Shown here piece after piece: positions 1 to 64,000 of a stretch of DNA of 64,000 nucleotides. The stretch lies in NCBI RefSeq assembly GCF_902373525.1, contig NZ_CABKMN010000005.1; one strand, given 5' to 3'. The position numbers and the translations under genes were made by a program. Numbering within the stretch: the first letter of the stretch is position 1; each line of letters starts with the position of its first letter. This stretch comes from an uncultured Bilophila sp. (GTDB lineage: Bacteria; Desulfobacterota; Desulfovibrionia; Desulfovibrionales; Desulfovibrionaceae). The notes below the pieces were generated by a model. That model was given only the letters and a program-made list of their open reading frames with translations, searched no databases and was not told where the DNA came from.

Positions 1-78
1 CTGCTGATCGTCATCGTGCAGGTGTTCCAGAGCTTCGGCAACTGGGCGACCAGACGGAGCGACCGCCGCGTGTCCTGA
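1..78 (+). CDS. metI: Methionine ABC transporter permease MetI, C-terminal fragment (gene begins upstream of window)
   Basis: Frame-1 translation LLIVIVQVFQSFGNWATRRSDRRVS* ends at 78. Hydrophobic permease tail immediately upstream of metQ, the typical metNIQ order. Confidence 0.55.
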   Translation: MLIVIVQVFQSFGNWATRRSDRRVS

Positions 79-144
79 TCGGCTTCCCTCGCGGCACCGC
101 CGCCGGGGACCGTTTCACCCTATAACCTTTTTTGAGAGGAAAGC

Positions 145-951
145 ATGAAAACCTTCCGTACCGCGCTCCTGACCGCGGCCCTGTCCCTCGTCGTCGCCGC
201 CGGTTCCGCCAACGCGGCCCAGACCACCAAAATCAACGTCGGCGCGTCCCCGACCCCGCACGCGGAAATCCTCAAGGTTGCCAACGACGTGCTGAAGCCG
301 CAGGGCTATGAAATCAAGATCGTCGAATATTCCGACTACGTGCAGCCCAACATGGCGCTCGAAGGCAAGGAACTGGACGCCAACTTCTTCCAGCACAAGC
401 CCTATCTGGACGACTTCAACAAGGAAAAGGGCACCAAGCTCGTCTCCCTCGGCACGGTCCACTACGAACCCTTCGGCATCTACGCCGGAAAGACCAAGTC
501 CCTCGCCGATCTCAAGGACGGCGCGATGGTGGCCGTTCCCAACGACACGACCAACGAGGCCCGCGCCCTGCTGCTCCTCCAGTCCAACGGCCTGATCAAG
601 CTGAAGGACGGCGCCGGACTCACCGCCACCCGCCGCGACATCGCGGAGAACCCCAAGAAGCTCAAGATTGAGGAAATCGAAGCCGCCCAGCTCGTACGCG
701 CCCTGCCCGACGTAGACCTCGCCATCATCAACGGCAACTACGCCATCCTCGGCGGCCTCAAGGTAGCCGACGCCCTCGCCGCGGAAAAGGCCGACTCCAT
801 CGCCGCCAAGACCTACGCCAACATCCTCGCCGTGCGCGCCGGAGACGAAAACCGTCCCGAGCTACAGGCCCTGCTCAAGGCCCTCAAGAGCGACGCGGTC
901 AAGGATTTCATGAACAAGAAGTACGAAGGCGCCGTGGTTCCCGCGAACTAG
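145..951 (+). CDS. metQ: D-methionine ABC transporter substrate-binding lipoprotein MetQ (NlpA family)
   Basis: 268-aa ORF with signal peptide MKTFRTALLTAALSLVVAAGSANAA. NlpA/MetQ-like sequence throughout (KINVGASPTPHAEIL, NGNYAILGG). AAAGCATG RBS-like context. Confidence 0.9.
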   Translation: MKTFRTALLTAALSLVVAAGSANAAQTTKINVGASPTPHAEILKVANDVLKPQGYEIKIVEYSDYVQPNMALEGKELDANFFQHKPYLDDFNKEKGTKLVSLGTVHYEPFGIYAGKTKSLADLKDGAMVAVPNDTTNEARALLLLQSNGLIKLKDGAGLTATRRDIAENPKKLKIEEIEAAQLVRALPDVDLAIINGNYAILGGLKVADALAAEKADSIAAKTYANILAVRAGDENRPELQALLKALKSDAVKDFMNKKYEGAVVPAN

Positions 952-961
952 GCCGCCCGAC

Positions 962-995
962 GCCCTGCCGGAATCGCCCGGCAGGGCATTTTTTC
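962..995 (+). terminator. Rho-independent terminator after metQ
   Basis: GCCCTGCCGG-aatcg-CCGGCAGGGC hairpin followed by ATTTTTT. Confidence 0.6.
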
Positions 996-1557
996 ACGGC
1001 GGACGCGCCCCCACCACTCTCCGCAACGCCGGTTCCCCCTCCCGTCCGCAGTCCCCGCTCTTCTCCCCGTTCGATACCCGCAGCCGTCGCGCGCGACGAC
1101 GCCATGCCGCTCCGTTGCGGCACGGCACTCCGTTGCGGGCTCTGCGCGCCCTCCTCCATAAACCGACAACCGAAAGCCGGGAACGGGAGGCCCGCCGTCA
1201 TGACCCGCCGTCTTCACAGCGCGTGCGGGACGGTCTTGAAAGGGCTCCCGCCGCGTACGGCCAAGCGGCTCGGGAATCTCTTCTGACGAATGAGGCTCCG
1301 CACCCGGAGTCTCGGCCAGTACGGACCCACGGAGGCGTTCAGGAACCGCGCAGACGCACACGCCGGAACCGCCACCGACGGAAGCTCTCCGGCCCTGTGG
1401 GCGTAGCAGGCTGTTTTTGCTTGACTCTTGAGGACAGGGGATTTACGTCTTCATCCGCCGCGCGTCCTTTCGGGATGCGGGGCCTTCGGGAGCGCCCTTC
1501 GGCCCCGGAGACGGCGGAATCACCGCCGCGCGAACTCCGTGTCCGGCAGTTGAGGAG

Positions 1558-2226
1558 ATGAAGCACACCAAACACATTCAGGTTTCGGAGTCGTTCCAGT
1601 TGTACGCCCTGCTGGCGCTGACCGGCGGCTTCCTCGACGTGTATACCTACATCACCAGAAGCCACGTCTTCGCCAACGCCCAGACCGGGAACATCGTCCT
1701 GCTCGGACTGAACCTCGCCGAAGGCAATTTCAGGAACGTTCTGGACTATTTCTTCCCCATCGTGGCCTTTGCGTTCGGCATTCTGTTCACTGAGTGGATA
1801 CGATCGCGCTACAAGGAATACGACCTGCTGCACTGGCGGCAGATCGTCGTGTTTTTCGAGATGCTGCTGTTGTTCTTTCCGGCCTTCATGCCTTCCGGGG
1901 CAGGGGATACGGCGGTGAACGTGCTCATTTCCTTCGTGTGCGCCGTGCAGGTGGAGAGTTTCAGAAAAGTGAACGGGCACAGCGTAGCGACCACGATGTG
2001 TACCGGCAACCTGCGCAGCGCGACCGAGCAGATTTTCCACTACATTCGCTCGCGCGATCCGACCGCCGCCAAGTGCATCGTCAATTACTACGCGATCATC
2101 CTGTTCTTCATTTTCGGCGCGGCGCTGGGGACGGCCCTGACCTTCGCCTTCGCCGAACGGGCGGTCCTGTTCTGCTGCGGATTTCTGGGCATCGCCTTCC
2201 TGAGCATGTTCGCCAAGGAACTGTAG
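1558..2226 (+). CDS. YoaK/DUF1275-family inner membrane protein
   Basis: 222-aa polytopic membrane ORF. N-terminal LYALLALTGGFLDVYTYITRSHVFANAQTGNIVLLG is characteristic of the YoaK/DUF1275 family. Confidence 0.7.
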   Translation: MKHTKHIQVSESFQLYALLALTGGFLDVYTYITRSHVFANAQTGNIVLLGLNLAEGNFRNVLDYFFPIVAFAFGILFTEWIRSRYKEYDLLHWRQIVVFFEMLLLFFPAFMPSGAGDTAVNVLISFVCAVQVESFRKVNGHSVATTMCTGNLRSATEQIFHYIRSRDPTAAKCIVNYYAIILFFIFGAALGTALTFAFAERAVLFCCGFLGIAFLSMFAKEL

Positions 2227-2262
2227 CCGGGTCCGGCATCCGCCCGCGATACCGCGGTACGC

Positions 2263-3621
2263 CTACGGGTGAGCGTGGAACCGTTCCTTTTCCTTGTACA
2301 TAAGCCCGTCGGCCTGCCGCACCATATCCATGACGTCCAGCGCATCGTCCCGCCACAGACAACCGAGGGACAGCGCGCCGGGGTAGGTTTCGTCCACTTC
2401 CTTTCGGAGCGCGGCGATCTTCCCTTCGAACACCTCTTTCGCGATGTTCGGGCACAGGAAAACGAATTCGTCCCCGCCGACGCGGAACAGGTCCTCGGCT
2501 CTGAAATGCCGCAGGAACACGGCGCTCACGGCCCTGATGTACTCGTCTCCCGCGCCGTGCCCGTGCCGGTCGTTGATGCGCTTCAGGCCGTTGAGGTCGA
2601 CGAAGGCCACGCCGAGAACGCGCGGAGGGGAAGCCTCCAGCGACTTGAGCGTCAGCATGTAGCTGTTCCTGTTGTGCAGCTTCGTGAGCGCGTCGTGGCA
2701 GCTCATCCACCGGAGTTCCCTTTCCATACTGCGCTTTTTCTGCTCGTTGGTCGTGAAATAGGCCAGCGACCGCAGCAGGGAAAGATCGTCCCGGTTGCGA
2801 CGGGGATTGTCCACGCCGATGAATCCCGTCACCGCACCGTCCAGAAGCAGCGGCACGGCGATCAGGCTCTCGATGTCCTGCGGCTTGATGACGGCGTACG
2901 CCTCCGGACATGTTTCCCTGAGGGACTCGACGGAATCCAGAACGATGCAGCCTTCTTGCCTCAACCCCTCGATCCAGAACCGGATGTCGTTGCAGGCGAC
3001 ATGCTGGAGGATGCCCTTCTGCGGGGCGACGCCCTTCCTGCACCATTCGAACGTATTGTTGAAAATGTGGGCGCCGCCCTCGCCCTCGATATGCTCGAAG
3101 ATATAGGCGCGATCCGCCTCGTGCAGCTCCCCGAGGTGGGACAGGATCATATGGACGGCCTGCGAAAAATGTTTTTCGGAGCCCAGCATGCGGATACATT
3201 CCATCAGGATGCGTTCGATGCCGAGCCTGCGCCGGGCCGCTTCGCTGATGTTTTCGCTTTCCGTGACGTCAACGGCGAGTTCCAGCCGGGCAAGACGTCC
3301 CTTCCAGCGGATCAGCTTGTCCCGGAGCAGATAATGCCGATGATTGACGGGGCTCGTGTGTTCCCAGACATGGAAGGCGTCGCAGGTCAACAAGGCGTTC
3401 GTGCAAAACGGGCAGGGGGTGTCCCGGCGCTGAAGCAGCCGGTAACACTTGCCCCTGATGTCGGTCAGCCCCATCTGCTTCTTGCCGGCGGCGTTCAGAA
3501 ACAGCAGATCGTACGACACGGGATCGCTTACATAGATGATCTCGTCCATCTCATCGGAAACGACCCGCGCGATGCAGTCCGAGCAATCCGAGTCCGGTTG
3601 ACGGGAAACGTTTCGCATCAT
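2263..3621 (-). CDS. Diguanylate cyclase (N-terminal sensor region plus GGDEF domain)
   Basis: 452-aa ORF. C-terminal domain has DALTKLHNRNSYM, GVAFVDLNGLKRINDRHGHGAGDEYI and the RVGGDEF active-site motif. The N-terminal ~250 aa is an uncharacterised, Cys-rich sensor region. Confidence 0.85.
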   Translation of the reverse strand: MMRNVSRQPDSDCSDCIARVVSDEMDEIIYVSDPVSYDLLFLNAAGKKQMGLTDIRGKCYRLLQRRDTPCPFCTNALLTCDAFHVWEHTSPVNHRHYLLRDKLIRWKGRLARLELAVDVTESENISEAARRRLGIERILMECIRMLGSEKHFSQAVHMILSHLGELHEADRAYIFEHIEGEGGAHIFNNTFEWCRKGVAPQKGILQHVACNDIRFWIEGLRQEGCIVLDSVESLRETCPEAYAVIKPQDIESLIAVPLLLDGAVTGFIGVDNPRRNRDDLSLLRSLAYFTTNEQKKRSMERELRWMSCHDALTKLHNRNSYMLTLKSLEASPPRVLGVAFVDLNGLKRINDRHGHGAGDEYIRAVSAVFLRHFRAEDLFRVGGDEFVFLCPNIAKEVFEGKIAALRKEVDETYPGALSLGCLWRDDALDVMDMVRQADGLMYKEKERFHAHP

Positions 3622-4209
3622 GATACCACCCTGTACCCTGACGGGCCGATGTTGGAGACAGTTCCCGGACCGCCTGCGGGAACACGACCGTATGCCTCAC
3701 CAAGCCCGGAAAACCGGCTTCGGACAACCTGACAGTTCCCGTTTCGCACGGCTGGAGGAAAGAGCTTATACCGAGCGTCCCCCCTTATCAAGAAGGCTGC
3801 CCGATGGGGGCCCCCTCCCGACCGGCAAGGGACCGCATGACCGCAGCCTCGCGTCTCCGCCCTCTTCCGACAAGGATTCCGGCAAGCGCCGCCATTCTCC
3901 CGGAAGCCTGCACGGTACGGAGTACAATGCACGGAGTTGACAACCTCGCGGACCGAAATACGGTGCGCCTCGCCCGGTCGGCCATGTGCGGCCGTTCCGG
4001 CGTTCCCGTTCTCCCCTTTCCCGCCTCTTCCGCGCGAAATCCGGCATGCCCACGCAGTCCTTGCCCTCGCGGCCTCCCTTTCTTCATCTCCACCATGAAA
4101 CTGAAAGGCGGCGTGATCATGGCGGAAAACATCCGCTCCCCGTCCATCCTCCGCTGCGGGCCGTCTGCATGACCATCCCGTTCGCGTTTCCGTAACCTGT
4201 CCTTCACAA

Positions 4210-4245
4210 AACGAAAAGCCCTCCCCCAAGAACCGGAGGAGGGCC
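4210..4245 (-). terminator. Rho-independent terminator downstream of tehA
   Basis: On the minus strand, GCCCTCC-loop-GGAGGGC hairpin followed by TTTTCGTTTT. Confidence 0.5.
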
Positions 4246-4252
4246 GTGCGGA

Positions 4253-5236
4253 CTACTTTGCCGCCGGAGGCGGACCCAACAGGAACTTCCCCTGCACGAT
4301 GCGCAGGGCGGTGCCCAGAATGAGCAGGGCGATGGCCCCGTTGGCGAACAGAAAAATCGGCAGGGCCATCATTCCGACCGGGCTTTCCGGATTCCGGGCG
4401 AGAAAATGCAGCGACGACACCGCCAACGCGGAAATGCCGAACGAAAACGCCCAGAAGGACACGGAGAAAGGCTGTTCGAAGGTCCAGCGCAGCAACCGGG
4501 CGAGGAAAAGGAGCTGAAGCAGGCCGTAGCCGAACAGTATCTGGGCGAAGAGGTCCGGCTGGCCGCCGTTCACGAACAGATAGGCTTCACAGGCCACCAG
4601 CGGCGGCGCAAGCTGAATGCCGATGGACGGACGGAGCGGGTTGGGCAGGGCCCCGAGGGTGCGGAGGCGTTGCAGGATGACGCCTTCCAGACTCAGCCAC
4701 GAGAACAGGCCCGCGCCGAAAAACAGCAGGCCCCAGTCCGCATATCCCAGCGCGCCCAGCGTGATCGCACTGATCAGGTTGCCGGAAACCGTGGGCAGGT
4801 AGACGCCCGGCGTGGTGGCCTCGGGCGAATGCAGCCCACGCCAAAGTCCGGCGCTCCGGTACGCGGCGAACCCGAGCTGCCCCACCGTCCCCACGATCAC
4901 GAAAGCCAGCGCCGCCGTCCGCGAATACGGCATGACCGCCGCGCCCATGAGCATGGTCGTCGCCGGAAACAGACTGATGTAGCAGCACTGGACGGGATCG
5001 CCCACCTCGGCCAGCGCGGCGGGACGGAACCACACCCACTTGACGATGAACGCCAGCGACAGGGCCAGCCAGACGATCCCCGCCAACGCCATCAGCGCCT
5101 CGCCCACAAATCCCGGAACAGGCCACACCTTCGCGGCGATGCGCCACGCGGTCCCCATGCCCGCGATGCCGAGAACCATACCGAAATACGCCGCCGGAAT
5201 GGGGAATGTCTTCACCGGAGGAAAAGGGGTAACCAT
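4253..5236 (-). CDS. tehA: Tellurite-resistance/dicarboxylate transporter family protein TehA
   Basis: 327 aa, near colinear with E. coli TehA from memory (PAGYFGIVLG, LFPATTML, WRGLHSPEATTPGVYLPTV, LGIQLAPPLVACEAYL, LFGYGLLQLLFL). AAAGGAG RBS before the ATG. Confidence 0.85.
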   Translation of the reverse strand: MVTPFPPVKTFPIPAAYFGMVLGIAGMGTAWRIAAKVWPVPGFVGEALMALAGIVWLALSLAFIVKWVWFRPAALAEVGDPVQCCYISLFPATTMLMGAAVMPYSRTAALAFVIVGTVGQLGFAAYRSAGLWRGLHSPEATTPGVYLPTVSGNLISAITLGALGYADWGLLFFGAGLFSWLSLEGVILQRLRTLGALPNPLRPSIGIQLAPPLVACEAYLFVNGGQPDLFAQILFGYGLLQLLFLARLLRWTFEQPFSVSFWAFSFGISALAVSSLHFLARNPESPVGMMALPIFLFANGAIALLILGTALRIVQGKFLLGPPPAAK

Positions 5237-6013
5237 GCTCGTCTCCTTTGCTGAAAGGCCGGAACGCCCGCCGGTCCGCCCGAAACGGGCCTTTTTCCGT
5301 TCGTGCCGTCATTCGATAGCAGTAATGACTCTCTCTTAGTCCACTCCCCTGCGTTTGACAATCGGCGGAAACAGGGAGGCGGCGTCACCTGCTCCAAAGC
5401 GTTTCGTTTCTCTAATATGGCGAAACAAAATTGTTTTTTGTGTATAACCTCCCCCAAACACTCAAAACGGGGACTGCAGGGAGCTCTCGATAACCCGTTT
5501 CCATCGTTTATATTTATTGAACGTTTATAAAAAAATACTTTTCGCCAAAAAAATTCCGTCTCTTCCCCCGGGGGGCCCCTCAAAGCCGGTTTCCCGCTGC
5601 GTGCGGCATTGCATTCCGAACGCCCTTCCCCGGATGCTCCCCCACAGAAACGCTCGTCCGGCGAAATGCCGCGCCGGGGTGCGCGGCGGAATCCGATTCC
5701 GCAGGGCGCTTCTACCGAGCGGAAAACGCCGCCTGCTGAAACGGCCCGCCGGACTTGGCGGGCCGGACGAGTTCCCGAGAAAGCAAAGGCTGATCAAAAC
5801 GGACGCCGCCCTTTCGTTCCGAATGCCGCCATCAAGGCAACCTCTTTGCGCCTACGCTGAATTAAAACCGTGGACCATCATTCCAACTTGACCGAACAAG
5901 GATAAAAAGACAAAACAAGTACATGGAGTTGCAACTGAAGTCCGGCTGTACGAAAGCCGGGAACAAAGACGCGGCCCAATACCAAGGATAGTCTATTGCA
6001 AGAGTAGTATCTG

Positions 6014-6940
6014 ATGCACGTTGAACGTCTTTTCAAGATCATTTTCTTATTGATGAATGGATCGTGTACGACTGCGAAAGAACTGTCGGAACATTGTTCC
6101 GTATCGGTAAGAACGATTCAAAGGGATTTGGATACCCTGAGTCTTGCAGGCATTCCGATATGTTCCAGCCGGGGATATGGCGGTGGGGTGGGACTGCTCA
6201 AGGAGTTCACACTCGACAAGACCTTTATGACTGAACAGGAACGGACCGATATACTGCACGGCCTGCAAGCCCTACGAGGAACGGGATACGCTGACGCTAA
6301 CGACTCTTTCAACAAGTTCGCCGCGCTGTTCAGAAAAAAAGCGGAAAACGGCTGGTTGCGCGTGGATTTTTCCTCATGGTGCGCTTCAGGCTTCGGCAAG
6401 GAAAAGTTTGACCGGCTGAAAGACGCGATTCTTGGCAAAAAGGTCATCACGTTCACCTATTTCAACTCTGAAAACCGTATTTCAGAAAGATGCGCGGAAC
6501 CCTTATGCCTGTTGTTTCGGGAACGTGCTTGGTATGTCTGCGTTTTTGACCGAAAAAAAAACCGTGAAACGATACTGCGGGCTTCACGCATCCGCGATTT
6601 GCGCGTGACGGACGAGCGATTTGAGCGGGTCATGCAGACTGATCCCATGGCAACGCCGGACTATTCAACCAGCTATGCATTGCAGCGGGTTGTCCTTCGT
6701 GTGAAGGCTGAACACGCCTTTAGGGTTTTCGACGAATTCCCGGAACAGCACATTTCCCCTCAGCCGGACGGCACGTTCCTGATAGACGAACCGATGCCCA
6801 TCAACGAATGGCTTACAGGCTACCTCCTTTCCTTCGCCGACGGTCTGGAAGTCATCGAACCTTTACGCCTGCGGGATGCCCTGAAAGAAAAAATCCGTCT
6901 GATGAAAAAGAAATATGACAATCTGTTGTCCGATTCCTGA
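6014..6940 (+). CDS. HTH plus WYL domain transcriptional regulator (YafY-like)
   Basis: 308 aa. N-terminal DeoR-type HTH (TAKELSEHCSVSVRTIQRDLDTLSLAGIPI). Central WYL-like segment (FTYFNSENRISERCAEPLCLLFRERAWYVCVFD). C-terminal WCH-like region. Confidence 0.8.
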   Translation: MHVERLFKIIFLLMNGSCTTAKELSEHCSVSVRTIQRDLDTLSLAGIPICSSRGYGGGVGLLKEFTLDKTFMTEQERTDILHGLQALRGTGYADANDSFNKFAALFRKKAENGWLRVDFSSWCASGFGKEKFDRLKDAILGKKVITFTYFNSENRISERCAEPLCLLFRERAWYVCVFDRKKNRETILRASRIRDLRVTDERFERVMQTDPMATPDYSTSYALQRVVLRVKAEHAFRVFDEFPEQHISPQPDGTFLIDEPMPINEWLTGYLLSFADGLEVIEPLRLRDALKEKIRLMKKKYDNLLSDS

Positions 6941-6989
6941 CGATATAGCTTGTCCGTCACATTTCCACACCCCAAAGCTGGAGGCAACG

Positions 6990-7613
6990 ATGGACGTTTA
7001 TGAAGCGATTGCGACTCGGAGAACCGTTCGGGATTTTGAGGACAAACCGGTTGAAATGAGCCTTATCGAGCGGGTGCTTGACGCCGGCCTGAAGGCGCCA
7101 AGCAACAACCACCTCCGCCAATGGGAGTTCGTCATCATCAACGACAGGGAGGAACGGGCAAAGGTCCTGCGGGTAAAGGACATGACCAGCCGGGATGAGT
7201 GCGATAACATGCTCGATGGATTCGGCTTGACTGACGAGGTGCAACGCAACATGTACCACGAAGCCATGCCAAGGCAGTTTTCCATGCTCTATCATGCCGG
7301 ATGCCTGATACTTCCTTTTTTCAAGGTACGGGAGCCGTTGCTCCATCCAAGCTCGCTCAGCTCCCTCAACGATTTCGCCTCCATCTGGTGCTGCATTGAA
7401 AACATATTGCTCGCCTCGGCATCTGAGGGAATCTTTGGCGTGACCCGTATTCCTATGGCCGAAGAATCCGCGCATATTCAAAAAGTTATCGGACACCCGG
7501 ACAACTATGTCATGCCGTGTTATATCGCTTTGGGATATCCCGCGAAGAACGCCTCCAGACCGAAGCAAAAACACATCCAGGTAAGAGAGAAAATACATAT
7601 GCATACATGGTAA
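6990..7613 (+). CDS. Nitroreductase family protein
   Basis: GGAGG RBS then ATG at 6990. MDVYEAIATRRTVRDFEDKPVEMSLIERVLDAGLKAPSNNHLRQWEFVII is the typical NAD(P)H nitroreductase N-terminus. Confidence 0.8.
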   Translation: MDVYEAIATRRTVRDFEDKPVEMSLIERVLDAGLKAPSNNHLRQWEFVIINDREERAKVLRVKDMTSRDECDNMLDGFGLTDEVQRNMYHEAMPRQFSMLYHAGCLILPFFKVREPLLHPSSLSSLNDFASIWCCIENILLASASEGIFGVTRIPMAEESAHIQKVIGHPDNYVMPCYIALGYPAKNASRPKQKHIQVREKIHMHTW

Positions 7614-7903
7614 CGGCACCATAACGACAGTGCCGCGGCGCGGCGTATCGCCGCTCCGACAGAAGGCCGTTCCTCATGGAACGGCCTTTTCAGCCTCCGG
7701 GGCATTTCCTCATAAACAAAGGCCGGAAGCGCCCGGAAAAAGGGTTGCGTCCTCCCCCGTCATGGGCATTTCAGCGGGACGCCCCTCAAAAAACGGAAAC
7801 GCCCGTTTCCCGCTCCGAACCGTTCCCGTTCAAACGCCCTCCGCGCTCCCGCCTCCCTGCGAACGGTGTTGCATCGTCCCTCTTCCGGGGCTATCACACC
7901 GCC

Positions 7904-8812
7904 ATGAACAGCCTCCAACTCCGCAATTCCTTCCTGTTGTTGCTCACCGCGATCATCTGGGGCGTGGCCTTCGTCGCCCAGAGCGTGGGCATGGACTACG
8001 TCGGCCCCTTCACCTTCACCTGCGTGCGCTCCGTCATCGGGGGCCTTTTCCTGATCCCCTGCATCGCGATCCTCAACAGGCTGAACCCCGCCCGCCGGGC
8101 GGAACGCGCCGTTCCGAAAACCGGCCTCTTCCGGGACCGGACCCTGTGGCTGGGCGGCGTATGCTGCGGCGTCATGCTCTGCGTCGCCAGCTGTTTCCAG
8201 CAGATCGGCATCATGTACACGACCGTCGGCAAGGCCGGGTTCATCACGGCGTTCTACATCATCATCGTACCGCTTCTCGGCCTGCTGTTCGGAAAACGGT
8301 GCGGGCTGTTCGTCTGGATAGGGGTACTGCTGGCCCTCGTCGGGCTGTACTTTCTGTGCATCACGGAGAGCCTGACCGTGGAATTCGGGGACTTCCTGAT
8401 CTTCGTCTGCGCCATCCTGTTCTCCATCCACATTCTGATCATCGACTTCTTTACCCTGCGCGCGGACGGGGTGAAGATGTCCTGCATCCAGTTCTTCGTC
8501 TGCGGCGGGCTCTGCGCGATCCCCATGCTGCTGTTCGAATCGCCGGACCTGTCGCAACTGTTCGCCGCGTGGAAGCCGATCCTCTATGCGGGCGTGCTCT
8601 CCAGCGGCGTAGCCTACACCCTCCAGATCGTCGGCCAGAAGGGCATGAACCCCACGGTCGCCTCGCTGATCCTCAGTCTGGAATCGGTCGTATCGGTGCT
8701 TGCGGGCCTGATTCTCCTCAACCAGCATCTGAGCACGCGGGAAACCGTGGGCTGCGTGTTCATGTTCTGCGCCATCGTGCTCGCGCAGCTTCCGCAGAAA
8801 CGGCGAAGCTGA
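7904..8812 (+). CDS. EamA/DMT-family transporter (10 TMS)
   Basis: Internal ATG at 7904 begins a 302-aa polytopic protein with two EamA-like repeats (LLLTAIIWGVAFVAQSVGMDYVGP, AGVLSSGVAYTLQIVGQKGMNPTVASLILSLESVVSVLAGLILLNQHLS). The upstream in-frame extension is Pro/Arg-rich junk. Confidence 0.8.
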   Translation: MNSLQLRNSFLLLLTAIIWGVAFVAQSVGMDYVGPFTFTCVRSVIGGLFLIPCIAILNRLNPARRAERAVPKTGLFRDRTLWLGGVCCGVMLCVASCFQQIGIMYTTVGKAGFITAFYIIIVPLLGLLFGKRCGLFVWIGVLLALVGLYFLCITESLTVEFGDFLIFVCAILFSIHILIIDFFTLRADGVKMSCIQFFVCGGLCAIPMLLFESPDLSQLFAAWKPILYAGVLSSGVAYTLQIVGQKGMNPTVASLILSLESVVSVLAGLILLNQHLSTRETVGCVFMFCAIVLAQLPQKRRS

Positions 8813-9043
8813 GAACGTGCCGGCGGTTCCCGACATGTGGCGCACCCGTTTCCGCAACGCCTTGCGGAAGGCCCCAAACGCGCCGCCGTCAGAAACGCTG
8901 ACGGGCTCCTTCTTCCCTTCCGGGAGCCCCGCTGCGGACGGGACGAGGGGCCTTACGGTTCTCCGAAACGAGGCCTATTCAAGTAAAAAACGCTGAAAAG
9001 GCGGCGTATTGCGGAGAACGTCCGCCGAATCCGCAACGGCCCC

Positions 9044-9083
9044 CAAAAAAACATAAGGCACCACCTCTCGATGATGCCTTATG
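9044..9083 (-). terminator. Rho-independent terminator downstream of azlD
   Basis: Minus strand: CCATAAGGCA-loop-TGCCTTATG hairpin followed by TTTTTTT. Confidence 0.55.
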
Positions 9084-9131
9084 GAAAACCGGGTCCGGGC
9101 AGAGCCGTCCTACGGGGTCCTTGCGCCGCGA

Positions 9132-9431
9132 TTACGGCAGCACATGCCGCAGAATCCCGCTTGCGGCGATGCCGATGAGCACCGTGGGCAGCATGGAAAG
9201 ACGGCTCGCCGCCACTACGGTGATCGCCAGCGCCAGCAGTTCGGACGGACGATCCGAAACGAAGGAAGGCGCGATTACGGCAATGAGCACGCAGCCGGGC
9301 GCGGCCTCCATGACCGCCTGCGCGCGGAGGCTCAGGGTCCTGTTCCGCAGCACCACGAATCCCAGCGTCCGGGTCAGATACGTGACCGCCGCCATCGCCA
9401 CGATGGTACACAACGACGCGAAATCAACCAT
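9132..9431 (-). CDS. azlD: Branched-chain amino acid transport protein AzlD
   Basis: ~100-aa hydrophobic protein (MVDFASLCTIVAMAAVTYLTRTLGFVVL). GGAGG RBS before the ATG at 9431. Immediately follows azlC. Confidence 0.75.
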   Translation of the reverse strand: MVDFASLCTIVAMAAVTYLTRTLGFVVLRNRTLSLRAQAVMEAAPGCVLIAVIAPSFVSDRPSELLALAITVVAASRLSMLPTVLIGIAASGILRHVLP

Positions 9432-10149
9432 TGTTTCCTCCCCAGCAGTAGGCGGAGACAAGACCGGAAACCGCTCCCGCGGCGACGTACCAGGCTCCCG
9501 GAACCAGCAGGTAGACGACGGCTGCGACGACGAGGCTCACCAGCCACGGCCGCGCGGAACGGAAGCCCTTCCACATGCCCCGCAGCAGCACCAGAAACAC
9601 CGCCGGAAAGGCCATGCCGAACCCGTAGGACTCCACATCGCCGAGCGAAGGCCCGATGAGAGCCCCGAGCGTCGTGCAACTGACCCAGACGCCGTACATG
9701 CTCGCCGAAACGCCCAGATAATAGGGCAGGCTCAGAGGATTGCGCGCCCCGTCCCGAACGCGTTTCTGGGCGTCCGCGTAGGCCATCGCCCAGCTTTCGT
9801 CGCACATGAAGAACAGCGCGGGCAGCACGTTGCGCTTGGGAAGCCCGTGCAGCCACGGCGTCAGGGCCGCCCCCATGAGCAGGTGGCGGCTGTTGATCAG
9901 GAGCGTTACGGCGGCGATCAGCAACAGATGCGGCGGCGAGGTCCACAACTGGATCGCCGCAAATTCCGATCCGCCCGCAAAGTTCAGCCCGGTCATAAGC
10001 GGCACCTCTATGACGCTGAGCCCTTTCTGTGCGGCCTGCGCGCCCAACACGAGCGCAAAAGGCAGGGTGCCCAAAAGTACGGGCACGGATTCCCGCATCC
10101 CCCGGAAAAATTCGGTTCTCGCCGGAACCCGTTCCGGTGTATCCTGCAT
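9424..10149 (-). CDS. azlC: Branched-chain amino acid permease AzlC
   Basis: Internal start MQDTPERVPARTEFFRGMRESVPVLLGTLPFALVLGAQAAQKGLS. The ~240-aa AzlC family signature is present (GLNFAGGSEFAAIQLW). Upstream part of the long ORF is low-complexity. Confidence 0.8.
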   Translation of the reverse strand: MQDTPERVPARTEFFRGMRESVPVLLGTLPFALVLGAQAAQKGLSVIEVPLMTGLNFAGGSEFAAIQLWTSPPHLLLIAAVTLLINSRHLLMGAALTPWLHGLPKRNVLPALFFMCDESWAMAYADAQKRVRDGARNPLSLPYYLGVSASMYGVWVSCTTLGALIGPSLGDVESYGFGMAFPAVFLVLLRGMWKGFRSARPWLVSLVVAAVVYLLVPGAWYVAAGAVSGLVSAYCWGGNNG

Positions 10150-10362
10150 GACGCCTCCGCTGACTGGTGGTTCTTCTTTGATGAACGGGCATGTCGTTAC
10201 GCTTCCGAGGCGCACCCAGTCAATCCCGGTCCACACGATCCGGCAACGGGCGGCCCCTTCGCGTCCCTTTGCCATTCGCCGGGCTTCGTGGCACTCTGCC
10301 TTTCCGCGCAGCTCGACGCATCCCGCGCGGAAGAAGGCCGGGGATCGCCCGGCGGGAGGGCG

Positions 10363-10618
10363 TATGCGATTTGAAGAAGCGATGGAACTTGCCGAGCGCG
10401 GCGAACTGGTTTCCCGGCCCGGATATGGAACGCGGTTCGTCGCTGTCCGCGACGGGCAGACGCTGTACGGAGGGTTCGTCGGTGAAACCGGATTCGCCGA
10501 CATGCACGCCTATGCGTTCACGGAAGAGGATATCCGGGCCACGGACTGGCGGCGCTTCACCCGTGTCCTTCCCGACGCATGGGAAGGGTGCGACACCCCC
10601 TCAACCGGACGCGGCTAG
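10363..10618 (+). CDS. Small DUF2829-like protein (Tad2/Mw1434-like fold family), hypothetical
   Basis: GGAGGG RBS then ATG. 85-aa ORF MRFEEAMELAERGELVSRPGYGTRFVAVRDG...FTEEDIRATDWRRF matches the N- and C-terminal hallmarks of DUF2829 (MxFxEAxxxxxxGxxVxRxGW ... DxxAxDW) as I recall them. Confidence 0.45.
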
Positions 10619-11085
10619 AGCCTCTTCTCGGAAAGCCGCCCCACTCCCGCCCGACCGCCCCCAGCCAGACAAGCCGGAGGCCCTCCACACCCTCTCGGGG
10701 CGTAAGGGCCTTTCTTTCGGGATGCGCCCAAGCGAAGAAACGAACAACATCGGCGCACGGGCAACCTTCCGTTTTTCTTCCGAAACGGGACCGGAATCCG
10801 CATCCTCGCGCAAAACGTCCCGCCGCATCCGCCCGCGAGGGGCGCTATCATTCCGGCATCGCTGCACAACCGACCTTGTGCACAATAACACAGCAAAGAT
10901 TTTGATCTTTTTCTTTACCTTCCCCTGCCCATCGTTTACGCTGGAAGCACGGCTGGGCGGATTCCTTCCGTGCGGCCGTCCGCGTCAGAGCCGTTTTTTG
11001 TTTCCGCCGACCGGCACCCGCCGGGCGCGGCGCGGCCACCTCCGGCGAGCCGACGAAAGACCCCAAGCCTGTTAAGGAGAACGCC

Positions 11086-12519
11086 ATGCGGACGTACCAG
11101 CAGTTCATCAACGGCAAACTGATTCCCACATCGACCGGACGGTGGATCGACGTGGAAAACCCTTCCACCCGTGAAATCATCGCACAGGTCCCCGACGGCG
11201 ACGAACAGGACGCGCAACAGGCGCTTGAAGCCGCGAAGGCGGCGCAAACCGCGTGGTCCCGCGTACCCGCCGCCACCCGTGCGGGCTACCTCAAACAGTT
11301 CGCCGCCGTCATCCGCGAACACCGGGAAGACCTCGCCCGCCTTCTGGCTTCGGAGCAGGCGAAAGTCGCGCCCCTCGCGCAGGTGGAAGTGGACTTTACC
11401 GCCGACTATTTCGACTATTACGCTGGATGGGCCCGCATATACGAGGGCGAAATCATCCAGAGCGACCGGGATCGGGAAAACATCTTTCTCTTCCGCCAGC
11501 CCATCGGCGTGGTCGCGGGCATCTGCCCGTGGAACTTCCCTCTGTTCGTCATGGCGCGCAAGGTGGCGCCCGCCCTGCTGACCGGCTGCACCGCCGTCAT
11601 CAAGCCGAGCAGCCTTGCGCCCCTGACCGTCATGGCGTTCACCCGGCTGGTCGCGGAGCTTGATCTGCCCGCCGGCGTGCTCAACGTGGTTTCCGGCGGC
11701 GGCTCTACCCTCGGCAACGCCCTTGCCGGAAGCCCGCTTACGGACATGGTCAGCCTGACCGGCAGCGTGGAGGCCGGACAGAAAATCATCGCCGCCGGGG
11801 CTCCCAACATCACCAAGGTCTCTCTGGAACTGGGCGGCAAGGCGCCCGCCATCGTCTGCGAGGACGCGGACCTCGATCTTGCGGTCAAGGCGGTGGTGGC
11901 CTCACGGGTCATCTTCAGCGGACAGGTCTGCAACTGCGCGGAACGCGTGTACGTGCACGAACGCGTGGCCGACGCCTTCGCGGAAAAGCTCGCCAAGGCA
12001 TTCGGACAGGTCGTCGTCGGCGATCCCTTCGACACGCCCGTCCCGGACATGTGCAGCCAGATCGACCGCAACCAGCTTGAAAAGATCGAGGGCATGGTCG
12101 CCACCGCCGTCAAGGAAGGCGCGGAAGTCGTCACCGGCGGCCAGCGGCTCGACAGGCCGGGCGGCTATTATTACAAGCCTACCCTGCTGCGGCAGTGCCG
12201 TCAGGACATGGAGATCGTCCGCAAGGAGGTCTTCGGTCCCGTACTGCCCATGCTCACCTTCTCCGAGTTCGACGAAGCCGTCGATCTCGCCAACGATTGC
12301 GAATACGGCCTGACCTCCTCGATATACACCCGCGACCTCTCGCGGGCGCTCGAAGCCGTCAATCGCCTGAAGTTCGGAGAAACCTACGTCAACCGTGAAA
12401 ACTTCGAAGCCATGCAGGGCTTCCACGCCGGATGGCGCAAGTCGGGCATCGGCGGCGCGGACGGCAAGCACGGCCTCTTCGAATATCTGCAATCCCACGT
12501 GGCCTACATCCAGTATTGA
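11086..12519 (+). CDS. aldA: Lactaldehyde/glycolaldehyde dehydrogenase AldA (NAD+-dependent aldehyde dehydrogenase)
   Basis: 477 aa, near colinear with E. coli AldA recalled from memory (EVEVDFTADYFDYYAGWARIYEGEIIQSD, ELGGKAPAIV, GQVCNCAERVYV, YVNRENFEAMQGFHAGWRKSGIGGADGKHGLFEYLQ). Good RBS. Confidence 0.9.
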   Translation: MRTYQQFINGKLIPTSTGRWIDVENPSTREIIAQVPDGDEQDAQQALEAAKAAQTAWSRVPAATRAGYLKQFAAVIREHREDLARLLASEQAKVAPLAQVEVDFTADYFDYYAGWARIYEGEIIQSDRDRENIFLFRQPIGVVAGICPWNFPLFVMARKVAPALLTGCTAVIKPSSLAPLTVMAFTRLVAELDLPAGVLNVVSGGGSTLGNALAGSPLTDMVSLTGSVEAGQKIIAAGAPNITKVSLELGGKAPAIVCEDADLDLAVKAVVASRVIFSGQVCNCAERVYVHERVADAFAEKLAKAFGQVVVGDPFDTPVPDMCSQIDRNQLEKIEGMVATAVKEGAEVVTGGQRLDRPGGYYYKPTLLRQCRQDMEIVRKEVFGPVLPMLTFSEFDEAVDLANDCEYGLTSSIYTRDLSRALEAVNRLKFGETYVNRENFEAMQGFHAGWRKSGIGGADGKHGLFEYLQSHVAYIQY

Positions 12520-12530
12520 TCCCGACAACG

Positions 12531-12584
12531 ACGGCCCGCCCCGGAGCCTTGTTCAGGGCGGGCCGTTCCGTTTCACCGCGGGTA
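12531..12584 (+). terminator. GC-rich hairpin after aldA (possible terminator)
   Basis: ACGGCCCGCC-loop-GGCGGGCCGT followed by TCCGTTTC. Confidence 0.4.
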
Positions 12585-13248
12585 CGGCCATTCCCGGCTC
12601 CAAGGCGTCCCGGTCCCCGCGGTGGGATACGCTCGGCTTCTCCATACCCTCCGGCGGGAAGAACGGCTTCCGTGCGACGCACACCGGTACCGCCTTGTCC
12701 CGGAACCACCCACGCCGACAAGTCCCGCAGGGGCACGGTCCTCTCAGCCTTTCCGACATATTCAGACGGTGCCTCCCGCCGCGGCGCGGGACCGTCCGTA
12801 CTCACCTTTCGTTTCAGAGCCTGTCCGCATACGTCAAGCCACGCTTCCAGAAGGACACCTCTCAATCCGGCACCGGTAGGCCCTTCCGGGGAGACGGACT
12901 CTCCCCCAAAACGCATTCGCCGTTCCGTCCGGGGGAGGGCGCTCCGTATCGCTGCCGCCCGCTTTCGCCATCGGACGCAGGCGGCGTGAACTCCGCGGGG
13001 CCGTGTTCCGTCGCCCGCCGTGCCGGAAATCCGTTTTCCCCAGCTCGCCCGCCGCGCCGCCGGAACCGGCTTCATGTGCTTTCGGTCCGTGCGTCCCCGG
13101 AAGGTCCCGGCGTTATTTTTCCTTGTGAAGTATGGCGGTTGTTGCGCCTGCAACATCTATAACCACGGGACGGCGCTACGGTCGGGAGCATCTCCTCAGG
13201 GGAGACATATTTCTTCACGTTTGTCCGCTACGACGCAGGGAGAAAGGC

Positions 13249-14685
13249 ATGAAAGCGTACCCGCAACAGTATATCGGCGGTGAATGGAGAACGGGGTCCG
13301 GCGAGGCGGAATTGACCGATCGCAACCCCTATACCGGAGAAATCCTGTATACCTACCGTTCGGCGGGAAAAAAGGACCTCGACGACGCCTACCGCGCCGC
13401 CGCCGACGCCCAGAAGGACTGGGCCGCGACCACTCCCGCGCACAAGCGCGCCATGCTGGAAGGTCTGGCCGACGCCATCCGCGCGGCGAAAGACGACGTC
13501 TACGCCTGCATGATCGAGGAAGGCGGCTCCACGCGGCCCAAGGCCGATTTCGAATTCTTCACCAGCATCGACATCGTGAAGGAAGCCATGAGGTTCCCGC
13601 TCATGATGGACGGCAAAATCCTCCCCTCGAACATTCCCGGCAAGGAAAACTACATCTACAAGACGCCCAAGGGCGTCGTCGGAGCCATCGCCCCGTGGAA
13701 CGTCCCGCTGGTGCTGGCAATGCGCTCGGTGGTGCCCGCCGTGGCGACCGGCAACGCCGTGGTCCTCAAACCGGCCTCGGACACGCCCGCATCGGCGTTC
13801 CTCATCGCCGAATGCTTCGACAAGGCCGGGTTCCCCAAGGGACTCGTGAACGTGATCGCCGGGCGCGGTTCGGAAATCGGCGACGCCTTCGTCTCGCATC
13901 CCGTGCCGTCCCTGATCTCCTTCACCGGCTCCACCGACGTGGGCCGCCGCATCGGCGGGCTCGCCAGCGGCCTGTTGAAGGACGTATCGCTGGAACTGGG
14001 CGGCAACAACGTGATGCTCGTCCTGCGCGACGCCGACGTGGAACGGGCCGCAAGCGCCGCCGCGTTCGGGGCGTTCTTCCATCAGGGGCAAGTCTGCATG
14101 GCCCTGAACCGCGTCATCGTGGACGCCGCCGTCCACGACGCCTTCACCGAGGCTTTTATTACGGCCGCGAAACGGCTCAAGGCGGGCGATCCCGCCGATC
14201 CCGAAACCTTCATCGGACCGATCATCAGCGAAACGCAGGTCAAAAGCGTGGAGGGCTTCATCCGGGGCACCGTGGACGCGGGCGCGACCGTGGCCCTGCG
14301 CGGCTCGACCGAGGGCAACGTGATTTCCCCGTGGGTGTTCACCGACGTCACCAACGACATGCCCGCGGCGGCGAACGAGGTTTTCGGGCCGGTCTGCTGC
14401 ATCCTGCGGGCCCGGAACGAGGACGAGGCCGTCGCGCTGGCCAACGACACCCGGTACGGGCTCAGCGGAAGCGTGTTCACCAGAGACCTGTTCCACGGCA
14501 TGCAGGTGGCGCGGCGGCTGGAGACCGGCATGGTCCACGTCAACGACCAGTCCATCAACGACGAGCCGCACGTCATGTTCGGCGGCGAAAAGGCCTCCGG
14601 CGTGGGCCGGTTCAACGCGCAGTGGGTGGTGGACAAGTTCACCGCCGAACGCTGGATCAGCGTCCAGACCGAATACCGCTTCTGA
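13249..14685 (+). CDS. Aldehyde dehydrogenase family protein (benzaldehyde/vanillin dehydrogenase XylC-like)
   Basis: GGGAGAAAGG RBS then ATG at 13249 (MKAYPQQYIGGEWRTG). ALDH signatures LELGGNNVMLV and FFHQGQVCMALNRVIV (catalytic Cys) and the EVFGPV glutamate region. Sits immediately upstream of an aryl-alcohol dehydrogenase. Confidence 0.85.
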   Translation: MKAYPQQYIGGEWRTGSGEAELTDRNPYTGEILYTYRSAGKKDLDDAYRAAADAQKDWAATTPAHKRAMLEGLADAIRAAKDDVYACMIEEGGSTRPKADFEFFTSIDIVKEAMRFPLMMDGKILPSNIPGKENYIYKTPKGVVGAIAPWNVPLVLAMRSVVPAVATGNAVVLKPASDTPASAFLIAECFDKAGFPKGLVNVIAGRGSEIGDAFVSHPVPSLISFTGSTDVGRRIGGLASGLLKDVSLELGGNNVMLVLRDADVERAASAAAFGAFFHQGQVCMALNRVIVDAAVHDAFTEAFITAAKRLKAGDPADPETFIGPIISETQVKSVEGFIRGTVDAGATVALRGSTEGNVISPWVFTDVTNDMPAAANEVFGPVCCILRARNEDEAVALANDTRYGLSGSVFTRDLFHGMQVARRLETGMVHVNDQSINDEPHVMFGGEKASGVGRFNAQWVVDKFTAERWISVQTEYRF

Positions 14686-14714
14686 TCGCCACCCCCAACA
14701 GCAAGGAGTACGCC

Positions 14715-15812
14715 ATGAAGATTCAAGCCGCCGTCATCCGTGAAAAAGGCCGGCCCTTCCGTATCGAGGACGTCGAACTCGCTCCGCCGAAGGAAGGCGA
14801 ACTGCTCGTCAAAATCGTCGCCAGCGGGGTCTGCCATACGGACGAAGCCGCCCAACAGCAGATGATCCCCGTTCCGCTGCCCGCCGTTCTCGGGCACGAG
14901 GGCTGTGGGATCGTGGAGGAGGTCGGCCCCTGCGTCACCGGGTTCAAGCCCGGCGACCGGGTCGGGTTCTCCTTCGGTTTCTGCGGACACTGCCAAAACT
15001 GCCTTTCCGCGCACCAGCACGCCTGCGAAAACTTCAACGCCATCAACTTCGGCGGCGTGATGAGCGACGGCACCTCCCGCCTCTCCCAGAACGGGCAAAC
15101 GCTTTCCTCCTTCTTCGGCCAGTCCTCCTTCGCCACCCACGCCGTCGTGCACCAGAACAGCGTGATCAAGGTCGAGGACGACGACATCGATCTCGCCCTC
15201 GTCGGCCCCCTCGGCTGCGGCATCCAGACCGGCGCGGGAGCCGTGCTCAACCGCCTGCGGCCCAAGGCCGGGTCCTCGCTGGCGGTGTTCGGCTGCGGCA
15301 CCGTGGGCATGAGCGCGATCATGGCGGCCCGCATCGCCGGATGCGCCCGGATCATCGCCGTGGGCGGCACGCCGAGCAGCCTCGAACTGGCCAAGGAAAT
15401 CGGAGCCACCCACGCCGTCAACCGCCGGGAAACGCCCGACATCGCCGCACGCATCAAGGAAATCACGGGAGGCGGAGCGCACTACGCCATCGACACCACG
15501 GGCGTGCCCGCGCTCATCAAGACCGCACTGGCGAGCCTGCGCTTCCTCGGCACGGCAGTGGTGCTCGGCGTCACCGGCGACCTCACCATCAACGTTCAGG
15601 AAGAACTCATGGGCGAGGCCAAATCCCTGATCGGCATCGTGGAAGGCGACGCGATCCCCAAGCTGTTCATCCCGCAACTGCTCGACTATTACAGGCAGGG
15701 GCGCTTCCCCTTCGACCGGCTGATCACGTTCTACGATTTCGCGGACATCAACAGGGCGTTTGAAGAATCCCACAAGGGAAAGGCCATCAAGGCCGTACTG
15801 CGGATAGGCTAG
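14715..15812 (+). CDS. Zn-dependent aryl-alcohol (benzyl alcohol) dehydrogenase, XylB-like
   Basis: AAGGAG RBS then ATG at 14715. 365 aa with GVCHTDE, GHEGCGIVEEVG, structural-Zn Cys cluster CGHCQNCL, GPLGCGIQTGAGAV and C-terminal KAVLRIG. Closely parallels Pseudomonas XylB recalled from memory. Confidence 0.9.
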   Translation: MKIQAAVIREKGRPFRIEDVELAPPKEGELLVKIVASGVCHTDEAAQQQMIPVPLPAVLGHEGCGIVEEVGPCVTGFKPGDRVGFSFGFCGHCQNCLSAHQHACENFNAINFGGVMSDGTSRLSQNGQTLSSFFGQSSFATHAVVHQNSVIKVEDDDIDLALVGPLGCGIQTGAGAVLNRLRPKAGSSLAVFGCGTVGMSAIMAARIAGCARIIAVGGTPSSLELAKEIGATHAVNRRETPDIAARIKEITGGGAHYAIDTTGVPALIKTALASLRFLGTAVVLGVTGDLTINVQEELMGEAKSLIGIVEGDAIPKLFIPQLLDYYRQGRFPFDRLITFYDFADINRAFEESHKGKAIKAVLRIG

Positions 15813-15831
15813 CCCCTCCGGGGAGATGTGC

Positions 15832-15876
15832 CGCCGCCCCCTCCCGGTTCCGCCGCGAGGGGGCGGCCTTGTTTGG
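15832..15876 (+). terminator. Terminator after the aldA-ALDH-ADH cluster
   Basis: GCCGCCCCCTC-loop-GAGGGGGCGGC 11-bp stem followed by CTTGTTTGG. Confidence 0.5.
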
Positions 15877-16183
15877 CCCCACGGCATCATCCCCGAAGGC
15901 GAAGTTCGCGGGCCCCTCTGCGGAGACGTCCGACGGAGGCGTCCGGCGACAAAAACGTTCGGGAGACCTCCAAAAGGAGGCGTCTGAGGGGAGATTTCAC
16001 GCCCTTTTCCCTCGCGCCGCCGTTGGGTATTCGAGATCGCCGCGTATGCGGCGCGCGGCCAGCACGGAGCCCCCGGCGCAGGGTATGCAGATATTGGGAA
16101 AGGGAACTGCCCTGCTCGTTTATGAAGGCGTTTCCTGAACAAGCCGGGCGGGAACCGGCCCCGTTCGCCCCACCCTGAAACGA

Positions 16184-17710
16184 TTAACGGTTTGCCGACC
16201 CCGGCGCGTCCCCGGCGGGATTCGCCGTGACCAGCCATGCCAGTTCGTGACGGCTGCTGATCCCGAGCCTGCGGTGGATGTTTCGGATATGGGTCTTCAG
16301 GGTGCTCGGCGAAATGTTCAGGTTGTCGCAGATGGTCGCGTCCGGCGTCTTGCGGGCGAGCAAGGCCGCGATCATCGCCTGCTGCCGGGTCAGGCCGAGC
16401 TCCCGGAAATGCGCCTCCAGTTCCTCCAGCGGCCATTCCAGCAGCGACTGGGGCGTACTCGGCAAGGGCTTGTCGGAAGTGCGCCCGGCCTCCGCCGTTT
16501 CGGTCTTCGCCAGTCGGAAAAAGCCCACCTTTTCCAGATACACCACAAAGATGAAGCTCCCCGCCAGAATGGCGAACGCCTGAAACGCGAACAGCGAGTT
16601 GAGCGAATCGCCCCGGGCGATGCTCTCCGCAATCCAGCCGCTGTTGTGACTGCCCACCCACGAGGCCAGCGCGATGCCTCCGAGGCCGAAGGCCAGCAAT
16701 CGCAACCGTCCGCGCCCCCGGCGGTAGGAAGCCGTGTGCAGGAACGCCGTCATCATATAGATGTTGAGCAGGGTGTAGCCGAACAGCAGGCCGCCGAGCG
16801 ACAGGCCGGGCGATTCCCTGTGCAGCAGCGGCCACGCCGTATACCCGACGACCAGCACCGGGATCACCAGCAGGAACGCGTACCAGATCGGCGAACGGTG
16901 CGCCTGCCCGAGCACCAGCAGGGCCGAGAGGCTCCCCAGCACGACGAGGCTCAGCACGCTCAGACTCGGCGAGGGCATGACCGGCTCAAGCGCGCCGGAC
17001 AGATTGTAATAGGCGCTTTCGCTGAATGCGGTGAACAGACATCCGCTCCAGAAAAAAAGCGGTATCCGGGCAAACGGATAGGGCTCTTTCTCGTCCTCGG
17101 ACAGGCCGCCGTCGTCGCACGGCAGCAGGGCGAACACGACCGGAAACAGCAAGGCCGGAACCACCCAGTACGGTTCGGGGAACAGCAGGACGAGGTAGTT
17201 GCAGACCGGCGTCACCGCGCTCGCCAGACCGAGCCCGAGGACAAGTTGCCCCGACGTGAACCGGCACAGCCCGAGCCCGATGCGGCAGGCCGCGATGCCC
17301 GCCCCCATCCCGGCGAACAGGCTGATCGCCAGACCGCCGAAACGGACCCAGACGGAATGTTCGTCGACCGCCGGAGTCACCATCAGCAGCACGGGAGTCC
17401 ACATCAGCAGCAGGGTCACAATCCGGCACTGCATGCTCGTGCGGCCCACGATGGGCGCGCAGCCTTCCTGCGCCTCCGGGCGGAACCGCAGCCGGACCCC
17501 GTAGGCCAGCAACAGAGCCCCGGTGAACAGCGGAAGGTGGAACAATTGCCCCGCTTCGTCGTTATAAGGCACAAGCCCCGGCGTGTTGTACAGACGGAAC
17601 GCCTGCCACAACCATGAAAAGAAAATCGCGGACAACAGCGCCGTACCGAGCAATGCCCGAACGGTACGCGCGCCGGAAGGCCAAACGCCTTTTTCCGCAA
17701 GCGGTTCCAT
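16184..17710 (-). CDS. Membrane-embedded LuxR-family transcriptional regulator (N-terminal ~10-12 TM domain plus C-terminal LuxR/GerE HTH)
   Basis: C-terminal ~60 aa is a canonical LuxR HTH (LTRQQAMIAALLARKTPDATICDNLNISPSTLKTHIRNIHRRLGISSRHELAWL). The preceding ~440 aa are polytopic membrane helices. Start is ambiguous: ATG at 17710 (MEPLAEKG) or 17812. Confidence 0.7.
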   Translation of the reverse strand: MEPLAEKGVWPSGARTVRALLGTALLSAIFFSWLWQAFRLYNTPGLVPYNDEAGQLFHLPLFTGALLLAYGVRLRFRPEAQEGCAPIVGRTSMQCRIVTLLLMWTPVLLMVTPAVDEHSVWVRFGGLAISLFAGMGAGIAACRIGLGLCRFTSGQLVLGLGLASAVTPVCNYLVLLFPEPYWVVPALLFPVVFALLPCDDGGLSEDEKEPYPFARIPLFFWSGCLFTAFSESAYYNLSGALEPVMPSPSLSVLSLVVLGSLSALLVLGQAHRSPIWYAFLLVIPVLVVGYTAWPLLHRESPGLSLGGLLFGYTLLNIYMMTAFLHTASYRRGRGRLRLLAFGLGGIALASWVGSHNSGWIAESIARGDSLNSLFAFQAFAILAGSFIFVVYLEKVGFFRLAKTETAEAGRTSDKPLPSTPQSLLEWPLEELEAHFRELGLTRQQAMIAALLARKTPDATICDNLNISPSTLKTHIRNIHRRLGISSRHELAWLVTANPAGDAPGSANR

Positions 17711-18045
17711 CGACGGGTCAACTACGCCTTTTTTCACAAGGACTCCAATGCAACGGCAAACGCCGTTCCCCCACTGACGGACGACCAGAGAAAAGGAACA
17801 GGGTTCTGCCAAGCGATTTTTGTCATCGATTCCGGGACAACAATCGTTTCAAAAAGAAAGCAATTCTACAATAGTAAACGGAACAATGACGTTGCCGTTT
17901 TGGGTATGCCGAGACGGTTGGCCGTTCGGGGCGGAACGCCGCGGAAACGACGTCTCCGGCATCCCCGCCGCCATCCCGGCAGAATAGCGACCTTGCGGCA
18001 CAAGTACAAGCCCGGAAAGGAACGCCGTCGTCCTCTCCGGCGGGC

Positions 18046-19083
18046 TCATCGCCTGTCGTGCTGCGTCTCCGCAACGAGATCGATCAGTTCCTGGGTCACG
18101 GAACGCCGGAAAATGTCCCATACCGGGCGCGTCTTGCGCCGCATTTCGTCCATCATCGCGTCCGTGGGCTGGACAACTACGATGCCGTCCTGCTCGAACC
18201 GCCTGCGGGCCTGTTCCTCGGACTGCGGGGCCAGCACCTCACGCTGGTATTTCAGGGCCTCGTCCGCCGCCTCGCGGATGATCCGTCTGGCCTGCGGGTC
18301 GAGCCGTTCCCACCACTGCCTGTTGGCGCTCAAAATCTGCATCCCGTAGTTGTGGCGGGAAATGAAGCCGTACTTCAGAAGGTCCTCATGTTCCGCATTG
18401 AGCAGGAAGGAAAAGGTGTTGCCCTCCCCTTCGACGATGCCTTCCCTGAGGGCGGTATGGGTTTCCCCCCAAGCCAGCGTTTTCGGACGCATGCCCAGCG
18501 CCTTCGCCACTTCGGTCTCGACGGGGGAGGCCGTGGTCCGCACGACGATGCCCGCAAGGTCCTCCACCGACCGGATCGGCTTCTTCACGCTGAAGAAATC
18601 ACGGTAGCCGTATTCGCAGAACATGATCGGCTCAAGACCGACTTCATTGAATTTCTTCTGGAAATAGGTCCTCAGTTCGCCGTGGTCCACGGAGGCGTAC
18701 AGGTTCTTCTGATACTCGGGGCTGGTGATGTACGGCAGATCGAACACCATGAGCGACGGCACGAACCGCGTCAGGTTCGGGCTGGAACTGACGGCCATTT
18801 CGAGGCCGCCGCTCTGCGCGCCCTTGATCATCACCACGTCGCTCCCGAGCACCGCGTTGGGGAAAACGTGCACCTTGATCTTGTTGCCGGACTTCCGGGC
18901 CACGATGTCCCCGAACATCTCGAACGCCAACGTCGTATGGTGCCCGGGGGGGCAAGGATGCGCCAGCCGGAACCGCAGCCTCGGCCCGGTATATTCCGCG
19001 CGGGCGGACGATAGCCCCCCCCACGCGAACACGCAGGCCACGGCCAGCGCCATGACCGTCAGGTGAAACAAACTCCGTTTCAT
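18046..19083 (-). CDS. TRAP transporter solute-binding protein (DctP family), orphan with no adjacent dctQM
   Basis: Signal peptide MKRSLFHLTVMALAVACVFAWGGLSSARA. DctP-like body (LRFRLAHPCPPGHHTTLAFEMFGDIVARKSGNKIKVHVFPNAVLGSD, LDPQARRIIREAADEA). GAGG RBS before the second ATG. Confidence 0.85.
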   Translation of the reverse strand: MKRSLFHLTVMALAVACVFAWGGLSSARAEYTGPRLRFRLAHPCPPGHHTTLAFEMFGDIVARKSGNKIKVHVFPNAVLGSDVVMIKGAQSGGLEMAVSSSPNLTRFVPSLMVFDLPYITSPEYQKNLYASVDHGELRTYFQKKFNEVGLEPIMFCEYGYRDFFSVKKPIRSVEDLAGIVVRTTASPVETEVAKALGMRPKTLAWGETHTALREGIVEGEGNTFSFLLNAEHEDLLKYGFISRHNYGMQILSANRQWWERLDPQARRIIREAADEALKYQREVLAPQSEEQARRRFEQDGIVVVQPTDAMMDEMRRKTRPVWDIFRRSVTQELIDLVAETQHDRR

Positions 19084-19334
19084 CGTCATACCTCTATGCT
19101 TGGTGAAGCGCCCTCTCCGGAACGCCGCGGAGCGGGCATGCCGATCCTTTTGCTCAGAAACGCCCCACCATACAATCCCCCAAAGGGGTATTTTCATCAG
19201 AAAAAGCGGGCATCACCGCACCGCCCGGAGGAGCTCCGGCGGGAAACGCGGGTATCCCCTTTGATCCTTATGGGATTATACTGTTTTCAAGAAGAAATCC
19301 ATAGCGCGCCCCGCCCTCTCCCGAAACGGAAATC

Positions 19335-20912
19335 CTATCGTTTTTCCGCCGGCGGCACGGGACGCTGCGGATGGACCCGAATCTGATCGATACGCAGCCC
19401 GTCCAGAGAAACCACGGTCCACAGGCGGCCCCAGAAGAAAAGGCTCTCGCCCGCCGTGGGGATGTGTCCCAGACGTTCCAGCAGCAGACCCGCCATCGTG
19501 GCGCAGCTCAGTTCCTCTTCCGGCTGGATGCCCAGACTGTGCAGCCCCTCGTCGACGGCCATGCGGCCCGGCAGCAGCCACGAACCATCGGCCTGCCGGA
19601 ACGCCTCCGGTTCGGACGCCACCTCGCCCATGTGCCCGGCGATGGCCGACAGGATGTCCATGGGCGTGACGACGCCCACGGCGCTGCCGTACTCGTCCAG
19701 CACGATGCCCATAGGGGCCGGACGCTGCCGGAAGGCGTCCAGCACGTCGGGAAGGCCGGTGTGCTCAAACACCATCGGCACCGGAACTACGGACGCCTCA
19801 AGGGAAAAACGTCCCGTCTTCTGGTAGCGCCACAAAAGCTCGCGCAGGTCCACGACGCCGAGCACTTCGTCGGTATCCCCGCGCATCACCGGCAGAAACG
19901 CCTGTTTCGACGCGCCCGCCACGGCAAGGAGACGCTCCGGCGTGTCGGAGCTGTCGAGCCACTGCACCTTGTGCCGAGGCGTCATGATGTACCGGACGGT
20001 CCTGCCGCCGAAACGGATGACGCGGGCGACGATGGCCCGCTCCTCCGGCCCGAACACCTTGTCGCGCTTGTCGTCGTAGCTCAGTGCGGCCATATCCCGT
20101 TCCGTCTCCCCACCGGGCACGGGCACGCCGCCGAGCAGTTCCAGCACCGCCCGCGCCGCCGATTCGCGCAGGCCGCGCGTGGTGATCCGGTTCCGGCGGT
20201 TGCGCAGCGCCAACTGGTTGAACGCCTCCACGACGATGGAAAAACCGATGGCGGCGTAGAGATAGCCTTTGGGGATATGGTAGCCGAGGCCCTCCAGAAT
20301 CAGGCTCAGGCCGATCATAAGCAGGAAGCCGAGGCACAGGATGATGACCGTGGGGTGCCTGTCCACGAACCGCGTCAGGGGCCGGGACGCCAGCAGCATC
20401 ACCAACACGGCGAACACCACGGCGATCATCATGATGGACAGTTCCTTGACCATGCCCACGGAGGTGATGACCGAATCCAGCGAGAAAATGGCGTCCAGCA
20501 CGACGATCTGGGTGATGACCTGCCAGAACACAGCCTGATGCGCGGGCTTGTCCTCGGCGGGCTGGAACCCTTCCAGCCGTTCGTGCAGCTCCATCGTCCC
20601 CTTTAATAAAAGGAAGAAGCCGCCCACGAACAGGATCACGTCCCGCGCGGTAAAGGCGTGCCCGAACACCGTGAACCACGGAGCCGTCAGCCCCACCAGC
20701 CACGCCACCGTGGACAGCAGGACCAACCGCATGATCAGCGCAAGCGAAAGGCCGACGGTGAAGGCATGCCTGCGCTTGGCCTCCGGCAGCCGGGACGAGA
20801 GAATGGAAATGAAAACGAGGTTGTCGATGCCGAGCACGACTTCAAGCAACACGAGAGTGCCCAGCCCGCCCCATGCGGTCGGCTCAGTCACCCATGCAAA
20901 ATCAAGAAACAT
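19335..20912 (-). CDS. TerC-family integral membrane protein with CBS pair and CorC/HlyC C-terminal domain (YoaE/YegH-like)
   Basis: GGAGG RBS then ATG at 20912 (MFLDFAWVTEPTAWGGLGTLVLLEVVLGIDNLVFISIL is the TerC signature). Followed by CBS domains and a transporter-associated domain (MAVDEGLHSLGIQPEEE...IDQIRVHP). Confidence 0.85.
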   Translation of the reverse strand: MFLDFAWVTEPTAWGGLGTLVLLEVVLGIDNLVFISILSSRLPEAKRRHAFTVGLSLALIMRLVLLSTVAWLVGLTAPWFTVFGHAFTARDVILFVGGFFLLLKGTMELHERLEGFQPAEDKPAHQAVFWQVITQIVVLDAIFSLDSVITSVGMVKELSIMMIAVVFAVLVMLLASRPLTRFVDRHPTVIILCLGFLLMIGLSLILEGLGYHIPKGYLYAAIGFSIVVEAFNQLALRNRRNRITTRGLRESAARAVLELLGGVPVPGGETERDMAALSYDDKRDKVFGPEERAIVARVIRFGGRTVRYIMTPRHKVQWLDSSDTPERLLAVAGASKQAFLPVMRGDTDEVLGVVDLRELLWRYQKTGRFSLEASVVPVPMVFEHTGLPDVLDAFRQRPAPMGIVLDEYGSAVGVVTPMDILSAIAGHMGEVASEPEAFRQADGSWLLPGRMAVDEGLHSLGIQPEEELSCATMAGLLLERLGHIPTAGESLFFWGRLWTVVSLDGLRIDQIRVHPQRPVPPAEKR

Positions 20913-21648
20913 ACACGCTCCTTCCTCCGAAGATACGGAGGAGTGCCATTGTGGTTTGAACAAACGACGCCGTACATGATTTCACGGGGAAGCGTTCAAA
21001 CCGGCGGGGAGCGCGGGCAGGAAGCGATGGGCGCGGGCGAAGGCGGAGGCATCTCCGACACGCCGCCTACGGCGCGGGACCGGAACGACGGGTGGGGAAG
21101 TTCGATACCGGACAGCAGAACGGGCGCGTTTCCGGCGTACCCCCGTTCTGGTCGGGGGCTGAGATACGTTTTCCGTTTCTCAATCCGGTGCCCCCTCCCC
21201 TGCTCCACGGGGCACCAGGCGGAAGCGCGCTCGTCGAGACGGTGCGCGAACACCGTGCAACCAGACGCCGTTTCCCTATCAAAAGAAACGTCGAAATACG
21301 GATGCCAAGGGGAGGAAAGGGAGACGTTCGGAAAGAAAAGCGATCCGCAGCCCGTCAGCAACAGGCCGAGAAGGACACAGACAAGATTTTTTCGTAGGGG
21401 AGGTACGTCCACAGTGTCGTATTGTGCATTGCCCGCCCCACCGGTGTCAAGCGGGAGGCCCGCCAGCCGCGCCGCTCCCTCCACAAATCGCTCTCCTGCG
21501 GCTTCACTCCGCGGGAACATGCCGGACCAGCTTCCTCGCCAGTCTTTCCAAGGCAAAACACCGCCCATTCGTTGGATATGCAATAAACTGTATTTGCAGA
21601 TAAAAAAAGAAATGTGGAAAAATATACGCGAAACGGTGATTTTTTTTG

Positions 21649-21677
21649 TTGACAGTCGGTGGGCTTTTTACTAAACA
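21649..21677 (+). promoter_or_regulatory. Candidate sigma70 promoter for the tRNA-Gln/tRNA-Glu operon
   Basis: TTGACA (21649-21654), 17-nt spacer, TAAACA (21672-21677), ~14 nt upstream of the tRNA-Gln 5' end. AT-rich UP-like tract upstream. Confidence 0.4.
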
Positions 21678-21690
21678 GTTTTTCGCGCGT

Positions 21691-21765
21691 TGGGCTATCG
21701 TTCAATTGGCAGGACGACGGATTCTGGTCCCGTTAATCGTGGTTCAAGTCCACGTAGCCCAGCCA
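21691..21765 (+). tRNA. tRNA-Gln (anticodon CTG)
   Basis: 75 nt folded by hand. Acceptor TGGGCTA/TAGCCCA with U1:A72 as in bacterial tRNA-Gln. D-arm GTTC/GGAC. Anticodon loop TTCTGGT. T-arm CGTGG-TTCAAGT-CCACG. Discriminator G plus CCA. Confidence 0.8.
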
Positions 21766-21779
21766 ACACGCACTCAGAC

Positions 21780-21856
21780 GTCCCCATCGTCTAGCCGGCC
21801 CAGGACAGCGGCCTTTCACGCCGTCAACAGCGGTTCAAATCCGCTTGGGGACGCCA
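21780..21856 (+). tRNA. tRNA-Glu (anticodon TTC)
   Basis: GTCCCCATCGTCTAGCCGGCCCAGGACAGCGGCCTTTCACGCCGTCAACAGCGGTTCAAATCCGCTTGGGGACGCCA is near-identical in architecture to E. coli tRNA-Glu. Anticodon loop CTTTCAC. Encoded CCA. Confidence 0.9.
21809..21856 (+). repeat. attL core, 3' 48 nt of tRNA-Glu
   Basis: CGGCCTTTCACGCCGTCAACAGCGGTTCAAATCCGCTTGGGGACGCCA, repeated at 33662-33709. Confidence 0.75.
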
Positions 21857-21865
21857 AGAAAAATC

Positions 21866-21897
21866 AAGCACTTACATGAAATGTAAGTGCTTTTTTC
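21866..21897 (+). terminator. Rho-independent terminator just inside the island, terminating the tRNA operon
   Basis: AAGCACTTACAT-gaa-ATGTAAGTGCTT perfect 12-bp hairpin followed by TTTTTCG. Confidence 0.6.
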
Positions 21898-21900
21898 GTA

Positions 21901-21934
21901 TGTGGGGCAAATTTGCCCCACGCTCTGCCCCATA
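21901..21934. promoter_or_regulatory. Putative integrase arm-type binding sites, left end
   Basis: TGTGGGGCA (inverted), TTGCCCCAC and CTGCCCCAT within 34 nt. The same TGCCCCAC motif is repeated at the right end. Confidence 0.4.
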
Positions 21935-21995
21935 GATTCTGACGATTTGAATAACTAACCAAAACAGTATAAGAAATTATTAAGTGAGGGTTGAG

Positions 21996-22808
21996 ATGGT
22001 TACGATATCGGAATTTGCTCAAGATATTATCACAAAACAATACAAAAATCTTGTCCAAGCAAAGAGGCCTGAATATCTCTCTGTATGGCCACTCATCCAT
22101 GGTTATGTCTTAGTCTTTTACACATTTAATGACTGGATAATTCTTTCATTAAAAAATAACTCACCTAATTTTTTTAATACAAGCGGCGGCTCAGCTTTAC
22201 CACAATCAATTATCGGATTTTCAGAAATAACCTCCCAGAATATTAATGTAGTAAGAGAAAATATAAAAAAATATGCTGGAATTGATCGTGATGGGGGTGT
22301 TATAATTTTCAATAACGATGGCAGAGACGTAAATTTCACAGAAGAACTAGACCTTCTTTTAAAACAGCATGATATGATGTTTGGATTGAGGCCAATGAAA
22401 ATATTTTTAAGTCACAAGTCTGAAGATAAAGTCAATATAGTTAGAGATTACAAGCAAACGCTCCAGCTGCTCGGTTTTGACCCTTGGATTGATGAAGATG
22501 CAATGGTCGCCGGAACTAAGCTAGAGCGTGGTATTCTGCAAGGTTTTCAAGATTCTTGTGCTGTGGTTTTCTTTATCACTGAAAATTTTAAGGATGAAGA
22601 TTTTTTAGCAACTGAAATTGATTACGCTCTCAACCGGACTAGAGAAGATAAAAATTTTGCAATTATCACAATTGTTTTGGACAGTGGTTTAACGGTTCCA
22701 GATTTGCTGCGCCCATATGTTTGGAAAAATGTGGATAGCCAGTTAGAAGGACTGCGCGAAATATTGAAAGCACTTCCTATCTCGGTCGGACCAGTTTATA
22801 TGAAGTGA
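21996..22808 (+). CDS. TIR-domain protein with uncharacterised ~135-aa N-terminal domain (candidate antiphage/NADase effector)
   Basis: GTGAGGG RBS then ATG at 21996. 270 aa. C-terminal ~130 aa is a bacterial TIR domain (KIFLSHKSEDKVNIVRDYKQTLQLLGFDPWIDEDAM...AVVFFITENFKDEDFLATEIDYAL). The FLSHKSED beta-A motif and conserved Glu in FITENF match TIR NADase motifs. The N-terminal half has no recognisable family. Codon usage is AT-rich, unlike the host. Confidence 0.75.
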   Translation: MVTISEFAQDIITKQYKNLVQAKRPEYLSVWPLIHGYVLVFYTFNDWIILSLKNNSPNFFNTSGGSALPQSIIGFSEITSQNINVVRENIKKYAGIDRDGGVIIFNNDGRDVNFTEELDLLLKQHDMMFGLRPMKIFLSHKSEDKVNIVRDYKQTLQLLGFDPWIDEDAMVAGTKLERGILQGFQDSCAVVFFITENFKDEDFLATEIDYALNRTREDKNFAIITIVLDSGLTVPDLLRPYVWKNVDSQLEGLREILKALPISVGPVYMK

Positions 22809-22937
22809 CGATTCCGAGTAATTGTTTTTTTGAGGAGGTGCTTCAAAACACCTTTATTCTTTGCTGGCCTGCCGTTCCGATGAAAAAGAAGGAGGAAAAT
22901 ATGTATTTTAAAATGATGAACAGTAAATGATTTCTAT

Positions 22938-23084
22938 TTAAAATAGAAGATATATTCCGTATATAATACTTAAAATTGATAGAACTGCAACAAATAAATC
23001 AACAAAAGGCTTAACTGCTCCTTGTAGTTTTAGTATGCTTGGAAATACAAATATACCAAGAAATAGAAAAATGAATGCTTTCAT
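22938..23084 (-). CDS. Tiny hydrophobic peptide (48 aa, 2 predicted TM helices), hypothetical
   Basis: GAGGA RBS 8 nt before the ATG. MKAFIFLFLGIFVFPSILKLQGAVKPFVDLFVAVLSILSIIYGIYLLF*. Below the 60-aa cutoff of the ORF track. Convergent with the TIR gene, separated by palindrome TTCTATTTAAAATAGAA. Confidence 0.35.
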   Translation of the reverse strand: MKAFIFLFLGIFVFPSILKLQGAVKPFVDLFVAVLSILSIIYGIYLLF

Positions 23085-23376
23085 GTGACTTGTCCTCATC
23101 TTTTTATGACGCTAATTTTATCATCGAGCAATGGTTCGCCTGGGGAATTATGGTTATAAACATCATAATATACAGCTTCATATGTATTTTTACCTAGAGT
23201 TTCGGGAAGAACATGTAGCATAATGGGTAGCACACTTCTTAAATCTCCACTTGATCCTATGCTATGTATAAAGACTTTCCATACTTGATTTCCTAATTTT
23301 ATATCTTCATTTTTTTATTTAATCCATATGCAGTCATTCCTATATGTCGTTCGTAGTCAGTATATGTTCGCACATT

Positions 23377-23826
23377 CTACTGGTATCCAACAATTCCGTA
23401 TCTAGGCATTGGATAAGTTTGAGTATTATATGTACCATATATATTATTTTTATCAAGCGTCGAATTGCTATTCCCATAAGTATATGAACTACACCCAGTA
23501 ATGCCAGTTACGGGAGTATTATATGTTTCAATGTGCTCTTTGGGTTCGCTTATTCCATAGCCTACCATTACAATATAGTCAGCATTGTATAAATTTTCAG
23601 TTACTATCATATTTTTATTTTCAAAATATGGTTTTAATAATAGGCAAACCTCTTTAAATTGCAAATCATTAATATTTACCCCCTTGTCTAAAGGAAAAAA
23701 ATAATAATTTTTATTTTCCATGGTATAATTATCTACTGCAGATATTGCATCAACACCAACACTGTATTTTGTGCTTGCACATCCTGACAAAAAAATAAAA
23801 AGAACAAAAATAAAATAACGAATCAT
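23377..23826 (-). CDS. Lipoprotein, hypothetical
   Basis: AAAGGAG RBS then ATG at 23826. Signal peptide plus lipobox MIRYFIFVLFIFLSGC. 149-aa Tyr/Asn/Gly-rich mature protein. AT-rich foreign codon usage. Confidence 0.6.
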   Translation of the reverse strand: MIRYFIFVLFIFLSGCASTKYSVGVDAISAVDNYTMENKNYYFFPLDKGVNINDLQFKEVCLLLKPYFENKNMIVTENLYNADYIVMVGYGISEPKEHIETYNTPVTGITGCSSYTYGNSNSTLDKNNIYGTYNTQTYPMPRYGIVGYQ

Positions 23827-24112
23827 ATGTTCTCCTTTTTTGATCAGTATCCAAGCCTGTGAGAATCTGAATAATTTTTTCAAGATTTCACATGTAGTTG
23901 AAACGGGTGAACAGGGAGCAATCGCGGCGTTCCGACCATATCTTCTACGGGCTCGCGACCGTCATCCAATGGTGATGGGATATGCCCTCACCAAAAACTG
24001 TACTTTGAGGGAAAGAGGGGCAAAGGGAAAATTTGTTGTCCAGGGAGGTTTGACAGGGACTATTTTTTTACCTAAAAGAGAAAAAATGAATTTCCCCAAA
24101 AAGTACACCTTG

Positions 24113-24727
24113 TTAGACAATATCAACACGGCCTTCCCGAAGGTTTCTGGCTTTTCGGTAAAAGGTGCTTGATGGCATCTTGCATCTTCTGGCGGCCTCC
24201 AAGCCGGAGATGCGGCCATTGAGCCAGAGGTCGCAATTTTCCAGAAAGTTGTCCGGCAAGGGTTTGACCTCACGACCAAAACGCACGCCACGTTGTTTGG
24301 CTGCGGCAATACCTTGGGCTTGCCTGTTGCGGATGTTCTCGCGTTCGTTCTGAGCCACGAAGGAAAGCACCTGCAAGACAAGATCGGCGATGAACGTGCC
24401 GAGCAGGTTTTTGTCGCGTCTGGTGTCGAGCAGGGGCATGTCCAGGACGAGGATATCCACGCGCTTTTCCTTGGTCAGCACGCGCCACTGTTCCAGAATT
24501 TCCTCATAGTTTCTGCCAAGTCGGTCAATGCTGGTGACGCAGAGCAGATCCCCCGGCCTGACTTTTTTGAGCATGGCCTGATACTGCGGGCGCTGGAAAT
24601 CTTTGCCCGACATTTTATCCATGAAAATGTGACCTGGCGGTATGCCCTGCTGCTCAAGAGCGATGCGCTGACGGCTCTCGTTCTGATCGGTGCTGGATAC
24701 GCGGATGTATCCGTACGTTTCTGCCAT
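24113..24727 (-). CDS. Serine recombinase (resolvase/invertase family)
   Basis: AAGGAG RBS then ATG at 24727. MAETYGYIRVSSTDQNESRQ catalytic-Ser motif. DRLGRN. C-terminal HTH. 204 aa, comparable to Hin/Gin/TnpR. Confidence 0.85.
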   Translation of the reverse strand: MAETYGYIRVSSTDQNESRQRIALEQQGIPPGHIFMDKMSGKDFQRPQYQAMLKKVRPGDLLCVTSIDRLGRNYEEILEQWRVLTKEKRVDILVLDMPLLDTRRDKNLLGTFIADLVLQVLSFVAQNERENIRNRQAQGIAAAKQRGVRFGREVKPLPDNFLENCDLWLNGRISGLEAARRCKMPSSTFYRKARNLREGRVDIV

Positions 24728-24755
24728 GGCGTTTTCTCCTTTCATTAGATTCTTT

Positions 24756-25121
24756 TCACAGTTCATTATTCGCGGCATCTGACGGTGTATCCGCAGCAAT
24801 AAGTTGTTGTGCTGTTTGTGTTTCGCAGGCGGGCGGGGGCGTGTCTCTCTTTTGCGTTTTCCGGTCTTCCCGCTGTCGTCTGGCCTCGGTCAGATATTTA
24901 GTCAGGGTTTGGGCCTTTATCTCAATCCCTTTCTCATGCAGCTTTTCGACAATCTCCTGAGTATCAAAGCCGCGCTTTTTCATCCGCTCCAGCGTTGGGG
25001 CAAGGGAGAAAATGGCCTCCTTGATGGTCATGGGCCTGTGTCCATCCAGTGTAACGGTGGCGGGCTTGAGTTTGGCGAACTCCTGTCGGATTTCCTTCAG
25101 TTGGCTGGCTGTGATGGTCAT
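24756..25121 (-). CDS. Hypothetical protein downstream of mob (possible DNA-binding relaxosome/partition accessory)
   Basis: ATAGGAGA RBS then ATG at 25121 (MTITASQLKEIRQEFAKLKPATV...). 121 aa, charged helical C-terminal half. No confident family assignment. Confidence 0.45.
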   Translation of the reverse strand: MTITASQLKEIRQEFAKLKPATVTLDGHRPMTIKEAIFSLAPTLERMKKRGFDTQEIVEKLHEKGIEIKAQTLTKYLTEARRQREDRKTQKRDTPPPACETQTAQQLIAADTPSDAANNEL

Positions 25122-25268
25122 GGTGGTTTCTCCTATGGATGATGGGGGCATGTTCCCGGTTTTGTCTTTTGCCTTTGGCGGTCAAGCGGTACGCTTGCCC
25201 ACTGGTTTTCGTTAGAAAACCATAGTGAACTATATCTTCGGCCTGTGCGAAGATTTCCCCCCGACGCC

Positions 25269-26455
25269 TTACCTCATTCTCATGCCACGGGCGAAATGCG
25301 CCTGCCGACGCTCCCTATCCCGCGCCTCCTGCTCCTGCCGCTGCCGTTCCTCTTCCTGCTGCCGTTGGAGCTGTTCGGCACGCTTGCGCTCCACGAACTC
25401 GATATGCAGCGGCCGGATTTCCGGCAGAAGCAAAAACTCCCGATAGCCTGCCATGATTCTCTTCATTTTCTTTAGCTGAGATTCCAGCTCTTCTTTTTCC
25501 TCATGACTCTGTTTCTTGTGGGCCGTGTATTCCGCTTCAAGCCGCATCAGTTTTCCGCGAAGGGTATCCACTTCCCGTTGCAGTGTTTCTTCCCGCTGCT
25601 GGACAAGGTGTTTGACGGCAAGCGCCTTTTTCAGTTCGTCAATGAGGGAAGAGGCTTTTTTCAGCACGGACGGATAATTGAGAAAAGAGGCTTTCGGTAG
25701 ATCGGTCTCCTCCCGAAGTACCTTTTCCGCTTCCTCAGCCTGCCGTTCATACTCTTCAATGCTCTTTCTCAACTCTTCTTCACGCTGTTCCAATACGTTG
25801 ATAAGCTGCCGTGAATTTTGTGCGGTCTCTTCGGACTCCTGAATCAGTTTCTCCAATGCTTCCTGTTGCTGCTCGAACTCGCGGATATCCAGATGCTTTT
25901 TCGCTGAGCCAAGCGTCTGTTCCACGCCGCGTTCAATAGTGAAGCCCCGGCTTTGCAGATGGGCGGGAAGCCCGGCTTGCAGTTTTCGCAGACTCTGACG
26001 GGTATAGATTTTGTTGGCGTTGAGCCTCCCGTCCGGCGTCACCGGCACATGAAGGAAGTGCATGTGCGGCGTCTTTTCATCCATGTGAACCATTGCGGAA
26101 ATGACATTCTCCGCGCCCACAAATTCCGTGAGAAAGGCTTGCTCTCCTCAAAGAAACGCCTTGTTTCCTCCGGCGTGAGGCCATCAAAAAACGCCTTGTC
26201 CGAGGTGACGATAAGCCCGCACATACGCACGGCGTCCTTTCTTACAGCCTTGACCAGCAGGAGGTCGTCAATACGATTCTGAATGACCTCGGCATAGTTC
26301 GACGAGGCGGATTCGTGCAGCTCGTAGTTCGCCGCGCTTCTGTCGTAGTCAATATCGGGGTTGCTGTGGCTCTCCCGCTCCCGCCGGTTGTGGCTCTGGA
26401 TGCCGCGTATGGCTTCCTTCTTGAATTTGTCCATATGGAGTACGAGATAGGACAT
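25269..26455 (-). pseudogene. mob: MobV-family relaxase (Mob_Pre), frameshifted
   Basis: The N-terminal ORF 26039-26455 (MSYLVLHMDKFKKEAIRGIQSHNRRERESHSNPDID...FFEESKPF) and C-terminal ORF 25269-26120 (...ENVISAMVHMDEKTPHMHFLHVPV, then a long coiled-coil) are the two halves of a Mob_Pre relaxase. They are in different frames. Continuity (FFEESKPF|LTEFVGAENVISAMVHMDE) needs a 1-nt indel near 26130-26145. Confidence 0.75.
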
Positions 26456-26481
26456 GGCTTTTCCCTTTGTTCATTTTCAGC

Positions 26482-26618
26482 GGTGACAACGGTGACAGTG
26501 GTGACAATCGAGCAATGGCAATGCTTTTCGGCTGTCACCACTCAAATATGCAATGGTGACAGTGGTGACAGGCGTAAACCCTTGCGGCTGTAGGTTTGTC
26601 ACCATTGTCACCACTCAA
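26482..26618. repeat. Iteron array (GGTGACA heptamers, direct and inverted); candidate oriV/oriT
   Basis: GGTGACA at 26482, 26491, 26500 (9-bp phasing), 26554 and 26563. Inverted TGTCACC at 26533 and 26597. 12-bp GTCACCACTCAA repeated at 26534 and 26607. Lies between the primase-helicase stop and the mob start. Confidence 0.6.
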
Positions 26619-29245
26619 TCAGGCAAGGCAGGAGCAGTTTCTTCATCCGGGTCATCAGACAAACAAACAATGTAGACACGCACGCGCCCTAGACCAGGAA
26701 GTCTTTCCTGATGCTTCAGTCTGTTTTTAGAAGGAGTGCGTAACCATCCAGCTTCACGCAGAACACGCACAGCCCTTGCCTCTGCGTATCCCCTGACGAC
26801 TTCGGCTCGAAAACTTTCCGGCAGAATCAGATACTCGGTCGTGCCGTTGCGAGTGCGCTGAAATCCCACCCGGTTGATGCAGGTGGACATTTGCGTATCC
26901 AAATCCTGAAAGCGGCTTGCGCCGTGCTGTTCGATGAACAGCCGTACCGTGGAAAGGATGGCGGCATCCTCGGAAGCTCCGGTACCGCCTCTTGCCGTGA
27001 GCCAGTCCCGGAAGCAGATTTCGATGCAGTTCAATACGTCCAGCTTTTCGGGAAGGAGGCCCAGCCGCAGGGCCAGCATTCCGGCCATGCCGCACAGGGC
27101 GAAGCGCATGGCCACACGTCGTACCTGTCCGTCAGCGCCTTCGGGGACAAGATGCCTGACGGCATCGGCCATTGCCGGGCCGATTTCCGCCCGGACGGCG
27201 TTCAGGGTTTCGATCTTCGTCAGCTTTTGCAGAAAATCATGCCCCGCATGGCCATAATGTTCGGAAGCAAGTTGTTTGATGCGATTGGCCACGGCTCCGG
27301 CATCGGGAAGGCCATGCAGGCTGGCGAGCATGGACGAGTCCACAGGCAGCCCCACGAAACGTACTTCCTGTCCGCCCCTGGATTTCAGACCGTTCTCGGC
27401 CAGCTTGTCGGAAAGCCCCAGTTCGCCGCTGGAGAGAAAGAGCAGACGCCAGTTCTGGGAACGGCGAATTCCGCCTTCACGGTTCGAGCGGCCTTTGCCC
27501 TGTCCGTTGGCCAGCATGTAGGCGCATTCGGCAAGAACTCGTCCGTTGACCTGCCCCATTTCATCCAGAATCAGCACATTGTCGCTGTGCAGGGCGGCGA
27601 TGCCTTCAAGCCCGTTGTCCGTAGCCCGCCAGCTTCGGACATGCTCAGGACCGCCCCAGACGGAGGCGGCGATCTGCAATGCCGTGGTCTTACCGGAGGA
27701 TGAGCCTCCCTCAAAGCTGAAGCCGCCGCCTTCCAGACCGGCCGGGCGAAGCAAAGGCCCGGCGAAGGCCGCGCATAACGCGAAACTGAGACGGGAGTTG
27801 CCGACGCACAATTCCGCTATCTCCCGCCAGCCTTCCATCGTTCCAGATGTACGGTACAAGCCGCCATACTGTGAAGATTGCAGCACGGTGTCTTCTTCTG
27901 TTACGCCGTAAACGGTATCGGGAAGCACGTAGACGGATTCATGCAAGCCCGTGCGCAAAACACAGCGTATCCGTCGGAGGGGCCGGCCCGCGGACAGAAA
28001 TGTCGCCAGCTTCGACCGGGTGGACGGATTGCCGAACCACCCGCCGGAGGCCAGTATGCTGTACCAGTCGTTTCCCTGCCGGAACAGCATTTCCACGGGC
28101 ATGGCCCATGCGTACTTGTTGCCGTCCGGGTCAATCCATTCCAGCATCAGGCCCCATTCGTTGCCGTCAGCTCCCCGCGTCATGCCTTTGACCAGAAGCG
28201 GAGGACCAAGCCGGATTTCCTGACTGTCTCCGTCCGATCTGGTCTCCAGCTTGTACAGCCCGGCGCGTCTGCCTTCCTTCACCAGAAAAAAGCCTTCCGG
28301 CATGGGGCAGTCGTCATCTCGCTTTCGCGCTTCTTCCACAACGGCCCGGACGGCTTCAAGGGAACGCAGCCGGTGCAGGTCGTTGAAGTCCGTCGCTTTG
28401 CCTTCATGAACCGGGCAGACGGCCAGCTTGCCGCCCACGGCCTGAGCCGCCAGAGAGGCCATCTTCTTGCCGGGATTCCCTTGTGTCTCCATGTCGTTAT
28501 CGGCACAGAGGATGATTTCACGCTTTGCATATCTCTCTCTGGCCATGACGGCCACGGCTTTCAGATTCCCGGCATTGAAGGCCACAAGACAGACATAACC
28601 GGTCGCCAGATGAAGACTGGTCGCTGTGGCATACCCCTCGGCGATCAGCAGGGGACCGTCTTTCTTCCCGTCTCCGGCGGAAAGGGAAAAGAAGCCTCCC
28701 GCCGTACGTCCTCCCTTGAGAAAGAACTTGTCCGTACCCTCGGCAGTTTGTTCCGGCAGGATGAATTGCAGACTTTGTATCCTGCCGGACTGGTTCAGAA
28801 CAGGGATAATCAGACGCCCGTCTTTTGTCCGGCGCAATCCGATGGCCGGGACTTCCTTCCGCTGTAGATAGGGATGCCCGTCATCAGCGGGCAGGGCATG
28901 ATTCCAGATGCTCGCGGCCAGCTTTGCGGCCGCCTGCCAACGATGCTCCTGTTTGGCGTCATTATATGCTTTGATAGCCCTGATGCGTTCACGCAGAGCA
29001 TCCCGCTCGGCGGCAGTCAGTTCCTTCTCAGGTTTGTATGTCCACGTTCCTTCGTCACCCGTGCACCAGTTCTTCCACCAAAGCGAGGCGGGTACATCAG
29101 GAAACGCCTTGTACGCCCCGTCCCTGCGATACGGTCTGCCTTCCGTGCCGCAACGGTGCAGGCTCCCGTCCATTTCCACCTGCTCGACAATCAGCCCGGC
29201 TGCCCGGAGCTGTTCGGCAAAGGCCCGCTGAATATCCGCGCTCAT
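26615..29245 (-). CDS. Plasmid/phage-type DNA primase-helicase (N-terminal primase region, Toprim domain, DUF927/SF3 helicase)
   Basis: 876 aa. Toprim motif [13 protein letters not shown]...ILCADND. Walker [10 protein letters not shown] and Walker B VLILDE of a P4-alpha/DUF927-type SF3 helicase. Typical replication module of integrative elements. Confidence 0.85.
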
Positions 29246-29300
29246 GTTTCGCCTCCGGGATGGGCAGGCAGAAACTGCCTACTATGAAAAAGACGGGGAT

Positions 29301-36906: not shown

Positions 36907-39900
36907 ATGTTTTCACGCCTGTTCATCCGCAATCCCGTCTTCACCACGGTCATCGCGCTCATTACGCTGCTGCTCGGGGGCATCACCCTGTACCATCTGC
37001 CCGTGGAACTGTATCCCGACATCACCCCGCCCACAGTCGTGGTCAGCGCGTTCTATCCCGGCGCGGACGCAAAAACCATCGCCGACACCGTGGGCTCCCC
37101 CATCGAACAGTCGGTGAACGGCATTCAGGACATGCTGTACATGTCCTCCAAAAGCGCGGACAACGGCTCCTACACCCTCACCGTGACCTTTGCGCTGGGT
37201 ACGGACACCGACGTCGCCACGGTCCTGCTCCAGAATCTGGTCAACAACGCTCTGCCCACGCTGCCCGCCGCCGTGCAGCAGCAGGGAGTGACGGTGACCA
37301 AGAGCTCCTCCTCCATCCTCCAGTTCGTCTGCCTCCAGTCGCCGGACAACACCTACGACAATCTCTATCTTTCCAACTACGCGTCGCTTCAGATCGTCAA
37401 CGTTCTGGCCCGGGTTCCCGGCGTGGGGCAGGTCACGATCATGGGGGCCTCCAACTACGCCATGCGCGTCTGGCTGGACCTCGACAAGATGAACGCCCTC
37501 GACGTGAGCATCGACGAGGTGAACGGCGCCATCGCCAAACAGAACGTACAGGTCGCCGCCGGACGGATAGGCGGCCAGCCCTCTTCGGATCGGCAGCAGT
37601 TCCAGTTCACGGTGCTGACGCAGGGACTGCTGGACACGCCGGAAGCCTTCGGGGACATCATCGTCAGGACGGGCGGTTCGGGCTCGAACGGCACACGTTC
37701 CACAGGCGGCGTGGACGGGCGCATCGTGCGCATCCGGGACGTCGCCCGGGTGGAACTCGGCGCGGAGAGCTATGATCTGATCGCCCGGGCCCACAACGCG
37801 GACGCGGCCATGATCGCGATCTACCAGCAGCCGGGAGCCAACGCGCTGGACACGGCCAAGGCCGTCAATCAGGCCATGACCGCTTTGGCGCAGGACTTTC
37901 CTCCCGGCATGACCTGGAACGTCCCCTTCGACACCACGACCTTCGTTTCCACCGCCGTGCATCAGGTCTACGGGACCTTCTTCAAGGCCACCCTGCTGGT
38001 GATGCTCGTGGTCTTCGTATTTCTCCAGAACGTCCGGGCCGTCATCGGCCCCGCCATCGTCATTCCGGTCACGCTCATGGGGGCGTTCCTGTTCATGGGG
38101 CTGATGGGGTTCTCCGTGAACATCATCACCCTGTTCGCGCTGGTGTTGGCCATCGGGCTTGTGGTGGACGACGCCATCATCGTGGTCGAAGGCACGATCC
38201 GCCACCTGGAAAAGGGGCTCTCCCCGCAGGACGCGGCCATCCGGGGCATGGAAGACCTCTTTCTGTCCATCATCGCGGTGACCCTCGTTTTCGCGAGCGT
38301 GTTCCTCCCCGCCTCCTTCCTCGGCGGCATCACCGGCCAGATATACCGCCAGTTCGCGCTGGTCATCGGATGTACGGCCATCCTCAGCGCGCTGTTCGCC
38401 GTCACCCTCAACCCCACGGAATGCGCCATCTGGCTGAAACCCGCCGGAACCGGCGGCGGCAGGAAGAACCGTTTCTTCCGCGTGTTCAACCGCGGGTACG
38501 ACGGACTCAAGCGCGGCGTCATGGCCATCGTCTCGCTGACCCTGCGCGCTCCCGCGCTGGCGGCGGTGACGTACCTGCTGATCAGCGGATTCGCGGTCTG
38601 GGGCTATACGACCCTGCCCAAGGGCTTCATGCCCAATGAGGATCAAGGCTACGTCATGGTCAGCGCCCAGCTTCCCGACGCGGCGGCCCTGCCGCGCACG
38701 CAGGCCTACATGGCCCGGCTGGAAAAGGCCATCGCGGGCGTGCCCGGCATCCGGGACTGGGTCGTCGTGGGCGGCACCTCCCTGCTCACCGGCAATACCA
38801 TTCCCAATGCGGTTACGGCCTTCGTCATTTTCGAGGACTGGAGCAAACGCCCCGGCATCTCCGAAGCGGACATCATCGGCGGGCTGGATCGGGCTTTCGC
38901 CGCCCTTCCCGAAGGCCAAACGCTGGTCGTGCCGCCTCCGCCGATCATGGGCATCGGCAATGCGGGAGGGTTCGACATGATGGTCGAAGACCGCAAAAAC
39001 CTCGGCGCGGACGCTCTGGAAGAGGCGGTGCGGCTCATGGAACAGGCCGCGGCCCAACGCCCCGAACTGCGCGGCGTCATGTCCCTGTACAGCGCCGACA
39101 CGCCGCAGCTCTATGTGGCTCTGGACAGAACGCGGGCCATGAGCCACGGGCTGGACCTGTCCTCGGTATTCACCGCCATGCAGACGGCGCTTGGGGGAAG
39201 CTACATAAACAACTTCAGCAAATTCAACCAGAACTACGAAGTGCGGGTTCAGGCGGAGGATCGGTTCCGTTCCAGTCCCGACTCCATCGCCGCACTGCGC
39301 GTCGTCAACGGGAACGGCGAAGGCGTCCCGCTGGGCACGGTCGCCGAAGTGCGGCCCATCGTGGGGCCAAGCCTCGTCACCCGGTACAACCTGTACAGCT
39401 CGGCCTCGTTGCAGGGCAGCCCGGCTCCCGGCACAAGCACGGGAACGGCCATGACGATCATGGAAAGCCTTGCGCGGCGGGTCCTGCCGGACGGCTTCGG
39501 GTACGAGTGGACGACCATGGCCTTTCAGGAGCAAAGCGCCTCCGGCCAGACCGGCGTGCTCGTCGGCCTTGCGGTCGTGCTCGTCTATCTCATTCTGGCC
39601 GCACTCTACGCGGACTGGATTCTTCCCCTTTCGGTACTGCTGGTCATTCCGCTGGCCGTATCCGGCACCGTGGGCGCCATCGCCCTGCGCGGTATGGACA
39701 TCAACATCTACGTGCAGATCGGGCTGCTTCTGCTCATCGCCATGTCCAGCAAAAACGCGCTCATTCTGGTCCAGTTCGCCAGACGGTACCACGAGGAGGG
39801 ACAACCTTTAAGGGACGCCGCCCTGAGCGCCGCACAGGTCCGTTTCCGACCCATCCTCATGTCCTCGCTGGCCTTCGCCGTGGGAGCCGTCCCCCTGCTC

Positions 39901-40083
39901 TGGGCCACCGGAGCCGGAGCCGCCAGCCAACGCTACCTCGGCACCGCCATCTTCGGCGGCATGGTGGCTACGGCGCTGCTGACCGTGCTCTATGCCCCAT
40001 TCTTCTTCACCGTGTTCACCGGACTCAGCGAGCGCCTGCGCCGGGGCCGCGATGCGGGATCGACTTCACGACAACTCGATTGA
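36907..40083 (+). CDS. RND efflux permease, HAE1 family (AcrB/MexB-like)
   Basis: 1058 aa with 12 TMS and two large periplasmic loops. AcrB signatures (MFSRLFIRNPVFTTVIALITLLLG, LVVDDAIIVVE, AALSAAQVRFRPILMSS). Confidence 0.9.
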   Translation: MFSRLFIRNPVFTTVIALITLLLGGITLYHLPVELYPDITPPTVVVSAFYPGADAKTIADTVGSPIEQSVNGIQDMLYMSSKSADNGSYTLTVTFALGTDTDVATVLLQNLVNNALPTLPAAVQQQGVTVTKSSSSILQFVCLQSPDNTYDNLYLSNYASLQIVNVLARVPGVGQVTIMGASNYAMRVWLDLDKMNALDVSIDEVNGAIAKQNVQVAAGRIGGQPSSDRQQFQFTVLTQGLLDTPEAFGDIIVRTGGSGSNGTRSTGGVDGRIVRIRDVARVELGAESYDLIARAHNADAAMIAIYQQPGANALDTAKAVNQAMTALAQDFPPGMTWNVPFDTTTFVSTAVHQVYGTFFKATLLVMLVVFVFLQNVRAVIGPAIVIPVTLMGAFLFMGLMGFSVNIITLFALVLAIGLVVDDAIIVVEGTIRHLEKGLSPQDAAIRGMEDLFLSIIAVTLVFASVFLPASFLGGITGQIYRQFALVIGCTAILSALFAVTLNPTECAIWLKPAGTGGGRKNRFFRVFNRGYDGLKRGVMAIVSLTLRAPALAAVTYLLISGFAVWGYTTLPKGFMPNEDQGYVMVSAQLPDAAALPRTQAYMARLEKAIAGVPGIRDWVVVGGTSLLTGNTIPNAVTAFVIFEDWSKRPGISEADIIGGLDRAFAALPEGQTLVVPPPPIMGIGNAGGFDMMVEDRKNLGADALEEAVRLMEQAAAQRPELRGVMSLYSADTPQLYVALDRTRAMSHGLDLSSVFTAMQTALGGSYINNFSKFNQNYEVRVQAEDRFRSSPDSIAALRVVNGNGEGVPLGTVAEVRPIVGPSLVTRYNLYSSASLQGSPAPGTSTGTAMTIMESLARRVLPDGFGYEWTTMAFQEQSASGQTGVLVGLAVVLVYLILAALYADWILPLSVLLVIPLAVSGTVGAIALRGMDINIYVQIGLLLLIAMSSKNALILVQFARRYHEEGQPLRDAALSAAQVRFRPILMSSLAFAVGAVPLLWATGAGAASQRYLGTAIFGGMVATALLTVLYAPFFFTVFTGLSERLRRGRDAGSTSRQLD

Positions 40084-40120
40084 GAGCTGTGATCCCGCAC
40101 GGCCCGCGCATGCCTTTTCA

Positions 40121-40150
40121 CGAGAGCCCGCCCGGTGCGGGCTCTCGAAA
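40121..40150 (+). terminator. Hairpin terminator after the RND operon
   Basis: CGAGAGCCCGC-ccggt-GCGGGCTCTCG. Confidence 0.5.
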
Positions 40151-40682
40151 CACGCTTCCGAGCAGCGCCTGTGCGAACGATTCCCGCCTTCCGGCGCAAT
40201 CGAGCACAAACGGAATGTTCTCATGGCAAACCGCCTTGCTGCGGGGCGACCTCCCCCAAAGCATACCAATCCGGCTGAATGCCCTTCGCCCTCCGATCCC
40301 GCAAAAAAACCGCCTGCACAGCGTCCAGCGCGGACGTTTCCCCTCTTTTCGCGCGCGGCAAGCCCGTGCGATTCCAGAAAGGCGCATGCCGTAGGTGTCC
40401 TTACCGGCGTCCCGCCGCTGCCGAGAAGGCGGAAAACGACAAGGCAGGATGCAACAGCGGCATATCTGGCATCGCCAGCTTTCGGCAACGCCGTTCGCCG
40501 TGATCCGCATGCACCAACGGGAGCCCCGTACCGCCGCAATCCGTTCCTCTTCCCTCCGCCGACGATTTGCGGCAAAGAGGGAAGGGAACGTTTCGCCGTT
40601 CCTTCAGTACATCCCCGTCTTTCTCTCAGGACGCCGGATTTGCCTCACCTGTTTACGGCCTTCGTTGCCCAAGGAGTCGTCC

Positions 40683-42284
40683 ATGTCCATTCGGTTGCTT
40701 CTCTCCTGCACGCTTCTCGCGCTGTTCCTGCCGGGGTGCGCGAAAACCGTTCCGCCGCAATCCGAACCGCTCGAACTGGTGTTGCTGCACACCAACGATA
40801 CCCACTCCTACGTCGCCGGACGCGACAAATACGGCAACGCCTGCATGACCTCCACCGACTGCGTGGGAGGCATGGGACGCATCGCCGCCGTAGTGCGCGA
40901 CGAACGAAGGAAGGCCGACAACGTGCTGGTGCTGGACGCCGGGGATCAATTTCAGGGAACGCTGTTCTTCACCGTCAACGGTTGGCCCATGCTGTCCGAT
41001 CTCGACGGTCGGGTGGGCTACGACGCCGTTACGCTCGGCAACCATGAATTCGACAGGGGATGCGACACGCTCGCCGCATACGTCGGCACCCTCAACTATC
41101 CGGTTCTGGCGGCCAATCTGGCCCCGGAACCCGGTTGCCCCCTGCTCGGCCTGCCCATCAAACCGTATGCGATACGCACCGTCCGGGGCGTCAGGGTGGG
41201 CATCGTCGGGCTCGCCAATCCCGACGTGAGCACGCTGGCCGCCGCCTGCCCGCACACGCGCTTCACCGACAGCGCCGAAGCCCTCGGGAAGGCCGTCGTC
41301 GAACTCGAACGGCAGGGCGTGCGGCACATCGTCGCCGTCACCCATCTGGGCCTGCCCGCCGACCGGGAACTGGCCCGCACCGTGGACGGCGTGGACGTCA
41401 TCGTCGGCGGCCACACGCACAGCTATCTGGGCCCGAACTCGCCGGAAGGCCCCTACCCCATCGTGGAACGCAGCCCTTCGGGCCAGCCCGTACTGGTCGT
41501 AACCGCCAAGTTCGCCACGGAATACCTGGGCGAACTGCGCGTTGACTTCGACGAACAGGGCGTCCCGACCCACTGGGGAGGCGCGGCGAAGCGTCTCGAA
41601 CCCGGCATCGTCCCCGCCCCCGACGTGGACGCCCGTGTGAACGACTACGCCAAACCGCTCGAAGTCTTCCGCGCCCAAACGCTGGGGCGCAACGATCTGG
41701 ACTTCCCCGACGGCATGGAAGCCTGCCGCACGGGCGAATGCCTCGGCGGGCTTGTCGTGACGGACGCCATGCTGGATTACGGGAAACCCTACGGTGCGAC
41801 GCTGGCGCTGACCAACGGCGGCAGCCTGAGGGCTCCTCTGAAGCGGGGTCCGGTTACGCAGGGTGATCTGCTTTCCGTGCTCCCGTTCGGCAACATGCTG
41901 GTCATCCGGGAATACGGCGGCGGGCAACTGCTGGCGGCGCTGGAACACGGCCTTTCGGGGAAAAAGGGAGAAGGCCCGCGCATCCTGCACTTCGCCGGAC
42001 TGCGGTACCGCTTCGACGCCGCACGGCCCGCCGGACAGCGCGTTCTTTCGGCGGAAATCGTGGACGAATGCGGCAAGCCCCACCCGCTGGACAAGACCGA
42101 ACGCTATGCCGTCGTGCTGCCCAGCTATCTCGCCAAGGGCGGCGACGGGTACACGATGCTGACGGACGGCAGGACGCTGCCCGCACCCGATCCGATGGAT
42201 ACGGACATCGTCGGCGCATACATCAAGGCGCATTCGCCCCTGTCCATGCCCATGACGGGACGCATCACCAAGGTTTCCCGCTAG
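40683..42284 (+). CDS. Bifunctional metallophosphatase / 5'-nucleotidase (UshA family) lipoprotein
   Basis: Start at MSIRLLLSCTLLALFLPGC (lipobox). Calcineurin-like motifs (LLHTNDTHSY, GDQFQG, LGNHEFD, GGHTHS) followed by a 5'-nucleotidase C-terminal domain. Upstream in-frame extension is junk. Confidence 0.8.
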   Translation: MSIRLLLSCTLLALFLPGCAKTVPPQSEPLELVLLHTNDTHSYVAGRDKYGNACMTSTDCVGGMGRIAAVVRDERRKADNVLVLDAGDQFQGTLFFTVNGWPMLSDLDGRVGYDAVTLGNHEFDRGCDTLAAYVGTLNYPVLAANLAPEPGCPLLGLPIKPYAIRTVRGVRVGIVGLANPDVSTLAAACPHTRFTDSAEALGKAVVELERQGVRHIVAVTHLGLPADRELARTVDGVDVIVGGHTHSYLGPNSPEGPYPIVERSPSGQPVLVVTAKFATEYLGELRVDFDEQGVPTHWGGAAKRLEPGIVPAPDVDARVNDYAKPLEVFRAQTLGRNDLDFPDGMEACRTGECLGGLVVTDAMLDYGKPYGATLALTNGGSLRAPLKRGPVTQGDLLSVLPFGNMLVIREYGGGQLLAALEHGLSGKKGEGPRILHFAGLRYRFDAARPAGQRVLSAEIVDECGKPHPLDKTERYAVVLPSYLAKGGDGYTMLTDGRTLPAPDPMDTDIVGAYIKAHSPLSMPMTGRITKVSR

Positions 42285-42556
42285 CGGCATCCTCAACGGC
42301 CCCCGCCCCGTCCGCACGCTGACGGGACGCGGGGCGGATCGTCCTGCCTCCGCGACAGCACGAACACCCTCCCGGCCCGACCCCATATCCGAAACGGTCG
42401 GGGACTCCCTGCGGGCGGAGGCCCCCCAACAAGCCGCCGTACGATAAAGACTGTGGACGGAACACCCCGGAACGCCTCAAAAGACGACACGATGACGGGC
42501 AGCCTCCCCGACAGATTGACGGCATATCCGAATCATCGGCCTCCGCGTGTCTTCAC

Positions 42557-42596
42557 GAAAAAAGGCACCGGACCTCAACAGTCCGGTGCCTTTTCG
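42557..42596. terminator. Bidirectional rho-independent terminator between the 5'-nucleotidase and SDR genes
   Basis: AAAGGCACCGGAC-ctcaaca-GTCCGGTGCCTTTT flanked by A/T runs on both sides. Confidence 0.55.
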
Positions 42597-42624
42597 CCTC
42601 TCGCATCCGAACGCGACGTTCCGG

Positions 42625-43389
42625 CTAGACGATGGTGTACCCGCCGTCCGCCATCCAGAGCGCGCCGGTGACGAACCCGGCCTCGTCACCGGCGAGAAAG
42701 GCGACGACCGAAGCGATCTCCTCCGGCTTGCCGAAGCGCCCCAAGGGCTGGAGTGCGAGGAAGCTCTTCATGCCCTGATCTTCGTCGCCGGTGTCCCGCG
42801 CCCCGTCATGCAGTCCGGGAGTGTCGGTCGTGCCCGGCCCTACGGCGTTGACGCGGATGTTGTGCGGCATCAGCGAAACGGCGGCGGCCCGTGTAAACGA
42901 GGCCACCCCGCCCTTGGACGCGTGATAGGCCGCGTAACCGGGCGAACCCACCACCGCGAAGGTCGAGCATACGTTGACGACGGCCCCGCCCTTCTTCCGG
43001 GCGATGAACAGCTCCGCCGCGCCCTTCGTGAACAAAAACATGCTGGTCAGGTTGGTATTCAGGACCGCGTTGAACTCTTCCGCCGTGGTTTCGAGAAGGG
43101 ATTTGTTCAACTGCCAGCCAGCGTTGTTCACCACGATGTCCAGATCGCCGTACACGTCCACGACCGTATCCAACGCGGCCCGGACATCGGCTTCGCATCC
43201 TACGTCGCAGCGGCGGAACACCGCTTTGCCGCCCCGCTCCGCGATGGACGCGGCGACGGCGGCACCGTTGGCCTCGTCCTTGTCGAGCAGCAGGAGCCGG
43301 GCCCCTTCGGAAGCGAAAAGCCGGGCCGTCGCGGCGCCGATGCCCTTCGCCGCGCCGGTGATGATGGCCGTCTTGCCTTGCAGTTTCAT
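42625..43389 (-). CDS. SDR-family oxidoreductase (3-oxoacyl-ACP reductase-like)
   Basis: MKLQGKTAIITGAAKGIGAATARLF (TGxxxGIG Rossmann motif). NNAG. Catalytic YAASKGG. Confidence 0.85.
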   Translation of the reverse strand: MKLQGKTAIITGAAKGIGAATARLFASEGARLLLLDKDEANGAAVAASIAERGGKAVFRRCDVGCEADVRAALDTVVDVYGDLDIVVNNAGWQLNKSLLETTAEEFNAVLNTNLTSMFLFTKGAAELFIARKKGGAVVNVCSTFAVVGSPGYAAYHASKGGVASFTRAAAVSLMPHNIRVNAVGPGTTDTPGLHDGARDTGDEDQGMKSFLALQPLGRFGKPEEIASVVAFLAGDEAGFVTGALWMADGGYTIV

Positions 43390-43620
43390 AGTCGTCTCAC
43401 TGGTTGCGGTACAAAAAGATTCCCCGTTGTATACGCCTTCCCGCCCGCCTGACAACCCGCGCTCCCGGCGGATGAAACACCGGGCATGGGGAACGTCCCG
43501 GCCCCGGTCGAATCCGCGGCCGATTCCGTCGGCGTATTCAGTGTCAGTGTAATATGCTGGTGTATATTATGTTATTGTTCGTACGGCGGTGCGTTGCCGT
43601 TGACGGAGACGCAAACTCCA

Positions 43621-43660
43621 ATGAAATGCAAAGGGCCCGCCTGAGAACAGGCGAGCCCTT
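43621..43660 (-). terminator. Terminator downstream of the amidohydrolase gene
   Basis: Minus strand: AGGGCTCGCCTG-ttct-CAGGCGGGCCCT followed by TTGCATTTCATT. Confidence 0.5.
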
Positions 43661-43683
43661 CGATTACAGGTTATGTCGTCAGA

Positions 43684-46527
43684 TTAGTCTTCGCGGCGGC
43701 GCAGAACGCGGATGGCGGCTACGGCCGAAAGACCGAGGAACATGACCAGCAGGTCGTAAGACGGCGTGGAGCCCACGGTGCAGCCGCTGCTGCTTCCGCC
43801 GTCGTCACTGCCGCCGCCGGCATAAACATGATCTGCGGTGCCGCCGTTGGTGGGCAGAGTGCCGGAGGTGGAAACCAGCGTCACCGGGTCAACAATAACA
43901 CCCTCGGTGCTGTCGGCGTCATAGGTGCCGTCGTTGTCGCGAATGATGAAGTACGCGATATACTGCTTATCGGCTTCAAGCGTCGGATCGTCAGCGAGAG
44001 ACAGCGCGGCCGCGGGGTTCTCGAAGTCGGCGACCCACCACTGACCGGTGGAGGAACCGATGGAACCGGCGTCAGGACGACCGTAGGCATACTCGATCTT
44101 CTTGGTGTCGGTAATCTTGTACAGCTTCAGGTTGCTGAGCTTGTCGCCGTTGCCGAGCAGGGTCATCTGGAAAACGGCGCTGGCCCCCTGATCCACGGCG
44201 GCGGTGAAGCTCACGGTACCGAAACGCTTTTCGCCTTCGTTGAGGGAGGCATAGTTCTTTTCAGCATCGGCGTGGCTGATGTATTCGGGAGCCTTGCTCA
44301 AAGCGACCTTAGTATCCAGCGCAGGCTGGTCATACGCGGCGCGGAAGTTGCTGATGAACACGTTGCTGTCAGGCAGTACGCCGTGTACGACATCGTCTCC
44401 CACGATGGTGGCCGCCACGCGCATATCCGCGATGGTCAGCGGAGCCGTTTCGGCTACTTCAAAGACGTCCTTGTCCATGATGGCGAAGTCGGCCAGCTTA
44501 CCCACCTCGATGGAACCGATGCGGTCCTCGACCTTATTCTGGTAGGCAGGTCTGATGGTGACGGCATGAAGGGCCTGCAACGTATTGATACGCTGGTCGT
44601 ACGTCCAGAACGCGCGGGTTTCGCCATCCGTGATTCGGGCCTTGTACTGAACCGTAGCATTCAGGTCCTTGCCGGTACCGTTGACCTCGATGTTTTCCTG
44701 CCCGGAGGCGGCGATGGCGTCGCCCGAGAACCGGGTCACGCCGGACTGAATGCTGCGCAGAGGCGAAATCGGGGTGACGAAGGTATCGTTATGGAACGAA
44801 TACGGCAGGTCGTAGGCGCTGGCCCAACCGGCGGGGCTTATGTTACAGGCGCGACCGGGGCCGAAGAACTTGTTCGTATGGCGATAGCCGTAGAAATACG
44901 TATGGTTGTTGAAGAACGAGATGAAGTTGTTCTGGGCCTTCATGAGTTCGCCCAGATTGCCGGCAGGCAACTTCCCACCAAGAGTCGTGTCGACGACACC
45001 GTCCTTGAAGGCGCCGTCAAGCTCTTCGTACATGTCGGCCGTGCCCTTAAGTCCGGCATAATCACCGATCATACGCTGGAGATGCTGGCGTTCCAACGTC
45101 TGACCATGAATGGAAGTATGGCGCGTGTCCTTGACTGTGGGAGCTGCGGCAACGGCTTCTTCAACCGCGGTAACCCACGCTTCCGCCGCGCCGGAACCGT
45201 TGGTATGGGTTTCCGTGCTTTGACCAGCGGCATGGTACCGCTTGATGACCTGCTTGAGGGCGTCCACGGTCATGTTCAGCGTACCTTCAAGGCCGTTGAA
45301 ATATCCGGCCTTGTTGAAGCTGTCTTCCGCGGTGTACTTATCCCAGTCGTAGAAACCGGGCTTCTTCATCCACGCGGTGTAGCCCTGCGGGGAACCGTCA
45401 AAAATGATCTTCCATGCGCCGAACAGCAGCTGGTTGGCGGGAAGATTCTGCGGCACATCCTTGCCGGCGTTCAGGAACGTAATGTCGGCGCCGCCCTTAA
45501 GCGCATCGGAAGCGTCGCCAAACGACTGATCGCCGTCGGTGTCCTTCCAGCCGAGAATTCTGCGGTTACCGGGACCCATCGCATCTATAATGACGCCGGG
45601 CTTGGCTTCATACGCATAATACGCCATGGGATGTACAAGCACGCGCAGGTCGAGCTGATCAGCAGCCAGCGTGCCCTGAAGCAGAGGAATCTGACCGGAG
45701 AGCGACACCCCGCCGCTGTCGGCGGTCGTTACGCCGGCGGTCGTGTACACTTCGGAAGCGCGGGCAACGCCACGCGCGTCATTCGTCTTCAGCTCATTGC
45801 CGAGAGGAACCAAACCTTGCGCCTTCATTTCCAAAAGCAGACCGGTAGGCTCGCCGTCGGCCCCCTTGACCAGCCCTTCGCACTCGGTATCCTTGGTGAC
45901 GCCGTACTTTTCCAGAGCAAGCGAGTTGGCTACGGCCATGTGACCGGAAATATGGCTGATCAGGATAGGATGCGTCGTACTGGCCTTGTCGAGGTCTTCA
46001 CGGGAAGGATGACGCTGTTCGGCAAGCTGCGTATCGTCATAGTTGTAGCCGATGATTGGGCTGCCGGCGGGCAGCGTATCGGCCTTTTTTCTGAGTTCTT
46101 CCACGAGCTTGTCCATCGTATCAACGGGACCGCTCAGAAGGGGGCTGTTCAGGTTGACCTTGAAAAGGTCATTGTTTCCCTGACTGGGAAAATGCCCATG
46201 ACCGTCAACAAAGCCGGGCAGCATGGTCTTGCCGCGGAGATCGACGATCTTGCGGACCTTGGCGTCGTCGAAATAGCCCTTGGCTCTGGCTTCGGCCTTG
46301 GACCCCACAAAGACGATCTTGCCGTCCAGCGTGGCGACGACGTCGGCCTTCTTCGCGTTCTTGACGTCCTTGGCCTCTTCCATCGTTTCCGTGACGGTGT
46401 AAATCTTGCCGTTATGGTAGACCGTGTCAGCCAATCTGTCCGCGGCGTGCAGCTGCATGCCGCCGCCAAGGATCAAAGCCATAACCGCCGCAAACGACAA
46501 CACATGCTTCTTGCTTCGCGTCTTCAT
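43684..46527 (-). CDS. Secreted amidohydrolase-3 family metal-dependent hydrolase (YtcJ-like) with ~340-aa C-terminal extension and sorting-signal-like tail
   Basis: AAGGAG RBS. Signal peptide MKTRSKKHVLSFAAVMALILGGGMQLHA. Amidohydrolase-3 hallmarks (NGKIYTV, DGKIVFVGS, LRGKTMLPGFVDGHGHF). C-terminus GGGSDDGGSSSGCTVGSTPSYDLLVMFLGLSAVAAIRVLRRRED: Gly/Ser spacer, Cys, hydrophobic helix, basic tail. Confidence 0.8.
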   Translation of the reverse strand: MKTRSKKHVLSFAAVMALILGGGMQLHAADRLADTVYHNGKIYTVTETMEEAKDVKNAKKADVVATLDGKIVFVGSKAEARAKGYFDDAKVRKIVDLRGKTMLPGFVDGHGHFPSQGNNDLFKVNLNSPLLSGPVDTMDKLVEELRKKADTLPAGSPIIGYNYDDTQLAEQRHPSREDLDKASTTHPILISHISGHMAVANSLALEKYGVTKDTECEGLVKGADGEPTGLLLEMKAQGLVPLGNELKTNDARGVARASEVYTTAGVTTADSGGVSLSGQIPLLQGTLAADQLDLRVLVHPMAYYAYEAKPGVIIDAMGPGNRRILGWKDTDGDQSFGDASDALKGGADITFLNAGKDVPQNLPANQLLFGAWKIIFDGSPQGYTAWMKKPGFYDWDKYTAEDSFNKAGYFNGLEGTLNMTVDALKQVIKRYHAAGQSTETHTNGSGAAEAWVTAVEEAVAAAPTVKDTRHTSIHGQTLERQHLQRMIGDYAGLKGTADMYEELDGAFKDGVVDTTLGGKLPAGNLGELMKAQNNFISFFNNHTYFYGYRHTNKFFGPGRACNISPAGWASAYDLPYSFHNDTFVTPISPLRSIQSGVTRFSGDAIAASGQENIEVNGTGKDLNATVQYKARITDGETRAFWTYDQRINTLQALHAVTIRPAYQNKVEDRIGSIEVGKLADFAIMDKDVFEVAETAPLTIADMRVAATIVGDDVVHGVLPDSNVFISNFRAAYDQPALDTKVALSKAPEYISHADAEKNYASLNEGEKRFGTVSFTAAVDQGASAVFQMTLLGNGDKLSNLKLYKITDTKKIEYAYGRPDAGSIGSSTGQWWVADFENPAAALSLADDPTLEADKQYIAYFIIRDNDGTYDADSTEGVIVDPVTLVSTSGTLPTNGGTADHVYAGGGSDDGGSSSGCTVGSTPSYDLLVMFLGLSAVAAIRVLRRRED

Positions 46528-46700
46528 ATCCGCTCCTTCGATGAGTGTCCCTCCTCCCGCTTTGGGGAGCCATACATGTTATGGGCGGATTCGGCGCGCG
46601 GAACAATCGGGTGCGCACCCTAGAAGAACTGAAAAAAACACCTATTGTCCTGTTCAAAAATTCACTCTATGGTAATGCCGGTTCGTCGTCCGGAGGTCCC

Positions 46701-47357
46701 ATGTCCGTATCCATCGTCATTGCCGAAGATCACGCACTGTTCCGCAATGGACTCAAGCTGCTTCTGTCTCTCCGGGACGATCTTGAAGTCGTCGGAGAAG
46801 CGGGGGACGGCCTGTCCGCCGTGGACGCCACCACCAGCCTGCGCCCGGATTTGCTGTTGCTGGACCTATCCATGCCGGGTCGCGACGGGTTGGACGTCAT
46901 CCCCCGCGTCCGCAAGGCCAGCCCCGAAACGCGCATTCTGGTCATTTCCATGCACGCCACTCCAGACTACCTGCGGACCGCCTTCCGCGCCGGAGCGCAC
47001 GGCTATCTCCTCAAATCCGCCGACGCCGAGGAATTCCTGTTCGCCATCCAGTCCGTGCTCAAGGGCAATCATTACATCAGTACGGAAATAGCCGGATCGT
47101 TCGTCGGTTCCTATTTAAAGGATGAAGGCTCCGAATCCGCATCACCGCTGGAGAAATTGACGCACCGCGAACGCGAGGTGTTGAAGCTGGTCGCCGAAGG
47201 CCACTCCAACAAGGAAATTGCGGGAGAACTCGACATCGCCGAAAAAACCGTGGTCACGCACCGCACCAATTTCATGCGAAAACTCGGCCTGCGCAATGTG
47301 CGGGAAGTCACCATGTTCGCATTGCAGAACGGCCTTATCCAGATGCAGGGCCAGTGA
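46701..47357 (+). CDS. NarL/FixJ-family response regulator (REC plus LuxR HTH)
   Basis: GGAGG RBS. MSVSIVIAEDHALFRNGLKLLL...DLLLLDLSMPG (receiver Asp). C-terminal LTHREREVLKLVAEGHSNKEIAGELDIAEKTVVTHRTNFMRKLG. Confidence 0.85.
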   Translation: MSVSIVIAEDHALFRNGLKLLLSLRDDLEVVGEAGDGLSAVDATTSLRPDLLLLDLSMPGRDGLDVIPRVRKASPETRILVISMHATPDYLRTAFRAGAHGYLLKSADAEEFLFAIQSVLKGNHYISTEIAGSFVGSYLKDEGSESASPLEKLTHREREVLKLVAEGHSNKEIAGELDIAEKTVVTHRTNFMRKLGLRNVREVTMFALQNGLIQMQGQ

Positions 47358-48913
47358 TGCGCCGTCCGATCCGCATCTTTTCCCCGTTTTTCTCCCTGAT
47401 GCTGGTCCTTCTCTCGGCCTTTGCGGGCAACGCCGCGCCCCATGAACTCGTCATCGCCGCAGCCAGCCCGCCGCACTTCAATTCCCTCATCCTGACCGGC
47501 CAGATGGTCGGCTCCGTCGGCGCGCAACTGTTCGCCGGGCTTACCCGGCTGGCTCCTGACGGGACCCCCCTGCCCTATCTGGCCTCTTCATGGACGGAAA
47601 GCCGGGATCGCCTCTCGTTCCTTTTCCGGCTGCGGGAGAACGCCGCGTTTCACGACGGAGTCCCCGTCACCGCCGAGGACGTGGCCTTTTCCATCCTCGC
47701 CGGGAAGCGCTACCATCCGTTCCATCCCATGCTGGAACCCGTGGCCGCCGTGGAGACGCCGGACCCGCACACCGTGCTGATCCGACTCTCCCGCCCCTAC
47801 CCCGTCCTGCCCAAGATACTGATCCCCTCGCTCGTACCGATTCTGCCCAGACACGTTTACGACGACGGCACGCCCCTGCCCGTCCATCCCGCCAACCTGC
47901 ACCCGGTAGGCTCGGGACCGTTCATGCTGGAAGCCTTCATCCCGGATCAGGAACTCAGGCTGAAGCGCAATCCCCGCTTTTTCCTGCCCGGAAGACCGTT
48001 GCTCGACCGCATCGTCTACCGCTTTTTTTGGGACCAGTCGGAAGTCCCCTCCGCGATGGTCTGCGGAGGCGTGGACGTCTACCCGTTCGCCTCCCCCACG
48101 TTCCTCAAGAGCTTCAATCGGAGCTATCCCTTCGGAGCTATTCGAGCCACGGCGTTCGCCAACCTGAACGCTCATATCCTCATCAAGTATAACCTGCGAA
48201 GAAAGCCCTTTTCCGACAGAAAAGTCCGCAAAGCCGTAGCCCTCGCCGTCGATCTTCCCAAGCTGGCGGAGCATCTCGAAAACAGGCTCACCCCGCAGTA
48301 CGGCCCCATCCCTCCCGGCGCGCCCTGTTTTTCTCCGATATCCTTCCGCACCGACATCGACCGCGCCAACAGGCTTCTGGACGAGGCCGGGTATCCGCGC
48401 GGGCCGGGGGGCACACGCTTCACCATGCTCATCGACTACATTCCGGGAACGGACTTTTTCCCCTCCGTACTGCATGTGCTGCGAAGCGATCTGGAACGCG
48501 TGGGCATCGACGTGCAGGTCCACGACTCCCCCAATTTTGCGGAATGGGCGCACCGCATCGCCACCGGACGCTATCAGGCCACGCTCGACGGCCTGTTCGC
48601 GTGGCACGATCCGGCCATCGGCATCCACCGCCTGTACACGCCGAACCCCACCAAACGGAACGTCATCTGGTCGAACACGGACGGCTACGACAATCCCGCC
48701 GTGCCGCCGCTGCTCCGGCAGGCCTCCTCAGCCGCCGATCCTCAAGAGCGAAAGGCCCTCTACGCCCGCTTCCAGCGTCTCGTCGCTGAAGATCATCCTT
48801 CGCTGTGGCTGGCAGCCATCCCGTATCTGATCATCCATACCCCCGGCGTCCGGCATCTGGAAACGACGGGGCTCGGCATCCTGTCCCCGCTGGATGCCGT
48901 GGACACGGAATAG
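47354..48913 (+). CDS. Periplasmic solute-binding protein, family 5 (DppA/OppA-like), cotranscribed with a two-component pair
   Basis: Start overlaps the RR stop (ATGA). Signal peptide MMRRPIRIFSPFFSLMLVLLSAFAGNAA. SBP_bac_5 architecture. No adjacent ABC permease or ATPase genes. Confidence 0.8.
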   Translation: MMRRPIRIFSPFFSLMLVLLSAFAGNAAPHELVIAAASPPHFNSLILTGQMVGSVGAQLFAGLTRLAPDGTPLPYLASSWTESRDRLSFLFRLRENAAFHDGVPVTAEDVAFSILAGKRYHPFHPMLEPVAAVETPDPHTVLIRLSRPYPVLPKILIPSLVPILPRHVYDDGTPLPVHPANLHPVGSGPFMLEAFIPDQELRLKRNPRFFLPGRPLLDRIVYRFFWDQSEVPSAMVCGGVDVYPFASPTFLKSFNRSYPFGAIRATAFANLNAHILIKYNLRRKPFSDRKVRKAVALAVDLPKLAEHLENRLTPQYGPIPPGAPCFSPISFRTDIDRANRLLDEAGYPRGPGGTRFTMLIDYIPGTDFFPSVLHVLRSDLERVGIDVQVHDSPNFAEWAHRIATGRYQATLDGLFAWHDPAIGIHRLYTPNPTKRNVIWSNTDGYDNPAVPPLLRQASSAADPQERKALYARFQRLVAEDHPSLWLAAIPYLIIHTPGVRHLETTGLGILSPLDAVDTE

Positions 48914-48917
48914 CCCC

Positions 48918-50809
48918 ATGTCCGCACGGAAACCGTGGGGCATCGCCCTGACCGCCAGCATCCCGCTCATGCTGTTCGCCTTTTTCTTCCTCCTCCTTGC
49001 CGGTGGGCTTCTGTTCGCGTTCCGGGACTTCACCGCCGTCAACAACTTTTCCGCGAATCGGAAAATCCCCGCCCTGTCCGCTACGGCCACACTGGTCCGG
49101 GAATGCGAATGGATCAGGGGCATGAGCTTCCGTCTGGCGCAGAGCGACAGCGAACTCCTGCTGCGGGACCGGATCGGCGCACTGCGGCGGCGCATCGACG
49201 GGCTCACCGGCACGCTGGCCGCAATCGAGGCCGCCGGACTGTACCCGCAGGAAATCCGCTCCTTCAGGACCAAAATGGGCGCCTTCACCGGCATCATCGA
49301 TGCGCTGGAGTACCGGGTCGCCGAAACCCTGCGCGTCAGAACGCAATACGCCCATCTCACCAAAACGCTCCGCTCCCTGTCCAGCCAACTGGAATACCTC
49401 AACAACACCTACCCGGACAATCTCGACCTCGATCACTGGAACCACCATATCCACATGAGCCTGACGCACCTGCTCGTCCTGTGCGGCAACGCCGACATGT
49501 CCTACGGCCTGCGCGTATCCGAGGAAGTGTACACGCAGATCAACGAGGCGCGGGCCTCGCTGACGCGGATCGACGGTTCCACGGACCCGCGGCTGCGGCG
49601 GCTGCGAAGGCTCATCCATCTGCTCTACGATCAACTCGTGCTCTCCGCGCTGGACGAGGACGGCGTGCTGCCGCTGTTTCGGAAAAAGCACCTTGCGGAA
49701 CAGGAACTCGCCCGGCTCGGCACCCGCATCGACCGCTTGTCCGACGACATCGTCGTCACCGCCGCCGATCTGTTCGCACAGGCCCGCAAGGAAACCGCCC
49801 TTTCACGCGACGGCCTCAACCAGCGGGTATCCCTGCTCTCCGCGTGGCTCGTCGCGCTCATCCTCTTTTCGCTGGCCGTGATCGCCTGCACGTATCTGTA
49901 CCTGTCCCGATACGTCATCACCCCGGTCATCCGGCTGAACCGGTGCATGCGCCTGCGCATGCACAAGGTGAAAACGCCGATCCCCGGCGGCGGCGCGGGG
50001 GAGGTCCGAGAAATGGCCGCTTCCGTAGCCTTCTTCGTCAATCAGCTCGAACGGCGGGAACAGGAACTGCAACGCTCCCACCACGATCTGGAGAAACAGG
50101 TTTCCGAGCGCACCGGGGAACTGAACAGGCTCTCCAAACGGCTGTTGCAAACGCAGGAGGCCGAACGCTTCCGCCTCGCCGCCGAGCTGCACGACGACAT
50201 CGGCGCGACCATGAGCGTCATCAAGTTCGGCATCGAGCGCGCCTTGCTGATCCTCCGCAAGAAGGATACCGAACAGGCGCAGGAGCCACTCACCGAGGCC
50301 GTGGCGCTGGTCAAGGGGCTCGTCCGCCAGCTCCGGCGCATCCAGTACGAACTGCGGCCCGCGCACATCGATCTGGGCCTGCTCAACTCCCTCGAATGGT
50401 TCTGCAACGACTATCAGATCGCGCACCCCCATATCCGGCTGCGGGTAAGAACTTCCTTCAGAGAGAGAGAGAGAGAGACGAAACCGCCCTGCCCGCCTCT
50501 CTGCGCATCGTCCTCTTCCGGGTTGTTCAGGAAGGGTTGAACAACATCGCCAAATACAGCGGAGCCGCCCGGGCGTGGATCGCCATCGTGACCACGGCGC
50601 AGGGTCTGACCGTCATCGTGCGGGACGACGGCAGGGGATTTGCTCCCGAAACGGCGGGGACCACCCCCGGCCTTGGGCTCAAAAGCATGCGCGAGCGGGT
50701 GGAACTCAGCGGCGGGACCTTCCGGCTGGATACGGCTCCCGGCAAGGGCGTGCGCATCCGGGCGCACTGGTCCGGCAGCACCCTGCGCCTATACGACAGC
50801 GAAGCCTGA
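48918..50809 (+). CDS. Sensor histidine kinase (2 TM, large periplasmic domain, HisKA_3, HATPase_c); reading frame split by an (AG)9 tract
   Basis: ATG at 48918 (MSARKPWGIALTASIPLMLFAFFFLLL). HisKA_3 H-box ERFRLAAELHDDIGATMS is in frame 0, which stops at 50540. The HATPase_c part (LRIVLFRVVQEGLNNIAKYSG...GLGLKSMRERVELSGGTFRL) is in frame 2 (48935-50809 ORF). The frames switch exactly at the AG repeat 50460-50478. Removing one AG unit gives continuous ...VRTSFRERERDETALPASLRIVLF. Confidence 0.75.
50460..50478. repeat. (AG)9 dinucleotide microsatellite inside the histidine kinase coding region
   Basis: AGAGAGAGAGAGAGAGAGA read directly. Perfect repeat, very unusual in a >60% GC genome. Confidence 0.9.
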
Positions 50810-50936
50810 TCCCTTCCCGCAGGGAAGCCCGCGGCGGATGCGGACGACGGGACGCCAACCCGCCGCCCTTGCGTCGGAAGGCGCTATGGATTAAAGCGGG
50901 GATGCCCGCACCGATACGGGCTTAGGAGAAAACATT

Positions 50937-51941
50937 ATGGGCAAGATTCTCGTCACCGGCGGAACCGGCTATCTGGGCACCCACATGCTCGTGGAACTCG
51001 TGAAACAGGGGTACGATCCCCTGTGTTTGGACAACCTCCACAACAGCAGCCCGTCGGTTCTCGACGCCGTGAAGACCATCTGCGGCCGGGAAATCCCCTT
51101 CGTCAAGGCGGACGCCTGCGACGTCGCCGTCATGGAAAAGCTGTTCTCGGAAAACACGATCGACGCGGTCATCCACTTCGCGGGACACAAGGCCGTGGGC
51201 GAATCCGTGGCCCATCCGCTCATGTACTACCGGAACAACTACGATTCCGCGCTGACCGTCCTTGAAATGTGCCTCAAATACGGCAGCGCGCTGGTGTTCA
51301 GCTCGTCCGCCACGGTCTACGGCGTGCCGCATTTCCTGCCGCTCACCGAAGAACATCCCCTGAGCGCGGTCAACCCTTACGGGCGCACCAAGCTGTACAT
51401 CGAGGAAACCATCCGCGACGTGGCCCTCGCGCATCCCGAGTTCAACGTGTCCATCCTGCGCTACTTCAACCCGGTGGGCGCACACGAATCCGGGCTCATC
51501 GGCGAGAACCCCAACGGCATCCCGAACAACCTCATGCCCTACATCTGCCAGACGGCGGCGGGCATCCGCAAGGAACTCCAAGTGTTCGGCGACGACTACG
51601 ACACCCCGGACGGCACGGGCGTGCGCGACTACATCCACGTGACCGACCTCATTTCCGGACACATCGCGGCCCTCCGCAAGCTGGAAACGAAACCCGGCTG
51701 CATCATCCACAACCTCGGGACCGGCAACGGCACCAGCGTGCTCGAAATGGTCCGGCGCTTCGAGGCCGTCAACGGCGTGCGCGTGCCCTACCGCATCGTC
51801 GCGCGGCGTCCGGGCGACGTGGCCAGCTGCTACGCCGATCCCGCCAAAGCCTTCGCGGAACTCGGCTGGAAGGCCGAAAAGAACCTCGACGACATGGTGC
51901 GCGACAGCTGGATGTGGCAGATGAAGGGCGCTCAGAAGTAA
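50937..51941 (+). CDS. galE: UDP-glucose 4-epimerase GalE
   Basis: MGKILVTGGTGYLGTHM (GxxGxxG). YGRTK catalytic motif (YxxxK). 334 aa colinear with GalE. AGGAGAAAACATTATG RBS. Confidence 0.9.
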   Translation: MGKILVTGGTGYLGTHMLVELVKQGYDPLCLDNLHNSSPSVLDAVKTICGREIPFVKADACDVAVMEKLFSENTIDAVIHFAGHKAVGESVAHPLMYYRNNYDSALTVLEMCLKYGSALVFSSSATVYGVPHFLPLTEEHPLSAVNPYGRTKLYIEETIRDVALAHPEFNVSILRYFNPVGAHESGLIGENPNGIPNNLMPYICQTAAGIRKELQVFGDDYDTPDGTGVRDYIHVTDLISGHIAALRKLETKPGCIIHNLGTGNGTSVLEMVRRFEAVNGVRVPYRIVARRPGDVASCYADPAKAFAELGWKAEKNLDDMVRDSWMWQMKGAQK

Positions 51942-52144
51942 GTCTTTCTGCGCCGGTCCGGGAGAACGTCCCGGGCAAGCCTCCGCGCCCGCCTTTGTCC
52001 AAAAGGCGGGTGAAGCTGGGAAGCATCAGCCCAAGCGTTTCGACGCGGGCCGACCGCGAAAACAGACCGGCTTGCAGTTCTGCAAAGCACGACCTGTTTA
52101 TCCCGCGCCTTTTCAGCGGCATAGAAACGTAGCCTTTCCAAATG

Positions 52145-52181
52145 AAAAACCGCCCGAACCTCTGCCGTTCGGGCGGTTTTT
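52145..52181. terminator. Bidirectional rho-independent terminator between galE and the convergent membrane-protein gene
   Basis: AAAAACCGCCCGAAC-ctctgcc-GTTCGGGCGGTTTTT perfect 15-bp stem with flanking A/T runs. Confidence 0.65.
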
Positions 52182-52203
52182 CGGTATCCGGGAAGCGGAC
52201 CGA

Positions 52204-52629
52204 TCAGGAAAAATCCTTCCACACCTGCACGCCGGTGTAGCATTCCACGGCGACGAGGATGATCAGCAGGACGTTGACCGCGCCGTGAATGAGCGGCAGC
52301 ACCTTCCGCTTCTTCTTGTAGCGGTTCATGACGTATCCGGTGATCAGGCCGACCAGCGCCAGCCCGATGATGGGCCACGCCAGTTGCGCGTGCAGGCCCG
52401 TGATGTGCGTGCTGCCGAACAGGTCCAGCGTGACGTAGAAGCCGAGCGCCCCGAGCAGCCACAGGACCAGCGCCAGCGTGCCGAGCTTGACATGCTGCTT
52501 CCACGGGAACAGCGTCTTTTTGCCGAGCAGCATCGCCACCCGCTTCAGTCCCTGCCACATGGCCCACACGCCCAGAACGGCGGCACACACCTGCATCACC
52601 GGATGCAGCCACAACAAAACGTCGCTCAT
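52204..52629 (-). CDS. Small integral membrane protein (4 TM), hypothetical (DUF4079-like)
   Basis: AAGGAG RBS then ATG at 52629 (MSDVLLWLHPVMQVCAAVLGVWAMWQ...). 141 aa with four hydrophobic helices. Confidence 0.6.
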   Translation of the reverse strand: MSDVLLWLHPVMQVCAAVLGVWAMWQGLKRVAMLLGKKTLFPWKQHVKLGTLALVLWLLGALGFYVTLDLFGSTHITGLHAQLAWPIIGLALVGLITGYVMNRYKKKRKVLPLIHGAVNVLLIILVAVECYTGVQVWKDFS

Positions 52630-52853
52630 GTTCACTCCTTGTTTTCGCACTTCCGAGACTGATCCCGGCATATTTTTATAGTAATAATTCCTGACAGCGA
52701 TTGTTTAGCCCATTTCCCAACGGGAGGCAAGCGGATTTCACCCGCCGAACCCGCGGATACGGAGAAAAAGCGGACGAAACGGCGTCCGCCTGAAAAAAGC
52801 CCCCCGATTCCGGTCCGAATCGGGGGGCTTCGCCTTCCGCATGGGAAGCCGCG

Positions 52854-54095
52854 TCACTCGTACATGGGCAGGACGTGGAACACGAACAGCACATGGCATA
52901 CGGCGGTGATGCAGCCGTACACGAGCAGCAGGACGATGGTCAGCGAGCCGCCCGGCGTCCGGTACGCGGACATGGGGAACTTCAGGCGGCTGGCCCGCAG
53001 CATGAGGGCGGGGACGATGACCGACCAGATCGTCGCCGCGAGGCCCGCCCAGCCGATGGCGGCGAGGAAGCCGTCGGGCTTGATCAGGCCGCCGAGCAGC
53101 GGCGGAAGGAAGGTCACGAGCGTCGTCTTGGCGCGCCCGAGCACGGAGTCGTCGAACTTGCACAGGTCCGCCATGTAGTCGAAAAGGCCGAGCCCCGCGC
53201 CGAGGAAGGAGGTCGCCACGGCGAAGAAGGAGAAGGCTTCCAGCATGCGCAGGATGAAGCTGCTGTCGATGCCGGAACCGGCGGCGCGGATGAGGTCGCC
53301 CACATTGCCGCCCGCGGCGATGACCGCCTTGAACTGTTCGCGGGAGATGATCCCGTCGGCGGCCACGATCCACGCCACGTAGCAGATGAAGGCGATCAGC
53401 GTGCCGTAGCGCAGACACGTGTTGATCTCGACGGGCTCCTTGCCAAAATACTTGACCAGACTGGGCACGGAGGCGTGAAAACAGAAGGAGGTCAGATAGG
53501 TGGACAGCGCGCACCAGATGAAGATGACCGCGCCGCCGCCGGAACCCTTTTCACCGATGTCCAGCAGCACGGGCAGACGAATCTGCGACAGCATGCCGGT
53601 CATGGACAGAATGAAGGTCAGCACCATGCCGCCCATGAGGATGACGGAGAGCCGGTCCACAAAACGGGTGCTCCACCACACGCAGGCGATCAGCACGAGC
53701 GAAAAGCACAGGCTCGACATCACGGTGCCGGGGTCGTTTCCGGTCACGGCCATGACCGTCTGCTGCACGGTGGACCCGCCGCCGCTCACATAGGCGTAGA
53801 CGAGGATGTACAGGACGAAGGCCACGGCGATGCCGTTGATCGTGCTCCAGACCGGACCGAGCGTATCCCGCACGAGCGTATGGAAACTGCTGCCCGGTTC
53901 GTAGTGCAGGTTCACTTCCAGAATCGCCTGACTGGAACGCAGCATCAGAAGCCACGTCAGAACCATCAGCAGCAGGGACCAATAGAGCCACATGCCCGCC
54001 GAAATCATCGGCAGGGCCAGCATCCCCGCGCCGATGGCCGTCCCGGCGATGATCATCGTCCCGCCCAATATACTGTGTTTTGCTTGAGAGGCCAT
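52854..54095 (-). CDS. Aromatic amino acid (Tyr/Trp) permease, HAAAP family (Mtr/TnaB/TyrP-like)
   Basis: MASQAKHSILGGTMIIAGTAIGAGMLALP matches the TyrP/Mtr N-terminal signature. FHASVPSLVKYF and ATSFLGAGLGLFDYMADL match conserved HAAAP blocks. 11 TMS. Confidence 0.85.
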   Translation of the reverse strand: MASQAKHSILGGTMIIAGTAIGAGMLALPMISAGMWLYWSLLLMVLTWLLMLRSSQAILEVNLHYEPGSSFHTLVRDTLGPVWSTINGIAVAFVLYILVYAYVSGGGSTVQQTVMAVTGNDPGTVMSSLCFSLVLIACVWWSTRFVDRLSVILMGGMVLTFILSMTGMLSQIRLPVLLDIGEKGSGGGAVIFIWCALSTYLTSFCFHASVPSLVKYFGKEPVEINTCLRYGTLIAFICYVAWIVAADGIISREQFKAVIAAGGNVGDLIRAAGSGIDSSFILRMLEAFSFFAVATSFLGAGLGLFDYMADLCKFDDSVLGRAKTTLVTFLPPLLGGLIKPDGFLAAIGWAGLAATIWSVIVPALMLRASRLKFPMSAYRTPGGSLTIVLLLVYGCITAVCHVLFVFHVLPMYE

Positions 54096-54549
54096 GCCTT
54101 CTCCCGTTTTTTCCTGCATGGCGCAGGTTTGGGGTGTGCGGTTTCCCTGCCGCCCGTTCTCCTCCGAGGCCGCGAGGGATGCCTTCCCGAAACCTCCGTC
54201 ATCCCGGAAAGCGACGGAGAGGGCCGAGTATCCTCTAAAACCGGCGTCAGGTCCATACCTTCCCCCCGACGGCGGGGCACGCTCGGCCCGACGGCGGAAC
54301 CCAACGCACCGGTCTCACTGCACATGCCGCCCGAAGAAAAACGCCGTCCGGCCCGGCGGCGCACAGGGGGCGGGCGAAACGCCGACGGGAACGACCGGCT
54401 TTCCCCCGGCGGCGGGAAGACAACATCCCCGCGTACGCCGCATCCCGTCTGTTTCTATCAACAATGTACTATTGTTAAGAAAAAACAAACGCGTACGCCG
54501 CACGTACCTGAAACCGTTTTCACCCCGCGCCGGGTCCGGGCGAGGGCGG

Positions 54550-54567
54550 AAGAGAGAGAGAGAGAGA
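54550..54567. repeat. Second (AG)9 dinucleotide microsatellite, intergenic
   Basis: AGAGAGAGAGAGAGAGAG in the 700-nt divergent region between the aromatic amino-acid permease (minus) and the MFS gene (plus). Confidence 0.9.
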
Positions 54568-54834
54568 GCCGTTTCAGTCCTCTTTGTCACAGAGAACGCG
54601 TGGCCTGAGTGTCCCGTGCGGGAGAGAACCGTTTCGGGTGTTCGCGTCGAAGGGAGGCTGAACGGGCATATTCCCGTATGGGGCAGGACCATGTGAAAAT
54701 CCCCCCACGCTTTCGGGGAGACGGGACAGCTTGAAGAGCGGGCATCGTATTGGTATATCAACACTATATCCGGACAAACGGCCTCCGGCGAGGCCCGCGT
54801 CCATGACGCCGAAACAGACAAGGCGGTGTATCGT

Positions 54835-56253
54835 ATGACGTTTTCCATCAAAAAACTGGCCGGACTGCCCGCCATCGCGGCGGCGGCCTTCTTCATGCAG
54901 GCGCTGGACGCCACCATCCTCAACACCGCCCTCCCCGCCGTGGCCCACAGCCTCGACCGTTCGCCGCTGGCGATGCAGCTTGCCGTAGTGGGCTACACGC
55001 TCACCGTCGCCATGCTCATCCCCGTGAGCGGCTGGCTGGCGGACCGTTTCGGGACGCGCCGGGTGTTCATCTTCGCCGTCTCCCTGTTCATCCTCGGTTC
55101 GCTCCTGTGCGCGCTGTCCGGCACGCTGTGCATGCTCGTAGCCTCGCGGGTCCTTCAGGGCGTCGGCGGCGCCATGATGATGCCGGTGGCGCGCCTCGCC
55201 GTACTGCGGGCCTATCCCCGCTCCGAGCTGGTGTCCGTGCTCAACTTCATCAGCATTCCCGGCCTCGTCGGTCCGGTGGTGGGGCCCCTGCTCGGCGGGT
55301 GGCTCGTCACCTACGCCACATGGCACTGGATATTCCTGATCAACATCCCGGTCGGGCTGATCGGCATCGTCTACGCCGCCCGGATCATGCCGAACTTCAC
55401 CGCCGCGCGCGGCTCCTTCGATCTGCTCGGCTTCTTCCTGTTCGGGCTCGGGCTCGTCGCCATCTCCAGCGGGCTGGAAGTGTTCGGCGACCGGGTGGGC
55501 CCCGACGTCCTCGCCCCGGCGCTGATCGTCGCCGGAGCCGTGCTGCTCGTCCTGTACGTGCGCCACGCCAGACGCCGCCCCCATCCCCTGATCGGGCTCG
55601 GCGTGTTTCGCACCCGCACCTTTTCCGTGGGCATCGGCGGGAACATCGTCTCCCGGCTCGGCACGGGCTGCGTGCCGTTCCTCATGCCGCTGATGCTCCA
55701 AGTCGGTCTCGGCTACCCCGCGCTGGTGGCGGGCGCCATGATGGCCCCCACCGCCGTGGGCTCCATCGCCGCCAAAACCTTCGTCATGAAGGTCCTCAAC
55801 CGGTTCGGCTACCGGGCCACCCTGACCGGCGTGACCGTGTGCATCGGCCTCATGATCGCCCAGTTCGCCCTCCAGACGCCCACGCTGCCCCTGTGGCTGC
55901 TCATCCTGCCGCTCTTCCTGCTCGGCATGGCCATGTCCACACAGTTCACCGCCATGAACAGCATCACCCTCGGCGACCTGTCCACGGAAGACGCCAGCAC
56001 CGGCAACAGCCTCCTGTCCGTCACCCAGCAGCTTTCCATCAGCTTCGGCGTGGCGAGCAGTACGGTCGTGCTCCGGTTCTACAACTCGTTCGCGTCCGGC
56101 TCCCTGCTCGACCACTTCCATTATACCTTCATCACCATCGGCGGGATCACCCTGCTCGCCGCATTCGTGTTCATGCTCCTGCGCAGGGACGACGGGGACA
56201 ACCTGCTTCCCGGCCGCAAGCGCCCCGTTTTCGAGACGACGAACCGGAACTGA
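54835..56253 (+). CDS. MFS transporter, DHA2 (14-TMS, EmrB/MdtD-like) family
   Basis: [40 protein letters not shown] and [13 protein letters not shown] (MFS motif A). 14 predicted TMS. Confidence 0.85.
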
Positions 56254-56421
56254 CCGCCCGGCCCGAGAGACCGGGCCCGATCCGGCATTTGAACTTTACC
56301 GGCCCGTCATGTAAACACGTTCTTGTTGCAGTGCTGCGGATATGGTGTCACCATGCACGCCGCCACGCCTGCCGGACGCATGCGCCGACGGGAAAAACGA
56401 ACCAGCCGAAAGGGAACACAC

Positions 56422-57507
<1,086 letters not shown>

Positions 57508-57537
57508 CGCGGGGGAGCCTCCGCTCCTACCGGATAT

Positions 57538-57571
57538 GCGAAAAGGCGGGGAAGGTTCCCCGCCTTTTCGC
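57538..57571. terminator. Bidirectional terminator between trpS and the convergent small secreted-protein gene
   Basis: GCGAAAAGGCGGGGA-aggt-TCCCCGCCTTTTCGC. Confidence 0.6.
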
Positions 57572-57662
57572 ATCATGTCCTTGAAAATGCCTCCCTTCCG
57601 GGATGGCCGCAGCCGGGAAAAGTCCCCGCTACGGCGCATCGGGACGGAAGGACGTCGCGGCG

Positions 57663-57932
57663 CTACTTGCAGATGCCGCAAGTGGCGAAATCGTGCCGGG
57701 GGCCGTCGGGATGCCGGGAAACGTCGCGGCCCGTCCCGTTCCAGTCAAGCACGCCGTCACGCTTCCCGGTTTCGGGATTGACGGGGTATCTGGAATCCGG
57801 GCCCGTACTGCCGAGGCTCGATCCGTCGCTGCTCGCCAGCAGCGCCCCGGACTGATCGGCGTGGGAAGGGGCGGCAAAGGTCATAACGGCACCCAGAGAC
57901 AGAACGGCGGCGAACAGAAGAGACTTGAACAT
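57663..57932 (-). CDS. Small secreted Cys-containing protein, hypothetical
   Basis: AAGGAG RBS. Signal peptide MFKSLLFAAVLSLGAVMTFAAPSHA. 89-aa precursor ending ...HDFATCGICK. Confidence 0.6.
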   Translation of the reverse strand: MFKSLLFAAVLSLGAVMTFAAPSHADQSGALLASSDGSSLGSTGPDSRYPVNPETGKRDGVLDWNGTGRDVSRHPDGPRHDFATCGICK

Positions 57933-58045
57933 CATATACTCCTTGATTGCGTATGAGACGCTGCGTCTCATTTTCATATGATTGTTTCGATGCCGTAGCA
58001 GCATCTTGTGACGTACTTATAGGTATACGCACCGTAAAAACCTAG

Positions 58046-58080
58046 ACACGATCCTCTTGAATACTTGCCTGATCCTTTCA
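58046..58080 (-). promoter_or_regulatory. Conserved upstream motif, copy A (direct AGGATC repeats), ~110 nt before the small secreted-protein gene
   Basis: Gene-sense sequence GTGAAAGGATCAGGCAAGTATTCAAGAGGATC. Copy B at 60313-60345 reads GTGAAAGAATCAGGCAAAGAATAAAGAGGATC (27/32 identical). Both are preceded by GTATGAC. Confidence 0.45.
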
Positions 58081-58507
58081 CCCAATACGCATGGTCATAC
58101 AAAAAAGGAAAAGCGCACCGTGTCTACTGTTGACAGGGTGCGCTTCATGGTTTTTTGATCGCTTTCAACGTGCAGACAACACTTCTTCAACGGCATTGCG
58201 TGACGCTTTCATCTTCTTGAAGGAGCGCAACGGACACGCAACATCCCCTCCGGCGAAACCGCATTCGCCAGCCTTTACGGCCATCCGCAAAGAACCCTTC
58301 CGGCAGGTATCGCGGAGGCCCTTCATGCGGAGGAAAAGACGCCATGCTCTCCTCATGCGCCTGAGCCGCACGCTTCAAAAATTCCGCACGGGGAACGCCT
58401 CCTCCGGGTCGTAGCGGTCGGATGCCGTTCCCGCATTGACATTTGTTCGTGGGCGAACTAAAGAAGGGAACACCCCATCCGTTCGCCCACGAACCAAATG
58501 AGCCGCC

Positions 58508-64000: not shown

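Follow-up and report, generated by a model that had tools for sequence, protein, structure and literature searches.

The locus and its mobile island

The window, i.e. the whole 64,000-nucleotide stretch of DNA from an uncultured Bilophila sp. that was analysed here, contained an island of ~11.85 kb bounded by 49-nt repeats of a tRNA-Glu 3' end and carrying, as cargo, the gene of a two-domain TIR protein (Table 1). A pattern search for the tRNA-Glu repeat returned two matches against zero expected; no third copy inside the island, which would set the AT-rich block apart from its remainder, was encountered at up to three mismatches. The GC content was 0.35/0.34 at 22-24 kb versus about 0.63 in the flanks. 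The tRNA-integrated island and the sharply lower GC of the module, both proposed in the first-pass annotation, were thus recovered.

Table 1. Features of the island and of its left border (window coordinates)
Feature	Position	Strand	Basis or remark
tRNA-Gln	21691-21765		ARAGORN; just upstream of tRNA-Glu
tRNA-Glu(UUC), integration target	21780..21856	+	ARAGORN; 3' 48 nt within attL
attL, left copy of 49-nt direct repeat	21809-21857	+	tRNA-Glu 3' end
Terminator-like site, 12-bp hairpin then T-run	21866..21892	+	Terminator scan; first island-side sequence
Two-domain TIR protein gene, complete	21996..22808	+	270 aa; ORF list and sequence; ATG at 21996, TGA at 22806-22808
N-terminal domain, aa 1-132	21996..22391	+	Proposed sensor or clustering module
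TIR domain, aa 135-270	22398..22805	+	Pfam TIR_2; PDB sequence/fold matches
E207 codon GAA	22614..22616	+	phmmer alignment to AbTir; invariance
Hydrophobic ORF, 53 aa (48 aa from second ATG)	22938..23099	-	ORF list; coding status doubtful
Putative lipoprotein, 149 aa, signal peptide with lipobox LSGC	23377..23826	-	From RBS-preceded ATG
Serine recombinase (resolvase), island backbone	24113..24799	-	Pfam Resolvase, E=8.6e-30; first gene past AT-rich block
Tyrosine integrase of island, adjoins attR	32205..33467	-	Pfam Phage_integrase, E=2.2e-31
attR, right copy of tRNA-Glu 3'-end repeat	33662..33710	+	48/49 nt identical

The terminator-like hairpin was kept directly after the att copy in one relative (L008, 9853-9870), where it reads AGAAAATTAAGCACTTAC versus GAAAAATCAAGCACTTAC in the window. 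The same island carried a SoFic-like gene (PADLOC, E=6e-38) and a Mob_Pre relaxase split into two overlapping ORFs. A scan of the main island ORFs brought to light no SIR2, SLOG, STING, SAVED, Ago, cyclase or ThsA, in agreement with the earlier statement that the TIR gene has no such partner.

That annotation had also placed a small hydrophobic peptide and a lipoprotein in the TIR module. Both ORFs exist; a part for them in a TIR system was not supported. The hydrophobic ORF had no family match and is missing from the gene calls of both source assemblies. The lipoprotein gave a weak DUF4136 match alone (E=0.055), and relatives of the TIR gene had no such neighbour. When the window was aligned with the 91%-identical relative, nucleotide homology stopped at 23033, inside the hydrophobic ORF. 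The peptide and the lipoprotein were rejected as parts of a system, since they lacked conservation and family matches and were neighbours in at most two of 42 loci; the lipoprotein is unrelated AT-rich cargo.

The TIR gene is preceded by a GAGGG Shine-Dalgarno sequence 5 nt upstream of its ATG. An alternative GTG start is present at 21984; the closest relatives use the same Met start. A site scan of the region revealed no promoter-like site upstream of the gene, and the frequency of such sites in the region did not exceed that in shuffled sequence. The exact protein was present in two metagenome assemblies, the identical copy stemming from a second, independent sequencing run.

Anatomy of the two-domain protein

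The AF2 model of the protein displayed a mean pLDDT of 85.9. Its C-terminal part was confirmed as a TIR domain by Pfam, by sequence matches in the PDB and by the predicted fold, and the KIFLSHKSEDK stretch lay where it had been annotated (aa 135-145). TIR_2 (PF13676) matched aa 136-247 with 53.8 bits (cutoff 28, E=3.4e-14). Sequence and fold matches in the PDB included the TIRs of AbTir, BtTir, SPARTA and SARM1, and no solved structure matched the sequence better than AbTir and BtTir (E 1e-10 to 1e-7; 6e-8 to 6e-7 in the phmmer search). In a Foldseek search of the AF2 model against the PDB, the top 50 matches, including all 45 with E<=1e-3, were TIR-domain proteins, and the target TM-score reached 0.73 (AbTir, 7uxu), as befits a flavodoxin-like TIR fold. 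The motifs displayed were the bA strand KIFLSHK, the WIDEDAM loop and SCAVVFFIT.

The conserved Glu had previously been located in FITENF. This was the wrong residue: position 196 is Pro in 30 of the 44 relatives, while E207 (LATEIDYAL, start of helix aC) aligned by phmmer with the Glu of 'WTNYELDG' in AbTir and was invariant in 44 out of 44 family sequences. The residue to mutate is corrected accordingly, and a mutant test must target E207 because the FITENF Glu (E196) is not the conserved one. S139, H140, K145, R150, W164, D166-E167-D168, S187 and C188 were likewise invariant in the 44 sequences. Judged by this alignment the catalytic position of the TIR is intact, and the domain is predicted to be an NAD+ glycohydrolase or cyclase effector.

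The N-terminal domain was modelled confidently as an alpha/beta unit with the predicted order a1, a2, b1, b2, b3, a3, b4, a4. Residues 1-132 had no match in Pfam, NCBIfam, PADLOC or PHROGs; the domain had no significant structural neighbour, Foldseek against BFVD giving none at E<=1e-3, and it displayed no SAVED, STING or cNMP-binding fold. A NYN/PIN-like origin was considered and dismissed, the A2 profile reaching only E=0.075 over 67 residues with the NYN domain of MARF1. The first-pass annotation had been unable to assign this region, which was borne out by the sequence and structure searches, and a match to a housekeeping family was absent from them.

Pairwise identity was 34% in the N-domain versus 67% in the TIR, so that the former evolves about twice as fast. 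Such a faster divergence would be expected of a recognition module. Six N-domain residues (Y16, W31, P32, G36, R87 and H125) were nevertheless strictly invariant, a pattern more in keeping with a conserved pocket for a ligand, or with a structural core, than with a protein-binding surface shaped by an arms race.

The family, its settings and domain shuffling

A total of 1129 homologues of the TIR protein, full length (~270 aa) and 43-91% identical, were detected in databases. They were spread over many phyla, their hosts (MAGs and isolates) including Halotalea, Sorangium, Gallionellaceae, Pontibacter and Candidatus Uhrbacteria. The family was absent from the 2023 PADLOC models, and matches of PADLOC models to 44 members were confined to the TIR domain. 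Family members were not found in 50,697 phage genomes, and IMG/VR contributed only three full-length copies. A blastn search with an Enterobacter family member against 5,426 E. coli genomes gave no match, which is weak negative evidence. A literature search uncovered no experimental work on any family member.

Within 3.5 kb of the gene, no neighbour family occurred in more than two of the 42 non-redundant loci. The claim of a stand-alone gene therefore holds at the window locus and across the 42 relatives' loci. Members resided on mobilisable islands and plasmids, at the ends of prophages and in defence islands, and a minimal att-TIR-att cassette also exists in the family. As indicated by nine Pfam-annotated neighbourhoods, which make up the evidence for a defence context, homologues do recur in defence islands and on mobile elements, beside toxin-antitoxin, restriction-modification, Avs-like, Thoeris-like and AIPR genes. 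Relatives on Mob_Pre/integrase elements adjoined Phd-ParE; on an IncFII plasmid, one lay next to TacAT and to a gene for a SIR2-STAND protein; others adjoined a methylase and Vsr, or a DUF433/DUF5615 pair and an IS fragment; and one was located at the end of a prophage lysis cassette, near AIPR. The island of the Komagataeibacter relative also carried AAA_15 and ParDE, together with a Thoeris-like cluster composed of three TIR genes and an LD_cluster2 gene on the opposite strand.

The same TIR clade (53-60% identical) was joined to at least five other, unrelated partner modules. Two of the N-terminal groups, one of ~165 aa and one zinc-ribbon-like, matched the PADLOC candidates PDC-M14B and PDC-M14A. 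The two largest sibling N-terminal groups, compared with the present N-domain by hhalign, displayed probabilities below 1%. Conversely, the N-domain was also found fused to a PF10137 TIR (CAP12/Pycsar-type) in proteins of 333-773 aa, in which the same six residues were kept. From these sequences both halves of the protein are demonstrably portable modules. With one TIR clade carrying at least six partner modules and one N-domain serving at least two TIR types, the family constitutes a clean natural experiment on the wiring of recognition domains to TIR activation.

Proposed function and relation to known systems

We consider it reasonably probable that the gene product is an immune enzyme uniting sensor and effector in one protein, a sensor-TIR NADase acting in abortive infection, the gene itself being cargo of an integrative mobilisable element. 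The N-domain (~132 aa) would be the input module, holding the protein inactive until an infection-derived trigger binds. This trigger would most plausibly be a multimeric structural or replication component of a phage, the binding of which would cluster the TIR domains. TIR copies gathered head to tail would then form composite active sites around E207 and cleave NAD+ to nicotinamide and ADPR and/or a cyclic ADPR isomer, and the loss of NAD+ would starve the infected cell and abort phage replication. The sequences establish the two-domain anatomy with its intact catalytic motif, the stand-alone genetics, the mobile and defence-island settings and the shuffling of both halves; these, and the faster divergence of the N-domain, speak for the proposal. 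Against it speak the invariant residues of the N-domain, the restriction of PADLOC matches to the TIR, the absence of the family from the phage genomes with only three copies in IMG/VR, the scan that gave no promoter-like site upstream of the gene, and the repute of AbTir and BtTir as producers of cADPR isomers. By analogy with SpbK, TIR-V/IX and general TIR enzymology, we infer that the protein is an NADase, that oligomerisation activates it, what kind of trigger it responds to and that infection ends abortively.

The closest parallel in kind is SpbK (YddK) from ICEBs1 of Bacillus subtilis, a single ~266-aa protein with an N-terminal recognition domain and a C-terminal TIR NADase, the N-domain of which docks on the clip domain of the phage portal and thereby clusters the TIRs, leading to abortive infection with no need of a partner gene (PMC12847820). 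Like SpbK, the window protein is encoded by a single gene on an integrative mobile element and combines an N-domain with a C-terminal TIR; stand-alone, on mobile DNA and without a conserved partner, it falls into the same functional class. Membership in SpbK itself was rejected. The PADLOC spbK model did not match the window protein at E<=1 and matched only five of the 44 relatives, at 2e-4 or weaker, and the N-domain layouts differ, SpbK being described with helices a1-a4 whereas the window protein is predicted to be mixed alpha/beta. No chain named SpbK figured among the PDB sequence or Foldseek matches, although the searched copies may lack entry 9PHB. TIR-V/VI/IX of E. coli, likened here by description, have a similar layout: each is a stand-alone protein in which a C-terminal TIR follows a variable N-terminus, and their defence needs the TIR catalytic residue (2024, PMC11350192). 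The novelty initially claimed, an undescribed system, hence stands for the family and not for the kind, since single-protein abortive-infection systems of the sensor-TIR type are already established with SpbK (PMC12847820) and E. coli TIR-V/VI/IX (PMC11350192).

Other known groups shared only the TIR part. AbTir, BtTir and the Tcp proteins PdTIR and BtpA/TcpB displayed the same catalytic Glu position, a similar size and a C-terminal TIR; their N-domains were unrelated to that of the window protein, and homology to the AbTir/Tcp family did not reach beyond the TIR into the N-terminal coiled-coil region. The alignment with AbTir stopped at the TIR boundary, starting at residue 43 of the 184-aa chain 8g83 and leaving 42 upstream residues unaligned. 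AbTir and BtTir are best known as producers of cADPR isomers rather than as fast NAD+ depleters, and we know of no AbTir, BtTir or Tcp protein established as a phage sensor. Candidate PDC-S66 of PADLOC is a single-gene TIR candidate of similar layout, with its TIR at profile positions 149-233 of 282. It matched 44 out of 44 members and was the PADLOC model with the best E-value among them, coming second by a hair for the window protein; only the TIR segment aligned (E=4e-11 for the window protein, 1.7e-12 at best over the 44 members), and membership was not retained. PDC-S66 represents a separate family, and its N-terminus is another one. CBASS/Pycsar (TIR-SAVED, TIR-STING, PycTIR) was discarded as well, the sensor domain being missing and no cyclase occurring in the scanned main ORFs of the island; the PADLOC SAVED_TIR model was matched in its TIR part alone (positions 15-104 of 404).

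Thoeris ThsB, an infection-detecting TIR protein whose HMMs match the family partially, raised the question of an orphan signaller, which would sense infection and mainly make a cADPR isomer or another ADPR conjugate for an effector encoded elsewhere. We regard this as unlikely. ThsB models of PADLOC did match the TIR part in 29 of the 44 members (best E=2.8e-10), a weak NCBIfam match to ThcB4 of Thoeris type III was obtained, AbTir and BtTir with their cADPR isomers are the closest TIRs of solved structure, one relative adjoins the Thoeris-like cluster, and the authors of the SpbK study allow for an unlinked N1-cADPR receptor. Yet membership in Thoeris had to be rejected: an adjacent ThsA-type effector (SIR2-SLOG, Macro-TM or similar) was absent from the main island ORFs scanned, and none was found near relatives apart from the one Thoeris-like cluster, on the opposite strand. 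In 41 of 42 loci there was no Thoeris-like neighbour, and a conserved partner was lacking throughout. A gene that travels unaccompanied on islands, plasmids and prophages in many phyla, down to the att-TIR-att cassette, would leave a signaller cut off from its receptor. A second proposal takes the protein for an effector gated by a small molecule, its N-domain binding a nucleotide or metabolite of infection or stress and functioning like STING, SAVED or SLOG. The retention of six invariant residues, Tyr, Arg and His included, even beside a different TIR type speaks for it, as does the exclusive pairing of the N-domain with TIR-superfamily effectors, among them PF10137, according to its Pfam description the TIR of second-messenger-gated CAP12/Pycsar effectors. 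Since no gene for a cyclase or other signal synthase is conserved nearby and the N-domain diverges fast beyond those six residues, we find this proposal quite improbable.

A role outside immunity, either as an addiction or inter-element conflict toxin stabilising the island or as a Tcp-like protein (TcpB/TcpC/TirS-type) delivered to animal cells and damping TLR signalling, has very little to recommend it in our judgement. The gene is always carried by mobile DNA, often adjoining toxin-antitoxin pairs, and its product, with an N-domain and a C-terminal TIR within 250-300 aa, is close in size and layout to bacterial Tcp proteins, the TIR structures 4c7m, 4lzp, 4lqc and 3h16 being among the matches. 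Against this, no cognate antitoxin was conserved over 42 loci, the sequence likeness to Tcp proteins was restricted to the TIR domain, no signal peptide or secretion-associated gene was noticed in an informal look, and the range of host phyla and genera was very broad; to our knowledge, most of these taxa are not animal pathogens. Decaying, non-functional cargo of a defective island would account for the split relaxase and for the lack of a promoter-like site in the scan upstream of the TIR gene. This is extremely improbable given an ORF of full length with all family-invariant residues intact, a good Shine-Dalgarno sequence and the identical copy from the independent sequencing run.

The sensor-TIR reading can be carried one step further for the N-domain. 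Its 132 aa may constitute a sensor fold that had escaped recognition and that serves effectors of the TIR superfamily exclusively. The conserved Tyr/Trp-Pro/Gly/Arg/His site of this fold would detect a signal conserved among infections, which could be a small molecule or some unvarying trait of a phage component; we put this forward tentatively, as a somewhat doubtful possibility. The practical payoff is modest, consisting of a better annotation of island- and plasmid-borne genes labelled 'TIR domain-containing protein', and current concepts stand. If active, a widespread family of more than 1000 clustered sequences from many bacterial phyla would be added to the few single-protein TIR immune sensors. 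A dedicated sensor fold, if true, would add to bacterial TIR immunity a class of input not described before and would provide, within ~270 aa, a compact, widespread and tractable model of a minimal domain that switches a TIR on.

Anatomy of the TIR protein

The window protein belongs to the TIR superfamily. Its gene is preceded by GAGGG five bases 5' of the ATG. Pfam TIR_2 matched residues 136-247 (E=3.4e-14, 53.8 bits; gathering score 28), and phmmer against all PDB chains retrieved AbTir (7uwg/8g83, E about 6e-8), BtTir (7uxr), PdTIR and BtpA/TcpB, the same list being returned by a profile of 44 family members. The AlphaFold2 model (mean pLDDT 85.9) retrieved in Foldseek none but TIR structures (SPARTA TIR-APAZ, AbTir, SARM1 and TLRs). 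Profile, PDB sequence matches and predicted fold thus confirmed the C-terminal TIR domain of the first-pass annotation, and its KIFLSHKSEDK motif was placed at residues 135-145. The glutamate which that annotation considered conserved, in FITENF, did not hold: it is E196 and corresponds to proline in 30 of 44 relatives. E207 (LATEIDYAL; codon 22614-22616) aligns with the glutamate of AbTir 'WTNYELDG' and was invariant in all 44 family sequences.

The N-terminal region had been described as unrecognised and remained so: neither residues 1-132 nor the N-domains of 31 relatives, scanned singly, displayed a match in Pfam, NCBIfam, PADLOC or PHROGs. Modelled alone from a 31-sequence alignment (pLDDT 91.2, pTM 0.82), the domain displayed the predicted order a1 (4-23), a2, b1, b2, b3, a3 (83-94), b4 and a4 (115-128), and no viral predicted structure was retrieved by Foldseek at E<=1e-3. 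Kinship with the MARF1 NYN domain was rejected, the profile match being weak (E=0.075) and without structural backing. Six residues were invariant (Y16, W31, P32, G36, R87 and H125). An exhaustive HMMER search encountered it in only 104 of 1.84 billion cluster representatives; the N-domain is a narrow and specific module.

Modularity of both halves

A genome scan uncovered about 40 loci matching residues ~133-270 only, at 53-60 % identity, which is comparable to the 57-67 % identity between the family's own TIRs and the window TIR. The partners of these TIR-only loci, read from reconstructed ORFs, were N-modules of ~120-144 aa (e.g. in Bacillus, Lysinibacillus and Heyndrickxia) or ~165 aa (Anaerolineae, Acidobacteriota and others), a Cys-rich, zinc-ribbon-like N-module accompanied by a C-terminal extension, a 282-aa N-region of unknown type, and a C-terminal domain in a TIR-first form. 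According to hhalign, the two commonest sibling N-modules had less than 1 % probability of relatedness to the window N-domain. Two sibling modules, from loci L063 and L080, matched PDC-M14B (E=7e-11) and PDC-M14A (E=3.7e-14), components of PADLOC multi-gene 'phage defence candidate' systems, which suggests that modules of these candidate systems were reused as fused input domains.

The window N-domain was also encountered with other TIRs, either fused to a PF10137 TIR (CAP12/Pycsar-type) in proteins of 333-773 aa or together with a divergent TIR_2 and an additional C-terminal domain; in these fusions none of the six invariant residues was lost. Within the family, mean pairwise identity was 34 % for the N-domain versus 67 % for the TIR, the former diverging ~2 times faster.

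The four longest PF10137 fusions (P0144, P0152, P0156 and P0150; 608-773 aa) are of unusual architecture, the N-terminal window N-domain being followed by a long, acidic low-complexity linker of 100-300 aa, the PF10137 TIR, which matches PADLOC PDC-S35, and a coiled-coil-like C-terminal tail.

The island and its relatives

Features of the tRNA-Glu island (window coordinates)
Feature	Position	Strand	Remarks
Left att copy	21809-21857
TIR gene	21996 (ATG) to 22806-22808 (TGA)	+	intact ORF, 270 aa
Resolvase	24113-24799
Mob_Pre relaxase	25269-26455	-	split into two overlapping ORFs
Direct repeats	26478-26626		clustered, 20-21 nt: CAACGGTGACAGTGGTGACA x3, TGTCACCACTCAA... x2
DUF927/Toprim primase-like protein	26618-29245
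360-aa ORF	29775-30854	-	second low-GC patch, GC 0.41 at 30-31 kb
Fic/DOC protein, 308 aa	31088-32011	-	PADLOC SoFic E=6.4e-38; Pfam Fic + Fic-like_C
Tyrosine integrase	32205-33467
Right att copy	33662-33710

Direct repeats of the tRNA-Glu 3' end (49 nt, one mismatch) bound an element of ~11.85 kb (11,853 bp att-to-att), whose AT-rich cargo block displayed a GC content of 0.34-0.35 versus 0.63 in the flanks. The two Mob_Pre ORFs, of 138 aa (profile positions 4-111) and 283 aa (positions 116-195 plus a coiled coil), point either to a pseudogene with a frameshift or to an error of assembly; should the split be genuine, the island may have lost its capacity for mobilisation. Located between the relaxase and DUF927/Toprim genes, the clustered repeats resemble iterons and could indicate an origin of the element. 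The 360-aa ORF, unmatched in Pfam, PHROGs and PADLOC, is possibly another piece of unrecognised cargo. The SoFic match of the Fic protein spans profile positions 58-313 of 361, and its gene is a second candidate for defence on the island.

An ENA metagenome scaffold was 100 % identical to the window. The exact TIR protein was also found on an independently assembled Logan contig from SRR5273993 (L095; 11,864 bp, near the att-to-att length), corresponding to window 21828-25808. The start of this contig lies within the att repeat; the island is therefore assembled as a separate unit, which would fit an excised circular form or else a presence/absence polymorphism in that sample. In MAG Proteobacteria OH_SBB_109 (L007/L008/L014), a 77 %-identical TIR gene and 425 nt downstream are enclosed by two 45-nt att copies 1430 bp apart (L008 9808-9852 and 11238-11282), and the left of these copies is followed by the same hairpin as in the window; no tRNA gene was found within about 10 kb on either side (L007). 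The same att sequence and hairpin beside this homologue indicate that the att-TIR junction is ancestral, and its two att copies that the TIR gene can survive as a minimal cassette between att sequences, probably a remnant of tandem island accretion or deletion. A 48/53-aa hydrophobic ORF and a lipoprotein, recorded in the same AT-rich module by the first-pass annotation, do not belong to a system: homology with the 91 % relative ends at 23033, inside the small ORF, and neither was found beside the TIR gene in relatives.

A word-index search with the window protein returned 1129 matches. Among the 120 matches listed, nearly all were ~264-290 aa long (few reaching 401 aa), with 93-100 % query coverage and mostly 42-50 % identity; named hosts include Halotalea, Methylobacterium, Clostridium, Enterobacter, Pontibacter and Komagataeibacter. 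A one-genome-per-species scan added Armatimonadota (Fimbriimonadaceae), Cyanobacteria, Candidatus Uhrbacteria, Myxococcota and Pasteurellaceae, among others. Full-length copies were found on plasmids (two) and on three IMG/VR contigs, and none in sequenced phage genomes.

The neighbourhoods annotated with Pfam had the usual features of defence and mobile DNA: a Mob_Pre/integrase element immediately after a Phd-ParE pair, an IncFII plasmid (with a SIR2-STAND protein and TacAT alongside), a cytosine methylase accompanied by Vsr, a DUF433/DUF5615 pair with an IS fragment, SymE with IS elements, the terminal part of a prophage lysis cassette not far from an AIPR protein, and, in Komagataeibacter, an island that combines AAA_15, ParDE and HNH with a Thoeris-like cluster. 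This last cluster (Komagataeibacter europaeus CP021467; L013 9383-12518) comprises three TIR/ThsB_TIR genes and an LD_cluster2 gene, which lie immediately downstream of the family member and are encoded on the other strand; it is flanked by HTH_37/Gp49 and has a patatin gene nearby; the region is a dense, TIR-rich defence island. When all ORFs within 3.5 kb were clustered over 42 non-redundant loci, no neighbour family recurred in more than two, and the TIR gene therefore travels alone. The effector is conserved, the input domain evolves fast and is exchangeable, and a partner gene is lacking; in combination this is the classic pattern for a sensor-effector made of one protein.

Predicted mode of action

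The anatomy, genetics and modularity of the TIR gene were observed directly; its enzymology and trigger we infer from precedents. SpbK (~266 aa), which also combines an N-domain with a TIR, is carried on ICEBs1; docking of its N-domain on the SPbeta portal activates it, TIR filament interfaces being required (PMC12847820). A like mode of action may be assumed for the window protein, but with a new input domain. Somewhat favoured is thus a single-protein NADase mechanism, in which the N-domain would keep the protein inactive until an infection-derived trigger is bound; binding would cluster the TIR domains head to tail, active sites containing E207 would form between neighbours, and destruction of NAD+ would abort the infection. 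An orphan TIR producing a signal appears unlikely, and an effector gated by a small molecule, suggested by the invariant polar residues, slightly more so. A non-immune toxin or Tcp-like role is less probable still, and a dead gene very improbable.

Membership in SpbK was rejected, as the spbK model did not match the window protein, whose N-domain is of a different fold class. Thoeris, CBASS/Pycsar effectors, PDC-S66 and the AbTir/Tcp group were rejected likewise, similarity to each of them ending at the TIR boundary.

Because single-protein sensor-TIR defence is already established and the antiphage role is here a prediction, the high rating given by the first-pass annotation seems excessive. 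The interest of this TIR family is moderate and lies in its being large, unannotated and cleanly modular.

Follow-up and report, generated by a model that had tools for sequence, protein, structure and literature searches.

Phase variation driven by simple-sequence repeats (SSRs) is textbook knowledge for Haemophilus, Neisseria, Helicobacter, Campylobacter and Bordetella; to our knowledge, it has hardly been documented in GC-rich anaerobic residents of the gut. The species analysed here is a relative of Bilophila wadsworthia, a bile-associated pathobiont, and in our literature search no paper connected SSR phase variation with Bilophila or Desulfovibrio, and none described a phasome for Bilophila. 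In Bordetella pertussis, the sensor-kinase gene bvgS reportedly phase-varies through frameshifts in a poly-C run (Stibitz et al. 1989, Nature 338:266). The Bilophila locus described here would follow the same logic, in that a simple-sequence repeat within a sensor-kinase gene shifts the reading frame and thereby switches the kinase, and presumably the genes that it regulates, ON or OFF in a heritable and, in principle, reversible manner. The two cases differ in the repeat, a homopolymer in bvgS and a dinucleotide in Bilophila, and in the kinase, a BvgS-type hybrid as opposed to a HisKA_3 kinase. Moreover, the virulence regulon of the pathogen B. pertussis is defined and its switching was seen in culture, whereas switching in Bilophila is deduced from metagenome assemblies.

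A second two-component system with unstable repeats is FlgS/FlgR of Campylobacter jejuni, where frequent indels in short repeats of both genes alter the colonization phenotype (PMC8355987). These repeats are poly-A/T runs of fewer than 7 units, and the mutations in them were described as not reversible (PMC8355987). The Bilophila repeat, in contrast, ranges from 8 to ~28 dinucleotide units and is found in all frames. With respect to repeat chemistry, a parallel comes from Helicobacter pylori, which lacks MutS/MutL mismatch repair and whose sabA gene carries a CT/AG dinucleotide repeat in the coding region. Outer-membrane protein genes of this species, for example sabA, have switching repeats in the promoter as well as in the coding region (PMC2715451). 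With (AG)n being the reverse complement of (CT)n, the repeat chemistry is the same, and so is the logic of the translational frameshift. However, the repeats of these adhesins lie in the 5′ signal-peptide region of genes in an AT-rich host, whereas the Bilophila repeat lies deep in a regulator gene of a Desulfovibrionaceae genome with 60% GC. More generally, the contingency loci of Haemophilus and Neisseria illustrate how a repeat gives one gene a very high local indel rate in an otherwise stable genome (PMC2651432, PMC5084427, PMC11868660); they differ from the present locus in that most are tetranucleotide or homopolymer repeats in genes for surface structures.

The sensory side of the locus recalls TorT/TorS, where a gene for a periplasmic binding protein likewise stands without transporter genes beside that of a kinase whose extracytoplasmic domain is all-helical. 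Here, however, a HisKA_3 core is combined with a NarL-type regulator, whereas TorS is a hybrid kinase, and the binding protein belongs to family 5 and is not TorT. The TorS model gave 36 bits with the Bilophila kinase (cut-off 676), which is thus not a member of the TorS family. Taken as population data and not as experiment, the results below support the view that this two-component system is phase-variable through an SSR, a case known in kind and unusual in its host.

An AG repeat splits a histidine-kinase gene

The window, that is the whole stretch of DNA that was analysed, comprises 64,000 nucleotides of a contig from an uncultured Bilophila species and has a GC content of 60.1%. An earlier note on this DNA had proposed that a perfect AG repeat splits a sensor-kinase ORF into two parts in different frames, which proved correct. 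Positions 50460–50477 read AGAGAGAGAGAGAGAGAG on the plus strand and are followed by an A at 50478, giving 19 alternating bases; this (AG)9 + A microsatellite in the histidine-kinase gene (50460–50478) is referred to as tract 1. With up to two mismatches allowed, the 18-mer AGAGAGAGAGAGAGAGAG was expected 0.00 times according to 100 dinucleotide-preserving shuffles of the window. Dinucleotide runs of six or more units were absent from a 314-kb control made up of sister Bilophila and 15 other genomes. An Rfam search of the window returned three tRNAs only and nothing near either tract 1 or the second AG tract described below.

The kinase ORF on the plus strand opens at 48894 (database start 48918, MSARKPW), crosses tract 1 and ends with a stop at 50540; its product has 540 aa. 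The part upstream of the tract (48918–50459) encodes a transmembrane helix, an extracytoplasmic sensor, a second transmembrane helix, a coiled coil and a HisKA_3 domain, including the H-box ELHDDIG that the earlier note had read there. The N-box helix and the remainder of the ATP-binding HATPase_c domain are encoded downstream (50479–50809, plus strand) in another frame, which reaches 50809; the shift amounts to two extra bases. As had been predicted, loss of one AG unit or gain of two restored the kinase in silico, with 637 and 639 aa respectively. Tract 1 encodes an Arg-Glu repeat in every frame and a stop codon in none, and is therefore free to lengthen.

In the repaired protein, HisKA_3 (PF07730) matched residues 424–490 with 43.7 bits and HATPase_c (PF02518) residues 540–624 with 44.9 bits. 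Tract 1 codes for residues between these two matches, so that by the Pfam spans it lies, as first described, exactly between the two domains; structurally, it falls into the first loop of the ATPase domain and not into an interdomain linker. The kinase encoded by the (AG)11 allele was modelled with AlphaFold on a shallow alignment of 12 sequences (mean pLDDT 76). The RERERER stretch (residues 515–521) was placed between the first beta-strand of the ATP-binding domain (507–512) and the N-box helix (528–549), as one of the few segments with a pLDDT below 50. According to this model, the AG repeat encodes an insert in a surface loop, the first loop of the ATP-binding domain, and such a position would be consistent with tolerance of inserts of 5, 7 and 11 residues.

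The designation of the kinase as 'NarX-type' holds in the broad HisKA_3 sense. HisKA_3 and HATPase_c are both present in the repaired kinase and the adjacent regulator carries Response_reg and GerE, which together make up a two-component system of the HisKA_3/NarL family. In the strict sense it is neither NarX nor NarQ, as the NCBIfam equivalog models gave 48.4 bits (cut-off 578) and 49.5 bits (cut-off 553), respectively, and only the kinase core aligned. The extracytoplasmic domain is all-helical by predicted secondary structure. The product of the OFF state is predicted to contain sensor, membrane anchors and phospho-acceptor helix but no ATPase domain; such a kinase should be unable to autophosphorylate and would have lost its function.

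Length of tract 1 in conspecific assemblies

The length of tract 1 in the window was compared with that in 16 further conspecific assemblies, all of them consensus assemblies. The comparison of AG-unit numbers that the earlier note had suggested revealed lengths from 8 to ~28 units in all three frames, including the predicted ON lengths of 8 and 11. Nine units were present in the window and in L033, 8 in L002, 10 in L008, 11 in L001, 13 in L009, 15 in L004, 16 in L005–7 and L043–46, and 17 in L003. The long-read hybrid L047 had 28 units, and in L036, whose contig starts inside the tract, there were at least 27. The flanks were unchanged across the assemblies except for two scattered SNPs. Full-length kinases of 629, 631 and 635 aa corresponded to 8, 11 and 17 units.

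The same pattern was evident at the protein level. A search with the repaired kinase yielded a 90%-identity cluster of 16 sequences, drawn from different public assemblies, with lengths of, among others, 540, 544, 588, 592, 629, 631, 635 and 671 aa, which diverge essentially only past the motif RLRVRTSF. In the in-frame proteins P0133 (629 aa), P0001 (631 aa) and P0129 (635 aa), the final SF of this motif is followed by RERER, RERERER and RERERERERER, respectively, and then by DETALPASL and a full ATPase domain. Out-of-frame proteins are of two types: in the first, (RE)n leads into TKPPCPP and a stop (P0121 and P0128, 540 aa; P0130, 544 aa), and in the second into RNRPARLS (P0131, 588 aa; P0122, P0123 and P0126, 592 aa; P0132, 671 aa). 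The locus shows three features of a contingency locus, namely a repeat within a reading frame, a switch between full-length and truncated product, and a polymorphic length between conserved flanks. Annotation pipelines currently list either a 540-aa 'histidine kinase' or split genes here, by which the putative switch is masked.

Another explanation would be a consensus or assembly error in the window alone, with a true tract of (AG)8 or (AG)11 and an intact kinase. Dinucleotide runs are indeed error-prone in library PCR and assembly, and several contigs break at AG tracts. However, the same (AG)9 was found at both AG tracts in L033, which was assembled independently from another sample and is set apart by a SNP beside the tract, and the 540-aa product of the window is identical to P0121 and to the NCBI entry WP_294509782.1 ('uncultured Bilophila sp.', Desulfovibrionaceae). 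Furthermore, the polymorphism between assemblies made with different assemblers is real regardless of the window. An error of this kind, which the earlier note had offered as the alternative to switching, is therefore extremely improbable.

Assembly could nevertheless affect individual values, as a de Bruijn graph cannot represent the full length of a period-2 run that exceeds k; the run collapses, and the shortest path gives a fixed run length. By this reasoning, a collapse should leave exactly k bases at tract 1 and k-1 at tract 2, and values corresponding to the SPAdes k of 21, 33 and 55 (n = 10, 16 and 27) could stem from tracts that are in fact longer. In L036 and L037, contig ends made up of 54 nt of pure repeat are in keeping with such a collapse. 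We also considered n = 16 as an artefact of SPAdes k = 33; since a MEGAHIT k141 contig and SPIRE scaffolds have this value as well, it must be at least partly real. The tract 1 values of 8, 9, 11, 13, 15 and 17 match no common k, and the polymorphism and all three frames remained after every suspect k-matching value was dropped. Two scans of JGI metagenomes gave no match and one match, respectively; the sole locus, L032, ends at tract 1. Among the matches listed from a scan of genome contigs with the kinase alignment, there were distant kinases and no Bilophila genome. Contig breaks at AG tracts are compatible with length heterogeneity and no proof of it. Public metagenome assemblies alone appear sufficient to detect switches of this type.

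Near-identical haplotypes and a second AG tract

A second perfect (AG)9 (tract 2, 54551–54568, plus strand), overlooked in the first reading, lies 4.1 kb from tract 1 in non-coding DNA, within a 706-bp spacer between a tryptophan/tyrosine permease gene on the minus strand and an MFS efflux gene on the plus strand. In 16 assemblies it comprised 9, 9, 10, 11, 12, 13, 13, 14, 17, 18, 18, 22, 22, 23, 23 and 26 units, and six contigs end inside it. The portion of the spacer around the tract has no alignable counterpart in the sister species. Since this non-coding tract is as variable as tract 1, hypermutability is a property of the sequence and in itself no evidence of selection for switching. Promoter scans around either tract detected no sigma-70 site, and an effect of tract 2 through spacer length is therefore not supported.

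Changes in tract length were also evident between haplotypes that are otherwise almost the same. L043 and L004 have no SNP over 11.7 kb and carry 16 and 15 units at tract 1, while L002 and L004, with one SNP over 15.6 kb, carry 8 and 15. L001 and L008 (one SNP over 12.4 kb) differ at both tracts, with 11 versus 10 units at tract 1 and 12 versus 13 at tract 2. For L034 and L035 (no SNP over 19 kb), tract 2 has 22 and 26 units. Apart from zero to one SNP, these four pairs differ at the AG tracts alone. In addition, L006 and L007 show no SNP over the 5.6 kb from the kinase gene to tract 2, yet have 11 and 13 units at tract 2. Such differences speak in favour of the slippage-prone ON/OFF tract that the earlier note had proposed. 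As a rough estimate from these sequences, mutation of the AG tracts may outpace that of a single base by about four orders of magnitude.

The window and L033 represent one haplotype and have 9 units at both tract 1 and tract 2, which indicates that short tracts do not change in every sample. The instability of dinucleotide runs grows with repeat length, in line with slipped-strand mispairing (PMC7015867). That the two short 9/9 alleles are unchanged fits slippage that rises with repeat number (PMC7015867).

In L005–L007, an AT-rich foreign segment begins precisely where tract 2 ends on its 3′ side and encodes HTH_36 as well as the type IV secretion proteins DotH/IcmK and DotI/IcmL. This raised the question of whether the AG tracts are tied to recombination or to a mobile element, for instance as attachment sites of an integrative conjugative element, with lengths altered by integration and excision. 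Both tracts are species-specific insertions 4.1 kb apart, which is in line with this idea. On the other hand, no assembly contains an element at tract 1, tract 2 varies in strains without the element, and single-unit changes between identical haplotypes fit slippage; we therefore regard such a tie to recombination or a mobile element as very unlikely. The right junction of the element did not come to light: its end had no match in viral contigs and its first 6 kb had none in plasmids, and a look-up with the MFS protein of the window returned element-free contexts only.

Neighbouring genes

The genes for a response regulator and a binding protein are located directly upstream of the kinase gene, on the same strand. 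The regulator, the presumed partner of the kinase, is of the NarL/LuxR type (46701–47357, plus strand; Response_reg 5e-26, GerE 3e-21). The presumed co-sensor is a family-5 periplasmic solute-binding protein (47354–48913, plus strand; Pfam SBP_bac_5, E = 2e-64). ABC-transporter genes are absent beside its gene, and the nearest solved structures are binders of opines, peptides and nickel, with values of 1e-34 or weaker. Transcribed divergently from these genes is the gene of an exported Amidohydro_3 protein of 947 aa (43684–46527, minus strand). The protein has a signal peptide and, at its C terminus, a Cys/TM/Arg-rich anchor. Its Amidohydro_3 core in the window is a highly divergent allele. 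This adjacent exported amidohydrolase is likely to be a regulated target of the two-component system. A stochastic switch would thereby be connected, in a testable manner, with an exported enzyme that is allelically hypervariable.

The block of amidohydrolase, regulator, binding protein and kinase genes (43696–50812 in the window) is missing from L034 and L035, where the junction shows 7 bp of microhomology. The four-gene module is therefore dispensable in some hosts.

A more far-reaching interpretation would be that this species possesses an (AG)n localized-hypermutation system of its own. Such a system would comprise de novo tracts at several loci, a kinase toggle over a cassette-swapping, surface-anchored amidohydrolase, and a tract in the spacer between divergent promoters, with the same homopurine tracts acting as insertion hot spots of a conjugative element. 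We consider this quite unlikely; if true, it would mean that a 'phasome' also exists in a gut commensal or pathobiont that is GC-rich and not one of the classic phase-variable pathogens.

Selection on the kinase gene

The variability of the tracts could also mean that a neutral microsatellite resides in a dispensable, decaying kinase gene, its length changes being mutational noise while the module is being lost. Several observations are in line with this. The ON frame (8, 11 or 17 units) occurred in 3 of 11 strain or sample groups, close to the random expectation of about one third; the non-coding tract 2 is equally variable; the deletion of the module in L034 and L035 is precise; and in the assembly that encodes P0003, 27 nt beside tract 1 are missing. 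A decaying gene, however, should have accumulated further lesions. When the tract was excised in silico, all 11 short-read alleles were open through 624 codons with no other frameshift or stop. The 16 polymorphic sites of the kinase gene in the tract-bearing lineage of this species comprised 12 synonymous and 4 nonsynonymous changes (two of them singletons), compared with a neutral expectation of about three-quarters nonsynonymous (3:1; binomial P = 4e-5). Relative to the sister species, dN/dS was 0.29 for the kinase overall and 0.30 downstream of tract 1. Among the assemblies examined at the DNA level, only L047 had an additional frameshift; this long-read hybrid is rich in errors, with each of the neighbouring genes frameshifted too.

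With no further disabling mutations in the 11 short-read alleles and mostly synonymous polymorphism, the gene does not have the marks of a pseudogene. These data argue for a kinase gene that is live and switchable and not dead, and we consider neutral decay unlikely. Our reading is that the kinase would be functional, with selection acting often enough to keep its gene intact, and that the OFF state is apparently well tolerated in the human gut, as complete loss of the module would be in some lineages.

Proposed switch

On balance, tract 1 is probably a slippage-driven switch that turns the kinase ON or OFF in a heritable and, in principle, reversible way, with the amidohydrolase as its likely target. 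A hypermutable (AG)n microsatellite would have arisen in one uncultured gut species of Bilophila. Replication slippage, possibly aided by the homopurine/homopyrimidine nature of the run, which can form triplexes, would add or remove AG units at tract 1. Unit numbers of 2 modulo 3 (8, 11, 17 and so on) should give a full-length kinase with an Arg-Glu insert of 5, 7 or 11 residues. With any other number the frame would be lost, translation would end 19 or 66 codons later and the ATPase domain would be missing. In the strain population, a two-component system that depends on a binding protein would thus exist in ON and OFF states, its most likely target being the exported amidohydrolase encoded next to it, and the kinase of the window is predicted to be OFF. 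The population data lead us to infer that slippage changes the tract and that clones switch on ecological time scales; such switching may bring a selective benefit. The length of tract 1 would then decide whether the whole sensory pathway has a working kinase; the tract may also serve as a PCR-sized marker for within-host population dynamics of this Bilophila species.

Sister species and unusual alleles

Kinases of a sister Bilophila form a cluster of 85% identity with the same gene order. They read SFDENALP and lack the repeat; the DNA at the site homologous to tract 1 is TTC-GA-CGAA. Tract 1 is thus a species-specific expansion or insertion. Relatives whose kinases have no repeat and are in frame had been named in the earlier note as an observation that would count against switching. 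The sister species is such a case, with 10 of 13 cluster members having the full 624 aa, whereas the conspecific assemblies are not.

A few sequences in our data set stand apart. A tract-less conspecific allele (P0125, P0127, L010) shows one clean change from species-type to sister-type sequence at a point 40–100 nt upstream of the tract; about 600 nt further on, the contig comes to an end. This allele was set aside as evidence, as it may represent either a chimeric contig or a real recombinant. P0124 (320 aa), considered as a sign of pseudogenization, was dismissed as a sequencing error because its contig comes from an OPERA long-read hybrid assembly and all neighbouring genes on it are frameshifted. 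Another shorter protein of the cluster, P0134 (369 aa), comes from a 2.5-kb contig.

A second AG repeat in an intergenic spacer

A second perfect (AG)9 repeat is present in the window (tract 2, 54551-54568). It lies within a 706-bp spacer that has a gene for a Trp/Tyr permease on one side (52854-54119, on the minus strand) and a gene for an MFS efflux protein on the other (54835-56253, on the plus strand). Among 16 assemblies the length of tract 2 ranged from 9 to 26 units, and in several assemblies a contig ends inside the repeat. Comparison of the spacers showed that the sister species, a second Bilophila with the same gene order, lacks tract 2. A promoter scan of the surroundings of the repeat found no promoter-like site.

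Within 54120-54520 of the window (minus strand), the leader of approximately 240 nt adjoining the start of the tryptophan permease gene is nearly identical in the sister species. It is preceded on the permease strand by two terminator-like hairpins, at 54358-54342 and 54507-54489. This upstream region may act as an attenuator or a leader RNA; a comparison of 54120-54520 with Rfam gave no match.

Three contigs of conspecific assemblies (L005, L006 and L007) carry an AT-rich foreign segment (L005:15669-21779) in place of the usual downstream sequence. Its start coincides exactly with the 3′ end of tract 2, corresponding to window position 54568/54569. The segment encodes an HTH_36 protein together with homologues of the type IV secretion proteins DotH/IcmK and DotI/IcmL. 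Its right junction was not found, and no match was obtained against viral contigs or plasmids.

Unusual sequences of the kinase gene

Two types of unusual kinase gene sequence were detected around tract 1, the (AG)9 repeat inside the histidine kinase gene (50460-50478). In the genes encoding P0125 and P0127, represented by the contig L010 (11437-12149), the sequence changes cleanly from that of the window's species to the tract-less sequence of the sister species, with the switch point 40-100 nt upstream of the position of tract 1. The contig ends approximately 600 nt past this switch. These tract-less genes are either the product of a chimeric assembly or natural recombinants in which the switch has been 'repaired'. 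The second type is P0003, encoded on a 7.1 kb ENA contig, which shows an in-frame loss of 27 nt directly 5′ of tract 1. The missing residues, IRLRVRTSF, correspond to beta-strand 1 of the ATPase domain, and the tract itself encodes RERERER in this assembly. The 27 nt may have been deleted next to the tract, or their absence may be an error of assembly.

Loss of the module and allelic variation of the amidohydrolase

In two further conspecific contigs, L034 (5651-6075) and L035, the entire amidohydrolase-regulator-binding protein-kinase module is missing (window 43696-50812). One side of the deletion junction coincides with the stop codon of the amidohydrolase gene and the other lies just past that of the kinase gene, with a microhomology of 7 bp.

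The core of the exported Amidohydro_3 protein (43807-46146, minus strand) is shared by the window and L033, the contig of the same haplotype, whereas all other conspecific assemblies carry another allele, with which it has only ~65% nucleotide and ~57% amino acid identity. The flanks of this core are ~99% identical among conspecific assemblies, and the signal peptide (~100 aa) and C-terminal anchor (~50 aa) are conserved between the alleles. Judged from these alignments, one allele of a surface protein seems to have been replaced by another in the manner of a cassette. The C-terminal tail (43684-43860) consists of GGSSSGC followed by a hydrophobic helix and RRRED and resembles a MYXO-CTERM-type sorting signal, with a match below threshold (E = 0.11; 12.9 bits compared with a cut-off of 20).

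In the sister species, a gene encoding a glycyl-radical enzyme (PFL-like and Gly_radical) is located between the adh_short and amidohydrolase genes (L011:1997-4489); the window's species lacks this gene. Elsewhere in the window (26481-26670), a cluster of 9-bp repeats comprises three copies of CGGTGACAA, two of TGGTGACAG and two of the inverted TTGTCACCA, followed by (ACAA)3, and looks like a set of iterons or an operator array.
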